From NCBI RefSeq assembly GCF_009914755.1, contig NC_060926.1: a DNA stretch of 64,000 bases; one strand, written 5' to 3'. Below the pieces are notes generated by a model that saw nothing but the letters and a program-made list of their open reading frames with translations, was not told the origin of the DNA and did not search any database. Both the position numbers and the translations under genes were made by a program. The DNA is from the human T2T-CHM13v2.0 reference genome, Homo sapiens. Numbering within the stretch: the stretch's first letter is position 1; every line of letters starts with the position of its first letter. This document shows positions 1 through 64,000 of the stretch, piece after piece.

Positions 1-450
1 TTCGATTATGCTTTTAATCTACATTTTTCTGATTATTAAAGAGGTTAAATACCTTTTCTTCCCCACTTATTACTCATTTGGTTTTATGTGTATTCATGTT
101 ATTTGTTTATTTTTCTATTTTGTTACTTGTTTTTCTTAATGATTTATAAGGGTTTTAAAAATGTGTGTGTGTGTGTGTTTGTGAAACTAACCCTTTATTG
201 GTTAAATGTGTTGCAAATTTTGTCTCAGTTACTTGGAAACTTTTAACTTTATTTATATACCTTTTGATGAACAGAAGCTTTCCAATCCAAAGTAGTTAAA
301 TTTAAGACTTTTGTTCTATGTTACCACTATTCGTTTCTTTTTTGAAGGAGTTCTTCATTACTCAAAACACCTGAGATAGTCTCCTATATTTTTTTTCTAA
401 AAGTTTTAAAGATTTCACATTTAATCCCTTAATACATCTCCAATTGATTT
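1..450 (-). mobile_element. Old L1 (L1M-type) fragment
   Basis: T-rich degenerate sequence resembling the antisense of the L1 ORF2 3' part; contains a short (TG)n at about 162-178. Confidence 0.5.
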
Positions 451-499
451 CTGAGCACGATATGGTCCTCCTATCACTTTTCAATCCACGCATTTTTAA

Positions 500-2380
500 T
501 TGTGTTGCAGTTCTCCTCAAAATTTGTTCTGCTTCAGGTCATGACTGAGCTTCATGTTATCAAAGTCAGTGAGCAATTTCGTGATTTTTTTTGGCAGTAT
601 TTGAGAATCTAGACAACTCTTCCCTTCTTGAAACTGTCTTTCATTTCATCTGTGACATTACTCTCTTGACTTTCCTTTTACCTTTTGCTCTGATCTCTCT
701 AGCTTTCATTGCCTCCTCCATCTGTCCCCATAATGCTGATGTGACCCAGTGCTCCATCTTCAACCACTCCTCTTCTCATATACTTAGTCTTACCCAGTGT
801 CCTTCCCATAACCATTGTTTAGTAGACATCTATATTCTAACGATTCATACATCCATTAACTCAAACCCATGTCTCCAGCTATAATACTAGATCTCTGGAG
901 CCAAATGACTACTTGGCATTGTTGGCAAGATTTCCTAAGGGCATCTCAAAATCAACAACTTTAAAAGAGAATCTTTCTTCTACTCCCCCTCCTTCCAAAA
1001 TCTGCTCCTCTTGCTTCATGACTTACCCCAGATGTTGACACCACCCTCTACTTGGTCAGCAAGTCAGAAATAGAAAGCCATCCTACACTCCTCCCTTGCC
1101 ATCACTGCCCTTCATCCTCTGCATCTCATCAGCCAGTTTGTCATAGAGATTACTTTATATGAGTATCTCTCATGTGTGCAGATTCCTCTTCACTCCCTCT
1201 GCTGCTGCCTTAGTTCAAGGACCCATTATTTTTCTGTTGGGCATTTGCAGTAGCCTTTTAAATTGTCCCCCTGGAGCCAGGCTGTACCTCCAGAATCTAT
1301 CATCTGCACCTTTCAGAGTAATCTTTATAAAATGCAAATCTCATCATAAGACAGGTAGGGTGCTATCCTCATGTATACAATATTCCTACACTTCTCAACG
1401 CTCACACTGCTCCAGGCCACAGTGCCAAGCCCATTACTCTACTCAGAGATGGTCGCCAATCCTCCTGCAGTTACCAACGCAGAATTTCCACTGAGCTGCC
1501 ACCTGTAGATTAAGGCGAATGCTTTGCCACCCACCAGTTGTTACTTTAGTTAGTTCTTAGCCCACCCAGCTACCACCAGAGTATGAATTCTTACCTCAAC
1601 CCCTTTTTCCTTCAGCCAAATAACCACATTTGAAATCCCTTCTTGGCCTTCAGCTATGATCTCTGAATATCTCTTTCCACAACCAAATATTTTGGAAATT
1701 CTAAATTCTTTACCAAATAATATTTATTTGTTGTAGTGTTTCAAGACAAAACATGCAAATCTTGGCTGCTCATTGCTTGACCTAATCCCTAGTAACCTCC
1801 AAGTTAGGTCTCCTACTCCTCCCACTACATTTTACTTCCAAGCCATCTTGTGCTCTTACATGACTCCAAGTACTTTCTATCTTATAATTCCTACCAAAAC
1901 TCTGTCTCCAGCCAAACTCATATCTTGAGCTCCGCATCTAACTCCTACTAGACATCTCCATTTGAATGTGTCCTAAACACTTTGAACTCAAAACTAAATT
2001 CATTATATGCATCTATCTCCAATTATCCTTCTCTTCCTCAAATTACGTAATATCTCATGAAATAGCACTAGTATCTACCCAGTTGCCAAAGGAGCCATTA
2101 TTTCCTCCTATTTGCTTTAAATTAAATCAATCATTGAGTCACCACCTCCCAAATATATCTCAAAACGCCACCCTTACTTTTGTCCTCATGCCACCATCCT
2201 AAATCAAACCATTATACGTCCTTGCCTGATCTATAGTGACAGCCTTCTGATGAATTTCCCTTTCCCCATTTTTTCTTTCTTTTTTTAACATAGTTTCACA
2301 AGGCATGGTAGCAAGGAGTCATTTTCCAGACATGCAAATATGTTCATGTCCCCTGTTAGAATCCCTTGGTAACCTCAGTA
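500..2380 (+). mobile_element. L2 LINE fragments
   Basis: Pyrimidine-rich L2-like motifs: 'actcttcccttcttgaaact', 'ctagacatctccatttgaatgt', 'aaatgcaaatctcatcat'. Confidence 0.6.
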
Positions 2381-3129
2381 CTACTTCCCTAATATGAAGT
2401 AAAATGGGGGTGGGAAGGAGGAGTAGACTTCATGATCCCCAAAGCTCTTATTTTTCTGGGTCAAGAACACAAAAGGATCCAGGAGCCTTTATAAAACAAT
2501 CTTTTACTTCAGGCTAAAGTTGTAGTTACTCGAAAGTATTAGAAGGTCCACAAGGGAGGTATGGAAATTCAAGAGCAGCCCCTTTATTCCATTCTACTAA
2601 CCTCTTCACCGTCAAAATAGCCAGCCTCAAGAATGTTTAGCTCTTGAATATTGTGTCCTCTTTTCCCTTAACAAGTTTTTTTTTGCCCCTTTTTCCTCAT
2701 TCTCAGGGTCATACCTCTTCTCATGTTAGTTGTCAGTTCTGTTAAGTTTTTTCTAGATGGAGATGGAGAAGAGATACAGGGAAAAGCAATCTCACACTGG
2801 CCAACTCTCCTTGAATGGTACCTGCAAGATCGTCAGAATTTTCACAGTGCTGTGGACTTCCATTATCTTTTATTATTTTAAGAGTGTCTGTCTCTTTTCT
2901 TTGTCCTAGTTGGAATATACTTGATTCCAGAAGAAGGAGAAGAAAACACTTGTGTTCTTAAAAAACATAAAAATAGTATCCATTTTTAAAATAGTTTATA
3001 ACTGGCCTTGTGTAATTATTAATATTTACCTATTCTGTCTCATCTTTCCCCATACTGCTACTAACATTTGATGCATTATAGCAGATGCTCGCTCCTCTTC
3101 CATGTCTGGTCAGTTTTCACCATTTCTGT

Positions 3130-3550
3130 ACAGGCTGACATAGTCATAGTGTAAACACCTGTGACTATGCCCGATCACCTTCTCTAGTTACGAGAGTATG
3201 CCTGGCTAGCATGTAGGGCAGGCCAGACATGCTGGGGGGTTAGCATACTCAGGAGCAGCAATTGACAAACCATGAATGGGAATTTGTAAATAAACTTCCA
3301 GTTTCCTCACACTTTGAGGGGAACAATTTTGAAGAATGCTCTGCACAGTCTTTCAGAGGTCTCTGGTGGGATTAGGTACTAGTTTCCTAAGTTGTAATTT
3401 TCTCTGTTAATGTACCCTGTGTTGACTTTGTTATCTTCTGTCTTTCTTCCTCCCTTACCTACAAAAGTTTTTGCAGACCCACCTCTCAAACTGCTTTCAC
3501 TCAAATCTTTTATCTCAAGTTCTGCTTTTGAAAGAACCGAACTTAAGACA
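3130..3550 (+). mobile_element. LTR16-family ERVL LTR (5' LTR of a decayed provirus)
   Basis: Ends in 'aaatcttttatctcaagttctgcttttgaaagaaccgaacttaagaca', typical of the LTR16 3' terminus. Shares 'tgctctgcacagtctttcagag' with the copy near 8190 ('tgctctacacagtcttccagag'). Confidence 0.7.
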
Positions 3551-4904
3551 ATTAGTGCTAAAATAGACCTAAAAAACAAAACTTCGGACTGTATTTTTGA
3601 ACTGATTATTCACCAGTCGGATAGCAACAGGTCCCATTGCTGGTAACACATGGGCTGGTGATAAGTTGCAGCATGCTGTAGGTAATAGCATCACTATTAC
3701 TAAGCAAATTCTTAGATTTCATCTTTGATGAACTGGGATCAGGTAGAAGTAAGAAGGCAACACATGATCTTAAAGTCTGTGAAATTGGTTGGGTATGGTT
3801 AACAGCCATTAAACCCCCGACGGAAGAAAATGACACTCTTAGGTCAACAATTGTCAACAGGACTGGGGGTGACAGTCAGAATGTCTTCATGGCAATATTA
3901 AAAAAAAAATCTTTATCACTTGTTGCCAGGGAGCACACATTGCTTTAAATCAGCCCCAAAATTTGATTGGAGGGGTGAAAGAGTTACGAAGGAGGCTGAA
4001 TTAAAAGCCTCTGTCAGGAAAGGAATTAGATTATATGATGTAGGATGCAGACATCTGAGTAAATATGTTTGAGAATTTTGAACCTCTAGAATCCTGTGGG
4101 ATGCCAAAAGTGACTTCACTTGTTATAGGAGGGCAGGCTCCTATTGCCTGAAGTCTATGAAAAACTCTCCCCTGCTGTAAGGCAAAGGATTTGCAAGAGA
4201 ATGCTCATTTCTCAGGAGCTGTATTTGCCTCAACTCACCGTTTCTGGACAAGCAATTAGGGTCACATCTCAGTATCATCAGAGCAGGGAAATACTGTTCC
4301 TACCACAGGAGCAAAGCAAGTATTCACCAAAAGAATGGGAGGATCTGGCTAAAGCAGGAACTAGGAGAATATACCTGGGATGGATATTGAGGGTAATGAT
4401 GGGAATTGGGGGAAGGATAAGCTGAATAATAGAGACCTCTTCTGTGCCTCTAGTTTAATATCCTGATAAGAGTGCCTGGAGACAGTGTAAATATTGCACC
4501 ACAATGTCTGTTTGAAGCTAAGAAATAACAATGGCCTATAGTAAATGAAGTAGAGTTGCTAAAACAGTCTTGATAAAGTACTGAGGAGGATGTCAAAGGT
4601 CTTAAAGATGTGCGTATGCTGGGATGAATTTACTGCATAACATGAGAAAGCCCAGCAGTTTTCTGTGTTCCCCTCTGAGGGCAGAAGTAGAGCAGAAGAC
4701 ACTCTTTTCATTGAAACAGTAGTGAATAGGAAATGCGGTAGTGAATGGGGCAGCAGCATCATTGAAAAGCTCACGGATGGCTGTTCTCTATTGCACAGTG
4801 TTTACAAAGGAAGGAGATATTGCAATGGATCTGGACTGAGTGTCCATGGAGACATTAGGATTCTGTAATAGCAAGTCAGATATTGACAGTTACAGTGAAT
4901 AACA

Positions 4905-5274
4905 TCAAGGCTGTTTTCATGCTGCTGATAAAGACATACCCAGGACTGGGCAATTTACAAATGAAAGATGTTTAATGGAAAACTCACAGTTTCACATGGC
5001 TAGGGAAGCCTCACAATCACGGGGGAAGGCAAGGAGGGGAAAGTTACATCTTACATGGATGGTGGCAGGCAAAGAGAGAGCTTGTGCAGGTAAACTCCCA
5101 TTTTTAAAGCCATCAGATGTTGTGAGATGTATTCACTATCACAGAACAGCACAAAAAAGACCCACCCCCATGATTCAATTCAATTATCTCCCACTGGGCC
5201 CCTCTGACAACATGTGGGAATTATGGGTGCTACAAGATGAGATTTGGGTGGGGACACGGAGTCAAATCATATCA
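4905..5274 (-). mobile_element. THE1 (MaLR) solo LTR
   Basis: 'gctgctgataaagacataccc...gagatttgggtggggacac...aatcatatca' is the reverse complement of the THE1 consensus. Confidence 0.9.
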
Positions 5275-5703
5275 ACAACCATGGGGCTTGACCTACAGAT
5301 ATTTGAGGTAATGGCAAATCGATTATTGGTGTTTCTAGGGAGGACATTAATGGTTAGCCAATGAGTATGTAACATGATCACAACAACAACAAAAAGATCT
5401 AGAACTGGTAAGGGAAAAGCTAATGTCAATTACTGCAATGGAAGATTATAATCTCTCATGCAGTTTCTATGATTGAGTCAGTTTTCAGACACAGGACTCC
5501 TTAAATGAATGACATGATTGTTGCACTTAAGAAGGACTCCAGAAGGTTACAGCAAATATATACCATAGCCATCACCCTAATTCTTTCTCACAATGACCTA
5601 AGGCCATTTACTAAAGTCTCTATAAGTTTCGGAAAGGAAAATACTTAAATTTTATGAGAGCCACTGAATACAAGGTCTAAACTGATACTGATAAGAGGTA
5701 ACC

Positions 5704-6063
5704 TGACATGGTTTTCCTGGGTCCCCACCCAAATCTCATCTTGAATTGTAGTTCCCATAATCCCCATGTTTCACAGGAGGAACCCAGTGGGAGATAATTG
5801 AATCATGGGGGTGGTTACCCTCATACTGTTCTCGTGATAGTGAGTTCTCACAAGATCTGACAGTTTCATAAGGGGATTTTCCCCTTTTGCTTGGCCCTTC
5901 TCCTTGATGCTGCCATGGGAAGAAGGACGTGTTTGCTTCCCTTCTCACCATGATTGTAAGTTTCCTGAGGCCTTTCCAGCCATGCTGAATTAAACCCCTT
6001 TCCTTTATAAATTATCCAATCTTGAGTATGTCTTTATTAGCAGCATGAAAATAGACTAATACA
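5704..6063 (+). mobile_element. THE1 (THE1D-like) solo LTR
   Basis: 'tgacatggttt...ccccacccaaatctcatcttgaattgtagttccc...agactaataca'. Confidence 0.9.
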
Positions 6064-7974
6064 GGACCCAACATGCCTTCATGGTCCCCTGTTAAAGTGA
6101 AAGCATACAGAGGTCAGGCAATAAATAAGTCCTGGTCAAAGTCCATCTCACTGTGAGCCCATTGACCCTGTGATCATTTACTAGAACCTTGTGTGCATAA
6201 TCTTTTTGGATATATTTGCTTGCTGGCAGAATCCTCACAATAGTTCCCTGACATATGGAGTTAGAGCCATTTTGGATAATAAAGGCCTAGTGAAAACGCT
6301 TGAAACTATTCATGCCCCAGGTCAAGATAGTAAATTAAAAGCAATATTACATTCTGGACAGAATAGCAAAGAATTGTAGCACTCTCAAAGATTAAACAAT
6401 GCAGACATAATGGTGCTCACCTTATCTCCATTTAATTCACTGGCATTAGCCTACACAACCAGATGGACGTAAGAAGGTCTGAAGGTAAAAGACTGAACTG
6501 CAGACATTTAGTCAGATGAAGTGTCTTAACTAAAACAGATCAGCATGGGCTCTAGAACTTAATATGAGATTACTCATCTAGAGATAGCATTCTTTTCCAT
6601 CTCCATCAAAAAAAGAGGGACTAAGAGCAGTTTGCTTTTACCTGGGGTGGATATCAGTACATATTTACAGTTTTGCTTCTAGCTAAGGGAATTCTTCTGC
6701 CCTCTGTCATAATATAGTTCTGGATAATCTTAAAATTTTCATAAACATCGCACTTCTGCATCATATTGATATTGCTGGAGAGCAAGAAATGCAAATATAT
6801 GTGCCACTAGTAATATCCATATGTACGCTGGTGACAACCCCAAAAATTAATCAAAATCCTGCCATATTGGTAAAGTTTTAGAGGTTTATTGCCTGGAGGA
6901 ATGCTTGGATATACCCTCAAAGTTACAGGACAAATTCACATACCTTGCCCCTTCTGCCACTAAGAAAAAAAGCATAACCCTTAATAGACCTCCTTATAGT
7001 TTAGATATAGCATATACTATACTTGGAACTACTGTTTTTACACATTTATAGGGTAATACTGACAGTTCCCAAATTTGTTAAAGACTAGATAAAGAAAGGA
7101 CTCTGCAGCAGATTAAAGATCTGCCATTTGGCCATCTGACCCATCAAATTTCATTTTGGTAGAGATATATAAGGCAAATGAAACTGTTTGGCGGAATCTA
7201 AGATTTCTGAGCAAGGCCATCTCATATGCAGAAGAAAACAAATAAAAGAGAAATTCTGGCAAGCTACCAGTAGAAACTAGTTGCATGGGCCCTGGTAGAT
7301 GCTAAATGCAAGGCCATGAGATATCAATTGACAATGAAACTGAAAATGCCCATCAGGAAATAGCCACCTTCAGATCCTTCCCTTTCTATCCTAAAACAGT
7401 AAAAATTCAGAGTACAGTGGAAATGGGGATTGTGTTCTAAAAGGTCCAGATCAGATAAGTTAATGTGAAGAGGTGGCCCAGACCCCTCTTCACCCCAAGT
7501 CATCAACCTTTCTTCTTCAGGTCACACATATAGTCCCATGGTGCATTCCTATATCCTGATAGGTTTGTTCTATATGTTGGGGCAAGACATTAATCAGGTG
7601 ACTGCTCTTGCACTACAGCCCAACTCATGGGTGGCCATGAAAGATGATGGCAAGGGCAAACTGGACAGTACACCTGGTCATCAGCTTCCTGTGAAGGGAG
7701 AACTAAAAGTTCAGACCACTTAGGGATGAAAAGATGATGTTCTGCGTAATCTCACCAGGCAAACAATTTAGATCAGTGAAAGTGTTGACAAGGTGAGGGA
7801 AATCCAGAATGATTGGTAGAAAACACAAATGATATGTTTCAAATTTGGCCTTGGAACCAGTTAGAGCAACAGAGATAATAGCTCATCTCATTATCAATCC
7901 CATTATATTTTATTAGATTGTGACCAACCACCTAGCCACTGACAAAACAAAAGACTCTGTATGGGACACTATAC

Positions 7975-8375
7975 CTGAATACATTTTACTGCAAGCACCG
8001 TGACTCTGCATGAGAGCTTTCTCTGGCTACAGGAGCTTGCAAACCTACACTCACCCTACATGCTGGCAAACCTGGAAATGTTGTGGAGTTGACATCTTTA
8101 AGAACGATCTTCAATCAATTATAGTTTGGATTTGATAGATAAATATCCTGGCTTCTTCACCCCTCAGATATAAAAATTCCGAGGCATGCTCTACACAGTC
8201 TTCCAGAGTTCCACAGTGGGACTGATCCCCCATTGTTCAAATAAGTGACCTGGTCATTAATGCATTCCATATTGGGTTTCCTACTTTCTTAATCTTTTTT
8301 TCCACTCTTCCCTAATCACCTTCCAAATGAACTACTTTCACTTCCTTAGAAAGAGGGATCCTTATCCCAGGACAA
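7975..8375 (+). mobile_element. LTR16-family LTR (3' LTR of the same provirus)
   Basis: Similar to 3130-3550 ('cacc[t]gtgact', 'gataaatatcctggcttcttcacccctc', 'catgctctacacagtcttccagag'), same orientation, flanking the internal region. Confidence 0.65.
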
Positions 8376-9379
8376 ATTAGATTCTGGAAATGTGTATTCT
8401 TATCACTTTCTATATGTCCCTTGTCATAGCACCACATTTATTGTTATCACTTGTCATTTTCCAATTGACTATAAGTATTAAGAAGACAGGGATGATTTCT
8501 ATCCTGCTCACAACAAATAGCAAATGTCTAGCACAGCTTAAATATAGTATAAACCCAACAAATATTTGTTGAATGAAATCACTTGCAAACTAAACTTATC
8601 ACAATGGCTTCCTTCCATCTCAGTGTAGAATAGAAAACCCAGTTGTCTTCTCATCTCCAGCCATCTTGCTAGATGTACATTTTATTTTATTTATTAAATT
8701 GCAGTTCTCTGCACAAATCGTATTGTCATATTGCCAAGGCTTTGCCCATTTGTTTCTTCTGCTGTTATAGTATTTCCCTCCTATCTTATTCCTACCAATC
8801 CTTCAAGTCTCAATTAAAGTATAACCGTCTCTGGAAATCCTTCCTTAATACCTCAGTAATATTTAGAGGTCTCTCTGTTCCCAAAGAACCTTGAGCATAA
8901 TTCTATTATAATTCTTTCTAACATTTTAAAACAATTGAAACTTATTTTTCTTTCCCCCCAAACCCATAAGCTGCTCAAGAAATGAATCTGCAGGTGTTTT
9001 ATTTTTATGAAGTGCCTAGTACAGTGTCTGGGGGAAAATTATGTGCTCAACAAGTATTTTCTGGCTGAAGATGAACATGAAGTATTAATATTATTAAGAA
9101 CTAGTGACGTTTAGCCTGGAAAGAAGTCTTACGGAATGCAGGGTATTTGTCTCAAGTATTCAAGGGCTACCTACAGGAATAAGCATTAAAAACTTCGGTG
9201 TTTTTCTCAATGGATTATGGTTAATTGCTTTCTGAGTTTGCAGAATTAGATGCTTGGGAATGTAAAACAAAATGCTTATTGGTTGCAACAGCTGCTGATG
9301 TGTGTAGTTTCTTATATCAATTACCAAATATTGCTGTTGGCAGTTGTTAGCAGTTTGATATGTATCTGTACTTGTTAAT

Positions 9380-9595
9380 AGCAAAGGCTTTGGGATCTAG
9401 CTGCCTGGGTTCAAATACCAATCCTGCTTTTTAATAGCTACACAACCTTGGGAAATTCAAAGTAATATTTCAATGCCTCAGTTTTCACATCTGTAAAGTG
9501 GGTTTAATAAAAGTATCTACTTTACAGGGTTGTGAGGGTTAAATAAATTATCATATGTAAAACATTTAAAACAATACGTGCTACACAGATGATCG
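9380..9595 (+). mobile_element. MIR SINE
   Basis: 'ctgcctgggttcaaatacc...gcctcagttttcacatctgtaaagtggg...gggttgtgagggttaaat' matches the MIR core. Confidence 0.85.
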
Positions 9596-10158
9596 TTATA
9601 ATACAGCCATTTTATTCAACCCACTAGGCCAAAGCAGGTCCAACGAATGAAAGTATTAGCATATTTGGATTCAATATGAAAATGACTTTTGACAATTTGT
9701 GCTATCCAACAGTGAAACTAGCTGTCTCACAATAGTAAACATTATACTACTGGAAGTCAAACCATCCAACCAAGCAGTGGTTATCTACACTGGAATGTAG
9801 TCGAGATTTTTAAAAAATTCTAATATATTCTGATTCCATGACTACTCCAGCACCACATTGTGATAGCACATGCCAATATGTACATCATGTCTTTATTTAA
9901 CCACATCAAAACCCTTAAAATTTAAACTTTTTTTCCCTTCCAGAAGTAGGAAACTAAAAGAAATGAAAGAGAATGAAAACTTTGACCTTTAACACTTTCT
10001 TTAGCATCTCCTCCAACTAGATAACAAACAATTATTCAGCTGAAGAAGACATTAGTAAAGGCTTGCTAGAACCTTAACACTTAGAACACACGCACAAACT
10101 TTCTTACTGCCAATATTATTCCTCAGCTGAGACCATTCCTGAGCTTCATGATCTAGAT

Positions 10159-10491
10159 CGGGGTCCACAACCACCAGGCCATGGTACCAGTACTGGTCAG
10201 TGGCCTGTTAGGAACTGGGCCACACAGCAGGAGGTGAGTGGCAGGCAAGCAAACATTATCATCTGGCTCTGCCTTCTTCAGATCAGCAGTTGTATTAGAT
10301 TCTCATAGGAGTGCAAACCCTATTGTCAACTGTGCACATGAGGGATATAGGTTGTGCGCTCCTTATGAGAATCTAACTAATGCCTGATGATCTGAAGTGG
10401 AATAATTTCATCCTGAAACCATCCCGCAACCCTGGCCATGGAAAAATTGAACGAAACCAGTCCCTGGTATCAAAAAGGTTGGGGACCACTG
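10159..10491 (+). mobile_element. MER1B (hAT-Charlie non-autonomous DNA transposon)
   Basis: Terminal inverted repeats 'cggggtccacaacc' and 'ggttggggaccactg'; 8-bp TSD atctagat/gtctggat. Confidence 0.88.
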
Positions 10492-11329
10492 GTCTGGATG
10501 ACACATACTGGAGGGTCATAATATTGCCACTTAGACTTCCATGGGCACAGGTGGAGAGATGCTGGAGAAAAGGAAGTTTTAAAGCCATAAGAAGGCATAA
10601 CAAAGTCCTAAATTCTCATTCATTTCACAAGAGCCTGTCTGCCCCATAAAGAAAAACTAAACAACATTTCACTAAGGCTAACCCCTGAAGTTTGGTCTGG
10701 AAACAAGCACTATTTTTTCCAATTCTCCATGTTATCCAGCACCCCATCCCCCACGGCCATCACTCTCTTTCCCAGATAATAATGTATCTAACCATGGACA
10801 CATAGAAACTCTCACAGAAACAACCTGTATTTTTTTCCCTGACAAAACCATTATATTAGATTGTATTCCTTGTTTCACCACCATTTTTATTCCTTCCAGC
10901 AGTGTTTTAGGTTGCATAAATCCAAGATTTAGAAAAAGAAATTGATACAGATATGAATTGAATCACTCAAACAGAAGGGTCACATTGAAAGTTCTCTAAT
11001 GACATTAGTCCAATAACTGGAATTCAACAATGAAGTTTCTAAAAACAAAAGTATAGGTCTTCGCATGTTTTTCTCAAGTATTCTTTAAATGGAAACTGCG
11101 TGGAAATGTAAAACCTCAATCACCACAGAATTAGTCTCTCCCAAAAGCACTGAGACAAGTTGTAGCCCTAAAACAACAGCTTTATTCATTGTACTTTTTA
11201 AAAAATTGTCATCATACTCTCCTGTCTTTTGTCATGTACTCATTAAAAGTGACTCCTTAAAAAACACTATTTAGAGTTTCTGTTTGGAACTTTTAAGCAC
11301 TATTATTGCCCTGTTGGAAAACTGCCCTA

Positions 11330-11610
11330 AAACTTCCAGGTAAGGAAGCCAATCTACTCTACTGAAGCAGCAGAAGACAGGGAGACCTGATGTGACCCAG
11401 CTGACAGCCAACACCAACATGATAATGAGGCCACCTTGGACAGTCCAGCTAACTAGCTAGTAGAATGCAGCTGCCTGAATGAGCCAAGAAGGCAAATCAG
11501 CAGACAAACCACCCTGCCAACCCATGGAACCATGATAAATAATAAATTTGTTTGTTTTCACAAAGGAAGTGTGGGGATGATTTGTTACACAGCTGTAGAT
11601 AACTGGTGTA
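11330..11610 (+). mobile_element. MLT1 (MaLR) LTR fragment
   Basis: 3' end 'aataaatttgtttgttt...ggggatgatttgttacacagctgtagataactg'. Confidence 0.7.
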
Positions 11611-12599
11611 TCTTACATGAAAGTCCCATTTCCTCCAGGTGGTTCTGGTTTTCTGCTATATCTGGAATAGTAGCTTATGCTTCTCACCTCTCTAGTTCTG
11701 GAGAAAATGAGAATACAAGAGTCTGAACCTGGATTGATCCATAGTTGTTAACTTTTACAGGCCTACCCTATGCTACCAAGACATGTACTCTATATTTTGA
11801 GTTTTGAATCTTGAATGTGAATCATTCTTGGTCATTAGAAAAGGCCTATTTTGGTTGTTCAGGAATAAACTTCTGTCTTCTGATTTTTCTTTACCTGTAA
11901 TTTTATTCAAAATGTAGGATGATGAATTCCCATGGACAGCTAGCAAATTATCTGATGTGGGAAGCAGGTTCAGGATTTCTGAACGGTGAGTCCCAGTCTA
12001 TTGTTTTCATCTAATGATAGCCTTGTGGTCTATTTTCATCTTTCTGGCCCTTGCCTCAGAAGAAGGAGCCATCCTGGCAAAATGCCTTTGCAGCTTTTTG
12101 GAAGTGATACAATCTGAACATGGCCATAAGTGTAAACAACGAATATTAGGGTCTCAGTGTTAAATATTTTCCCCACTCTCTGATGGTCATGATATGTTCA
12201 AAAAGGAAGGGATGGGTCATTATGGCTGGTGGTAAGTGACAATTTTAGGATTTATTTGTTCTGTCTACCTAGAAACTGCTTCAGAAAAAAACAGTCAAGG
12301 ATTTTGTAAGCACAGAAGTGCTGTTTTGTTATAGTCAATTCAAAAAAGAAAGATAACGATGTGGTCTAGTGGTTTACACATGTATTTCAGTGTCAGCAAC
12401 TCTCATCCAACTGTAATCTCATCCAACTGTCTTTCTGGCTGACTCAGATTACTTAAGAAAAATTACCTAACTTCTCTCTGTCTCATTTTTCCTACCTATA
12501 CAATGAAATAAACCACCCTTATAGCACAGAAAGAATTTTTTAAAAATTTAACTGATATTTATAAATACCCAGGAAATATATGCTATGGTGATCCAAAAT

Positions 12600-12600
12600 A

Positions 12601-12640
<40 letters not shown>
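12600..12640 (+). repeat. (CA)n microsatellite
   Basis: About 20 CA units read directly, with one interruption. Confidence 0.95.
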
Positions 12641-12642
<2 letters not shown>

Positions 12643-15600
12643 CATGCATGCACATATCTTTTTTTTTGACTCTAAAATATCTTTTACTTCATTTAAAATC
12701 TTAGAGAGAAAATAAGATGGGAACAGGGAGGTTTGTAATTTTTTTTTCCCCCATTTTAAAGGCATCTCACTCCTAGTTCAGCAGCATGGAGAAAGATTTG
12801 TTGTCAGCTCCTAGGTAGGGCAGTGATTCAAATTCCCAAGGTTTGTGGCAGCATCTGAGAGAGATTTTCAAAGCTCCATTTTCTTTTAATTAGCTCCCTC
12901 TCTGCCTCAGGCAACAAGTTCAGGGAATCAATAGGCTAGACTGAGTAAAGACTTTGTAGGTATCAGGAGCTACAGTATGTTAGGACTTGTCAGACCCTGG
13001 ATTCAGGTTTCAGAAGGTAAGCATCACAGGCCCAAGAACATTCAGAAAGGAGATTTCAAACAGAAGCAGCTCACCAGCTTCGGGAGACTGTCTGACCCTG
13101 ATTCCCAGACAGAGATTACCATGGCTTTCAACCACATGTTGTCCCTGCACAAGTCACTGAAGCTCCAAGGCTTGCCCTAGAGGCCTACAGATCTAGCCAG
13201 ACTCTGGTTAAGACTTAATATCACACTTGAGAGAAGCTGCAAGTATGAATTCAGCTGAGGTGTTAAAATACTTTTGGAGTGGTTCTCAATGCTACATACT
13301 ATCTGTTCCCCTTATTATTATTTCTTCTTCTTCTTCTGATTATTATTACTATTAATTTCTCTTGTCATAGTAAGTCTTTCCCTGCACCCAGATGTCGTGA
13401 GTAATGTTGGCAATATTTTTAACTTTGTGGGGCATAACTTTAATCTGTGCCATTATTATTACTTACTTCTTTATTTATTATAAGGACAAGCTGCATGCAA
13501 GGCTGACAACAGCCTTGCCAAGTGAGGCATGGTGGATTTGTTTTCCAGAGTTCACATCTCTAATGAACAGTTCCTGCTGATTTAGATGCTACAATAATTG
13601 TTCTGGAGCAAACTATACAAAGTCAAGGGTAGAACATTTGGGATTCTTTGTGAGCATTCATTATTTATTCAGGGAATAGAATTCTGAAATTCCTATCTAA
13701 AAAATCTGATTATGTGACATGGAAAAAATAAAAAAGACAGAGCCTCAGTAATAAATCAGTCAGTAGCTAAGATTAAGTGACAGTAAATACCATTAGGTCC
13801 TGTTCTATTTGAAGCTTTAAACAGTGTGACCCTGAGCGTTTGTCTAAAAGAATCACGAGGTATCTAAAAAGTTGGGAAACATGGATAAACCTATTTTTAA
13901 ATTATTTGGTAATTATATTTTCAAAATTATATGTTCAAAATATTGTTGGTTATGATCTGTTGATATATCAAGCAATGGGTTTAATTTTTACTCTGGAAAA
14001 GTACAATGAATATAGAACTGAGTATCCAAAAAGTCTAGAAACCTAAGGAAAGTACTGTACTTACTGTATTTTTTAAAACTAATACCTAAGTATTTAGATA
14101 TATGCTTTAAATTTTAAAACATTTCATCTGAAAATGTGTCAGGAGGTTGCAAGAAAACATATTTCATATATTGTTTGAAAATATAACCAACATACTGTTT
14201 GACAATGATTCCAGACTCTTTTGGACAACCTGTAGAATAGTGAACGATCCAATGTTGCTCATGCCCAAAAAATAAAAGAAAGGGCTTAACTAGATTCAAT
14301 CAATTATTTTAACAAAGCTGCAGAAGAGGGCTGTGTGTGTGGAAAGAAACGAAGGTGTGATTATAGGAGGGTAACATAGTAATCAATAAAGTAAAAAAAA
14401 TGACTGTATGGAGCTTGAGAGATGAATTTAGGGATGGGAATTCTGCTCACTCTATGGGCATATTGGGTCAAGTGCATTATCAGGCTCCCCCATGGCTGAG
14501 ACAAAAACATCACCTGTGTCAAGGTGAACCATCTCCCCTTGCCTTAAGTCCTTGTTCTTTGAGGAACCTTCATGATTGCAAATTCCTGCTTTCCAGGTAT
14601 CTCAAGCCAGGGAAAGGGCATACTTTGGTTATAATTTTAGGCCATAAATCCACAGAAAGGATTTATGTCTCTCAGCCCTTCAATTTTCCTTTCTAATGTG
14701 TGTGAGACCAAAGTAAGCATAGTCCATATTGAGGATCTTAAAGCAGAGCCACCATTAATTGTGATACAGGTATCAAAATGTTAAACATGCATATCCTCCT
14801 GTACCCTTTTCCTTTCTTTGAACCCTAGACATTGGGCATTTTATAAACATTGGAGATCAAAAAGAGTAAGTAGGCAGTACCCAGGCTTCATCTCTGATGC
14901 AAGAAAAGTTACCTATACTAGGGCAAATGCTTCTCTGACCATTCCACCCATGACCAATACACCTGATGGCTATTGCTGAGCTCTTACAGCTTTTTTATAG
15001 AATGTTAGCATAGAAAACCGTGTCAGGTCTGTCCCTGGGGTCTCTGTAGTCGTGGAGAGAGGCCAGTCAGTATGGCTTCACTTATCTGATTGACAAAGAT
15101 CTGTACTCTCTACTTTCTGATAACAAAAATGAAGGAATGGTCAGCCACGATTAGAAATCCACTGATCCTTTACTTTTGAACTATTTTCACTTTTCTTTAA
15201 TGTTATGTTTATGTCATTTCTCAACCTTTCTTTGTTTTTCCTCAATACACAACAAAGCATTCAAAGCAATGAAGTATACCTATCCAGAAGATAAGCACTT
15301 GCTAAGGCCCTATTGTCCTATAATATATGGATAGCAAATCAAGCAGACCTCTCCATGTTAGTGACAAATTAATCCAGATTCATTCTAACTTACATTAGAT
15401 ATCATTCTATTGTGCCTTTGATTGTGGCACCAATCTGTAGTCACCTCTGTAGTACTACCGAAATAGAGTTTTCATATCTATAAAACTGAGAATTAAATTA
15501 TACAACCTGATGAATTCATCTACAGGAAAACTCCTATATATTTTTTGATGTCTGAATTTCTGGTTTTTGCTTTTCCAAATTTTATTTTCACAATGTCATA

Positions 15601-16048
15601 TATCTATGAGCACTGTTAGAATATGCTTTGGACCAACCCCTGAAAAGAATAAAAGCATTACTCATCCTATGTGTTTTTTCCAAAGAAATGAAAATGTACT
15701 TAAAATTTTTAAGTAAACAGTGTACTATAAGGGAGACTTTGCTTTAATATATGGGGGTTAATAGATTTTTTCTAATCACATTTCTATCTTATTCCATTTT
15801 CCTTTAAATGGGTGGGTACACTTGACAGCCCTGAAAAGTGAGGCACTAATAGTAGTGTCAGGGGCCAAGAATTGAACAAGCTTTCCTACATCACCCCTGT
15901 GTCTCACCCAGAGCTGTACCAAATGTTTAATTTTAGTCTTTGGCTCAATGCCAAACACCTGGAAATGGCATCCAGCCAGAGATGAACACAAAGCTAAACA
16001 GTGGGTGAGCAAGTACATATGTCTTTTCTTATTTTCCCGTTTTTCAAC

Positions 16049-16093
16049 TATTAGGTAAATAAGGTAGTTATTAGGTAAATAAGGTAGTTATTA
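16049..16093 (+). repeat. Perfect 20-bp tandem duplication
   Basis: tattaggtaaataaggtagt x2, followed by tatta. Confidence 0.95.
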
Positions 16094-17251
16094 AATGATG
16101 ACTTCTGCAAAGCCTGCAATTTTAGTGTTCACATTTCATCTTACCAACACTGACCAGTCTTCTCAGCAAGCAACATTTTTATAATATCTGTATGAAAACC
16201 AGTTTGACTTCCTACTCAGTGCCATCTTTGAGGAGGGATTTCAGCCTGTTGTCTTCTTAGACTAGAATGTACATAAGAAGCATGTCAGATGCCAAGTTTG
16301 TTGAAATGCAAACTTTGTCACTGGTAAGTTTTCAGTCGCTGATATTTCTGCGTGGGCACATCCCTCCGCACTTGTTCATGTCATAGCACTCAGGACTCCT
16401 GACTCCATTTCTGCACCCACAGAAACCACATTTCCTCTCAGTCCTTCTCACTTCACCAATCCACAAACCCTTTAACTACCCCTGAAATACGGAGATATTT
16501 CCCAACATCTCCACAAATATAACAGAAAGCTTTTGTGGTCTCATGTAACCAAACTTATAACCATATGCACGCCTTCTTTGACCAAGAAAATCACTCATCT
16601 TTCTAGTGTGTCCAATTCAAGATTCTTTGCAATAGACCATGGTACATGGAATTTGAAGGCCAAATCCTGGTGCTATGGATTTCAAGGGAAGCAGGCACAT
16701 ATACAAAAACAATGAAAGCAATGCTACATTTTGTCTAATGCTTTATCTTTTTAGGTATATATAGTTTGTTTACTTTTTTATAAAGACGCTAAATTTTGCT
16801 TTCTCTTTGAAATAAACATGTGGCTATTTGGTACAACTTTCTGGTCTCAGAAAGTTGTACGTGTACATGATTTAAAATGAAATTGAGTGATGTAATTACG
16901 CTTTCATGAGCCATAAGCATTCCTAAAGAATCCTACATAAATCCATAAAGTAGTAAAAGGTAGTTTTGATTATTAGTAACAAACTTGCCATTTAAAAATA
17001 CTGTTGTATATTGTATTAATACCTTTTGTGCACCTTTTCAGGTTTTCTTAGTTGCATCTGTCCTGTTCCAGACACCAACTTGACCACCTGATCTGTGAGG
17101 GCTTAGGTGCAGCATGACAGCACTTCACCCCAAGAATCTACCTCTCATTTCCCACTTGGGGCTATTCTGTTGACACCTCAGCTTGGGACCAGGAATAAAA
17201 TCCACTCTCCATTTACACATGTACCACCCAGAGTGTGGGAAAGTTAACACC

Positions 17252-17663
17252 CTCTATCAGTTTGTTAAGGCTGCCGTAACAAAAGACCACAGGCTGGGTG
17301 GCTTCACTATCAGAAATGTATTTTCTCACAGTTTTGGAGGCGAGAAGTCCAAGATTAAGGTGTCAGCAGGTTTGGTTTCTTCTGAGGCTTCTCTCCTTAG
17401 TTTGCAGATGGCCACCTGGTCTTTCCCTCTTGCATACAAACCCCATGGTGTCCCTCTGTGTGTCCACATTTCCTCTTTTTATATAGGGACACCAGTCATA
17501 TTAGATTAGGGCTTACCCTAAGGGCCTCATGTTAACTTAATCACCACTTTAAAGACCTTATATCCAACATAGTTACCCTATAGAGTTACATTCTGAGGTA
17601 TTGAAAGTTAAGACTTCAACATATAAATCAAGGACGGGGACAGAAACAATTCAGCCCATAACA
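17252..17663 (-). mobile_element. MLT1A/B-type LTR nested in an older LTR16-like LTR (about 17060-17945)
   Basis: 'aaatgtattttctcacagttttggaggcgagaagtccaagattaaggtgtcagcagg...aattcagcccataaca'. The right flank ends in LTR16-like 'ctcaggttctgcttcctggagagcccaggctga'. Confidence 0.8.
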
Positions 17664-18148
17664 CACTGCATGGGTGATCAATGCGGGAAGGAAATAAGAG
17701 TTAATAAATTATCTTTTTATTCCCCTAGATGGATGATCCTGATTGACATTTCATGTGACAGTTCTCAATCTCTTCGTGATTGGGAAAGTGGCACTTACAA
17801 CCACCATCTACTGGCAAGTCATTGGCTCTCTCTCCTTCTTGGCCTGGTTTCCCTGTCCCTCATTCCTACCTTTTTCCAGGATCACAAAAGCCGATAACAA
17901 GCTTGCACTCAGGTTCTGCTTCCTGGAGAGCCCAGGCTGATATCTCACTTCATATTTACAACAACTATGCAAGATATGTCTTCTTGTTGTTGTCTCATAA
18001 ATAAAGAAACGGGAGAGTCTAACAAGATAACTGACTTGTACAGAGTCACACAGCTAGTAAGTTACAAAGGCAGAACTCTGATTTAAGTCTTCTGCCTCTC
18101 ATCTTGCATTATTTCCCAGGTACCACAATATCTCCTAGCAATTTTTAT

Positions 18149-18451
18149 TTTCTTAATTTTAATTTTTTTGAAACAGTGTCTTTCTCTGTCACCCAGGTTG
18201 GAGTGCAGTGATGCAATCATGGCTCACTTCAGCCTCTACCTCCTGGGATCAAGCAATCCTCCCACCTCAGCCTCTGGAGTCACCGGGACTACAGGCACGT
18301 GTAACCATGCCCAGCTAACTTTTAAATTTTTTGTAGAGACAAGGGCTCACTATGTTGCTCAGGCTAATCTCAAACTCTTGAGCTCAAGTGATCCTCCTGC
18401 CTTGGCCTTCCAAAGTGCTAGGTTTACAAGCAAGAGCCACTGCGCCTGACT
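18149..18451 (-). mobile_element. AluJ
   Basis: Dimeric antisense Alu with J-type features; 16-bp TSD tcctagcaatttttat at 18133-18148 and 18454-18469. Confidence 0.95.
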
Positions 18452-20068
18452 TGTCCTAGCAATTTTTATGTATCATTGTGTGTAATTTAGGCCATTTTCC
18501 CAACCCAATTTTAAAACTGTTTAAATGGATTAGAGATAAGACATCCCAAGTACATAATTCATTTCCCTATTACTTAAATGCTCTCCTTTCCCTTCTTCCC
18601 TAAACCTATGAGTTTGGTAATCCTTTTACATGGCTTACTTATATCTGAAATTACTTTTATTCAATAGAAAGTATATAAATTAAAATCTCTTTATTGGTAT
18701 TATCACGATCTATACCTTTCCAAGGAAACCACTTCTCACAGTCAAATTAGGGAGGCTCTTGTATCTTAATCAAAGCTTAACAGTTTAATCGTTCATTAAA
18801 CATGAGAGTAATTTAGTGTCCTACTATGCAATCATTATTGTTTCCTGAAAATCTGGTATGATGAGGTACAATAAATGCAAACTGAAATATTGCCTGTGGA
18901 AAGTTATTTATTATTTCTTCTAGCTAAAAACATTCATAACTGAAATTTATTGGCTCATACTCCCTTCATTATAAATATTTTATGTTCTGCCTCAGGGATC
19001 CATGTCTTAGCATTTAAATGTCTCAATCTTGTGTCAGTAACAGGAAGAACAAGTTCACTGGGTGGAATTTTTGCCCTTTGCTTCAGAATGTTACAATAAT
19101 AATAGGCTATAAATATGTTATAATTATATCTTTGATCATTGCCGTGGTTTTCTAGCCTGAATGAATTAAATTCAAAACTAAAGCTGAGCTGATAGGCAAA
19201 AATGACAGCCGTTATCTTATACTAAAATTTTTCTGAAAACCATATTAATATAGTAAAAATATTTAGAGTGGCCAGGATAGTACATCATTTTTCCTATTAC
19301 TGTACTTTTACTTTAATGTGAAATAGTACCTATACCTATTACCACCCTTACATCTCAATAATGGTTTACATTCATTTAAAGTTTTACTTTTTTAGTTCTT
19401 TCATGTTCTAGTCACAATAACAAACTTTGAGGTACTAAGGACTGTTGCTATAATAGTCATCGGTCAAATGAAAAATGTGAGGTTCAGGTAGTTAAAGATG
19501 TCTAACTTTTTTAATGTTAATATTTTTAGTTATGAGATACAGTAACATAGTGCAATGGTTTGAATTAGGCTTCTGTTTTCTGCCGACCTCACCTGATGGG
19601 GTCAGCTTGGGGTAGGAGGTGCAGTGGAGAAGGAAATGGCAGAGAGGAGAGGACATGAGCAGGTGACAAAACAGCAGACGACAGGTAATGCTATCTGGAG
19701 AGATGAGGGTATAAGACACAGGGAATATCCCTCATCGGCTATATTCTCCCAGATTCATCTCCCTGTATAAAGCCTACTGAGCAGATTACTGAGAGATTCC
19801 TAAAATTGTGTAGCTTTCCTAGAAACCCCAGACAGCTGTGGGACAAAGACTTGTCCTTACCGAGATGAGGCGTACTAGATTGCATTAGTTAATGGAAATT
19901 TTAAAGTTCCATCTGGAGGACCTTTTAAGAGTTCTTTATCTCAGTCCATTCTCTTTAAAATTCCAGATACAAACTTTTGAGACCCACCCTTCGTAAGAAA
20001 AAAAATGCAGAAGAAAGACAAATTGGATTTCATTTCAAGAAAATTGAAAATAAAATTCTTCATACTGG

Positions 20069-20463
20069 TGTCTTAGTTCATTTGTGTTACTATAACAAAA
20101 TACCTGAGGCGCCTAATTTATAAACAATAGAAATTCATTTTTCACAGTTCTGGAGCCTAGGAAGATTAAGGCACTGCAAGTATGCTGTCTGGTGAGAGCC
20201 TGTTCCTCATAGATGGTACTGTCTAGGTGTTCTCATATGGTGGAAGAGACGGAAAGAGAAAAAGAGATGAACACTGTGTTCTCACATAGCAGAAGAGTGA
20301 GACAGAATGAACCCACTCCCTCAAGTTCTTTTATAAGGGCCCCAATCTCATCCCTGAGGGCTCTACCCTTATGACTTCACAGCATCTAAATACCCCACCT
20401 CTTATCATATTGGCGATTAAGTTTCAATGCATGAATTTTGGGGAAAACATTCAGACCATAACA
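20069..20463 (-). mobile_element. MST-type (MaLR) solo LTR
   Basis: 'tgtcttagttcatttgtgttactataacaaaatacctgagg...acattcagaccataaca'; TSD-like actgg/cctgg. Confidence 0.85.
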
Positions 20464-20570
20464 CCTGGTATTAAATTATCCATAGAAGAAATACATGAAG
20501 GAAGGACTAACTCCTCTTAGTGTATACAAACATGTTGACAGAGATGCTTTCCTTAAGAAATATCATGTAA

Positions 20571-20914
<344 letters not shown>

Positions 20915-21398
20915 TGAAAAGATGATTTTTGATAGCTTGAATCCAGGTCTTCTTAGGGACTGAATCCTCCTGCACAATCCTGTAAGCCTACATCCCCTCA
21001 AGTGTATTCCTTCAAACACTTGTTCTCCAGGATGTAAATAAGTTTACGTGAAAAGAGTATTCTGTGATCAGATCCTTAAATGCTGACACCAGCCCGAAAA
21101 TAATCTGTTGATAAAGCAAAGCTAATTTTATTGTTTACTGTGCTAAGGGAGATTGTTACTTTGACAGTCTTAGTCACATCTGAATTCGAGAGAAAAAAGT
21201 GCAGGTATTAATAAGATGTAGGGGGTGGTCAGCGGATCCTTCAAAGTGGGAGCTAGACTAGGACTGCAGAAGATTCACAATGTTATTGTTTAGGATTGGT
21301 GAACATGGCATGGATATGGTTTCAAAGAGAATTTTTGAAGAGGAAACACTCTTTTCATGCTATATTGTCCTGAGAAAAGGTATTTTCTCTGATGAAGT

Positions 21399-22046
21399 TA
21401 TTGGGGCTCAGAAACTGGTACCCCAGCAGCTTTGACATACTGAACTAAAGAAGCAACCTCAAGGTCTCTTTGACCTTCCCCTACCCCTTCCTGTCTCTCA
21501 ATCCTCTGTCTCTATCAAAGCACTTGATGAAGCTGGTCTCTGAAGTTCCTTTATCTGCCTGAAGTCCAGACCCACCAAAGAAGAAAACAATTACCTCTGT
21601 TCCCTTCCTTGAATTTGCATTAACTTAATTCATATGGCAAGAACAAAGACTAAAAGACCTGGACAGACTTTTGTCCAAACCATTGTCTTCCTTTTTGGTC
21701 CACTCAGTATTTCAAAGAGAATCATTTACCAGTCACTGTCTGTTTTGTGGGATCAAAATACTTTGTCCTAGGCCATTGTATCTTCTTCAAATCCATTTAT
21801 TTTCACCTAAAAATCATTTATTATGTCTCAAATTGCCACACTCACCCCATCTCCCTTTGCCCTATGAAGAAGGGTATATAAGCATCTGTACCCCACTGGG
21901 TCATTGGGTAATCATTCTCCTGTGATTTCCTTATGTTATGCACAGTAAAATAAATTTTATATGCTTTTCTCCTATTCACCTACATTTCTAAGTTGATTTT
22001 CTGCAAAATTTCAGAGGAAAATAAATTTTTTTCTATGGCCCCTACA
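21399..22046 (+). mobile_element. MER39-like ERV1 solo LTR
   Basis: Starts 'tattggggctcagaaac..taccccag..ctttgacatactgaact'; TATA-like 'gtatataagc', 'aataaa'; ends 'ggcccctaca'. Confidence 0.75.
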
Positions 22047-22879
22047 ATGGTAAATGGAATGTTTAGATAAATAGATTTTCTGTGAGGTCCTGAAATTAAC
22101 AATAAAGATATTTACAACTTTAGTTTCCTAAGTTTCTTGAATAGTAAAATCATGTAAAACAAGATAAAAAAATAGTAAACTCTTGTTAGTGCAGAGTATA
22201 GACAATAAACTTATAGTCTCTTGAACAGACACTTTGTAGCGAAACAAAATGTGCCTTTTCTTTAGGCCTCAGCCATCCTCATGACAGTACCTCCCTAACA
22301 CCTACCATCTTTCTGGATTCTTCCTTAAACTCTTACCTGAAACCTTTCTGCTTTGTAGTCCAAACTTGAATCCCCATAATCATTTCTATTTCCAGGCCTT
22401 TTCTGTTGAAAATCAATCTGATATTTTCCCGTTCCTAGGATTCCAATCAGAATGACAGGATGCCAGCCCTAAGGAGGCAGAAACAATAAAGGATCCTTCC
22501 TTCTTAGAGCTGGAAGGGAGTGGAGGTTGACTTCAGTCTCTGAATTTGTATGTTAATATCTGTGTCCTCTCTATAGGTTCAAAAGATCTATCTGATGAAA
22601 GAAACAGTGAGGAAACAATTAATATTAGATGGTGGCACAGAATTAAGTTTCAGGATGTTTGTAGCACCAAATAGAGGAAGGTTTTTTTTAAAAAAAAAAA
22701 AAAGTATTTTAAGTCTTCTATGAGTGCAAGTAGAAGGAAAGGAAGGGAATGTTCTCTGTTGGGGGCCAATGATATATTGACTAATGACAAGGAAAAAGCA
22801 AACCTCTCTTTGGACTGAAAAAAAGACAAGACATGTTGATAAGAGGAAACTGTAGCTTTAGCTGGGGAAGCATAGTTAA

Positions 22880-24580
22880 ACTTCTGGTCCTGAATTATTT
22901 CTAAAGGTCTCTAAAGAATCTTCAAATTAAATCATTAAACCAAACATTGCCAGTGACCTTTGAGGGACGATCAAAAACAGTAAAGAGGAATAAAACTGGA
23001 GACAGGCAAATACCAGCCAATCTTTGACAAATGGGACAAAGAAAGATTTGGCAAATTAAGACAAGTAAAAGTTACATTGATTTCAGCTAAGATTTTAGAA
23101 TCGTTTATATAAAGGAATAGGTGTAGAGAACCTAAAGAAGCAATGATCACTAGGAGCCAACAAAGACTTCCATAAACAATATTAGACTCGCCTCATTTCC
23201 TTCTGTATTAGTCAAGGTCTAGGCAGGGAACAGATGCACACATAACAAATTAACGTACTAGAGGAGAGTTTAGAAAAGAGAATCCTCATAAAAACATGGG
23301 TCAGGGTTAAAGGAAGCTTAGAGGGACAGTAAAGCAACTGGGGAGAACCAGTACCAACCACAGAAGGACTGTCTGCATAATTTGCAGGCACCCCCACCCC
23401 ACTAAAAAAATGATTAAGAATTTCATGACAGGGATAGCCTAGCATTAAACCAAGCATGAGACCCTATATGATCACACAAGCTGCAAGACTATGCAGCCTG
23501 CCCTGGTCTTTAGGTTTGAAGAGGCAAGGAGGAAAATATGTATGGGAACCTGGAGAGGGTTGTAGCTGTATCTTCAGCTGAAGCAGAGTCCATTGGAGGG
23601 ACATTGTGGACTTCGGTAGAAGAACTAAGCCACTTACACTAAACTACTGATTATCTCTGGCTATGAAGAGAGCAATCTGGGGAAATACATATTTTGATCT
23701 CATTCTCCTCATGTCCTCCTGCAATCTCTTGCCAGTGCAGGACAAAGGAATCAAGTTAATGCAGTGCATGGAAGACAGCTTCCAGGGACACAAATCAGGG
23801 TGGATAGTGGATTAGGAGAAGCAGGAAGAAGATAACAGACATCATCCTGCACATCTTTGTGAGGTTATGCTGTTAAATCTGTGAAACCAATCTATAAGGA
23901 ATTCAGAAAGATGTTTGACACAATTTCACAATTTTCCTTTGTATAAGATGGAGAAATATGTACTAGAAGCAAAATAATTATGTGGATCAATAATAGGCTA
24001 AACAACTATATCCAAAGTCTACTGAAAACTGGATCAATGTAAAACTGAAGGGAGTTGCATATGTATCTCAATTCCTTTACCCTGTCCTATCTAGCTCAGA
24101 ATTTTTATTATTGACTTGCAGACATAAAAAGAACATGTATTAAAGCATGGTTTGCAGATTGCTGAGAAGGACATTGTCTAACTGGGATGAAAGAATTAGA
24201 ATCCAGAAAGATCTTGACAGGCTGTAGCAATGGTATAAAAAGATCTTGCCTAACTGGAACAATAGAATAAATCTAGCAGTAATAAGTCTTGAGAATTGTT
24301 CTCAAATTCAAAAAGCCAGAGGCATAAGTTTGGGACAGGGAAGACCATACTTATCAGCTATTAAAATGACTCAGGGAGTTTAGTGGAAGGTAAAGGCAAT
24401 GTGAATCATGAGCATGGCAGATCCTCCAAAAAAGCGGGTTAAGTTTTAGGCAGTATTAATTGAACAAAGGAGGTAATAATCCAAACCTATGTTGTGTTGA
24501 TCAGACCATACCTGGAAAATTTGGGTTACTTTTGAATGCCATATCTGACTTGCAATGCATTCTGAAAAGAATAACTAGGA
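22880..24580 (+). mobile_element. CR1/L3 LINE RT remnant, interrupted by an LTR
   Basis: Around 22995-23105 the sequence is a degenerate match to the CR1 RT stretch WRRAN..PIF..G.K....NYRPVSLT.I..KILE; 'gaattagaatccagaaagatcttgacaggctg' corresponds to RIQKDLDRL. Confidence 0.7.
23204..23842 (-). mobile_element. Old ERVL/MaLR-type LTR containing a nested MER45A-like element (about 23363-23506)
   Basis: Begins 'tgtattagtcaaggtc'. Internal 'ttaagaatttcatgacagggatagcctagcattaaaccaagc...gcctgccctg' matches the antisense of MER45A. Confidence 0.6.
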
Positions 24581-26259
24581 TTGGAGAAGACACTTATAGA
24601 CTAGGACCAACCACAAAAGCTGGTGCAGCTTTAATAACTGATGTAAATGACAATGTGAACATGACAGTGTTGAGATTACTGCTCAGTCAGCAAACCAAAG
24701 AAGAGCATAGGATATACATGAGATAAAAGAAACATAGAGACTTATGAGTGGAAGAGGCAACTCTTGCTTCCCTAGTTCTTCCCCCTGAAACTTGCAGAGT
24801 TAAGAATTCACCAGGACAGATGATCCATAACCAAATCTCACTACCTTTTGGAAGGGAAGGGGGACATTACCCCACAGGAATCAACTTTATCACCATATAA
24901 AGAAATTCTTGCTGTGTCATGGTTACATACTTGTGAATTCTCTTTCTTATTCTGTCATTATACCTATTTGTATATAGAGCCATGCAATAACACAGAACAG
25001 AAATCATGCCTAGGAAGTAATAATTGAAGAGATCCGGGGCCAGTATAAGAGACTACTCAGGAGAACCATGGCATCCAAATGGTATCCAAATATATTAAAT
25101 GCTACCACATGGAAGAATAATTATCACTGTCCTCTATTATCTCAAGGAATAAAAAAGGATCCTTAAAAATATCAGAGAGATACTTCATTATGGTCCAACT
25201 TTCTGAGGACTAATGGACTGCCATGGAAAGCAGAAAGTTTCCCAAAACCAAGCATAAACAAACATAGTATCATGTCTGAATTACTGCTTAGTTGACATGT
25301 TATTTAAGCAATTCAAGCTTTCAATGGGTATTTAAAGTAGTTTTTAAAGATCTCTTCCAATAATGAACTTCCATGGCTCATTCTTTCTTTCATTAAGTAA
25401 GTATTTATTAAGAACCAGACATGTACCCAACATCATCCTAAGAACTGAGGATACTGCAACAAACAGAAACAAGCCATTTCCTCATGAAATCTGATGGAAT
25501 AGGTAGAAAATAAACAAATAATTAATAAAATCTCAAGCAGCAATAAAGATTGTGGAGAAAAATCAAGCAGGGTATGGATCTTGAGTGATGGAGAAAGGGA
25601 AGAGACATGAATAGAATGGTCAGAAAAGCCTCTTGGGCCAATGAGCTCATCTGTTTATCATAATCAATTTCTCTAAATTTTCAGTCTGGTAGCTTCCTAA
25701 GGCCCTTATTTTTCCTCCTTATGTTAATTACCATCTATGCAGTTTACTCTTTAACTCTTAAACCCAGAATAACTCTAACTTATAAATCCAATAGAACTAT
25801 TAGTGAAACTAGAACAGTGGTATACTTATTTCCACAATCAAAAAACTAAGTGGGTATCATTCAGTTTAAGATGGCAGAACAAGCACAGTTTTCTATTTTC
25901 CTCTTGTTCCTAGTTACTATGAAATCATAGAAAAATAATTTTTAAATAAAAATTGCAGTTTTGGAAAATAAGAGATGATGATGACAATTTGAGAAGATAT
26001 TAGAAGTAGACAGGGTCTGATCACTGGGGGAAATAGAGCAGGGAAACTATGGCCCCAAATGCCCTAAGTAGAAGAAGTCTGAATATTAAAGGAATTCTCA
26101 AAGGTTTTCCACGCTCAGAGTTAATAAGTACAAACAGCAAGAGTAGATTGTGCAAAAATATCAGAGTAATTATTTAGAGAATCATACCTGAAAGGGGAAG
26201 ACTTCTCCTCTTACTCCTCTCCCTCATGAATATCAAGCAAATGGTGATGGGAGCTGAAA

Positions 26260-28130
26260 TTGTAGACCTAAACATGTAACACCCCTTCACATGACTGCCT
26301 GGTCACATACCTGAAGTCTCTCACTCTTCTCACTGCTTCCAGACATGGATAAAGCACCACACAGCTGGATTTACCAAGCTGCTGCTAAAGGGTCTAGATA
26401 TTATAACCCAGTTATAGAGGAGTTAAATCCCTAATGGACAAATTCTAACCAACGGGAGACAGGATTCAGAAGAGCACCAAGCAGAAAAGTTATCCTCTAT
26501 TCCTGACTCCCTGGGATGGACTTGCTTGAGACTGATTTTCTCTTTATTCTTTATCTGAAAATATCATACATGAATAAATAAGCACATCTGCTTTGTAAAC
26601 AACTGTGCTTTGCTGTGGCTTGTTGAGAAATGTGGCTAAAATGATAATATTTCACTGTGAATTGCTTCCTGGTCTTCCCTCCAACATTTCCCATTTCCCT
26701 CATTCTCTCACCAATGGGATTACACTTCTCCATCAACATTTAATCCTTGGCTCAGGCTCTTTTTCTAAGGAGTGAGGGCTATTATAAGTTAAATTGTGCC
26801 TCACCAAAGGATGTGTTGAAGTCCTAACCTTCAATATCTCAGAATGTGTGACCTTATTGGAAATAGCATCATTATAGATGTAATTAGTGAAGATGAGGTC
26901 ATACTGGAGTGGGGTTGGCCCTTATCGAATATGACTGGTGTCCTCTTCAGGAAAAAAGAGACAAAAACATACAGGGAGAAAACCATGTTAAGACTGACAT
27001 AGAAATTGGACTTATGCTGCCATAAACCAAGGAACTCATAGAGCTACCACTTACTGGAAAAAGCAAGGAAGGATCTTCCCCTAGAGATTTCAGAGGAAAG
27101 ATGGCCTTGACGACACCCACCTTCATTTTGCACTTCTCATCTCTCCAAAAAGGAGATTATACATTTCTGTTGTTTTAAGCCACCCAATTTGTGGTAATTT
27201 ATTATGATATCCCCAGGAAACTAATACAAGGGGTCAAGCAATTGGCACTAGAAATTGTTCTAGAACACAGACCTTTACAATGGGATTTTGGAGTTGGATG
27301 CCCACTTGTTGGAAGGCAAGAGGGACATCATTACTGTGTTAAGTAGGATGCTAATAACCCATGGCACACAATGGTATCACAATTAATCTTAAGGTAAAGC
27401 TAAAAGAAGGAGCCCAAGTATCTGTGGTAATCAGTATGGGTACATGATAAATAAAAAGATAATGGAGTAAGGTAGCTACTTTTGATAGGCCTAAATAACT
27501 TGTAAAAAGAAAATCATAGGCTCAAAGCAGTTAATTGCTAACAAGGCATGCTCTGATTCCCAGAGGATTGCTATGGCAGCATTAATGGAAACTCAGGACA
27601 GACTGTGGTGAAAAATTAAGACTGGAATCCATTTATGGCATTGTTAGAGATGTAAATGAAACTAAATGTACAGTTGCAAGCGTTCTCCCAAGTCATTGTC
27701 AGAACCCAGATAGAAAATATGGAGACCATTAGTATCTTGGATAACGACATTTAGGGGGATGAGCATTGTAATCTTGAACCCCTGGATTCTCCTGAGATTT
27801 CCTGGCGGATAGAAGCAGCCTCATCCTTCTCACCAGCGAAGAACAGTCTCTGCTTGCCTAGAGACTGTGTAATGATTACACTGAAATTGTAAATTTGCAA
27901 GATCTCAGGGCGTGACATTATCATCTCTCACTGCTTCTAGGCCAATAGCCAGATCATGTCTTAACACAACTTGTGCACGGAAGTAAAATCCCAGCTTCCA
28001 TGCTAAAGGCATTTCATGACCTAGCTAATAAGTATCAGCAGGAATTGGAAGAATGCATATGGGATTGGATCTTGAGTGAGTTAGAGGTAGGAAATGGAGG
28101 TTGGAGTTTTGGATGAAAGAATTCATTGAC
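26260..28130 (+). mobile_element. Second LTR16-type LTR plus ERVL internal (gag) remnant
   Basis: LTR end 'ttaatccttggctcaggctctttttctaagg', then internal sequence similar to 3551-4420 (e.g. 'cagcaggaattggaagaatgcatatgggattggatcttgag'). Confidence 0.65.
26780..27228 (+). mobile_element. MLT1C-like LTR inserted at the end of the LTR16
   Basis: 'gttgaagtcctaacc...gaatgtgtgaccttattggaaatag...ggaaactaataca'; TSD agggc/agggg. Confidence 0.85.
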
Positions 28131-28439
28131 AACTTCCTGACCAAAGACCAAAGGCACTATTTTGCCCTTTCCCATCCTTCCTTGCTTTATTTCCTTTTTC
28201 CTTTATTATCATCACAAATATTATTAGATTATTTAAATAACTTGTAGTATATTCCTTCAATGAAGTACTATTCAGCCATTTAAAGGTATGAGCTATACCT
28301 GTAAGACATAAGAAACACGGAAAAGCATGTTTCAGTCATCAATACATACTAGCACATCAGATCCTTTTGATAGTACCTGTGTCCAGGCCTTTATCCAATA
28401 TGACTGGTGTCCTCACGAAAAAAGAGACAGGCTACTAGT

Positions 28440-28900
28440 TTTACCCAGGTGTTACGGTGACAATTCACTTTCTCAGACCTTACTATACTGTCCACCTTAG
28501 GCCCCAGGGCTTTTCTGTTGCTGCTGAGCTATCAGTGGCAGGGGGATCCATTTGGTTCTCACACACTGGTAATCTGGAATCACAGGGGAACTGAATGCCC
28601 TGTACGGTGAATGAACTTTTGACATGTGGGAGATTGAGCTAATAGATACACTTTTCTCCCTTCATTTCAGAGATTAACTGTCCTGAGAGGAAACAGTTTA
28701 CTCAACATCTGGGAAGATGATCCCATGAGATCATGCCGTCAGTTGCAATTGACACCCACAGTAGTCAGCCCAGTAATGTATCCCATCGTATTTGTTCTCT
28801 TTTCTTCCCTTATTCCTATTTCTCTGGGATTTACCTGCAAATAAGTGAGCATATCAGCTTTTTCTTTAAGATCTGTTTTCTAGGGTACTTGACTCAAGGT
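28440..28900 (+). mobile_element. LTR16-family LTR fragment
   Basis: Ends 'ctgggatttacctgcaaataag...agatctgttttctagggtacttgactcaag'. Confidence 0.55.
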
Positions 28901-29132
28901 AAATGTTTGTCATATAATGTTACATGAAAAAGTAAGTTACAGAATACTATGGAAAATAATGAATTTTATGTAAAAATATAAAAGCATATACACATTTAAT
29001 TATTTGTGACATTGTAAAAGAGGACTGGATGGTACACATCTTTGAGAACAGGTAGGAGTAAATAAAAGATTGAATATTTATTTATTCTTCTCTAGAATTT
29101 TTAAGGTCATGTATTACATTTGCAATTTTTTT

Positions 29133-29195
29133 AAATACTGAAAAAAAACTTTAAAAAAATACTGAAAAATACTGAAAAAAATACTGAAAAAATAT
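29133..29195 (+). repeat. A-rich short tandem repeat (aaatactgaaa)n
   Basis: Four copies of aaatactgaaaaa with variable A runs. Confidence 0.85.
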
Positions 29196-29748
29196 TTTAA
29201 AATATCATAAAGTAAGTTCATATTATGTTATACTTTAAATTGAACATATTGCATATTTTTATATCATTAATAACAAATTTTAGGCATTGGAAATAAACAA
29301 TTAAAAAATGATAATATTGGAAAATGAGTTAAACAAAGTAAATGTTGACGTGGTTTTCTATTAGCTTTAACATTTACTGGTCCTAAAGTGAAATGTCCTT
29401 GTACGTAGAGTGGAATTACAACACAAAACAATGTCTTTTAAGGTTGTATTTATACAACACAAAAAAAAACCCACAAATCTATAAATCAACTGATTTAAAA
29501 AAAATCAATATGGATAAACAAGTAGATAAAAACTGTAAAAATTAACTGGTTAAATGACAGTATTTATTCACTGTGCTCTCAAGACAGACCTCTTTATCTT
29601 TGCAAAAAAAAAATAGCTCCTTAAGAGAAATTAAAATTGGTTTCTTCCCTTTAATCATATTGAAGTTTCAACTTCAATATTATAATAGTATTCTAATAAA
29701 TATAATGCTTCTTTAGCCATACATGTTCATTTTTAAGATGTAGTATGA

Positions 29749-30050
29749 GGCTGGACACGATGGCGCATGTGTGTAATCCCAGCACTTTGGGAGGCTGAGG
29801 CGGGCAGATCACCTAAGGTCAGGAGTTCAAGACCAGCCTGGCCAACATGGCAAAACCCTACCACTACTAAAAATACAAAAAATAGCCGGGCATGGTGGTG
29901 GGCACCTGTAGTCTCAGCGACTCAGGAGGCTGAGGCAGGAGAATCGCTTGAACCTGGGAGGCGGAAGCTGCAGCGAGCTGAGATAGTGCCACTGTACTCC
30001 AGCCTGGGTGACAGAGCAAGACTCCATATCAAAAAAAAAAAAAAAAAAAA
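29749..30050 (+). mobile_element. AluS (Sx/Sz-like)
   Basis: Full Alu with an A tail of about 20; TSD aagatgtagtatga at 29735-29748 and 30051-30064. Confidence 0.97.
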
Positions 30051-30617
30051 AAGATGTAGTATGAGGCTTCTATATCACCATAACTTGGATTTAAAACATT
30101 TTTCTTCATTTTATCCTGAAAGTGAGAAAATCTCCCCAAGAGAGGGTAGCATGTCCATGAAGGTAGTCTGAACAAAAGGTGATTGTGTAGGTTATTACAA
30201 ACTGACTTGTTTTATTCAGTTATTACCTTTAAAATGCAACATACAAATAAATCATTTTGTTTTCACAAAATAATATAAAATTTCAGATAATTCTTACATA
30301 CACTAGTGAATAATTTCAACTTTCTTTCTTGGCAATAAGGACAAACAATTGATTTTAGGGGCCAAAAAGTAGTCGTTAAACCAATATAAATCGTGCTTTC
30401 GTTTGTAGTGAAGGCAAAAGGCTTTGACGCTCCCACTAATTAGAAATATGTAAAATATGAGAAGAAATTACCAAACCAATTCATTTATATCCAGTAATAT
30501 ATATAGATGTATAAAATAGGTAAGGATGGAAGCATATAAAGTCCCCTTAATGTATAGATAAGTACAATTCTTGATAATGGTCTATTTATGAATTTTATGG
30601 TTTTCATGAATTTATAC

Positions 30618-31060
30618 TGTCAACCTAAATACAAAACACAGAAGGAGATTGTGCAAAAGAAAATTATGTTTATTCAGAAATAGGTATTTCAGTGAAAACG
30701 TACGTGCCATAGCAACTATGTGAGTATTCAGGAAAGTAAAGGAAGACAGAGGTTTTTAAAGGAAAAATGAGGATTGTGTCACTGTTTTTAGATAATTATT
30801 CTGGCTACAAGGATCAGTAACAACAAAGGTGGTGCCAGTCCAAGGTTGGACAGGCAGTTGCTGGGCAGATGTTCTACAGAGGTGTAAGATTGTAAGGTTG
30901 TGATGGCCTTTGTTCAAGATTGTGGTTTTTGTGGACACTTTTGTGATACTTCTTATGAGGCATTTATGCATGAGAATTCTCCCTTCATGGCTTTCCTTAC
31001 CTCTATTTGTCAGAGATTTTTAACACAAGTGACTGCATTTTGATTTTGACAATTTTCACA
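30618..31060 (-). mobile_element. ERV1 solo LTR (MER65-like)
   Basis: Reverse complement begins TGTGAAAATTGTCAAAATCAAAATGCAGTCAC and ends ..GGTTGACA, giving TG...CA termini. Confidence 0.7.
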
Positions 31061-31189
31061 ATGTTTAGGTCATAACTAAAAATTACAATAACTGGCTCCA
31101 AAATTAGCTGTTTCACACAAAGGTGTTAACTGATAAATAGGACAATAATAAGGAATATTTTAAAAGGTGATTGTTTATTAACCTCTGTT

Positions 31190-31495
31190 AAAAACAGGTT
31201 CAAGAATTTTGCACTCAGAACCAAGGATGGAGAGAAAGAAGTCCAGATTTATTCAGCAGAAAGCTCATATTCCTAAATGAGGATGAAGAGGCTAGGGTTA
31301 CACAGGCTAGAAGCTCACATCCATACCGAAAGATGAAGGAGACCTGCGTTACACAGCTTGACACTTAAATGCCCATATCCAAGGAAGAAGGAAACCAGGG
31401 TTCATACAACCAGGAAAGTCATATTCATCTCCATATAGAAAAGGATTCCAGGGTTTACAAATCCAGGACATGCATATCTACATCTCAGAAACAAA
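31190..31495 (+). repeat. Degenerate ~51-bp tandem array (5-6 units)
   Basis: A CAGGGTT-like anchor recurs at 31244, 31293, 31344, 31396 and 31449 (spacings 49, 51, 52, 53), preceded by a gaagga-like motif and followed by aca..ag..a.ctcacat/catat. Confidence 0.75.
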
Positions 31496-31509
31496 GAAAT
31501 TAGCCACTA

Positions 31510-32245
31510 AATTCATTACTAGTGGGAATATAAAATGGTACAACCACTCTGGAGAAGAGTCTGGGCATTTCCTAAAGCCCTAGATAAATACATAACCATT
31601 ATACCACCCAGCAACTGCAGTTTGGGGTTTATCCTGGAGAAATGAAAACCTAGGTTTGTAGAAAAACCTGCCCAGGAATGCTCGTAACAATGTGATGTGT
31701 AATAGCCCCAAAGTGGAAACAACCCTACAGTCCTTTCAACAGGTGATTGGTTAAACCGACTATGGTACATCCATACCATTGAATAGTACTCAGCAATAAA
31801 AAGGGAACAAAGTATTGACACCTTGGTACCACTGGAAACTCACTTCCTAGTACAGAAAACAGGTGGTCAGGGTTTACAAAGTAAACACACTGAACGAATT
31901 TGCAGAGGACAATGCTGCAGGGGGAAAAAGCCAGTCCCCTAAGCTTACATATTACGCCATTCCATTTAAATAGAATTCTTGAAATGGCAACATTCTGTAA
32001 GTGGGGAACAGCTTAGTGGTTGCCAGGCATCAGGGCAATGGAGAGGGAAGAAGGTGGTTGGCACTGGAAGGACAATGGGAGGCATCCTTGTGCAGAGGAA
32101 AGGGTCTGTATGTTGAGTGCGCCGAGGTACTACAGCTGTCCAAGATGCCACCGGTGGGGGAAATAGGTAAAGGGTACACTGCGATCTTTGTATTATTTGT
32201 TATAAGTGCAGGTGAATCCTCCGTGAGCTGGTAAAAAAGATTTTA
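31510..32245 (+). mobile_element. Old L1M 3' end/UTR fragment
   Basis: 'aaaatggtacaaccactctggag', 'tatggtacatccataccattgaatagtactcagcaataaaaagg', 'ttagtggttgccagg'. Confidence 0.8.
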
Positions 32246-32267
32246 ACTAAAATAGAGTTGAACCCTC

Positions 32268-32347
32268 CAGCACAGACTGACCTGAGTATTCTATCAGTAC
32301 AGGTTGACCTGAGTATTCTGCCAACAGACTGACCTAGCAGGTCAGTC
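32268..32347 (+). repeat. 27-bp tandem repeat (about 2.6 units) ending in a perfect inverted repeat
   Basis: cagcacagactgacctgagtattctat / cagtacaggttgacctgagtattctgc / caacagactgacct-agc-aggtcagtc. Confidence 0.85.
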
Positions 32348-32419
32348 CCCAGGCCGGGCTCTACCCCTGGGAATGGCACCCCTCCTCCAGAGGAAGCATT
32401 TCCCAAATGCCCCAGGATA

Positions 32420-34330
32420 GGAGTTGGCGCGGAAGGAGAGCCAAGCCGGCGATGAAGACATTCTCCGCTGGACACAGGAACGCCAAGAGCCAACGCTAAG
32501 AAGCGGCCTCCACACTGGACGGCGGCCTCCATTAGCCAGCTGCTGCTGGTAAAACAAAGAGAAGGCCGTGGGCAGGCGGCGCTGAGTGCAGACTAAACGC
32601 AGTCCGCGGCGGCGGTACCTGAAAGCCAGCACAGATCCACCCAAATGGAGCCCTCGCCTCCCCACAGCTAGCGGGGCGCTCCCGCGGGGGTTCCGCGCCT
32701 CCCCTCCGCCAGGTGGAGCCAGTACTCGCAAGGGGGCGTCCGCGGTTCAGAGGTCACATACCGGCTGAAGTAAACCGCGCTCAGGCGGCCTTCAGGGGCG
32801 CGACCCCAGCGTCTTTCCTCGGCCCAAGCCCCGGCGCCGAGCAGAGACGACCTTAGCGGTCCTACACCTAGCGGTCCTGCAGGTCCCTGAATCCTCTTTG
32901 GATCAGCGCTGAGGAAAGGCGGGAGTGCGGCCGCGCGCCCTGCCTCCGCCGCCATGGCCCAGCTGCGAGCCTGCGAAGTCCGGCAGCTGCTGCACAACAA
33001 GTTCGTGGTGGTCATGGGGGACTCGGTCCAGCTGGCCGTGTACAAGGACCTGGTGCTCCTGCTTCAGAAGGACTGCCTGCTGTCCTCCAGTCAGCTGAAG
33101 GCCAAGGGCGAACTGAGCTTCGAGCGCGACATGCTGCTGGTGGGCTGCAGCAGTGGCCGCATGCACTACGACCGCCACTACCGCGAGGTGCGCCAGTTCC
33201 GCTCGGGCCACCACCTGGTGCGCTTCTACTTCCTCACGCGCGTGTATTCGCACTACGCGGAGCGCGTCGTGGAGGAGCTGCGTAGGGCCGAGCCCGCCCC
33301 GGACGTGGTGGTCATGAACTCCTGCCTCTGGGACCTCGCCAGGGATGGCCGGGGCTTCCCCAGGAGCTACCGGCGTGACGTGGAGAGCCTGTTCGTGCGG
33401 TTGGACTGGGCGCTGCCCACGTCCTGCCTTCTGTTGTGGAACACGGCCATGCCCGTGGCCGAGACCATCTCGGGAAGCTGCCTCCCATGCGCGCGCCAGC
33501 TCCGCCGCGCCCGCCTGCGCGAAGACGTGATGGAGGCCAACTTCTACAGCTCCGCCGAGGCGGCGAGGCGCGGCTTTGACGTGCTGGACCTGCATTTCCA
33601 CTTCCGCCACGCCACGCGGCACCGGCTCCCCGACGGCGTGCACTGGGACGAGCGCGCGCACCGCCACCTTTCCCAGCTGCTGCTGGCCCACCTGGCAGAC
33701 GCCTGGGGCGTGGACCTGCCCCGCCGCGAAGCCGTGGACGGGTGGCTCAGGCATGACCACGCCAACAGACGTGCAGCCCCGGCGGGCAGAAGGCAGCCCC
33801 GAGACGACCGACCGGACCCACACGGCCGAGGGGACCGAGCGGGCCGAGGAGACCTCCGTGCCCCTCGATCGCTCGCTTCGTTCTTCTGGGCTCGACCGCC
33901 TTTCCCTCCCCGCCGTCAGGTCGCCTTTCTGTCCTCTGACCGGCATTTCTCCAGCGACTCCTCCACGCGCCACATCCGACACAGCGGCGAAGAAAACGCC
34001 AGGGTTGGCCGCGAGTCGCGGCCGTTCCCCATCCGCACAAGCTCTGCTCTGCGCCGAGAGAGGAGGCATTCCCCTTACCTTCCGTGGCGCCCCAGCGAGC
34101 CACCCCTAAGCCAGCGAAGCCGCACACGCACACACAGAGGGGTCCCGAGAACACCCAGGACTCAGTAGTAGCCAGACCTGGGAGAACGTCCTGTCTTCCC
34201 CAGCATGGTCAATGGGCTGCCTGACCACTATCACACGGGCCTGGCCTTCAGCAGCTCTTCCGAGGTGGGGGTATTTTTACGCTTCCTACTCCAATCAGTG
34301 AACCGCTTTCCACATCACTCGTCTTTGCCA
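32420..34330. promoter_or_regulatory. CpG island covering the putative promoter/5' UTR and the whole PCED1-like ORF
   Basis: Abrupt switch to very GC- and CpG-rich sequence (e.g. gcggccgcgcgccc) in an otherwise AT-rich, CpG-depleted window. Confidence 0.9.
32954..34168 (+). CDS. Intronless PC-esterase domain-containing protein 1 family member (PCED1B-like/FAM113; possibly the PCED1CP locus), 404 aa
   Basis: Translation contains EVRQLLHNKFVVVMGDS, VYKDLVLLLQKD, HHLVRFYFLTRVYS, NSCLWD, FDVLDLHFHFRHA, DGVHW and ADAWGV, all recognisable PCED1A/B motifs. Kozak context gccgccATGG; double stop TAGTAG; no frame disruptions. Confidence 0.88.
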   Translation: MAQLRACEVRQLLHNKFVVVMGDSVQLAVYKDLVLLLQKDCLLSSSQLKAKGELSFERDMLLVGCSSGRMHYDRHYREVRQFRSGHHLVRFYFLTRVYSHYAERVVEELRRAEPAPDVVVMNSCLWDLARDGRGFPRSYRRDVESLFVRLDWALPTSCLLLWNTAMPVAETISGSCLPCARQLRRARLREDVMEANFYSSAEAARRGFDVLDLHFHFRHATRHRLPDGVHWDERAHRHLSQLLLAHLADAWGVDLPRREAVDGWLRHDHANRRAAPAGRRQPRDDRPDPHGRGDRAGRGDLRAPRSLASFFWARPPFPPRRQVAFLSSDRHFSSDSSTRHIRHSGEENARVGRESRPFPIRTSSALRRERRHSPYLPWRPSEPPLSQRSRTRTHRGVPRTPRTQ

Positions 34331-34418
34331 GAGCTTCCACGCCACTTTTTGGGAAGGGAGCAGGGACCCAGACCACCAGGCCGTTCTCCTCTAAGCATTT
34401 AGGGAGAAATGAAGTCTA

Positions 34419-34464
34419 CATAAAAGTGCTCCCCGCCTTAAAAAAAAAAAAAAAAAAAAAAAAA
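34419..34464 (+). terminator. Variant poly(A) signal CATAAA plus genomic poly(A) tract
   Basis: CATAAA at 34419-34424, then 25 A at 34440-34464, about 270 bp after the stop codon. Confidence 0.6.
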
Positions 34465-34782
34465 GCAGCCATACCCGAATGTAAGTCTTCAGGCAGTATT
34501 TTCCATTGACATTATTCCAAAAAAAGGTAAAAATTTTGATCCTTAGAACTTAAACGTTTCAATTAAGATTTCCATTTCACCGTTCGTTTTTGAGTATGTT
34601 CATAGAACCTGATATCTAAAGCTTTCACCTAAGTTGTCTTACATATTCTTTACATTTCTCTGTGCTTCAACATAGCATTTGTCCTAAAAAAATTCCATTC
34701 ACTAATGCAAGGTTGTTTATTTTCTGTTAGAAACATAATCTTTAAAGTTCATCGAATGCCTAGCACATTTTTAAAAATAGAC

Positions 34783-35055
34783 TTTTTACTTTTTTTTTTT
34801 TTTAAGATAGGGTCTCACTCTGTTGCCCAGGCTGGAGTGCACTGGCTCAAGCGATCCTGTTGCCTCAGCCCCTCAAGTAAGTGGGACCACAGGCGTGCAC
34901 TACCATGCCTGGCTAACTTTTTAAATTTTTTGTAGAGATGGGGTCTCGCCATATTGCCCAGGCTGTCGTCAAAGTCCTGGACTCAAGCAGTCCTCCTGCT
35001 TAAGCCTCCCACACTGTTGGGAATGCCTGGCCTCCCACAGCAGGGCACCTGACCT
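34783..35055 (-). mobile_element. AluJ with internal deletion
   Basis: Poly-T then 'agatagggtctcactctgttgcccaggctggagtgca...tttgtagagatggggtctcgcc'. Confidence 0.9.
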
Positions 35056-35539
35056 AGAATTTAATTTTTAGAGCAATTTTAGGTTCACAGCAAAATTGAG
35101 TGGACAGTACAGGGAGTTTCCGTATACTTTTTTGATTTCACACAGGCAAAGCCTCCCCCACTATCAATATCCCACATCAAATGGTACATTTGTTATCTTT
35201 GATGAAGCTACGTTAACACATCATTATCACCCCAACACCATAGTTCATTAGAGTTCATTCTTGATGTTCTCCATTCTATGGGTTTTGACAAATGTATAAT
35301 GGCATGTATCGTCCATCATTATAGTATCATACAGAATAGTTCCACTGTCTTGAAAATCCTCTCTGCTCTGTCTCTGCATCCTTCCTGGAAACCATGGATC
35401 TATAACTGTCTCTATAGTTTTGTTTTTCCCAAAATGCTATATAGTTAGACATACAATATGTAGCCTTTTCAGATTGAGCTCTTCTGATTAGGAATTTAAG
35501 TTCCCAACATGTCTTTTCATGGCTTGAGAACTCATTTAT

Positions 35540-35801
35540 GTTTTTTTATTTTTAATTTTTGTGAGTATATATTTATGGGGTACATGAGATGTTTTTATAC
35601 AGGCACGCAATGTGAAATAATCACATCATGGAGAATGGGGGTATCCATCCCTTTATGCATTTATGCTTTGTGTTACAAACAATCCAGTTACACTCTTTTG
35701 GTTATTGTAAAGTGTACAATTGTTATTATTGACTGTAGTCACCCTGATATGCTATCAAATAGTAGGTATTATTCATTCTTTCTGTTTTTTTTGTACCCAA
35801 T
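35540..35801 (-). mobile_element. Short L1MA-type 3' end insertion
   Basis: 'tatttatggggtacatgagatgttt...'; TSD aactcatttat at 35529-35539 and 35802-35812. Confidence 0.8.
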
Positions 35802-37612
35802 AACTCATTTATTTTTAGGGCTGAATAATATTCCATTGTCTGGATGTACCACTGTTTATCTATTCACCTACTGAAGGACATTATGGTTGTTTCCAAGTTT
35901 TGGCAATTATAAATAAAATTGTTATGAACATTTGTGTGCAGGTTTTTTGTAAATAAAATATAATTTGAATAATTATCAAGGAATATAACTGCTGGATCAT
36001 GTGGTAAGAGTATGTTTAGTTTTGTAAGAAGCTGCCAGCCTGTCTTTCAATGTGGCTATACCATATTGCATTCCCATCCACATCCTTGGAATCATTTGCT
36101 GTTATCAGTGTTTTGGAGTTTTTCTGAAAAGTATAAGGTAGTGTCTAGATTTATGTATTTATTTTTGCATGCAGATTATTTTTGCATGCAGATGTCCAGT
36201 TGCTTCAGCACTGTTTGTTGAAAAGACTGTCTTTTCTCCATTATGTTGCCTTTGCTCCTTTGTCAAAGATCAGTTGACTATATTTGTGGCTATCTATTTC
36301 TGTGTTCACTATTCCGTTCTATTGACCTGTCTGTTCTTTTGCCAATACTGCACTATCTTGATTACTGGAAGTTTATAGTAAGGCATGAAGTCAAGTAGTG
36401 TCAGTACTCTGACTTAGTTTTCCTTCAATATTGTGTTGGCTACTCTGGGTCTTTTGCCTCCCCATGTAAATGTTAGTATCAATCTGTCAATGTTCACAGA
36501 GAGTTTGCTGCAAGTTCCCTTGAGATTACATTGAATCTATAGATGAAGTTAGGAAGAACTAACATATTGACAATATTGTCTTTGAGATCTCTCAAGATTT
36601 CTTCTTTGATCCAAGTGTTATTTACAAGTGTGTTGTTTAATCTCCCAGTACTTGGGGATCTTCAAACTACCTTTCTGTTACTGGTATCTAGTTTAATTTT
36701 ACTGAGGGATTTGAGAGCAGACATTGTATGATTTTTATTTTTAAATTTGTTGAGGTGTGTTTTATGGCCAAGAATGTGGTCTGTCTTGGTGAATGTTCCA
36801 TGTGAGTTTGAGAAGAATGTGTCGTCTGCTGTTGTTGGATGAAGTATTTTATAGATGCCATTTATATCCAGTTGATTGATAGTGCTGTTGAGTTCAACTA
36901 TGTCTTTACTGATTTTCTGGCTGCTGAATCTGTCCATTACTGATAAGTGTTGAAGTTTCCAACTATAATAGTGTATTCCTCTATTTCTCCTTGGAGTTTT
37001 ATAAGTTTGTGCCTCGTGTATTTTAATGCTCTGTTGTTCGGTGCATACGCTTTAAGGATTGTTCTGTCTTCTTGAAGAATTGACTCCTTTTATCATTATG
37101 TAAAGTCCGTCTTTATCTGTGATAACATTCCTTGCTTTGAAGTCTGCTGTATCTAAAATTAATGTAGCTACTGAGTTTTCTTTTGATTCGAGTTATTATA
37201 TCTTTCTCCATCCCTTTATGTTTAATCTTGATATGTCTTTATATTTAAAGTGCGTTTCTTGTAGACAATATATAGTTGGGTCTTTTGATCCACTCTGACA
37301 ATCTCTTTTTGTGTTAATGACAATTGATGTTTAATTATTGATATTGTTGGATTAATATCTTCCATATTACTGCATTCTATTCATTGTTTTTTATTCTTCC
37401 ACTCTTCTGTGGTTTAACTGAGCATTTTGTGTGGTTCCATTTTTTTTCTCCTTAGCATATCACCTATAGTATACTTATTTATTTACTTACTTTTTTTTAG
37501 TGGTTGCTCTGGCATTTTCAATATACATTTGCATCTAATCCAAATCTACTTTTGAATAACACTATACTGCCTCATGGATAGTGCAAGGTTATCCATAAGT
37601 TACAATCACTAA

Positions 37613-37935
<323 letters not shown>

Positions 37936-38167
37936 TGCTATTATTATTTTTAACAAACTGTTGTATATTCAACCAATTAAGTAGAGAAAAATAAGTTCTT
38001 TTTTGTTTACCTTCACTTATTCCTTCTCTGATGCTCTTCTTTATGTGAAGCAAAATTTCTGACCTATATTATTATCCTCTCTGAAAAACTTCTTTTAACA
38101 TTTTTTGCAAGGCAGGTTTACTGGCAACAAATTTTCTCCTATTTTTGTTTGTTTGGGAAGGTCTTAA

Positions 38168-40447
38168 TAGGCATACCTCAGAGATACTGTGGGTTTGGTT
38201 CCAGACCACCACAATAAAGCGAATGTCTCAAAGCAAGTCATGGATTTTTTGGTTTCTCAGTGCATACAAAAGTTAGATTTACACGCTACTATAGTCCAGT
38301 AAGTGTGCAATAGAAGTAAGTCTAAAGAACCCAATGGACATAAGTTAATTTAAAAATTTTTATTGCCAAAAAATGCTAGCTATCATCCGAGCCTTTAGCA
38401 AGTTGTAATCTTTTTGTTGGTGGAAGGTCTTGCCTCCATATTGATGGCTACTGACTGATCAGGGTAGTAGTTGCTGAAGGTTGAGGTGGCTGTGTCAGTT
38501 TCTTAAAATATAACGTTGAAGTTGCTGTATCAATTGACTCTTTGTTTCACAAAATATTTATCTGTAGCATGCAGTGCTGTTTGACAGCATTTTACTCACA
38601 GTAGAACTTCTTTCAAAATTGAATCAATACTCTCAGACCCTGCATACTGCTTTATAAACTAAGTTTATGTAAAATTTTAGATCTTTTATTGTCATTTCAG
38701 CAATGTTCAGAGCATCTTCACCGGAGAAGTTTCCATCTCAGGAAACTATTTTCTGTGCTCATTTATAAGAACCAACTCCTCATTCGTTCAAGTTTTATCA
38801 TGAGATTATAGCAATGTAGTCTCATCTTTAGGCTCCACTTCTAATTCTAGTTCCCTTGCTATTTCGACCACATCTGCAGTTGCTTCCTCCACTAAAGTTT
38901 TAAACCCCTCAAAGTCATCGATAAGGGTTAGAATCAGCTTCTTCTAGACCTCTGTTAATGTTGATATTTTGACATCTTCCCATGAATAAAGAATGTTCTT
39001 AATGGGCATCAAAAGTGAATTCTTTCCAGAACATTTTCAATTTATTTTGCCCAGATCCATCAGAGGAATCACTATGTATGGCAGCTCTAGCTTTATGAAA
39101 TGTATTTCTTAAATAATAATTAAAAGTTGAAATTGCTTCTTGATCCATGAGCTGCAGAATGGATGTTATGTTAGCTGTCATGAAAACAACATTAATCTGT
39201 TTATATATCTTCATTGTAGCTTTTGGATGATCAGGTGCATTGTCAATGAGCAGTAATATTTTGACAGGAATCTTTTTTTTTGGAGCAATAGGTCTCATCA
39301 GTGGGCTTAAAATATATATTAAGAAAACCATGCTGTAAACAGATGTGCTGTCATCCAGGTTTTGTTGTTCCATTTACAGAACACAGACAGAGTAAATTTA
39401 GCATAATTCTTAAGGGTTCTAGGATTTTCAGAATGGTAATCATTGGCTTCAACTTCAAGCCACCAGCATTAGTCCCTAACAAGAGATTCTCCCGTCCTTT
39501 GTAGGCTTGAAGCCAGACATTGACTTCTCTAGCTATGAAAATCCTAGATGGCATCTTCCAATATAAGGCTCTTACCTCTACAATGGAAATCTGTTGTTTA
39601 ATATGTCCACCTTCATCATTGTCTTTGCTAGATCCACTAGCTTTCTCCTTTTCTTCTGCAGCTTCCTCACCTCTCTTGGCCTTCAAAAAATTGAAGAGAG
39701 TTACAGCCTTGCTCTGGATTGGGCTTTGGCTTAATGGAATGTTGTAGCTGGTTTGATCTTCTATCCAGATCACTTAGACTTTCTCCATATTTGCAATAAG
39801 GCTCTTTTGCTTTCTTATCATTCATGTGTTCACTGGAGTAGCGCTTTTTATTTTCTTCAAGAACTTTTGCATTCACAACTTGGCTAAACTGTTTAACACA
39901 AGAGGCCTATCTTCCAACTTATCTCGCATTTTGACCTGCCTTTCTCACTGTTTAATTATTTCTAACTTTTGATTTTAAGTGAGAGACCTGCAACTCTTCC
40001 TTCTACTTGAACACTTAGAGGCCATCATAGGGTTATTAATTGGCCTAATTTAAATATTGTTGTGCTTCAGAGAAAATGGAGGCCTGAGACGAGGCAGAGG
40101 GATGGGGGAATGGCGAGTCAGTGGAGCAGGCAGAGCACACACGACATTTATCAGTTAAGCTTGCCCTCTTATATAAGTGCAGTTCATGGCATCACAAAAC
40201 AATTACAGTAGTAAAATCAAAGATTGCTGACCATAAATCACCATAACAGATATAATAATAATAATAAAAGTATGAATTATTGTGAGAATCACCAATATAT
40301 CACACAGAGACACAAATTGAGCACATGTTGGGAAAATACCATGGATAGACTTGCTCAATGCAGGATTGCCACAAACCTTTAATTTGTAAGAATCATAATA
40401 TCTGCAAAGTGCTATAAAGTGAAGCATAATACAGTCAGCTATATCTG
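38168..40447 (-). mobile_element. Tigger1 (pogo/TcMar) DNA transposon, near full length, decayed transposase
   Basis: Termini 'taggcatacctc' and 'gctatatctg|ta'. Transposase fragments in ORFs 39351-39773 (WIEDQTSYNIPLSQSPIQSKA, CENP-B-type HTH) and 38999-39373 ([13 protein letters not shown]...ILQLMDQ, DDE domain). Confidence 0.92.
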
Positions 40448-43400
40448 TACTTCTCCTTCACTTTGAAGAATAAAAGATACAAAATTCTAGGTTGGTATTT
40501 TTTTTCCTTTTTTCTGAACATTTTAAATATATCACTCCACTCTCTGCTTTTTAGTTGTGGAAGTTTCTATGGACATATCCTCAAGCTCATTAATTCTTTC
40601 CTCAGATATGTCTAATGTACTAACCACACCATCAAAGGCATTCTTCATTTCTGTTACAGTGTTATTGGCTTCTACAATTCTTTTTGATTCTTAGAATTCC
40701 ATCTCTCTGCTGAATTACCTAATCTGTTCTTGAGTGTTGTCTACCTTTTTCTATTAGAAGCTGTAGCATATTAATAATAGTTGTTTTAAATTACTGGTTT
40801 GATAATTTCAAAATCCCTGCTATATCTGAGTCTGGTTCTGAGCTTGTTCTGTCTCTGCAAACTGTGTTTTTTTTTTTTTCCTTTTATTATGCCTTGTAGT
40901 TTTTTGTTGAAAGCGGGACATGATGTACTAGGTAAAAGGAACTGTAGTAAATAATCTTTTAGTTATATGGTAGTAAGGTATGGTGGGAGGAGAAGCATAC
41001 TATAGTCCTGTGATTAGGTCTCAGTCATATAATGAGGCTGTATTGCTGGGCTGTAATCTTCACAAGTGCTTCTAAGTTTTGCCCCCACTTAGTGGGACAG
41101 GATGGCTTAGAGGGGGCTGGAGTTGGGTACTTCCCTTCTTTGATGTCAGTTAGGTGCTGATAAAACCCCAGTAGATTAGGTTCCAGCAAAATAGTTTCTC
41201 TTGAGGGCAGCATGTGTTAGGAATAACAGAATTATCTGAGCATATTTCACAATGGCTGCTTTTTCCCTCTCCATGCAGAAAGGATAGGGAATATTTCTTT
41301 CCTTTTTACTGTGAGAACCTGGTAGAGCTCCTGAAAGTAGAACCTAGAAAACATGGGGCTCACCTAAAACTGGGCTCTCCTGGAGTTTTTAGCATTCAGG
41401 TTTGTTCATACTGAGCCTTCAGCAATTAGCCAATTACAGTTTAAGTTTTCCTCTCTTGACCCAGCTCCCACAAGGTTTATTCTCCTTTAAGTTGTGCTTC
41501 TCTGTATTTGCCAGTCTGTTCCCAATTCGGGGGATAATGGTTTGCCCTGTGTTCTCAATTCTCTGAGGGATCTAAGATTTGTTGCCTTTCAGTTTATTCA
41601 GTATTTTAACTGTTAGAATGGAGTGATGACTTCCAAGCTTCTTACGTGCTGAACCAAAACTGGAACTCCCGTCTAGCACGTTTTGAAGTGGCCCAGAGAA
41701 CTGAAACACATTGCACTGTAAGCTACAGCTCCCACTAAACAATTTTTATTGTCTATTTTTATTCCTTAACATTATCTACTCTTTATAGTTTATGCTTTTT
41801 AAAAAACTTTTGGTTAAGAAATTGGTCTACTTTCCCATCAACTATCTTTGGTTAGAACTTTACATTGACTACCCCTTCTGGTAATACTGCCCCCCATATG
41901 ACAAATCAAAGTATGGGTTTACTCCAGGCTGCCCTGACTCTCTGTCTTTGCATCCTTTCCCCAGCTATAGTGTGGCATATTCCTGGGGTAGAAGCCCTTC
42001 TGCCAGGCTGCATGCTGCAGGAGGTACATGCAAAGTAAACAAGACAAAATGAACATCATCACACATTCAGCTTCATTACATGAACGGGAAATTGAAAGCA
42101 ACATTTCCATCACATTTTCTCAATAATCAATGCCATGGAATTTTAATAATGAAAGATAGAGATTAGTACATTGTGATGTAGAGTGTTTTCAGGGAACTAG
42201 GATATTGCCTGAAAATAAATAGCATTGAACATTTCCTCACTGTTAAGTTTATGCTAGGTCCTCTTATGTCTCGCTTATCATAATTCTCTGAAGCAGGTTC
42301 CTTTGAAAAAGGCTCCATTCTTATCCCATCCTTTGTTACACTCTCTCCATGTTTTCATAGACCGTAAACTCGCTAATGCATACACATGGCAGGGACCAAG
42401 TCTCATCTCAATGCATCTTGTGTCACGGTGTACCCATCAATCCACTGTGCACTGAAAAAAGACTACAGCCCTACAACCTCTTTACTCGGGTTTTGTGCAT
42501 GCTGCTTAATTTCACTGCATCTGTCAAGCCGTTCTTTATCGAAGAGTCTAACAGCCTTTGAGTGCACGGTGCTCTATCACTTATGTAGGGGTTATATTGA
42601 TCTTTCTGGTGTGTGCTCTAAAGTGGCTGGCATCAAAAGCCAGTGAGGCAGCCAGTTTGAGCAGTATGGGCCATTTACAAACTTCAGGATGAGATGTTGC
42701 AGGATGCCAGGGAAAACATTTTTGTTTTTCCAGAGGGAACCATAGTTCATGAAATGTGGTTAATGTACCATGTTTGTATACCCTTAAAATCATTTTATAA
42801 CCACACTGAGTGCCTCTAAACATTAAATATATTTTATAAGTAGTTGGTTAACTAGCTGTTGTATGCTTTAAATAGTAAATAAAATGGAAAGGCACTAAAC
42901 AGTGACTATATTTCATAGAGTAAGATGCTTTTCCAGCCACTCAATAATTCTCAATGTTAAGAAAAATTGATTTTAGAGGCTGAGTGCCTCTAAAAATTAG
43001 CATCTTATCTTCCTACAGGGGATGATATTCAGTTAGTCTCCTTTCTTCCAGCTTTTGACTTAATGGTCTCTAAGGGTCCCTCCTTTCTGAAAAATTCTGT
43101 AGGTTATGTTGGATTATAATTTGGGCATATATGTAATTAACTGGGCAAAATATAAATCAGGAAGCAGTTCCATCTTGGCTTTTTTTGAATCTTAATTGCA
43201 AAAGAACTAGCTCTTCACACACTAACCATTCCATAACTCCCATCTCTTCTCTCTCCACCAAAGACTGCATAGAGTCCAAGCACTGCATAGAGACACCTAT
43301 AGCAAATTAAATCATTTTCCTAATTCTTTAGCAACTCTGGCCTTTAAGGAAGTCATATTGCCAATATTGAGACTTTTAAGATAAATAGAGTAATAGCTGA

Positions 43401-45339
43401 CAGCATCACAAAAGTTGAGAACTGAAGTACTCAGATACTCCACAGTTATGGAAAACTGTGTTAAAAGAAGATGCAACTCTTAGTCCTGCCTAAACCACAA
43501 CCAGCTGGGTGACCCTTGAGATGTCACAGGGCATCCTTGAGTAATCTGTTATAACCTCGGTAATGTAACTCATCAGTCAAATGCATAGTTTGAGCTAGAT
43601 TCCAGAACCTGGCAGCAGGATAATCTCCATGGGTTCCTTTTAGATCTAATAATTTATAAATTACTTCTAGCTGTTTATCTCATTCTGAAGAACCATGTGT
43701 CTCAAGTGTTCTCAACAGTTCCACAGCAGTGGGTGGCTGGCATGTTGAAGCCTGAGGAAGAACAGATAAGCATCAAACTTCCTGGGTACATATGCTTATA
43801 CTTAGAAAGAATGCAAAGAGTGAACAAAATTCTTCTCGGATACACCCTCAAAATTCCCACTGATGTCATTAGGAACTATGTGGGATTAGATGAGTATGCG
43901 TTGCTGATTTGAGTCAAATCCAGCAGTGAGCTGGCACTGATTTTTCCAGGTTAGAATGATGTTGCCTCCTGGTTCACAGACTTGAGAAAGATGTGGCAAA
44001 AAGCAAAACCCCAGGATACTATAGATTATAATTTGGGCACATATGTAATTAATTGGGCAAAGATCTCTGAGGTGGCGGTATTGCATCAATTGCCATTGTA
44101 TCCCTAGCATCCAATCAATAGCAGTTGATCAGTGAACATCTGTGGAGCTAAACTGAATCCCATAAACAAATGCAGCATAGCAGACAAAAAATGTAAACTG
44201 TCTAAAATGAAAATCCAAGAAGGCTGAGGCAGCACTCAAAATGAGCCCTCTAGTCAATAGTGTTATAACAGAAATGCCACGAAAATCATAATCTCCCAAA
44301 AAAGGAATCATTTCGCTGATTGGATTCAATCCAGAATTTGCTTTTCCAGCCAAAAAGCAGAGTAGGGTCCCACCCTTCCTCCCAACACAAATACATCCTC
44401 AAATACAGAGAAGTAAGGCAAAGGACACAGACAATGTCACCTTACTACTGAAGTAAACAATAGTAATTAACAATAGATGGCTTACCTTGTGCCAGCTACT
44501 CTTCCAAAAGCTCTATGGGTATTATCTAATTTAAATCTCACTACAGTCCTCTTAGGTAGACATTGTTATTGCCATTTTATATTATAGTTAAGGAAAAACA
44601 TGCACCAGTGTTTTGAAAAACCTCAAAGTCTGGGCAATTTAGAAGACAGATGACTGACTCTGTAGCAATAGTCACTATAGATAGCTCTGTATTTAAAATC
44701 TGAACTTCTAGTGGTCTACCACTATACAAATAAAAATATTCTCCAATTAATGTAAAACTCCATGATGTGAGAAAGCATTATAGAAAAGAACAATATGAAA
44801 CACAGGAAATGAGTCAGCAAACCAGAAGTCCAAAATGATGTGGCCAGGAAAAGAAACAATTACCATAGCCACAGTTGGAGAAAGATTTTATCTGTCCCAT
44901 TGGGTATGATCTCACTATGTATAATCCCAGTGATTAGGATATGTGTATATTCGTAACTTTTGATGCACTAGAGAATTAAATAGGCCAATAATTTTGTATA
45001 CAAAAGGGCATTTTTTTTCCATGGCTAGCCCTAGGCAAAATTGTAGACTATGATGGAGTAATGGGCTTATATATCAGATCTGGATATGAATTATGACTTT
45101 TACCAACTGGTCACAAGTCCCATGGCTGTCCTGACAGAGGTCCAGGACCCCTTCCTGAACAGCAACCATGGTAGCTCACTAGTATTTAATTTTTCCTCTT
45201 AACTGTGGAATGCAACCTCATGTTAATAAGACTTAGATAAAATAGGTGAGTAAACAGAGAGTAGACCCAACTTTTGAACGCCTCAGTGGTTATATCTACT
45301 TCTCCTATGTAGAAGACTAACCCTGATTATTAACTTATT

Positions 45340-46095
45340 CGATGTTTAGTCAACAGATGTTTGTTGAAACATACAATGTGTCAGAAACTGACTAGTATCT
45401 GGGGATAAATCTAGTGAGAAAGGTCTCTACAAACATTGCTAACAAGGGAGACTAACAAATATAGTGAAGCACTAATAAGTGCTAGGAGAAACGTAAAGGA
45501 GGCAGTGTGGCTTGGCAAGGAGTATGGTGATATCAGATATCAGATGATCATGAAAGGCACTGCGGAAATTACATTTAGCACAGAGCTGAAGGAGGTGAAG
45601 GACCAAGTCATGAAGATACTTAGGGAAAAGGGTGAAACCCTGATGTTTCAAGGTAGATGTATGTTGTCATATTCAATGAGTTTTAAGTAGCAGAAGGGTC
45701 AAGCTGGGAAAGGGTAGCTGGTTAGCTCAGATCAATCAGGTTTCATCCTTAGCCTTATAGGCCATAATAAGCATTTCGGTTTTTATTCTAAGAGAGATGA
45801 GAAACATGAAAAAATCGTATGATCCTTTAGGTTTTAAAAGGACCATTCTGGCTATGGGTTGAGAATGGGGAGGAGGCAGAGTGAAATGAAGGTGATAAGT
45901 TAGAAGACCATTGCAAATCCCAACTTTCTTTCAAGGCTTGGGCAAGGATGATTTTGCTGGAGGTGGTGAGAAAAGGTTGATTTGGGAGACATTTGGGATT
46001 AAAGCCTGGAGCTTTGCTGATGATTTGGATATGGGATGTGAGGAAAAGAAAGGATGCAAACATGACTAAGATTTTTGCCTGAGCAACCAGAATAT
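45340..46095 (-). mobile_element. L2 fragment
   Basis: 'tttgctgatgatttggatatgggatgtgaggaaaagaaagga', 'ttttgcctgagcaaccaga'. Confidence 0.75.
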
Positions 46096-49000
46096 TAACT
46101 AAATGATTATAGCATAATCTCAGTTTTCTTTCCTCAAAGACATCTGTTTAACTTTTCAGATTAGTTATGACACCACACAACTTATCACACACAAAAAAAG
46201 AAAAAGAAATTCTATCACATTATATCTAGCCTCCACTCCCTAACAGAAGTTGAGGTCATTTACAACATTAAAACCTAAATAAAGTCAAACAGTTGGAATA
46301 GAAATAAAAACACAAACAAATAGAAGTGAAAAATAGTAGGAAGACATAGAACCTAGGAAATATTCCCTACTTCTGTTTCTAGCTGAAAGAACAAGCTAAA
46401 TTGCTTGAATTCCAGAACTTCAAATCAAGGAACATGTTTCCTCAGATGCTCCACCCAAACTGTAATAATTGCTTAAGCCCCACAAATCCAGAATTAACAC
46501 AATTTGCTAAAGTAGGCTGGTGCCAGCCCGAAGGTATATCAGGGACAAACACTACAGAATGAGAGAAGAAAGGTCATTCACCAGGTTTGGGGCCATAAAG
46601 AATACACAATTGTCCACTTCCCTGCCTGCAGAGCCTGTCTCTTCCTTGCCAATTCCCTTTACCACGCATCCAATAAGCCCCGGTTTTCTGGGTGAAGTGT
46701 GCCTTTTTTCCCTAAGACTCTTGATTCCTCGAAGTTTTAAGTTTTTCTACCAACCCATTCTTCCTCAAATTAATAATACTGTGAGCTGAGACTCGTCTGT
46801 TCTGTGTGACCCCTTTTTGCCTCCCAGGGACTCTTACGCATATCCCTAAGACATAAAAGGAACCAGTTTGTCTTTCCTTTTCCTACTCGAAGGAATGTGT
46901 GAGAGTCATTTCTGTTGAGCCATTGCCCTGACACCTAATATTTTCATAAGGAATAAGCAAACTGTCAGGTTTAGTCAGACTCGACACTCCTCATAGGCAA
47001 CTTCAGAATTTAAAGTCACCAGCACTAAGATTACTCACCTTTTCAAACAGTCTCTAATCTGAGCTCCATGTTTGGGAGTTGAACTAGGCTGGCACCATTG
47101 CTTTAAAGTCTTAATTATTTCAGCACAGGATGGTTATGGAGAGGCTTAGAAAGTACTATATAATTTCATCTGTTTAATAACATTTCAGGAACTAGAATCA
47201 AAAGAATGGTAATACTCTAGATTCCAGTGTCAATGTCAAACCTCCCATGGATGTGGTCTTACAATCTGGATCTGAGGAAGGGGTTAAAAGCATTTCAGAT
47301 AAAGAAAAGAAACTTAGCCTTGCAGCCCACCTGGAACATCACCATCCCCTTAATGAGTAAACCTGGCAAATCTTTCCAATAAGGAAGAAAGTAGAAGCAG
47401 AGCCCTCAGTTCCCTTTCATACAACTTATGATACCAGAACCAGAAGGGCCAAGAGGAACAAGGCAGCCAGACGTACCATTCCTGAAATAAAAGTCAAAAA
47501 ATGGAAACACAATAATCTCTTGAAACCCCTCCCACATATAAACACTGACCTGGGCGTGGAAATAAGAGGACACCTGTCTCCTCAGACTGGGCCACAGACA
47601 CTGGCATGGAAATATCTTTGAAGGTAGTTCCCCACATCTGTCTTCTGAAAGCTATACATAGATATTTTCCTTAATGATAATTTTTATTGATCACTTATTG
47701 TGTGCCAGGAATTATATGATTTCTTTACTTGTAGGTCATGGTAACTTTAGGGAGTACCATTATTTCCCTTAAGATACACATTCCTTACCCACAGTAGATT
47801 TTCCTTCATTTAATTCTAAGTCTTGTTGATCCACATTGTTTTCCCAAGACTTCGAGAGTAACAACACTTGAGTGGTGAAGTTCAAAATATTTTAGACTAA
47901 TGAAAATGACCTTGAGACAACATAATCTAAAGTTTGAGTTCTGACTTAACCTCTTAGTCTTATTTAGTAATGCTACATAAGTAATGCCCCTATTGCCTCC
48001 TAAATAGTTCATTTCATTTTAATCTTGTCCCCGTTCTGAAGCTGAGGCTGGATTAGAAAAATTGACTTGCTTCCATGAAGATGTCCAGTATAGATGTATA
48101 GGGCAGGCTACAATCCCATAATCAACAGGTTTGATGACTGGGAGACACCATGGGTGGGGCTAAAAGTCCTCTAAGAACCCAATGATCATTAGTGAGGAGA
48201 GACAACCCCCTTCCTCCAGCTCTTGGTGTTTGGATGTTTGAGCTGTCAAATGAGGATTCTTGGAGATTTTAATTATGCTTTGCATTTGAGGTCAGAAGCT
48301 GGGCTTTGTTCTTCCTTGTCACCCTATACCCTGCGCAGAGCCTGACATGCAGAAGATGCTCAGCCATGTTTTGGGAGAGAAGGGAGGGAGGTAAAAAAGA
48401 AGGGAATGACATATGGTTAAACACAGGACTAGATCAAAGAATATGCTTGCAAATAAATATTGCCCTGTGATATGTCTTCTGTTTTTAATCTTGAGGGATA
48501 TTTTTTATTATTTCACTTTTTATTGTTTAAAAATTTTTTTCCTTTAATAGGAATAAACTATGAGAACAAATATTTGCCTTTTTATTTTATTTTTCATGTC
48601 TGCTTTATGGCAGCAAGCACAGGATTAGCAGAGGCTTTACAATATTTATGATTTGACTTACTTGCAATGAATATTATTTCATATTGATTGAACTTTAAGT
48701 TAAATAAAATTTTCATGCAAACTTTTTTTGCTTTTTAAAAAGCTTCTTCAGATTCTGAAGTTTAAATCTTGTCCCCATTCTGAAGCTCAGAGTAGATCAG
48801 AAAAAAATGACTTGGTTTCATGAAGATGTCATGCATATTAACATACATTTTCTATTTCCTAACAATTATTTGACATGGATTTCATGTGGACTTTTCAAGT
48901 GATTTGCCTTAAAATATTACCTAAATTATTAACTCAAAATTTCAATTGCATATACAACATTCTAAATTCATCTCCAATTTTTCCCTTCAGGATTCATTAT

Positions 49001-50883
49001 TATACTTTTATTTATTAGCAAAGAGATACATTTTTTGAGTAACTTCCCTAATCAAACATTTTAAAAGTACACAGATACACCCCAAAGAGCCTGTAGCTTT
49101 AGTCTGATCTCTAAAAATTGCAGATAAGCCTCTATATAGAAGATAGTTGAAATGTATTTATTATAAATTCAAGGGACAAGATTATTCATGATTTCCTAGC
49201 TGTATGGTACTAGATGAAATCATTCATAATTCGGGCAAGTTAACACTTCGTTCCTATTAACATGTGGAGATCTAGATAACAGTCAAGATCAAACCAACAG
49301 AATTTCATTCAAATTTGGAGAGTTGGAGAGAACCAAAAGTTTGTTCTAGGAAGCAATAAAAAAAATGAGGTTTGGTTAAATTCTAAGATCAATAAATTAG
49401 TATGATTTATTTGAAGCTGAAGGTTATGAAAAGTCCATTTTCAAAACACTGGTTGATTGTGTTTCTGAACCAAAAAGCCAACAAATATTTACTGAGTGTC
49501 TACTATCTCCATGGCCCTATTAGGTGCTAGTGATGGATACAAAAAAATATATAAAATATGATTGGTGATTACCCACATGAAGCTTTCAATCATGTTAGAA
49601 AGGAAGAAAAAGACACTTATGCATAAAAAGTTACAATATCAACTGGTGTTTTGCAAATTAGTTCATATTTACTTTGTTCTTATTCTCTTTTAAAATTCTC
49701 AGGAAGCTACATGTAATTTCTAGAAAAGGTGATAATTTAAACAATGTTTAAAATTTAGTAGAAAGAATTAGGCCAAAATAAATATTTAAGTGTAAAATTC
49801 AAACAATTGTTAAAAATGTATTTTACAGGCAGAACAAACAAGGGAAATTATATTTATTAAAACTCAGATGATTAGAAAAGCAACCAGCGGAGCTGGATAA
49901 AAGAAAGTTTAATATAAAACTCTTGGAGGACAACAGCCTTGGTGCAATGAAAGGTGTCCAGACCCAGGAGGGCTTCCATCAGAGCACTTCCTTTCTTTCC
50001 GGACCCTGCAGAGTACAAAATCCTCGTAGGTGCATCCTTAATTATTTCTTCACATAACACAGAAGCATGAGCCAGCTTTAAAATTCTAGCTAAAGAATAG
50101 GGCCTTGGGCATCAAATACATGCACACATAAAGAAGTTCTTTCATACTTAGGAAAGTAGAGACTGAACTATTGTGCAAGCAGAAAGGGTAAGAAGCCAGG
50201 AGAGGCCCCAGAGTATACCATTCACTATGTGTGCAGTAATTTCTGTAAGAAGGTAGTGACATGCTTGTCTGCCTCACAGATTACCCGCCCAGAAAGCCTA
50301 TGTTAAAGAAAGGAAAAAAAAAAAAAAAAAAAAAGAGTTGACCAAAAAGTACTAGTAGAGCATAGTCTCTTATAAAAAAATATTTTTATAAATAAAAAGA
50401 AGTGCACTTTTATGAGCAAGGTCACATTTACCTTCAGGAAACTGTCATGTTTGGGAGTTGGGTGTGGAGATGGAGCAGCTTGTGTTTGGGGTAGACAAAG
50501 AATGCATTACCTGTAAGGCAGGTAAATTATCAAGTGGGAATCACTTACCTCCTGTTAGAACTACAGGAGATGTTGAAAACTATTTACTTACTAAATAAAC
50601 AAGCAAATAAAATGAAGATGAGGGGTTAATAGAACTCAATTCAGGACACAAAAACAGTGCAGAAAATCATGAAGATCAACAGAAATATTATTGCTACTGA
50701 AGAACAAATGATTTGAGGAATAGATGGGGACAGATTGCAAAGGTCAAGAAGTTTAAGCTTTTGGACTTGAATCAATGAGCAATGGAAGGTCCATTAAAGC
50801 TTGAGAGGCCAGGAAGGCTAAGGATAGGGCCAGCTGGAGAATATGAATCAAATTCCGATTCAGGAAGATTTATCTGGTAAGCT

Positions 50884-51777
50884 TGTGACATAACAAAAAT
50901 TAAATGTTTGGTCTCTGCCCCTGGCTTCTGGCATACAGTGTCTAAAACCTTTGTAATTTCCTGACCAGTAGGGGTGCTGGATGTATCTTTTGTCCTAATA
51001 TTTGGTCTTTGACCCGGTTCCTGACACAGAGCTTCTATCCTTTAGGATTTTTTGGTTGATAGGAGCATCATTTATTATAATGAGGCAATTTTTGTGGGCT
51101 CCTAGATATGGGCTGATCACCAGAAACACCAAACTATAATTAGAAGCTTGAAACATTCAGCTCTTGCACCCGAACCTCTGGGAAGAAGAGAAGGGCTGGA
51201 GATTAAAAATCAAACATGCCTATGTGATGAAGTCGACATAGAAATCACTAAACTATGGGGTTCAGAGAGCTTACATGTTGGAGAACACATCTGCCTGCTG
51301 GGAGAGTGTGGCACAGAGGCTTCTATGTTTGGGGCCCTTCCAGACCTTGACCTAAATATCTCTTCCTCTGGCTGTTTAACTGTATCCTTAAAATACCCTT
51401 TGCAATAAATTAACACTAGTAAGTAAACTGTTTTCCTGGGTTCTGTGAAATGATGCTCTGGCAAATTATCAAATCTGAGGAGAGGGTCATGGGAACATCC
51501 AATTTGTAGCCAAGTCAGATAGAAGTCGTAGGTAACCTGGGGACTTACTAACTGCAGTTGGCACCTGAAGAGTAGAAGAAAGTCTTGTGAAACTGAGTTC
51601 GTAAACCATAGGGTCTGTGCTAACTCTGGTTGGTGTCAGAATTGAATTGGATTATAAGACATAGAGTTGGTGTCTGCAGAGAATTGGAGAATTGCTCGGT
51701 GTGGGGAAAATCCCACATTTGGTCACTGATGCATGGAGTGTGAATATAGAGAAAAACAGTTGTTTTTTTCCTATACA
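50884..51777 (+). mobile_element. MER21-type ERVL solo LTR
   Basis: TG...CA termini; 'ggtctttgacccggttcctgacacagagct', 'gtcagaattgaattg', 'aaaatcccacatttggtcac'; TSD aagct/aaggt. Confidence 0.85.
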
Positions 51778-52724
51778 AAGGTGTATAGCTCAAATCAAAG
51801 CAATGAGAAACCAGAATCAAGAAAGTCAATTAAGAGACTACTATAACAACACAGATACAATGTTATTAGGAGACACAAAATTTTAAGAAGAGAGAAAAAT
51901 TTCCTGGAGATGAAAAGAAACTATTACGTTGTGGGTAATATGATAATTCTGTTTTTGAAACACTGAGTTTCAGGTACATGGGGAATGCATGTGCAGGTTT
52001 ATCATAGGAATTTGAAAATTTGGGTCTGGAACTCAGGATAGCAGTAATGGCTGGAGGTATAGACATGCAGGTCACCTGTATAGAGGTGGTGGTTGAGTCA
52101 TAGAGGGAAAATGCCCACTGAAGAAGACAAAGAGGAGTGGAGGGTCCAGGTGGAAACCTGCATTAGGAGGATGAAGGAGGGAAGAGGGAGTTTTAAAAGG
52201 ATAGAAAAAATCCCAGCTGATAAATAGAAATGGAAGCAGGACCAATGCCTAAGGAGGAGAAAATTTCCATAGTTGTGGAATGAGGCAGAGAAGGCAAAGG
52301 GAATTAAGTTTGAGAACAATCTATGAGGTGCTAAATAATGAAAATTGTGGAAAATGGGGGAATAAATTATAAGAGAAGCTCAATAATGAAAGCCAGAAAA
52401 AAAAACCAAAAAACTAAACTTAGGCCAACTCTAAAATGCAGATGCACAATACAGGTTGCTGCCAAATTAACCCCCTTAAAATGCACCTTTGCACACCACC
52501 TTCCATTATCAAAAACAAACAGTGGTTCTTCATTAGGGTAGAATTCAGTATAGCTCTCCTTTTTCCATCACCCAAGGCCCTTCAACAATTGGGCCTTGCC
52601 TATTTCCTCTCTTCTATGCTCATAAGTGGACTACTCTAATCAAAATGGTCACTGTTGCCAGCTTAACTGATGTGTTTGTGGTCTGAGCACTACCACCATT
52701 GGCACTGAAGTTGACAATTTTTTA

Positions 52725-52890
52725 TGTCTTTCTTTCTTTTTTGGAGACAGGGTCCCTCACTCTCTCACCCAGGCTGGAGTGCAGTGACGCAAACATGGCT
52801 CACTGCAGGCTTGACCTCTTGGGCTCAAGCAATCCTCCGGCCTTGGCCTCCCAAAGTGCTGGGATTACAGGGGTGAGCTGCTTTCTCTTA
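52725..52890 (-). mobile_element. Internally deleted AluJ/FLAM-like monomer
   Basis: 'gagacagggtccctcactctctcacccaggctggagtgcagtg...ggcctcccaaagtgctgggattacagg'. Confidence 0.85.
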
Positions 52891-53807
52891 AGCCTAAAAT
52901 TTTAACTCTCCTTTTCTCCATATCATGTTTTCCCAGGAAGACTTTCCCTCTTGCGCTGGCTCTGGGAAGATTACTTCTGTTATCATTCATATGGTACCTA
53001 ATATTACAAGAGAAGAATGCTGATAGTACTAACTTTTGTCTGCTCTACTTATCCCATAATTCACCTATCTCAAACCAATTCATTTATCCAGTGTTTAGCT
53101 TCTATACCCATATTTCAGAAATGTATTGAATAAAGATGCACAATTAGTTCATTTTAATGTCTCTTAGTAAGGTGATGTCCTTAATTGCACTCAGCAGGCC
53201 TTTGTATCTCCCCTTTAGTTCAGTTCCCTTCTCCTTAGCTTCTTTGAATTATCAACCACTTTTTGGCTTCATAGGTCATGAGTTCCTTCAGGTTTCCCTC
53301 CTGCCCCTAAGGTATAAACTTCTCTATATCCACAACCTTCGATAAGCCTTTTCCTAGGGGAAGAACTTAGTTTTCTCCTAACTTGCTCTAGGTCTCAGGT
53401 TCTCCAGCTTTTACCAATTATCTTTTATTAACCAACTTTTCATCCTTTTCAAACTCTCACCTTCTCTTTCTTCCTTTCAAAGCAAGTTTCTTGAAAGAAT
53501 AATCTATACTCTTTCTTCACTTTCTCTCCTTCATTCAGGTCTCAATCCATTGTAATCTGGCTTCTGTCCCACTATCTTTTGAATCTCTTTTCATCAGGGT
53601 CACTAGCTACTTTCTGATTCTCAAGTCCAGTGACCGTGTTGATGTTTCTCTGACATTTAACAGTTGACCACATGTTTTTAAGAGGGCTCTGTAGTGTTAC
53701 AACACATTTTTTCTTGCATCTCCCATCAGGTCTAGGGCTCCTCTTTCATTTGTGCTGTTTCTTAGCCTCCTGTTTTGACTATCCTTTTCCCTGTGAATCC
53801 TGTTAAC

Positions 53808-54150
53808 TCAAGGGTTTCCATTTTGACCATTAGAATTACCTAGGCTGTGTTTTAAAAATATTAGTGCATGAGACCCACCTCCAGAGATTCTAGCTGAATG
53901 GGACTGGAATGGAGCCAAGGCAGCACTTTTTCCAAGCTCCCTGAATGATTCTAATGTGTACCTGTGGTTAAAAGCCACTGTCTTAACTCATGGTTCCCAA
54001 TTTTGTCTCTTCAGAAGATCACTTGGGGTAGGTAAACATAAACATACCCAGATCCCTCCTTTTTGACGTTCTAGTTGACTAGGCCAAAACTCAGAAACCA
54101 AAAAGTTACCAGACACTCTCCCTTCTACACACATCCACTGGGCAACACTT
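53808..54150. mobile_element. MER5-type hAT MITEs (two adjacent)
   Basis: 'cccacctccagagattct...aagctccctgaatgattctaatgtg...aaagccactg', followed by a second 'catggttcccaa...gaagatcacttgggg'. Confidence 0.65.
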
Positions 54151-57100
54151 AGAGCCATAGCCTTTTGGAGCATCTACCATTTGCCAGAAAACTCACATTT
54201 TTTTCTCTCTCTCTGAAGCCTGTATGAAGTGTCCCTCAAGCTAAGAACTTTCTTAGAGTATTTTCCATATATCTATGACTTGTTTGTTTGTGTCTCCTTT
54301 ACTTAACTGTGAGTTCCTGCAGGGCAGGCAATCTGTCTTATTCATTTTTATATTTCACAGTGACCAGCAGCTGGTCCAGCACATATTAACTCCTAAATAA
54401 ACATATACATATATATTTTTGTGAAATAATGAATGAATAAACAAATTATTTTCACATACATAGTCGATTTCTAACACAAGATATAGAGGATGTTCTAAGC
54501 CTGTTTGTATTCTTGGCACTTAAGCAAATTAGGCTAAGTGTTCATGATGATGAATGAGAATTTTTGGCAATCTGTGTCTTTACCTATAGAATCCTTCTGT
54601 ATCCTTATGTGACTCATTTTTTGTTTTTATTTTTTTTCTTTCCCAGCTTCTTCTCTGTTGATACTGTTCCTAACTTGGCCAAATGAATTATACGCAATGT
54701 GGTATATATTTGTGATTCTCCTTTGTGGGAGGCAGAGTGCACATGGACTTTTGAGTCAAATATATTTGGACGTCTGTCTCTTTCCTTGTCATTTATATAA
54801 TGGGGATAAGACCTACTTGTGATGATTACAGATATGAGAAGCTCTGGACAGTTCTAATTTTTTTCTTATCAGTCACTGCTTTTATGTGAAAGATTATACA
54901 ATTTATATAAATCCAAGATACAGTTTTTCTTTAGCTTTTTCATTGCCCCCTCCATACACATGACTATATCTTCACTAATTCTTCCTTTTTCCCTCTGAAA
55001 TGTTGAAAATGTTGGGCCTCTCTTTCTATTCAAGCCTAAGGAATCCACCTGTGTCTTTAATCATGTTAACACTTTGTCTGCCTAGACAACTCTGATTCAT
55101 CCCTGAAAACCTTCCTGATACAGGGTTAGGCATTTCTTCCTCTGTATTAACTCTGTCTGGACAGGAGCATTTTTGTCTTTGCATAAGTCATAATGGACTG
55201 TAATTTTGTTGTATTCATTCTGTCCAATAGATTTCAAGATTCTCTAAGACCAAGATTTTTTTATCTTTCTCATTTCAGTGCACTGCTGAAATATGGACAC
55301 TTGATATTTGTGGAGTTGAATTTAGTGCCAAAACCAGACTTTCACTTCATCTCTACCCAAAACTCTTCCAAAATTCCATACCCTCACCATTGTTCAACAT
55401 TAACTTTGGAGTCAGAGAGCTCTAAGTTCAAACCTTGGCTGACTTTTTGTTTTCAACTACGAAATAGAGATTATATTGTACCAACTTACAATGCTGTTTG
55501 TGAAATTAAATGAAATAGTAGATATAAATAACTTAGCATGATGAACACTCAATACCTGGTGATAATATGAAGGTCATCATAATTATGGTAAGTTTATTTG
55601 GACCATTTACTCCAGGGTTCTACTAGTAAATTGCAGTACTGAAAATGCAGCTCTGTGTTAAGTAATCAGGCATTTTGAGTAAATCTAAACCTTTCCTGTT
55701 TGGCATTTTTATGACCAACTCTTAAATCCTCCTTCTCACCTTTCCATACTTCCCTGGAGGCTTCCCGACATGTGAGGGGGCTGAGTAATCCTTTCTGCAG
55801 ATAGCAAAATCTTATTTCAGGACTAAACCCATCATGCCCGACATTCCTGTTTACTTCATTCACTCCCAAGAGCTACAATTCGTCTCCCGTCACCTGAACT
55901 CTTTCATATTGCTTTGAACATCCCCTAATCTGGAACCACCTTCCACTCCTCCCCTCTCCCTCAAATCCTTCCAGTGGGCTCTCTGGAATTCCTGATAACT
56001 CATCTTAATTCTTCTTTAAGTGTTTCCATTACCTTCTTCCTATAATTAAAACCTGGTTGCACTTCCAATAGTGCTTTCCTTGTAGTCTCTAAACATGGTG
56101 AAATGTTTCTTTTTTTTATCTCACAAATCAGAAGATGTGGTAGACACTCTCCTTTGTTGCTTGTTGATATTTCCAAGTTAGTATTACCTCTTTCCACACA
56201 CACACACAAAAATCCTTGCTCTTTGAAGTTCATGCCATGTGGCAAACTCCTATCAATACCCCCATCTTATTGAAATCATCTGCGGACACTGAGGTCACAT
56301 CTCCTCATTCTGTGAAAATGTAGCAAGTAGCTCACTGACCCTTCACCAGTACTCTGCGATCATTCTTGGTGACTGTGATATCCATGTCGATTGACACTGT
56401 GGAAAATCCTTTTATTATCCTCATGCTCAGTGCCTTGACCTCCTGATGTCCAGTGATTTTGTTTCCACCTCCTTCAGCCACCTTCTCCCAGGTTATATCC
56501 TAGATCCTACTGTTGCCTAGTGCAGATCTCAACAACCTCCATTTGAAATATCCCACTTTGTGACCACCTCTTTTTGTTTATTTTCAGTTTCATCTCTTTC
56601 ATACACCATCCAAAGACGCGTCATTCTAGTGGTGAAAGAGATCCTAGCAACTTTAGCCTGTCTTTCATCCTTTTCACATTCTCACTTCCCTGCTCACCCA
56701 ATGTATTAAAATATGATCCATCGTGATATTGACAGCCTCACACAGTCCCCTAACACTGCTGCCTCTCTTCTTTATTGTATACTTGCCTGACAAAACGCCA
56801 CCTTCATTGAATTCAACTTTTGTTTGTTTTGTGCTTGGCTATGAGAAGCTGGACATGAATTGACAAAACATGTAACCATCCTGACTTCTGTGACTTGAAA
56901 TGTGTGACCACCACCTGAAGTGGGTTCATGGTGCTCCAACAATCCTATTACACATTGCAACTCAATTGGCCTCCCCACTTTCCAAAATGACTATTTCAAT
57001 ATTTATCCTTTCTCCTCAAAATCTAATTTCTGGGTTTTTTGTTAATCTATTCTCAACACAACAGCAAAGTCAATTTGGTTAAAACATAGATCAGTTTATT

Positions 57101-57367
57101 TCACTGTTCTGCTCAACAAAACTTCATGGCATCCTATATCACTTGGGAAAAAAAGTCCTAGTGGCTTCAAAGATTCTGCTCTGACCTGCCCATGGCCAAC
57201 TGAGAAACCACTCCCCAATGATTACACTGCTCCAACCACTCCTGCCAGGCACACTCGCCTCAGGGCCTTTGTACTTGCTGGTCTCTCTGCCTGAAAAGGT
57301 GCTCCTCTAAACATCACAGCGGTTGGTTCCCTACTATATTTTGGTCTCTTCTAAAATGTCACCTACC

Positions 57368-57548
57368 CAGACTGGGCAACATAGTGAGATCCCGTCTCTA
57401 CAAAATGTAAAAATAAAACAGAGTAAAAAATTAGCCACGTATGATAGTGCCCGCTTGTAGCTGCAGCTACTCAGGAGACTGAGGCAGGAAGATCACTTGA
57501 GCCCAGGAATTTGAGGCTGCATCTCTAAAAATAAATAAATAAATAAAT
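57368..57548 (+). mobile_element. Partial AluJ
   Basis: 'cagactgggcaacatagtgagatcccgtctctacaaaa...gatcacttgagcccaggaatttgaggctgca', then (aaat)n. Confidence 0.88.
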
Positions 57549-57553
57549 AGTGA

Positions 57554-57882
<329 letters not shown>

Positions 57883-59663
57883 CAGAAGAGGAGTTCTTAA
57901 AAATGGTTACAGCCTCTCTCTCCTCCTTGGTAGTCACTATCTAATCCATTAATCTGCTTTGTTTTTCCTTCATAATGGTTAATACCACCTGCCACATTAT
58001 GTATCATTTATTTGATTATTCTTTTTCTTCCCCACATAAAAGTAAAGCTCCATGGGACCAGGTACACAGTATCTGTTCTTTGTTGTTGTTTTTCTCTTTT
58101 CACTGCTATTTCATTAGTAGCTGGCTATATTTATTGCTCAATAAATATTTGTTGAATAAATAAACCCATCTTTTAAATGTCCACAGTGAGCAGCATCTGC
58201 ATATGCATTCCTAAAATCACTGAACACTTTGATCCACTACTTAAACCAAATCCCTAGCATAATAAATTGAGAATTTAGGCAAATAGGTTGGCAATAATCC
58301 TCTGTTGAATGCCTTTCCTCTGTCCTAGCACTCAATTTATTGACTCACTTTTCTAACTCTCTTCATTTCCCACAAAATGCAGGGTGGTTGAAGTCCAAAA
58401 TCAATAAAAATAAGCATGCTTAGAGCAGGAAAGAAGAAAAAAAGAGATAATAAAAGAAGAAAACATTTTAAAGGAACTCATACACACCTTGGAACTATAT
58501 TTGGGAAAAGAAGATCATGCAGAAGAATTTCGAAAGAAAACACCTCCACAAAAGTGCACCTTCTCTCTCCCTCTGTTTTCTCCGTAAGATATTCTAATAT
58601 AATTATTGCTTGGGCCGGACTGTGCTCTGTCACGCAAAACAAAGGACAAGCCTCTTAGCTTCAGCTTCTAGTTATTTGAGCCCAGATAAAGACAAACAGG
58701 ATAGGCCAAAGGCAAATTGTCAAGTGGAAAAACTTGGCTTATGTCTGGACATTCCCTTTTCCCTGCTCTCTCCTGACTTAGAGATACCCACCCACCTCCA
58801 CCCTTAGTGCCCAGTACTCACCTGCTCTAAAATCTCTCTTCTATCAGAAATAGAAAGCATGTTTTACAATATTTATCTCTGTAGCCAGGTTTCAATTTCA
58901 CTTTTACTGCATTTAAATAATAAAAACAATGTCAGATTTTTTTTTAATTAACTGATTTGATGTTTCCACTGAAGCAAGGCAGAATAGACTGAATCCAGCC
59001 CAGGAGGCTCAGGCCAACCCAGTATCTTTAAGTAGTATTTCACATACATACTCAGTGTCTGCAGGTAAAGTGCCCAGTCTCATATTTTCTTCCTCCTTGG
59101 CATGGAGGTGTTTGTGACCCCATGACCTAAGGGGTGAAGAGGAACCCAATCCTAGCATTTTTCTCTGCATTTTCACATTTTCTGACATCAGAGTAACTCC
59201 CTTGTTCTGTTCTTTGGGTTGGTAACTGTTGAGTTTGAAAGGCCCATCTGCCTTTGGCTGGGGATGATGAGTGGTACCTACTGCTGGGGTCTGTGTCTCA
59301 ACTTCCTGCCTGCTGCCCCTCCTTTCTCTAACATTAGATCTCTGTACAAATTCATTGGCTCTCTCAGCAGCTCCATATTCCCTCAGACAGGAAGTGGAGA
59401 AGCAGAAGGACGACTGACTCAGGCTTCTCTCCCTATCCTGCTCCTAGCACCAGTCCAGCTCTCTAGCTCCTGGCCCTGCTGGGTGTGGGAATTGTCCTAG
59501 ATACTGACTGGCAGCTTCCCTAACATGCCCAAGAAGACATGCATGTTAGGTGATGCCAGGCTCTGGACAACAACAGTTAAGGATTTCTGAGGCTGAAAAT
59601 ACATTGACTTCTTATCTCCTAAATATTATCTCTATTACACATTAGGAACCTCATTCCTATTAA

Positions 59664-62520
<2,857 letters not shown>

Positions 62521-62539
62521 AAAGTTTTTATTCTAATTT

Positions 62540-64000
62540 ATTCATTTGACGTTTTCCAAATTATAAAACCAATATCTAACTGTGGTAACAAGATAAACAA
62601 TATAAAGAGGGTTTATAAAATTATTTTTATCTTTTCTCACTTAATTTCCTCTCCTACACACACATACACACCCTATACACGCACTCACCCATATACACCT
62701 GTGCATATACAGCCACATATACACACAGAAGGCTTTGGTTTCCTTTAAATAAAACATCAAAATGGCATCATATTCTCTTACCCTGGGTGTCCTTTTATTC
62801 AGTTAACAATATATTATGGCCACCCAAAAATATGTAGGAATTAACTAAACTCTGTTTTTTCTAATAAATAATATGTGAACACAAAATAACATATCCTCAT
62901 ATGCACACATATAATATTATATATAAATAGAACTATATTGTATTATTTTAAAAGGTAGTCATTTTCTTTATTCTTCACTCCACTGTCCTCTTATCCTTCT
63001 GTCAACCTGTACACTGCCATATCCTCTAATCTGCATCTGCTCTGGCAAAACCAAGATAAGTAGTTAATAATTCAGGTGGATGTTTTATATCATTAATGCT
63101 CTAATCATTTAGTTATATATTAAGAGTGATGGAACAGGCCCTGGGGTGCCTGTAAAGAACAATCTTAAATACTGGAGTTGAAAATACAGGGCATTTACTT
63201 GTTTGTGGTGTTGTTTAAAAGAAAATTCAAACCTATTATAATGTAATGTGACTTGACACCTTGTTTTTGTCTCTGATCATGGAAAACTCTGAGTAAACTG
63301 TAACCGTTCTAATTCATTTCTCTTGGTGGCTGCATGATATTCCAAGGTGTGAAGTTTTGGTTTGAGAACTTTACTATTTTGAATAATGCTGTTTTAAACA
63401 TTCTTCTACATCTACCCTTTCATATTTATGGGTGAGTTTCCTATGGGTTATATTACTAGATCAAAGGGAATTTTAAATTTTCATAGATTTTCCCAGATTG
63501 TTATTTCAAAGAGGTTATAGCAACACTTTCACTATCAATGCATAGAAGAATACTTTTCTGCAAATCTCTATGAAAAATGGCTAATACATTTTTAAATGTT
63601 CCAGTTGGCTGTGTATAAAATCATATAATTGTCATTTTAATTTTAATTTCCCTGTTTACTTGGAAGTCTAGGAACCTTTTCATATGTTAACAGGTCACTG
63701 GCACTTGCCCTTTTGTAAAAACTCTAGTCATATATTTTGCTCATATTTCCACCTAGTTATTTATATATTTTCCACTTTTATTACTTTTTAAGAATTCTTT
63801 TTCTATTATGGCTCAATTTTCCCAAATCTATCACTTGACTTTTACTTTATGTTGAATTCTTGCTCAGAGAGCTCATATAGTGCTCATTAGGGTCATTCAC
63901 TGGTTCCTTGTTTTATCTATTTGGAGAGGTCATAGTTCCTCCTTGTTTGCTGTTGTTTCTTGTGGGTGTACATTTATGTATTTGCATTGAATGATTAGTT
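62540..64000 (-). mobile_element. Old L1M(E) fragments
   Basis: 'tgaataatgctgttttaaacattctt', 'cattttaattttaatttccctg', 'ggaacctttcatatgtt'-like antisense L1 motifs. Confidence 0.6.

What the first reader, a model, noticed from the sequence alone, without database searches (positions are those of the whole stretch)
32954..34168. Intact, intronless third PCED1-family ORF: candidate functional retrogene rather than a dead pseudogene
Seen: 404 uninterrupted codons, perfect Kozak gccgccATGG, TAGTAG stop, and codons strongly biased to G/C endings. Established: PC-esterase/SGNH proteins use a GDS serine and a DxxH pair, both retained here (S24 at 33023-33025; D227-G-V-H230 at 33632-33643). From recall, the protein differs at many positions from both human PCED1A and PCED1B. 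Even so, the low-complexity tail keeps PCED1B-like motifs in frame (FLSSDRHFSSD vs FSSDHTFQSD; SPYLPW vs GPYTPW). Inference: this much divergence without a stop or frameshift suggests long purifying selection, so this may be a real uncharacterised esterase/acyltransferase gene. Human annotation lists a 'PCED1CP' pseudogene that may be this locus; I cannot confirm that.
Basis: partly seen in the sequence, partly recalled or inferred. Interest (0 to 1): 0.85.

Follow-up and report, generated by a model that had tools for sequence, protein, structure and literature searches.

The report
Intact third PCED1 esterase gene copy
The stretch annotated as the human pseudogene PCED1CP carries an unbroken reading frame for an esterase-like protein that many placental mammals share and that still looks protected by selection in apes and Old World monkeys, so it may be a working gene wrongly labelled as dead.

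Summary
Window 32954-34168 (+) is an unbroken 404-codon ORF with gccgccATGG, a TAGTAG end and the GDS serine and DGVH motifs.

It is neither PCED1B (chr12) nor PCED1A (chr20). It is the human member of a separate third clade, here called PCED1C (support 100/100). That clade has ~400-aa models in primates, rodents, lagomorphs, bats, moles, camel, hippo and afrotherians, and it sits beside eutherian PCED1B.

The catalytic domain (aa 1-262) is constrained:
- Human versus Cercocebus shows 9 differences, against ~34 expected if neutral.
- None of the 9 falls in the 138 family-conserved columns.
- The disordered tail changes at about the neutral rate.

The ORF lies in a 1.8-kb CpG island (CpG o/e 0.92) within AT-rich DNA. 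The model has an SGNH/PC-esterase fold.

Against function: early anthropoids replaced 9 conserved residues, including R27L, and I saw no direct evidence that the ORF is transcribed or translated. A retrogene origin is not shown, because PCED1B's coding sequence is also a single exon.

Verdict: probably a conserved gene mislabelled as a pseudogene (about 0.6).

The parts
32400..34200 (.). CpG island covering about 550 bp upstream and the whole ORF
   Evidence: 200-nt windows from 32400 to 34199 have G+C 0.60-0.74 and CpG o/e 0.65-1.24. The ORF has G+C 0.68 and o/e 0.92; the whole window has 0.388 and 0.21. EPIC-array probes at this locus are annotated 'Island' (supplement of PMC11447267).
32400..32953 (+). 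GC-rich 5' flank, putative CpG-island promoter and 5' UTR (inferred, no transcript evidence seen)
   Evidence: The 500 nt upstream of the ATG have G+C 0.67 and CpG o/e 0.87. The stretch is unique in the genome. Only the last 45 nt (from 32909) still align with the PCED1B exon.
32954..34168 (+). Intact 404-codon ORF (PCED1C-type protein), stop included
   Evidence: It is 99% identical to a 404-aa Pan model, 93% to a 405-aa Cercocebus model and 76-77% to two 422-aa New World monkey models.
32954..33739 (+). Catalytic SGNH/PC-esterase-type domain, residues 1-262
   Evidence: The AF2 model shows alternating strands and helices over residues 6-251. VIA-align gives Z 15.7 to SGNH hydrolase 4h08 and Z 15.6 to XOAT1 6cci_A. 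Foldseek finds 61 PDB matches at E<=0.001, mostly GDSL/acetyl esterases. All 77 columns invariant in 51 family members are kept.
33023..33025 (+). Codon of Ser24 (GDS motif), predicted nucleophile
   Evidence: G22, D23 and S24 are invariant in 51 of 51 aligned A/B/C proteins. The role of the GDS serine is taken from PMC2824669 (passages).
33317..33319 (+). Codon of Asn122 (M-N-S-C-L-W-D after strand 3), likely oxyanion-hole residue (inferred)
   Evidence: N122, S123, C124 and D127 are invariant, and W126 is at least 90% conserved. Strand E118-122 is seen in the model.
33632..33643 (+). Codons of D227-G-V-H230 (DxxH block), predicted acid and base of the triad
   Evidence: D227, G228, H230 and W231 are invariant. 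A family profile aligns this block to the DGVH block of GDSL esterase 8gr2, though at E 0.96, which is not significant.
33740..34165 (+). Disordered, arginine-rich C-terminal tail, residues 263-404
   Evidence: pLDDT is below 50 for residues 259-404. The tail has 33 R in 142 residues and net charge +20. There is no codon-position G+C asymmetry. Amino-acid change is near the neutral rate, yet the frame is kept in most clade members.
34055..34078 (+). Residues 368-375, an R-x(2-5)-P-Y motif shared by PCED1A, B and C (PY-NLS-like; function inferred)
   Evidence: The pattern lies in the last 90 residues of 52 of 68 C rows, 41 of 48 B rows and 6 of 6 A rows. It appears in 11.5% of shuffled human tails.
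34169..34439 (+). 3' flank, possible 3' UTR, with CATAAA at 34419-34424
   Evidence: Read. G+C 0.55, CpG o/e 0.45. Unique in the genome. No homology to the PCED1B locus.
34440..34465 (+). Uninterrupted run of 26 A, 15 nt after CATAAA
   Evidence: Read. It fits either a retrocopy poly(A) relic or a mononucleotide microsatellite. No flanking direct repeat was found.

Best explanation
Window 32954-34168 is the human orthologue of an unnamed third PCED1 gene, here called PCED1C.

Origin (inferred from trees and a rough dS): PCED1C arose by duplication of PCED1B at or shortly before the base of placental mammals. It has been kept as a ~400-residue single-exon ORF in many orders.

Protein (shown by fold and motifs; activity inferred):
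- The first ~260 residues form an SGNH/PC-esterase-type alpha/beta domain. It has the Ser24 / Asp227 / His230 triad and Asn122.
- This predicts a serine esterase or acyl (O-acetyl) transferase. It has no signal peptide, so it would act inside the cell.
- The last ~140 residues are a disordered, strongly basic tail. The tail keeps an R-x(2-5)-PY motif that may be a nuclear import signal (inferred).

Expression (inferred): the ORF sits in its own CpG island, which implies low germ-line methylation and probably promoter activity.

History in primates:
- The protein changed quickly in early anthropoids, including nine substitutions at family-conserved positions.
- In crown catarrhines, including the human-chimpanzee pair, the domain has again been under purifying selection.

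The human copy is therefore more likely a live, weakly studied protein-coding gene mislabelled as a pseudogene than a dead relic.
For: Orthology and age:
- The own genome holds only three loci of this family: this one, chr12 PCED1B (59% identity over aa 2-274) and chr20 PCED1A (exon-wise, 54-57%).
- A search listing 120 of 626 hits gives named ~400-aa models, mostly labelled 'PCED1B-like'. They come from primates, colugo, tree shrew, rabbit and pika, many rodents, many bats, moles, camel, hippo, manatee, elephants and aardvark.
- In FastTree (122 rows) these form a 68-row clade with the human ORF.
- In the careful IQ-TREE (48 rows) the 17 C rows are one clade at 100/100. C plus eutherian B has 100/99. 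Inside C, Afrotheria splits from Boreoeutheria.
- Human B versus C domain: NG86 dS 0.605, dN 0.257; 41 of 90 shared fourfold sites differ. Synonymous sites are therefore not fully saturated.

Constraint:
- Domain identity of human C is 261/262 to Pan, 253/262 to Cercocebus and 227/262 to Callithrix. Tail identity is 137/142, 122/142 and 92/142.
- The accepted gene PCED1B is less conserved in its domain (human versus Colobus 244/263).
- Neutral simulation on the human DNA used recalled divergences of 0.012, 0.065 and 0.115. It expects 6.7, 34.4 and 59.2 domain differences against 1, 9 and 35 observed. For the tail it expects 3.6, 18.8 and 32.0 against 5, 20 and 50 observed. Fisher tests of domain versus tail give p = 0.022, 1.6e-4 and 7.5e-7.
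- By substitutions alone, the ORF stays open in 8% of human-to-Old World monkey simulations and 1.2% of human-to-New World monkey simulations.
- The 9 human-Cercocebus domain differences hit 0 of the 138 columns that are at least 90% conserved in the rest of the family (binomial P 0.0012).
- All 77 invariant columns are kept in human.

Fold. Matches include Z 15.6 over 203 residues to XOAT1, a plant PC-esterase-type acetyltransferase. The model has a helix at residues 6-13 before the first strand, as PMC2824669 describes for PC-esterases.

CpG island.

Locus activity:
- EPIC probes in the island vary in methylation with sex and with ART conception (PMC8143227 passage; PMC11447267 passage and supplement).
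- A GENCODE lncRNA name, AC079610.1, is attached to a probe 470 bp from the PCED1CP probe.
Against: No direct expression evidence: I saw no RNA, CAGE, ribosome or peptide data. RefSeq and HGNC call the locus a pseudogene.

No codon-level dN/dS: no orthologous DNA was available. All rate tests therefore rest on predicted proteins, one representative per 90% cluster, and gene predictors can hide frame defects. They also rest on primate divergences recalled from memory.

Signs of relaxed constraint in anthropoids:
- Anthropoid C proteins depart from 9-12 of 138 family-conserved columns, where most other rows depart from 0-5. The human changes are R27L, G65C, N72Y, L106V, S129A, Y131D, L143V, V161L and F176C.
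- On the catarrhine stem 4 of 8 changes hit conserved columns, and on the New World monkey stem 3 of 7 do. That is the proportion expected without constraint.
- The anthropoid stem is long: 0.28 against 0.15 for the whole Microcebus tip.

The tail behaves neutrally in primates. One Macaca fascicularis model switches to the other open frame after residue 263.

Weak family matches for the human protein:
- It matches no Pfam model at E<=0.01. The best is Lipase_GDSL at E 0.12, 13 bits against a cut-off of 23.6.
- The AF2 model is only middling: mean pLDDT 58.8, with domain blocks ranging 37-92.

Possible dispensability: no named C-type protein appeared from carnivores, perissodactyls, ruminants, xenarthrans, shrews or marsupials. 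The gene may be dispensable in several lineages.
Confidence: 0.6

Rival explanations
1. A unitary pseudogene at an early stage. PCED1C was a working gene in the eutherian ancestor and still is in many orders. It lost its function in anthropoids or catarrhines, and the human frame is open only because the sequence is GC-rich and too little time has passed.
For: - The RefSeq/HGNC label is pseudogene (hub annotation).
- Human departs from 9 of 138 conserved columns, including R27L three residues after the nucleophile.
- On the catarrhine stem 4 of 8 changes hit conserved columns, and on the New World monkey stem 3 of 7 do.
- The tail changes at the neutral rate.
- GC-rich DNA keeps frames open by chance: a 388-aa antisense ORF and a second open + frame in the tail.
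- A macaque model is frameshifted after residue 263.
- No paper treats the locus as a gene.
Against: - A dead gene cannot slow down again. Human versus Cercocebus shows 9 domain differences against ~34 expected, while the adjacent tail shows 20 against ~19.
- Those 9 differences avoid all 138 conserved columns (P 0.0012).
- Human versus Pan shows 1 domain difference against 5 in the tail.
- By substitutions alone the frame would survive in 8% (Old World monkey) and 1.2% (New World monkey) of simulations. Yet human, Pan, Cercocebus, Callithrix and Plecturocebus models are all full length.
- CpG o/e of 0.92 has not decayed.
Confidence: 0.25
2. The conserved thing in human is not the protein. It is the CpG island as a regulatory or non-coding RNA element, for example the promoter of the lncRNA AC079610.1, and the ORF is a passenger.
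For: - The island is strong and isolated in a gene desert.
- A lncRNA name is attached to a probe inside it. That lncRNA is listed in a bladder-specific co-expression network (PMC6745163 passage).
- Methylation of the island varies with sex and with ART conception.
Against: - DNA-level constraint would not spare exactly the amino-acid columns that are conserved across PCED1A, B and C (0 of 9 differences).
- It would not leave the tail half of the same island free to change.
- It would not keep a 0.71/0.42/0.93 G+C pattern over codon positions.
- It does not explain full-length models in more than 40 named species.
Confidence: 0.1
3. A recent processed retrocopy (dead-on-arrival pseudogene) of PCED1B or PCED1A, as the words 'retrogene' and 'pseudogene' suggest.
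For: - The ORF is intronless and lies on a different chromosome from both paralogues.
- CATAAA is followed after 15 nt by 26 A.
Against: - Identity to PCED1B is only 73% at nucleotide level and 61% at amino-acid level in the domain.
- Orthologues exist in Afrotheria and Boreoeutheria, and their tree follows the species tree.
- The PCED1B coding sequence is itself one exon, so missing introns say nothing.
- No target-site duplication was found.
- The flanks match nothing else in the genome.
- An ancient retroposition from PCED1B remains possible. It is compatible with the best explanation and is not counted here.
Confidence: 0.02

Closest known systems
Human PCED1B (FAM113B), chr12, here locus L002
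   Same: - Same domain, with identical GDS, N-S-C-L-W-D and D-G-V-H-W blocks.
- Single-exon coding sequence.
- Disordered C-terminal tail with S-S-D and R-x(2-5)-P-Y motifs in the same order.
- Nearest clade in the trees.
   Different: - 61% identity in the domain and 24% in the tail.
- Different chromosome.
- The C tail is arginine-rich rather than proline-rich.
- The C ORF is a full CpG island (o/e 0.92, against 0.58 for the PCED1B ORF).
- The C clade has a long stem of 0.32.
Human PCED1A (FAM113A), chr20
   Same: Same domain and a C-terminal PY motif. Domain identity of human C to goat PCED1A is 64%.
   Different: - The PCED1A coding sequence is split over several exons.
- It has an N-terminal extension.
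- It forms the outgroup to B plus C.
PC-esterase family as defined by Anantharaman and Aravind 2010 (PMC2824669), e.g. plant TBL/XOAT1
   Same: - GDS serine and DxxH triad.
- An extra helix before strand 1.
- SGNH-like fold. XOAT1 (6cci_A) matches at Z 15.6, rmsd 3.3, 203 residues aligned.
   Different: - No signal peptide, transmembrane segment or terminal cysteine pair was examined or seen.
- An Asn is kept after strand 3, as in classical SGNH enzymes.
- None of the 51 PCED1 family members scanned matches the Pfam PC-Esterase model.
- According to the paper, FAM113 proteins are the link between PC-esterases and classical SGNH enzymes.
Bacterial and fungal SGNH/GDSL acetyl esterases and O-acetyltransferases (Axe2, PatB, OatA C-terminal domain, sialate O-acetylesterase)
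   Same: Same fold, with Z 12.8-15.7 over 150-190 residues and Foldseek E down to 6e-6. 14 of 51 family members match Pfam Lipase_GDSL.
   Different: - Sequence identity is only 8-20%.
- The human protein itself does not reach Pfam significance.
- There is an insert at residues 54-74 of low confidence.
- There is a long disordered tail.

Membership tests
PCED1 (FAM113) family of animal PC-esterase-domain proteins | Significant full-domain sequence similarity to PCED1A and PCED1B | tested here: met
   E 4.5e-100 to the chr12 PCED1B locus and 3e-27 to PCED1A exons. BLASTP E 3e-109 to PCED1B.
PCED1 (FAM113) family of animal PC-esterase-domain proteins | All family-invariant residues kept | tested here: met
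   All 77 invariant columns of a 51-sequence A/B/C alignment are present in human. However, 9 of 138 nearly invariant columns are changed.
PCED1B orthologue | Groups with PCED1B of other species and lies at the PCED1B locus | tested here: not met
   PCED1B is a separate intact 432-aa ORF on chr12. The window ORF falls in a different clade with 100/100 support.
PC-esterase family (PMC2824669) | Catalytic Ser in an N-terminal GDS motif | tested here: met
   G22-D23-S24 is invariant. The definition is taken from passages of PMC2824669.
PC-esterase family (PMC2824669) | Asp and His in a DxxH block before the last helix | tested here: met
   D227 and H230 are invariant. They lie just before helix 233-251 of the model.
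PC-esterase family (PMC2824669) | Extra N-terminal helix 0 before strand 1 | tested here: met
   The model has helix 6-13 and then strand 17-22. The alignment to XOAT1 starts at model residue 1.
PC-esterase family (PMC2824669) | Match to the Pfam PC-Esterase model | tested here: not met
   The human ORF has no such hit at E<=1. None of 51 family members has one at E<=0.01. The paper itself says most members escape database profiles.
Classical SGNH/GDSL hydrolase superfamily | SGNH alpha/beta fold | tested here: met
   VIA-align Z 15.7 (rmsd 2.9, 175 residues aligned) to 4h08, with 248 chains at Z>=8. Foldseek gives 61 matches at E<=0.001. The model is of middling confidence.
Classical SGNH/GDSL hydrolase superfamily | Conserved Gly after strand 2 and a GxND block after strand 3 | tested here: inconclusive
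   An invariant Asn122 follows strand 118-122, but in M-N-S-C rather than GxND. The block II Gly could not be placed without coordinates.
Classical SGNH/GDSL hydrolase superfamily | Esterase or acyltransferase activity | not testable with these tools
   This needs an enzyme assay of the recombinant domain and a Ser24 mutant.
Processed retrogene | Loss of parental introns, poly(A) relic, target-site duplications, spliced parental UTR | tested here: inconclusive
   - No introns, but the parental coding sequence has none either.
- CATAAA plus A26 is present.
- No flanking direct repeat was found.
- Homology to PCED1B stops 45 nt upstream of the ATG, before the presumed splice acceptor.
Pseudogene (as annotated) | A disabling lesion: premature stop, frameshift, lost start or lost catalytic residue | tested here: not met
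   None is present.
Expressed protein-coding gene | Sense transcript and translation | not testable with these tools
   No expression data were available. The literature gives only methylation reports.

The most novel reading that the evidence does not exclude
PCED1C is a genuine, unnamed third PCED1 gene of placental mammals that is still translated in humans. It would encode an intracellular, possibly nuclear, serine O-acetyl/acyl esterase driven by a germ-line-type CpG-island promoter. It would have undergone an adaptive shift in early anthropoids: 25 domain substitutions on the stem, mostly off the conserved core, followed by renewed constraint. 'PCED1CP' would then be a missing human protein-coding gene.
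Probability: 0.45. Interest if true: 0.65.

Novelty: new member of a known kind. Interest (0 to 1): 0.5.

Why it matters
Few conserved enzyme-like ORFs of 400 codons remain outside the human protein-coding gene set. If PCED1CP is translated, the human catalogue gains a third member of a family whose substrates are unknown. Variant interpretation, proteomics databases and methylation studies that already hit this CpG island would need to treat it as a gene.

The case also shows a general annotation trap. A single-exon paralogue of a gene whose own coding sequence is a single exon gets labelled a processed pseudogene by default.

The rate pattern bears on how duplicated enzymes change role. It shows a burst in early anthropoids, then a slow-down, with a freely evolving disordered tail.

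Tried and rejected
1. Ohnologue idea. From recall, ERBB4-IKZF2 on 2q34 mirror ERBB3-IKZF4 on 12q13, so PCED1C and PCED1B might date from the vertebrate genome duplications. I rejected this because C branches next to eutherian B, inside the mammalian A/B/C group (100/99). Synonymous sites are also not fully saturated (41 of 90 fourfold sites differ).

2. Retrocopy hallmarks. The direct-repeat search of 32300-34700 gave 17 short families, none flanking the unit. blastn of 32000-34700 against the PCED1B locus aligned only 32909-33749 (73.1%), apart from five A/T-run hits to the A26 tract and four short hits (13-24 nt, E 0.03-0.37). Genome searches with the 5' flank and the 3' flank found only themselves. 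The origin stays open.

3. Sequence match to solved structures. The single protein gave only a spurious PPR hit (E 0.045). The family profile gave one hit at E 0.96. Only fold comparison worked.

4. Tail-only search for more clade members. It returned 9 proteins, adding a peccary fragment and two baleen-whale models. It was too insensitive for a census.

5. Profile search for a full census. Only the best 120 of 772 hits are listed. Ten new rows are named PCED1B by their sources and I did not place them in a tree. No C-type row from carnivores, perissodactyls, ruminants, xenarthrans, shrews or marsupials was seen. That could mean loss, or annotation as a pseudogene as in human, so I draw no conclusion.

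6. Literature. 'PCED1CP' and 'PCED1C' each found the same 2 papers. 'PC-esterase domain-containing protein 1B-like' found 0. 'AC079610.1' found 2 and 'LINC01878' found 2. None discusses the ORF. The two held supplement files of PMC8143227 did not contain the name.

7. The store of earlier findings was not open.
Full report
**1. What is in the sequence.**

Window 32954-34168 (+) is an unbroken ATG-to-TAG frame of 404 codons. The start context is gccgccATGG, and the stop TAG is followed at once by a second TAG. Codon 24 (33023-33025) is the Ser of G-D-S, and codons 227-230 (33632-33643) read D-G-V-H. These positions are invariant in an alignment of 51 PCED1A, B and C proteins.

Third-position G+C is 0.84 overall. 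It is 0.93 in codons 1-262, where the three codon positions give 0.71/0.42/0.93. It is only 0.69 in the tail, where they give 0.68/0.68/0.69.

An open frame alone proves little in this DNA. The opposite strand carries a 388-aa ORF (32903..34069), and the tail is open in a second + frame (33753..34109).

**2. Identity of the locus.**

The hub annotation places the window on chr2 and names 32963..33727 PCED1CP. The window's own genome has just three loci of this family:
- this one;
- chr12, with 59% identity over residues 2-274 and E 4.5e-100;
- chr20, with three exon-sized pieces at 54-57%.

The chr12 locus is PCED1B, and its entire 432-aa coding sequence lies in one ORF. The chr20 locus (PCED1A) is split into exons. 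So the ORF is neither PCED1A nor PCED1B. The lack of introns is shared with its nearest paralogue and does not by itself indicate retroposition.

The annotated pseudogene span covers only the part that aligns well with PCED1B. No disabling lesion exists anywhere in the frame.

**3. Relatives in other species.**

A protein search found 626 hits at E<=0.001, of which the best 120 are listed. The top rows are models of about 400 residues, mostly named 'PC-esterase domain-containing protein 1B-like':

| Species or group | Identity to the human ORF |
|---|---|
| Pan (404 aa) | 99% |
| Cercocebus (405 aa) | 93% |
| Plecturocebus and Callithrix (422 aa) | 77% and 76% |
| lemurs | ~65% |

Further rows come from colugo, tree shrew, rabbit, pika, many rodents (Rattus 58%), many bats, three moles, camel, hippo, manatee, elephants and aardvark.

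In a FastTree of all 120 plus human C and human B, 68 rows including the window ORF form one clade (98*). The 48 PCED1B and 6 PCED1A rows lie on the other side.

I added unnamed 50%-identity representatives from a library-wide search, which gave 738 hits at E<=0.001. With these, the mammalian A/B/C group holds together, and C sits beside eutherian B.

The careful IQ-TREE of 48 rows gives:
- C (17 rows) at 100/100;
- C plus eutherian B at 100/99;
- A as their outgroup at 98/84.

C emerges from an unresolved node with xenarthran, afrotherian and boreoeutherian B. Inside C, Afrotheria splits from Boreoeutheria, as in the species tree.

Between human B and C, the domain has NG86 dS 0.605 and dN 0.257, and 41 of 90 shared fourfold sites differ. 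Given the strong C/G bias at third positions, this is high but not saturated.

I infer a duplication of PCED1B in the mammalian stem, no later than the eutherian ancestor. The C stem is long (0.32) while B has almost none. That asymmetry is typical of a relocated copy that changed role. I give this as inference only.

**4. Is it constrained?**

No orthologous DNA could be fetched, so dN/dS proper was not computed. I used three protein-level tests.

(a) Matched comparisons.

| Comparison | Domain identity | Tail identity |
|---|---|---|
| Human C vs Pan | 261/262 | 137/142 |
| Human C vs Cercocebus | 253/262 | 122/142 |
| Human C vs Callithrix | 227/262 | 92/142 |
| Human C vs Microcebus | 199/262 | 59/132 |

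The accepted gene PCED1B is no better conserved in its domain: human versus Colobus is 244/263, and human versus Microcebus is 198/261. Outside anthropoids, C is more conserved than B. Microcebus versus camel C is 83.6% identical, whereas Microcebus versus Bos B is 74.3%.

(b) Neutral simulation on the human DNA. I used divergences recalled from memory: 0.012 for chimpanzee, 0.065 for Old World monkeys and 0.115 for New World monkeys.

| Comparison | Domain differences, expected / observed | Tail differences, expected / observed | Fisher p, domain vs tail |
|---|---|---|---|
| Chimpanzee | 6.7 / 1 | 3.6 / 5 | 0.022 |
| Old World monkey | 34.4 / 9 | 18.8 / 20 | 1.6e-4 |
| New World monkey | 59.2 / 35 | 32.0 / 50 | 7.5e-7 |

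The adjacent tail serves as an internal neutral yardstick. By substitutions alone, the frame and start codon survive in 62%, 8% and 1.2% of simulations. Indels, which were not simulated, would lower this further.

(c) Placement of changes. Of 262 domain columns, 138 are at least 90% conserved in the 46 non-anthropoid A/B/C sequences. The 9 human-Cercocebus differences hit none of them (binomial P 0.0012).

Together these tests indicate purifying selection on the protein's domain within crown catarrhines. The pattern follows the protein's own conservation profile, which a purely DNA-level constraint would not explain.

**5. Evidence pointing the other way.**

Anthropoid C proteins depart from 9-12 of the 138 conserved columns, whereas most other rows depart from 0-5. 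Exceptions are Saccopteryx with 9, manatee with 8 and Ctenodactylus with 7. In human the changes are R27L, G65C, N72Y, L106V, S129A, Y131D, L143V, V161L and F176C.

By parsimony:
- the anthropoid stem carries 25 domain changes, 4 of them in conserved columns;
- the catarrhine stem carries 8, with 4 in conserved columns;
- the New World monkey stem carries 7, with 3 in conserved columns.

The last two proportions are what no constraint would give. The anthropoid stem is 0.28 long against 0.15 for the whole Microcebus tip.

So early anthropoids went through relaxed or redirected selection. R27L, three residues after the nucleophile, could impair catalysis.

The tail changes at about the neutral rate. 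One Macaca fascicularis database model follows the usual frame to residue 263 and then reads the other open frame. I cannot tell whether that is a real indel or an assembly error.

No paper treats the locus as a gene. 'PCED1CP' and 'PCED1C' occur in two papers, both as array annotations. The phrase 'PC-esterase domain-containing protein 1B-like' occurs in none.

**6. The protein.**

AlphaFold2, given the 51-sequence alignment, produced a model with mean pLDDT 58.8. Residues 6-251 form alternating strands and helices, with 10-residue block means between 37 and 92. Residues 54-74 and 259-404 fall below 50. The tail is predicted to be disordered.

Foldseek against the PDB gives 61 matches at E<=0.001. 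They are led by GDSL esterases, acetyl-xylan esterases and peptidoglycan O-acetyltransferase PatB.

VIA-align re-scoring gives the following:
- Z 15.7 to the SGNH hydrolase 4h08 (rmsd 2.9, 175 residues);
- Z 15.6 to XOAT1, a plant PC-esterase-type xylan O-acetyltransferase (rmsd 3.3, 203 residues, model residues 1-250);
- 248 chains at Z>=8.

According to passages of PMC2824669, the PC-esterase family shares the GDS serine and the Asp/His of DxxH with SGNH enzymes and has an extra N-terminal helix. FAM113 proteins link the two groups. The model has that helix (residues 6-13), and the motifs are invariant.

Pfam does not recognise the human protein. The best match is Lipase_GDSL at E 0.12. Among the 51 family members, 14 match Lipase_GDSL, 12 match Lipase_GDSL_2, and none matches the PC-Esterase model.

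I infer a serine esterase or acyl-transferase with a Ser24/Asp227/His230 triad. The substrate is unknown.

The tail has 33 Arg in 142 residues and net charge +20. It keeps an R-x(2-5)-P-Y motif at residues 368-375. The same motif lies in the last 90 residues of 52 of 68 C rows, 41 of 48 B rows and 6 of 6 A rows, against 11.5% of shuffled human tails. A PY motif in a basic, disordered region matches the PY-type nuclear import signal as I recall it. That reading is untested.

**7. Surroundings.**

The ORF and about 550 bp upstream form a sharp CpG island at 32400-34200. The ORF has G+C 0.68 and CpG o/e 0.92, while the window has G+C 0.388 and o/e 0.21. A sequence methylated in the germ line would have lost its CpGs. 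The island therefore implies long-term germ-line hypomethylation, as at CpG-island promoters (inference).

Two Illumina EPIC probes annotated 'Island' lie here. One is labelled PCED1CP and the other, 470 bp away, is labelled AC079610.1. [quoted passage not shown]

A 1365-bp sex-associated differentially methylated region in lung carries the same gene label (PMC8143227, passage). AC079610.1 is listed as a lncRNA in a bladder-specific network (PMC6745163, passage).

These reports show that the island is epigenetically variable and that some transcript is annotated in it. They do not show that the ORF is expressed.

Downstream, CATAAA (34419-34424) is followed 15 nt later by 26 uninterrupted A (34440-34465). 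That would fit a retrocopy's polyadenylation signal and tail. However, no target-site duplication was found. Homology with the PCED1B locus is limited to 32909-33749 at 73.1%. Both flanks are unique in the genome. An ancient retroposition from PCED1B is plausible for a single-exon copy on another chromosome, but it is unproven.

**8. Distribution.**

A profile of 32 C-clade proteins ranks C-type rows first and PCED1B rows from about 575 bits down (best 120 of 772 listed). A tail-only search added a peccary fragment and two baleen-whale models.

No named C-type protein came from carnivores, perissodactyls, ruminants, xenarthrans, shrews or marsupials. Only their PCED1B appeared. Because the human copy itself is absent from protein sets owing to its pseudogene label, absence from these lists cannot be read as loss.

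**9. Verdict.**

The locus is the human orthologue of an old, unnamed third PCED1 gene.

The catalytic domain shows protein-level purifying selection in crown catarrhines after a burst of change in early anthropoids. The tail is free to vary but mostly keeps its frame.

I put about 0.6 on a live protein-coding gene mislabelled as a pseudogene, 0.25 on a recently relaxed unitary pseudogene, and about 0.1 on a non-coding role of the island.

It is a new member of a known family rather than a new kind of thing. Its interest is moderate, and it would rise sharply with a single unique peptide or a codon-level selection test.

Noticed in passing
window 32903-34069 (-) and 33753-34109 (+): There is a 388-aa ORF antisense to the gene and a 118-aa ORF in a second sense frame of the tail. 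Both look like by-products of G+C-rich DNA. The second sense frame is the one read by a Macaca fascicularis database model after residue 263 (77.8% identity by tblastn).
   Followed up: partly
window 34055-34078 (residues 368-375) and the matching position in PCED1A/B proteins: An R-x(2-5)-P-Y motif followed by a basic cluster is conserved near the C-terminus of all three paralogues (52/68 C, 41/48 B, 6/6 A rows). It resembles a PY-type nuclear import signal (recalled consensus) and suggests a nuclear role for the whole family.
   Followed up: partly
window 34419-34465: CATAAA is followed after 15 nt by a pure run of 26 A. That is too pure for a poly(A) relic more than 100 million years old unless it is maintained as a microsatellite. 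No target-site duplication was found.
   Followed up: partly
window ~32400-34200 (hg19 chr2:213,696,794-213,698,158 in PMC8143227): The CpG island is reported as differentially methylated by sex in lung and by ART conception in cord blood. It appears in lists that also hold germ-line genes (PIWIL1, RBM46, PRDM9). A probe 470 bp from the PCED1CP probe is labelled with the lncRNA AC079610.1.
   Followed up: partly
proteins P0003, P0004 (New World monkeys), aligned to human residues ~290-297: An in-frame insertion of about 17 codons, with repeats of a G-R-G-D-R-A-like unit, lies in the tail of both New World monkey models. The matching human DNA also shows an imperfect 18-nt direct repeat (33799-33816 and 33826-33843).
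   Followed up: no
proteins P0063/P0071 (Elephas) and P0066/P0098 (Loxodonta): Each elephant has two C-type models on one contig. All are shorter than 400 aa (323-380) and lack the C-terminal PY motif. This may be a lineage-specific duplication with truncation.
   Followed up: no
chr2 window versus chr12 (L002): From recall, the neighbours ERBB4 and IKZF2 on 2q34 have paralogues ERBB3 and IKZF4 on 12q13, the arm that carries PCED1B. The trees and dS argue that PCED1C is much younger than that paralogy, so this looks like coincidence.
   Followed up: partly
L002:1420-1497: Upstream of the PCED1B start codon, a pyrimidine tract ending in AG about 59 nt before the ATG looks like the splice acceptor of the coding exon. 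Homology with the PCED1CP locus ends about 18 nt short of it, so the test for a spliced parental UTR could not be made.
   Followed up: partly
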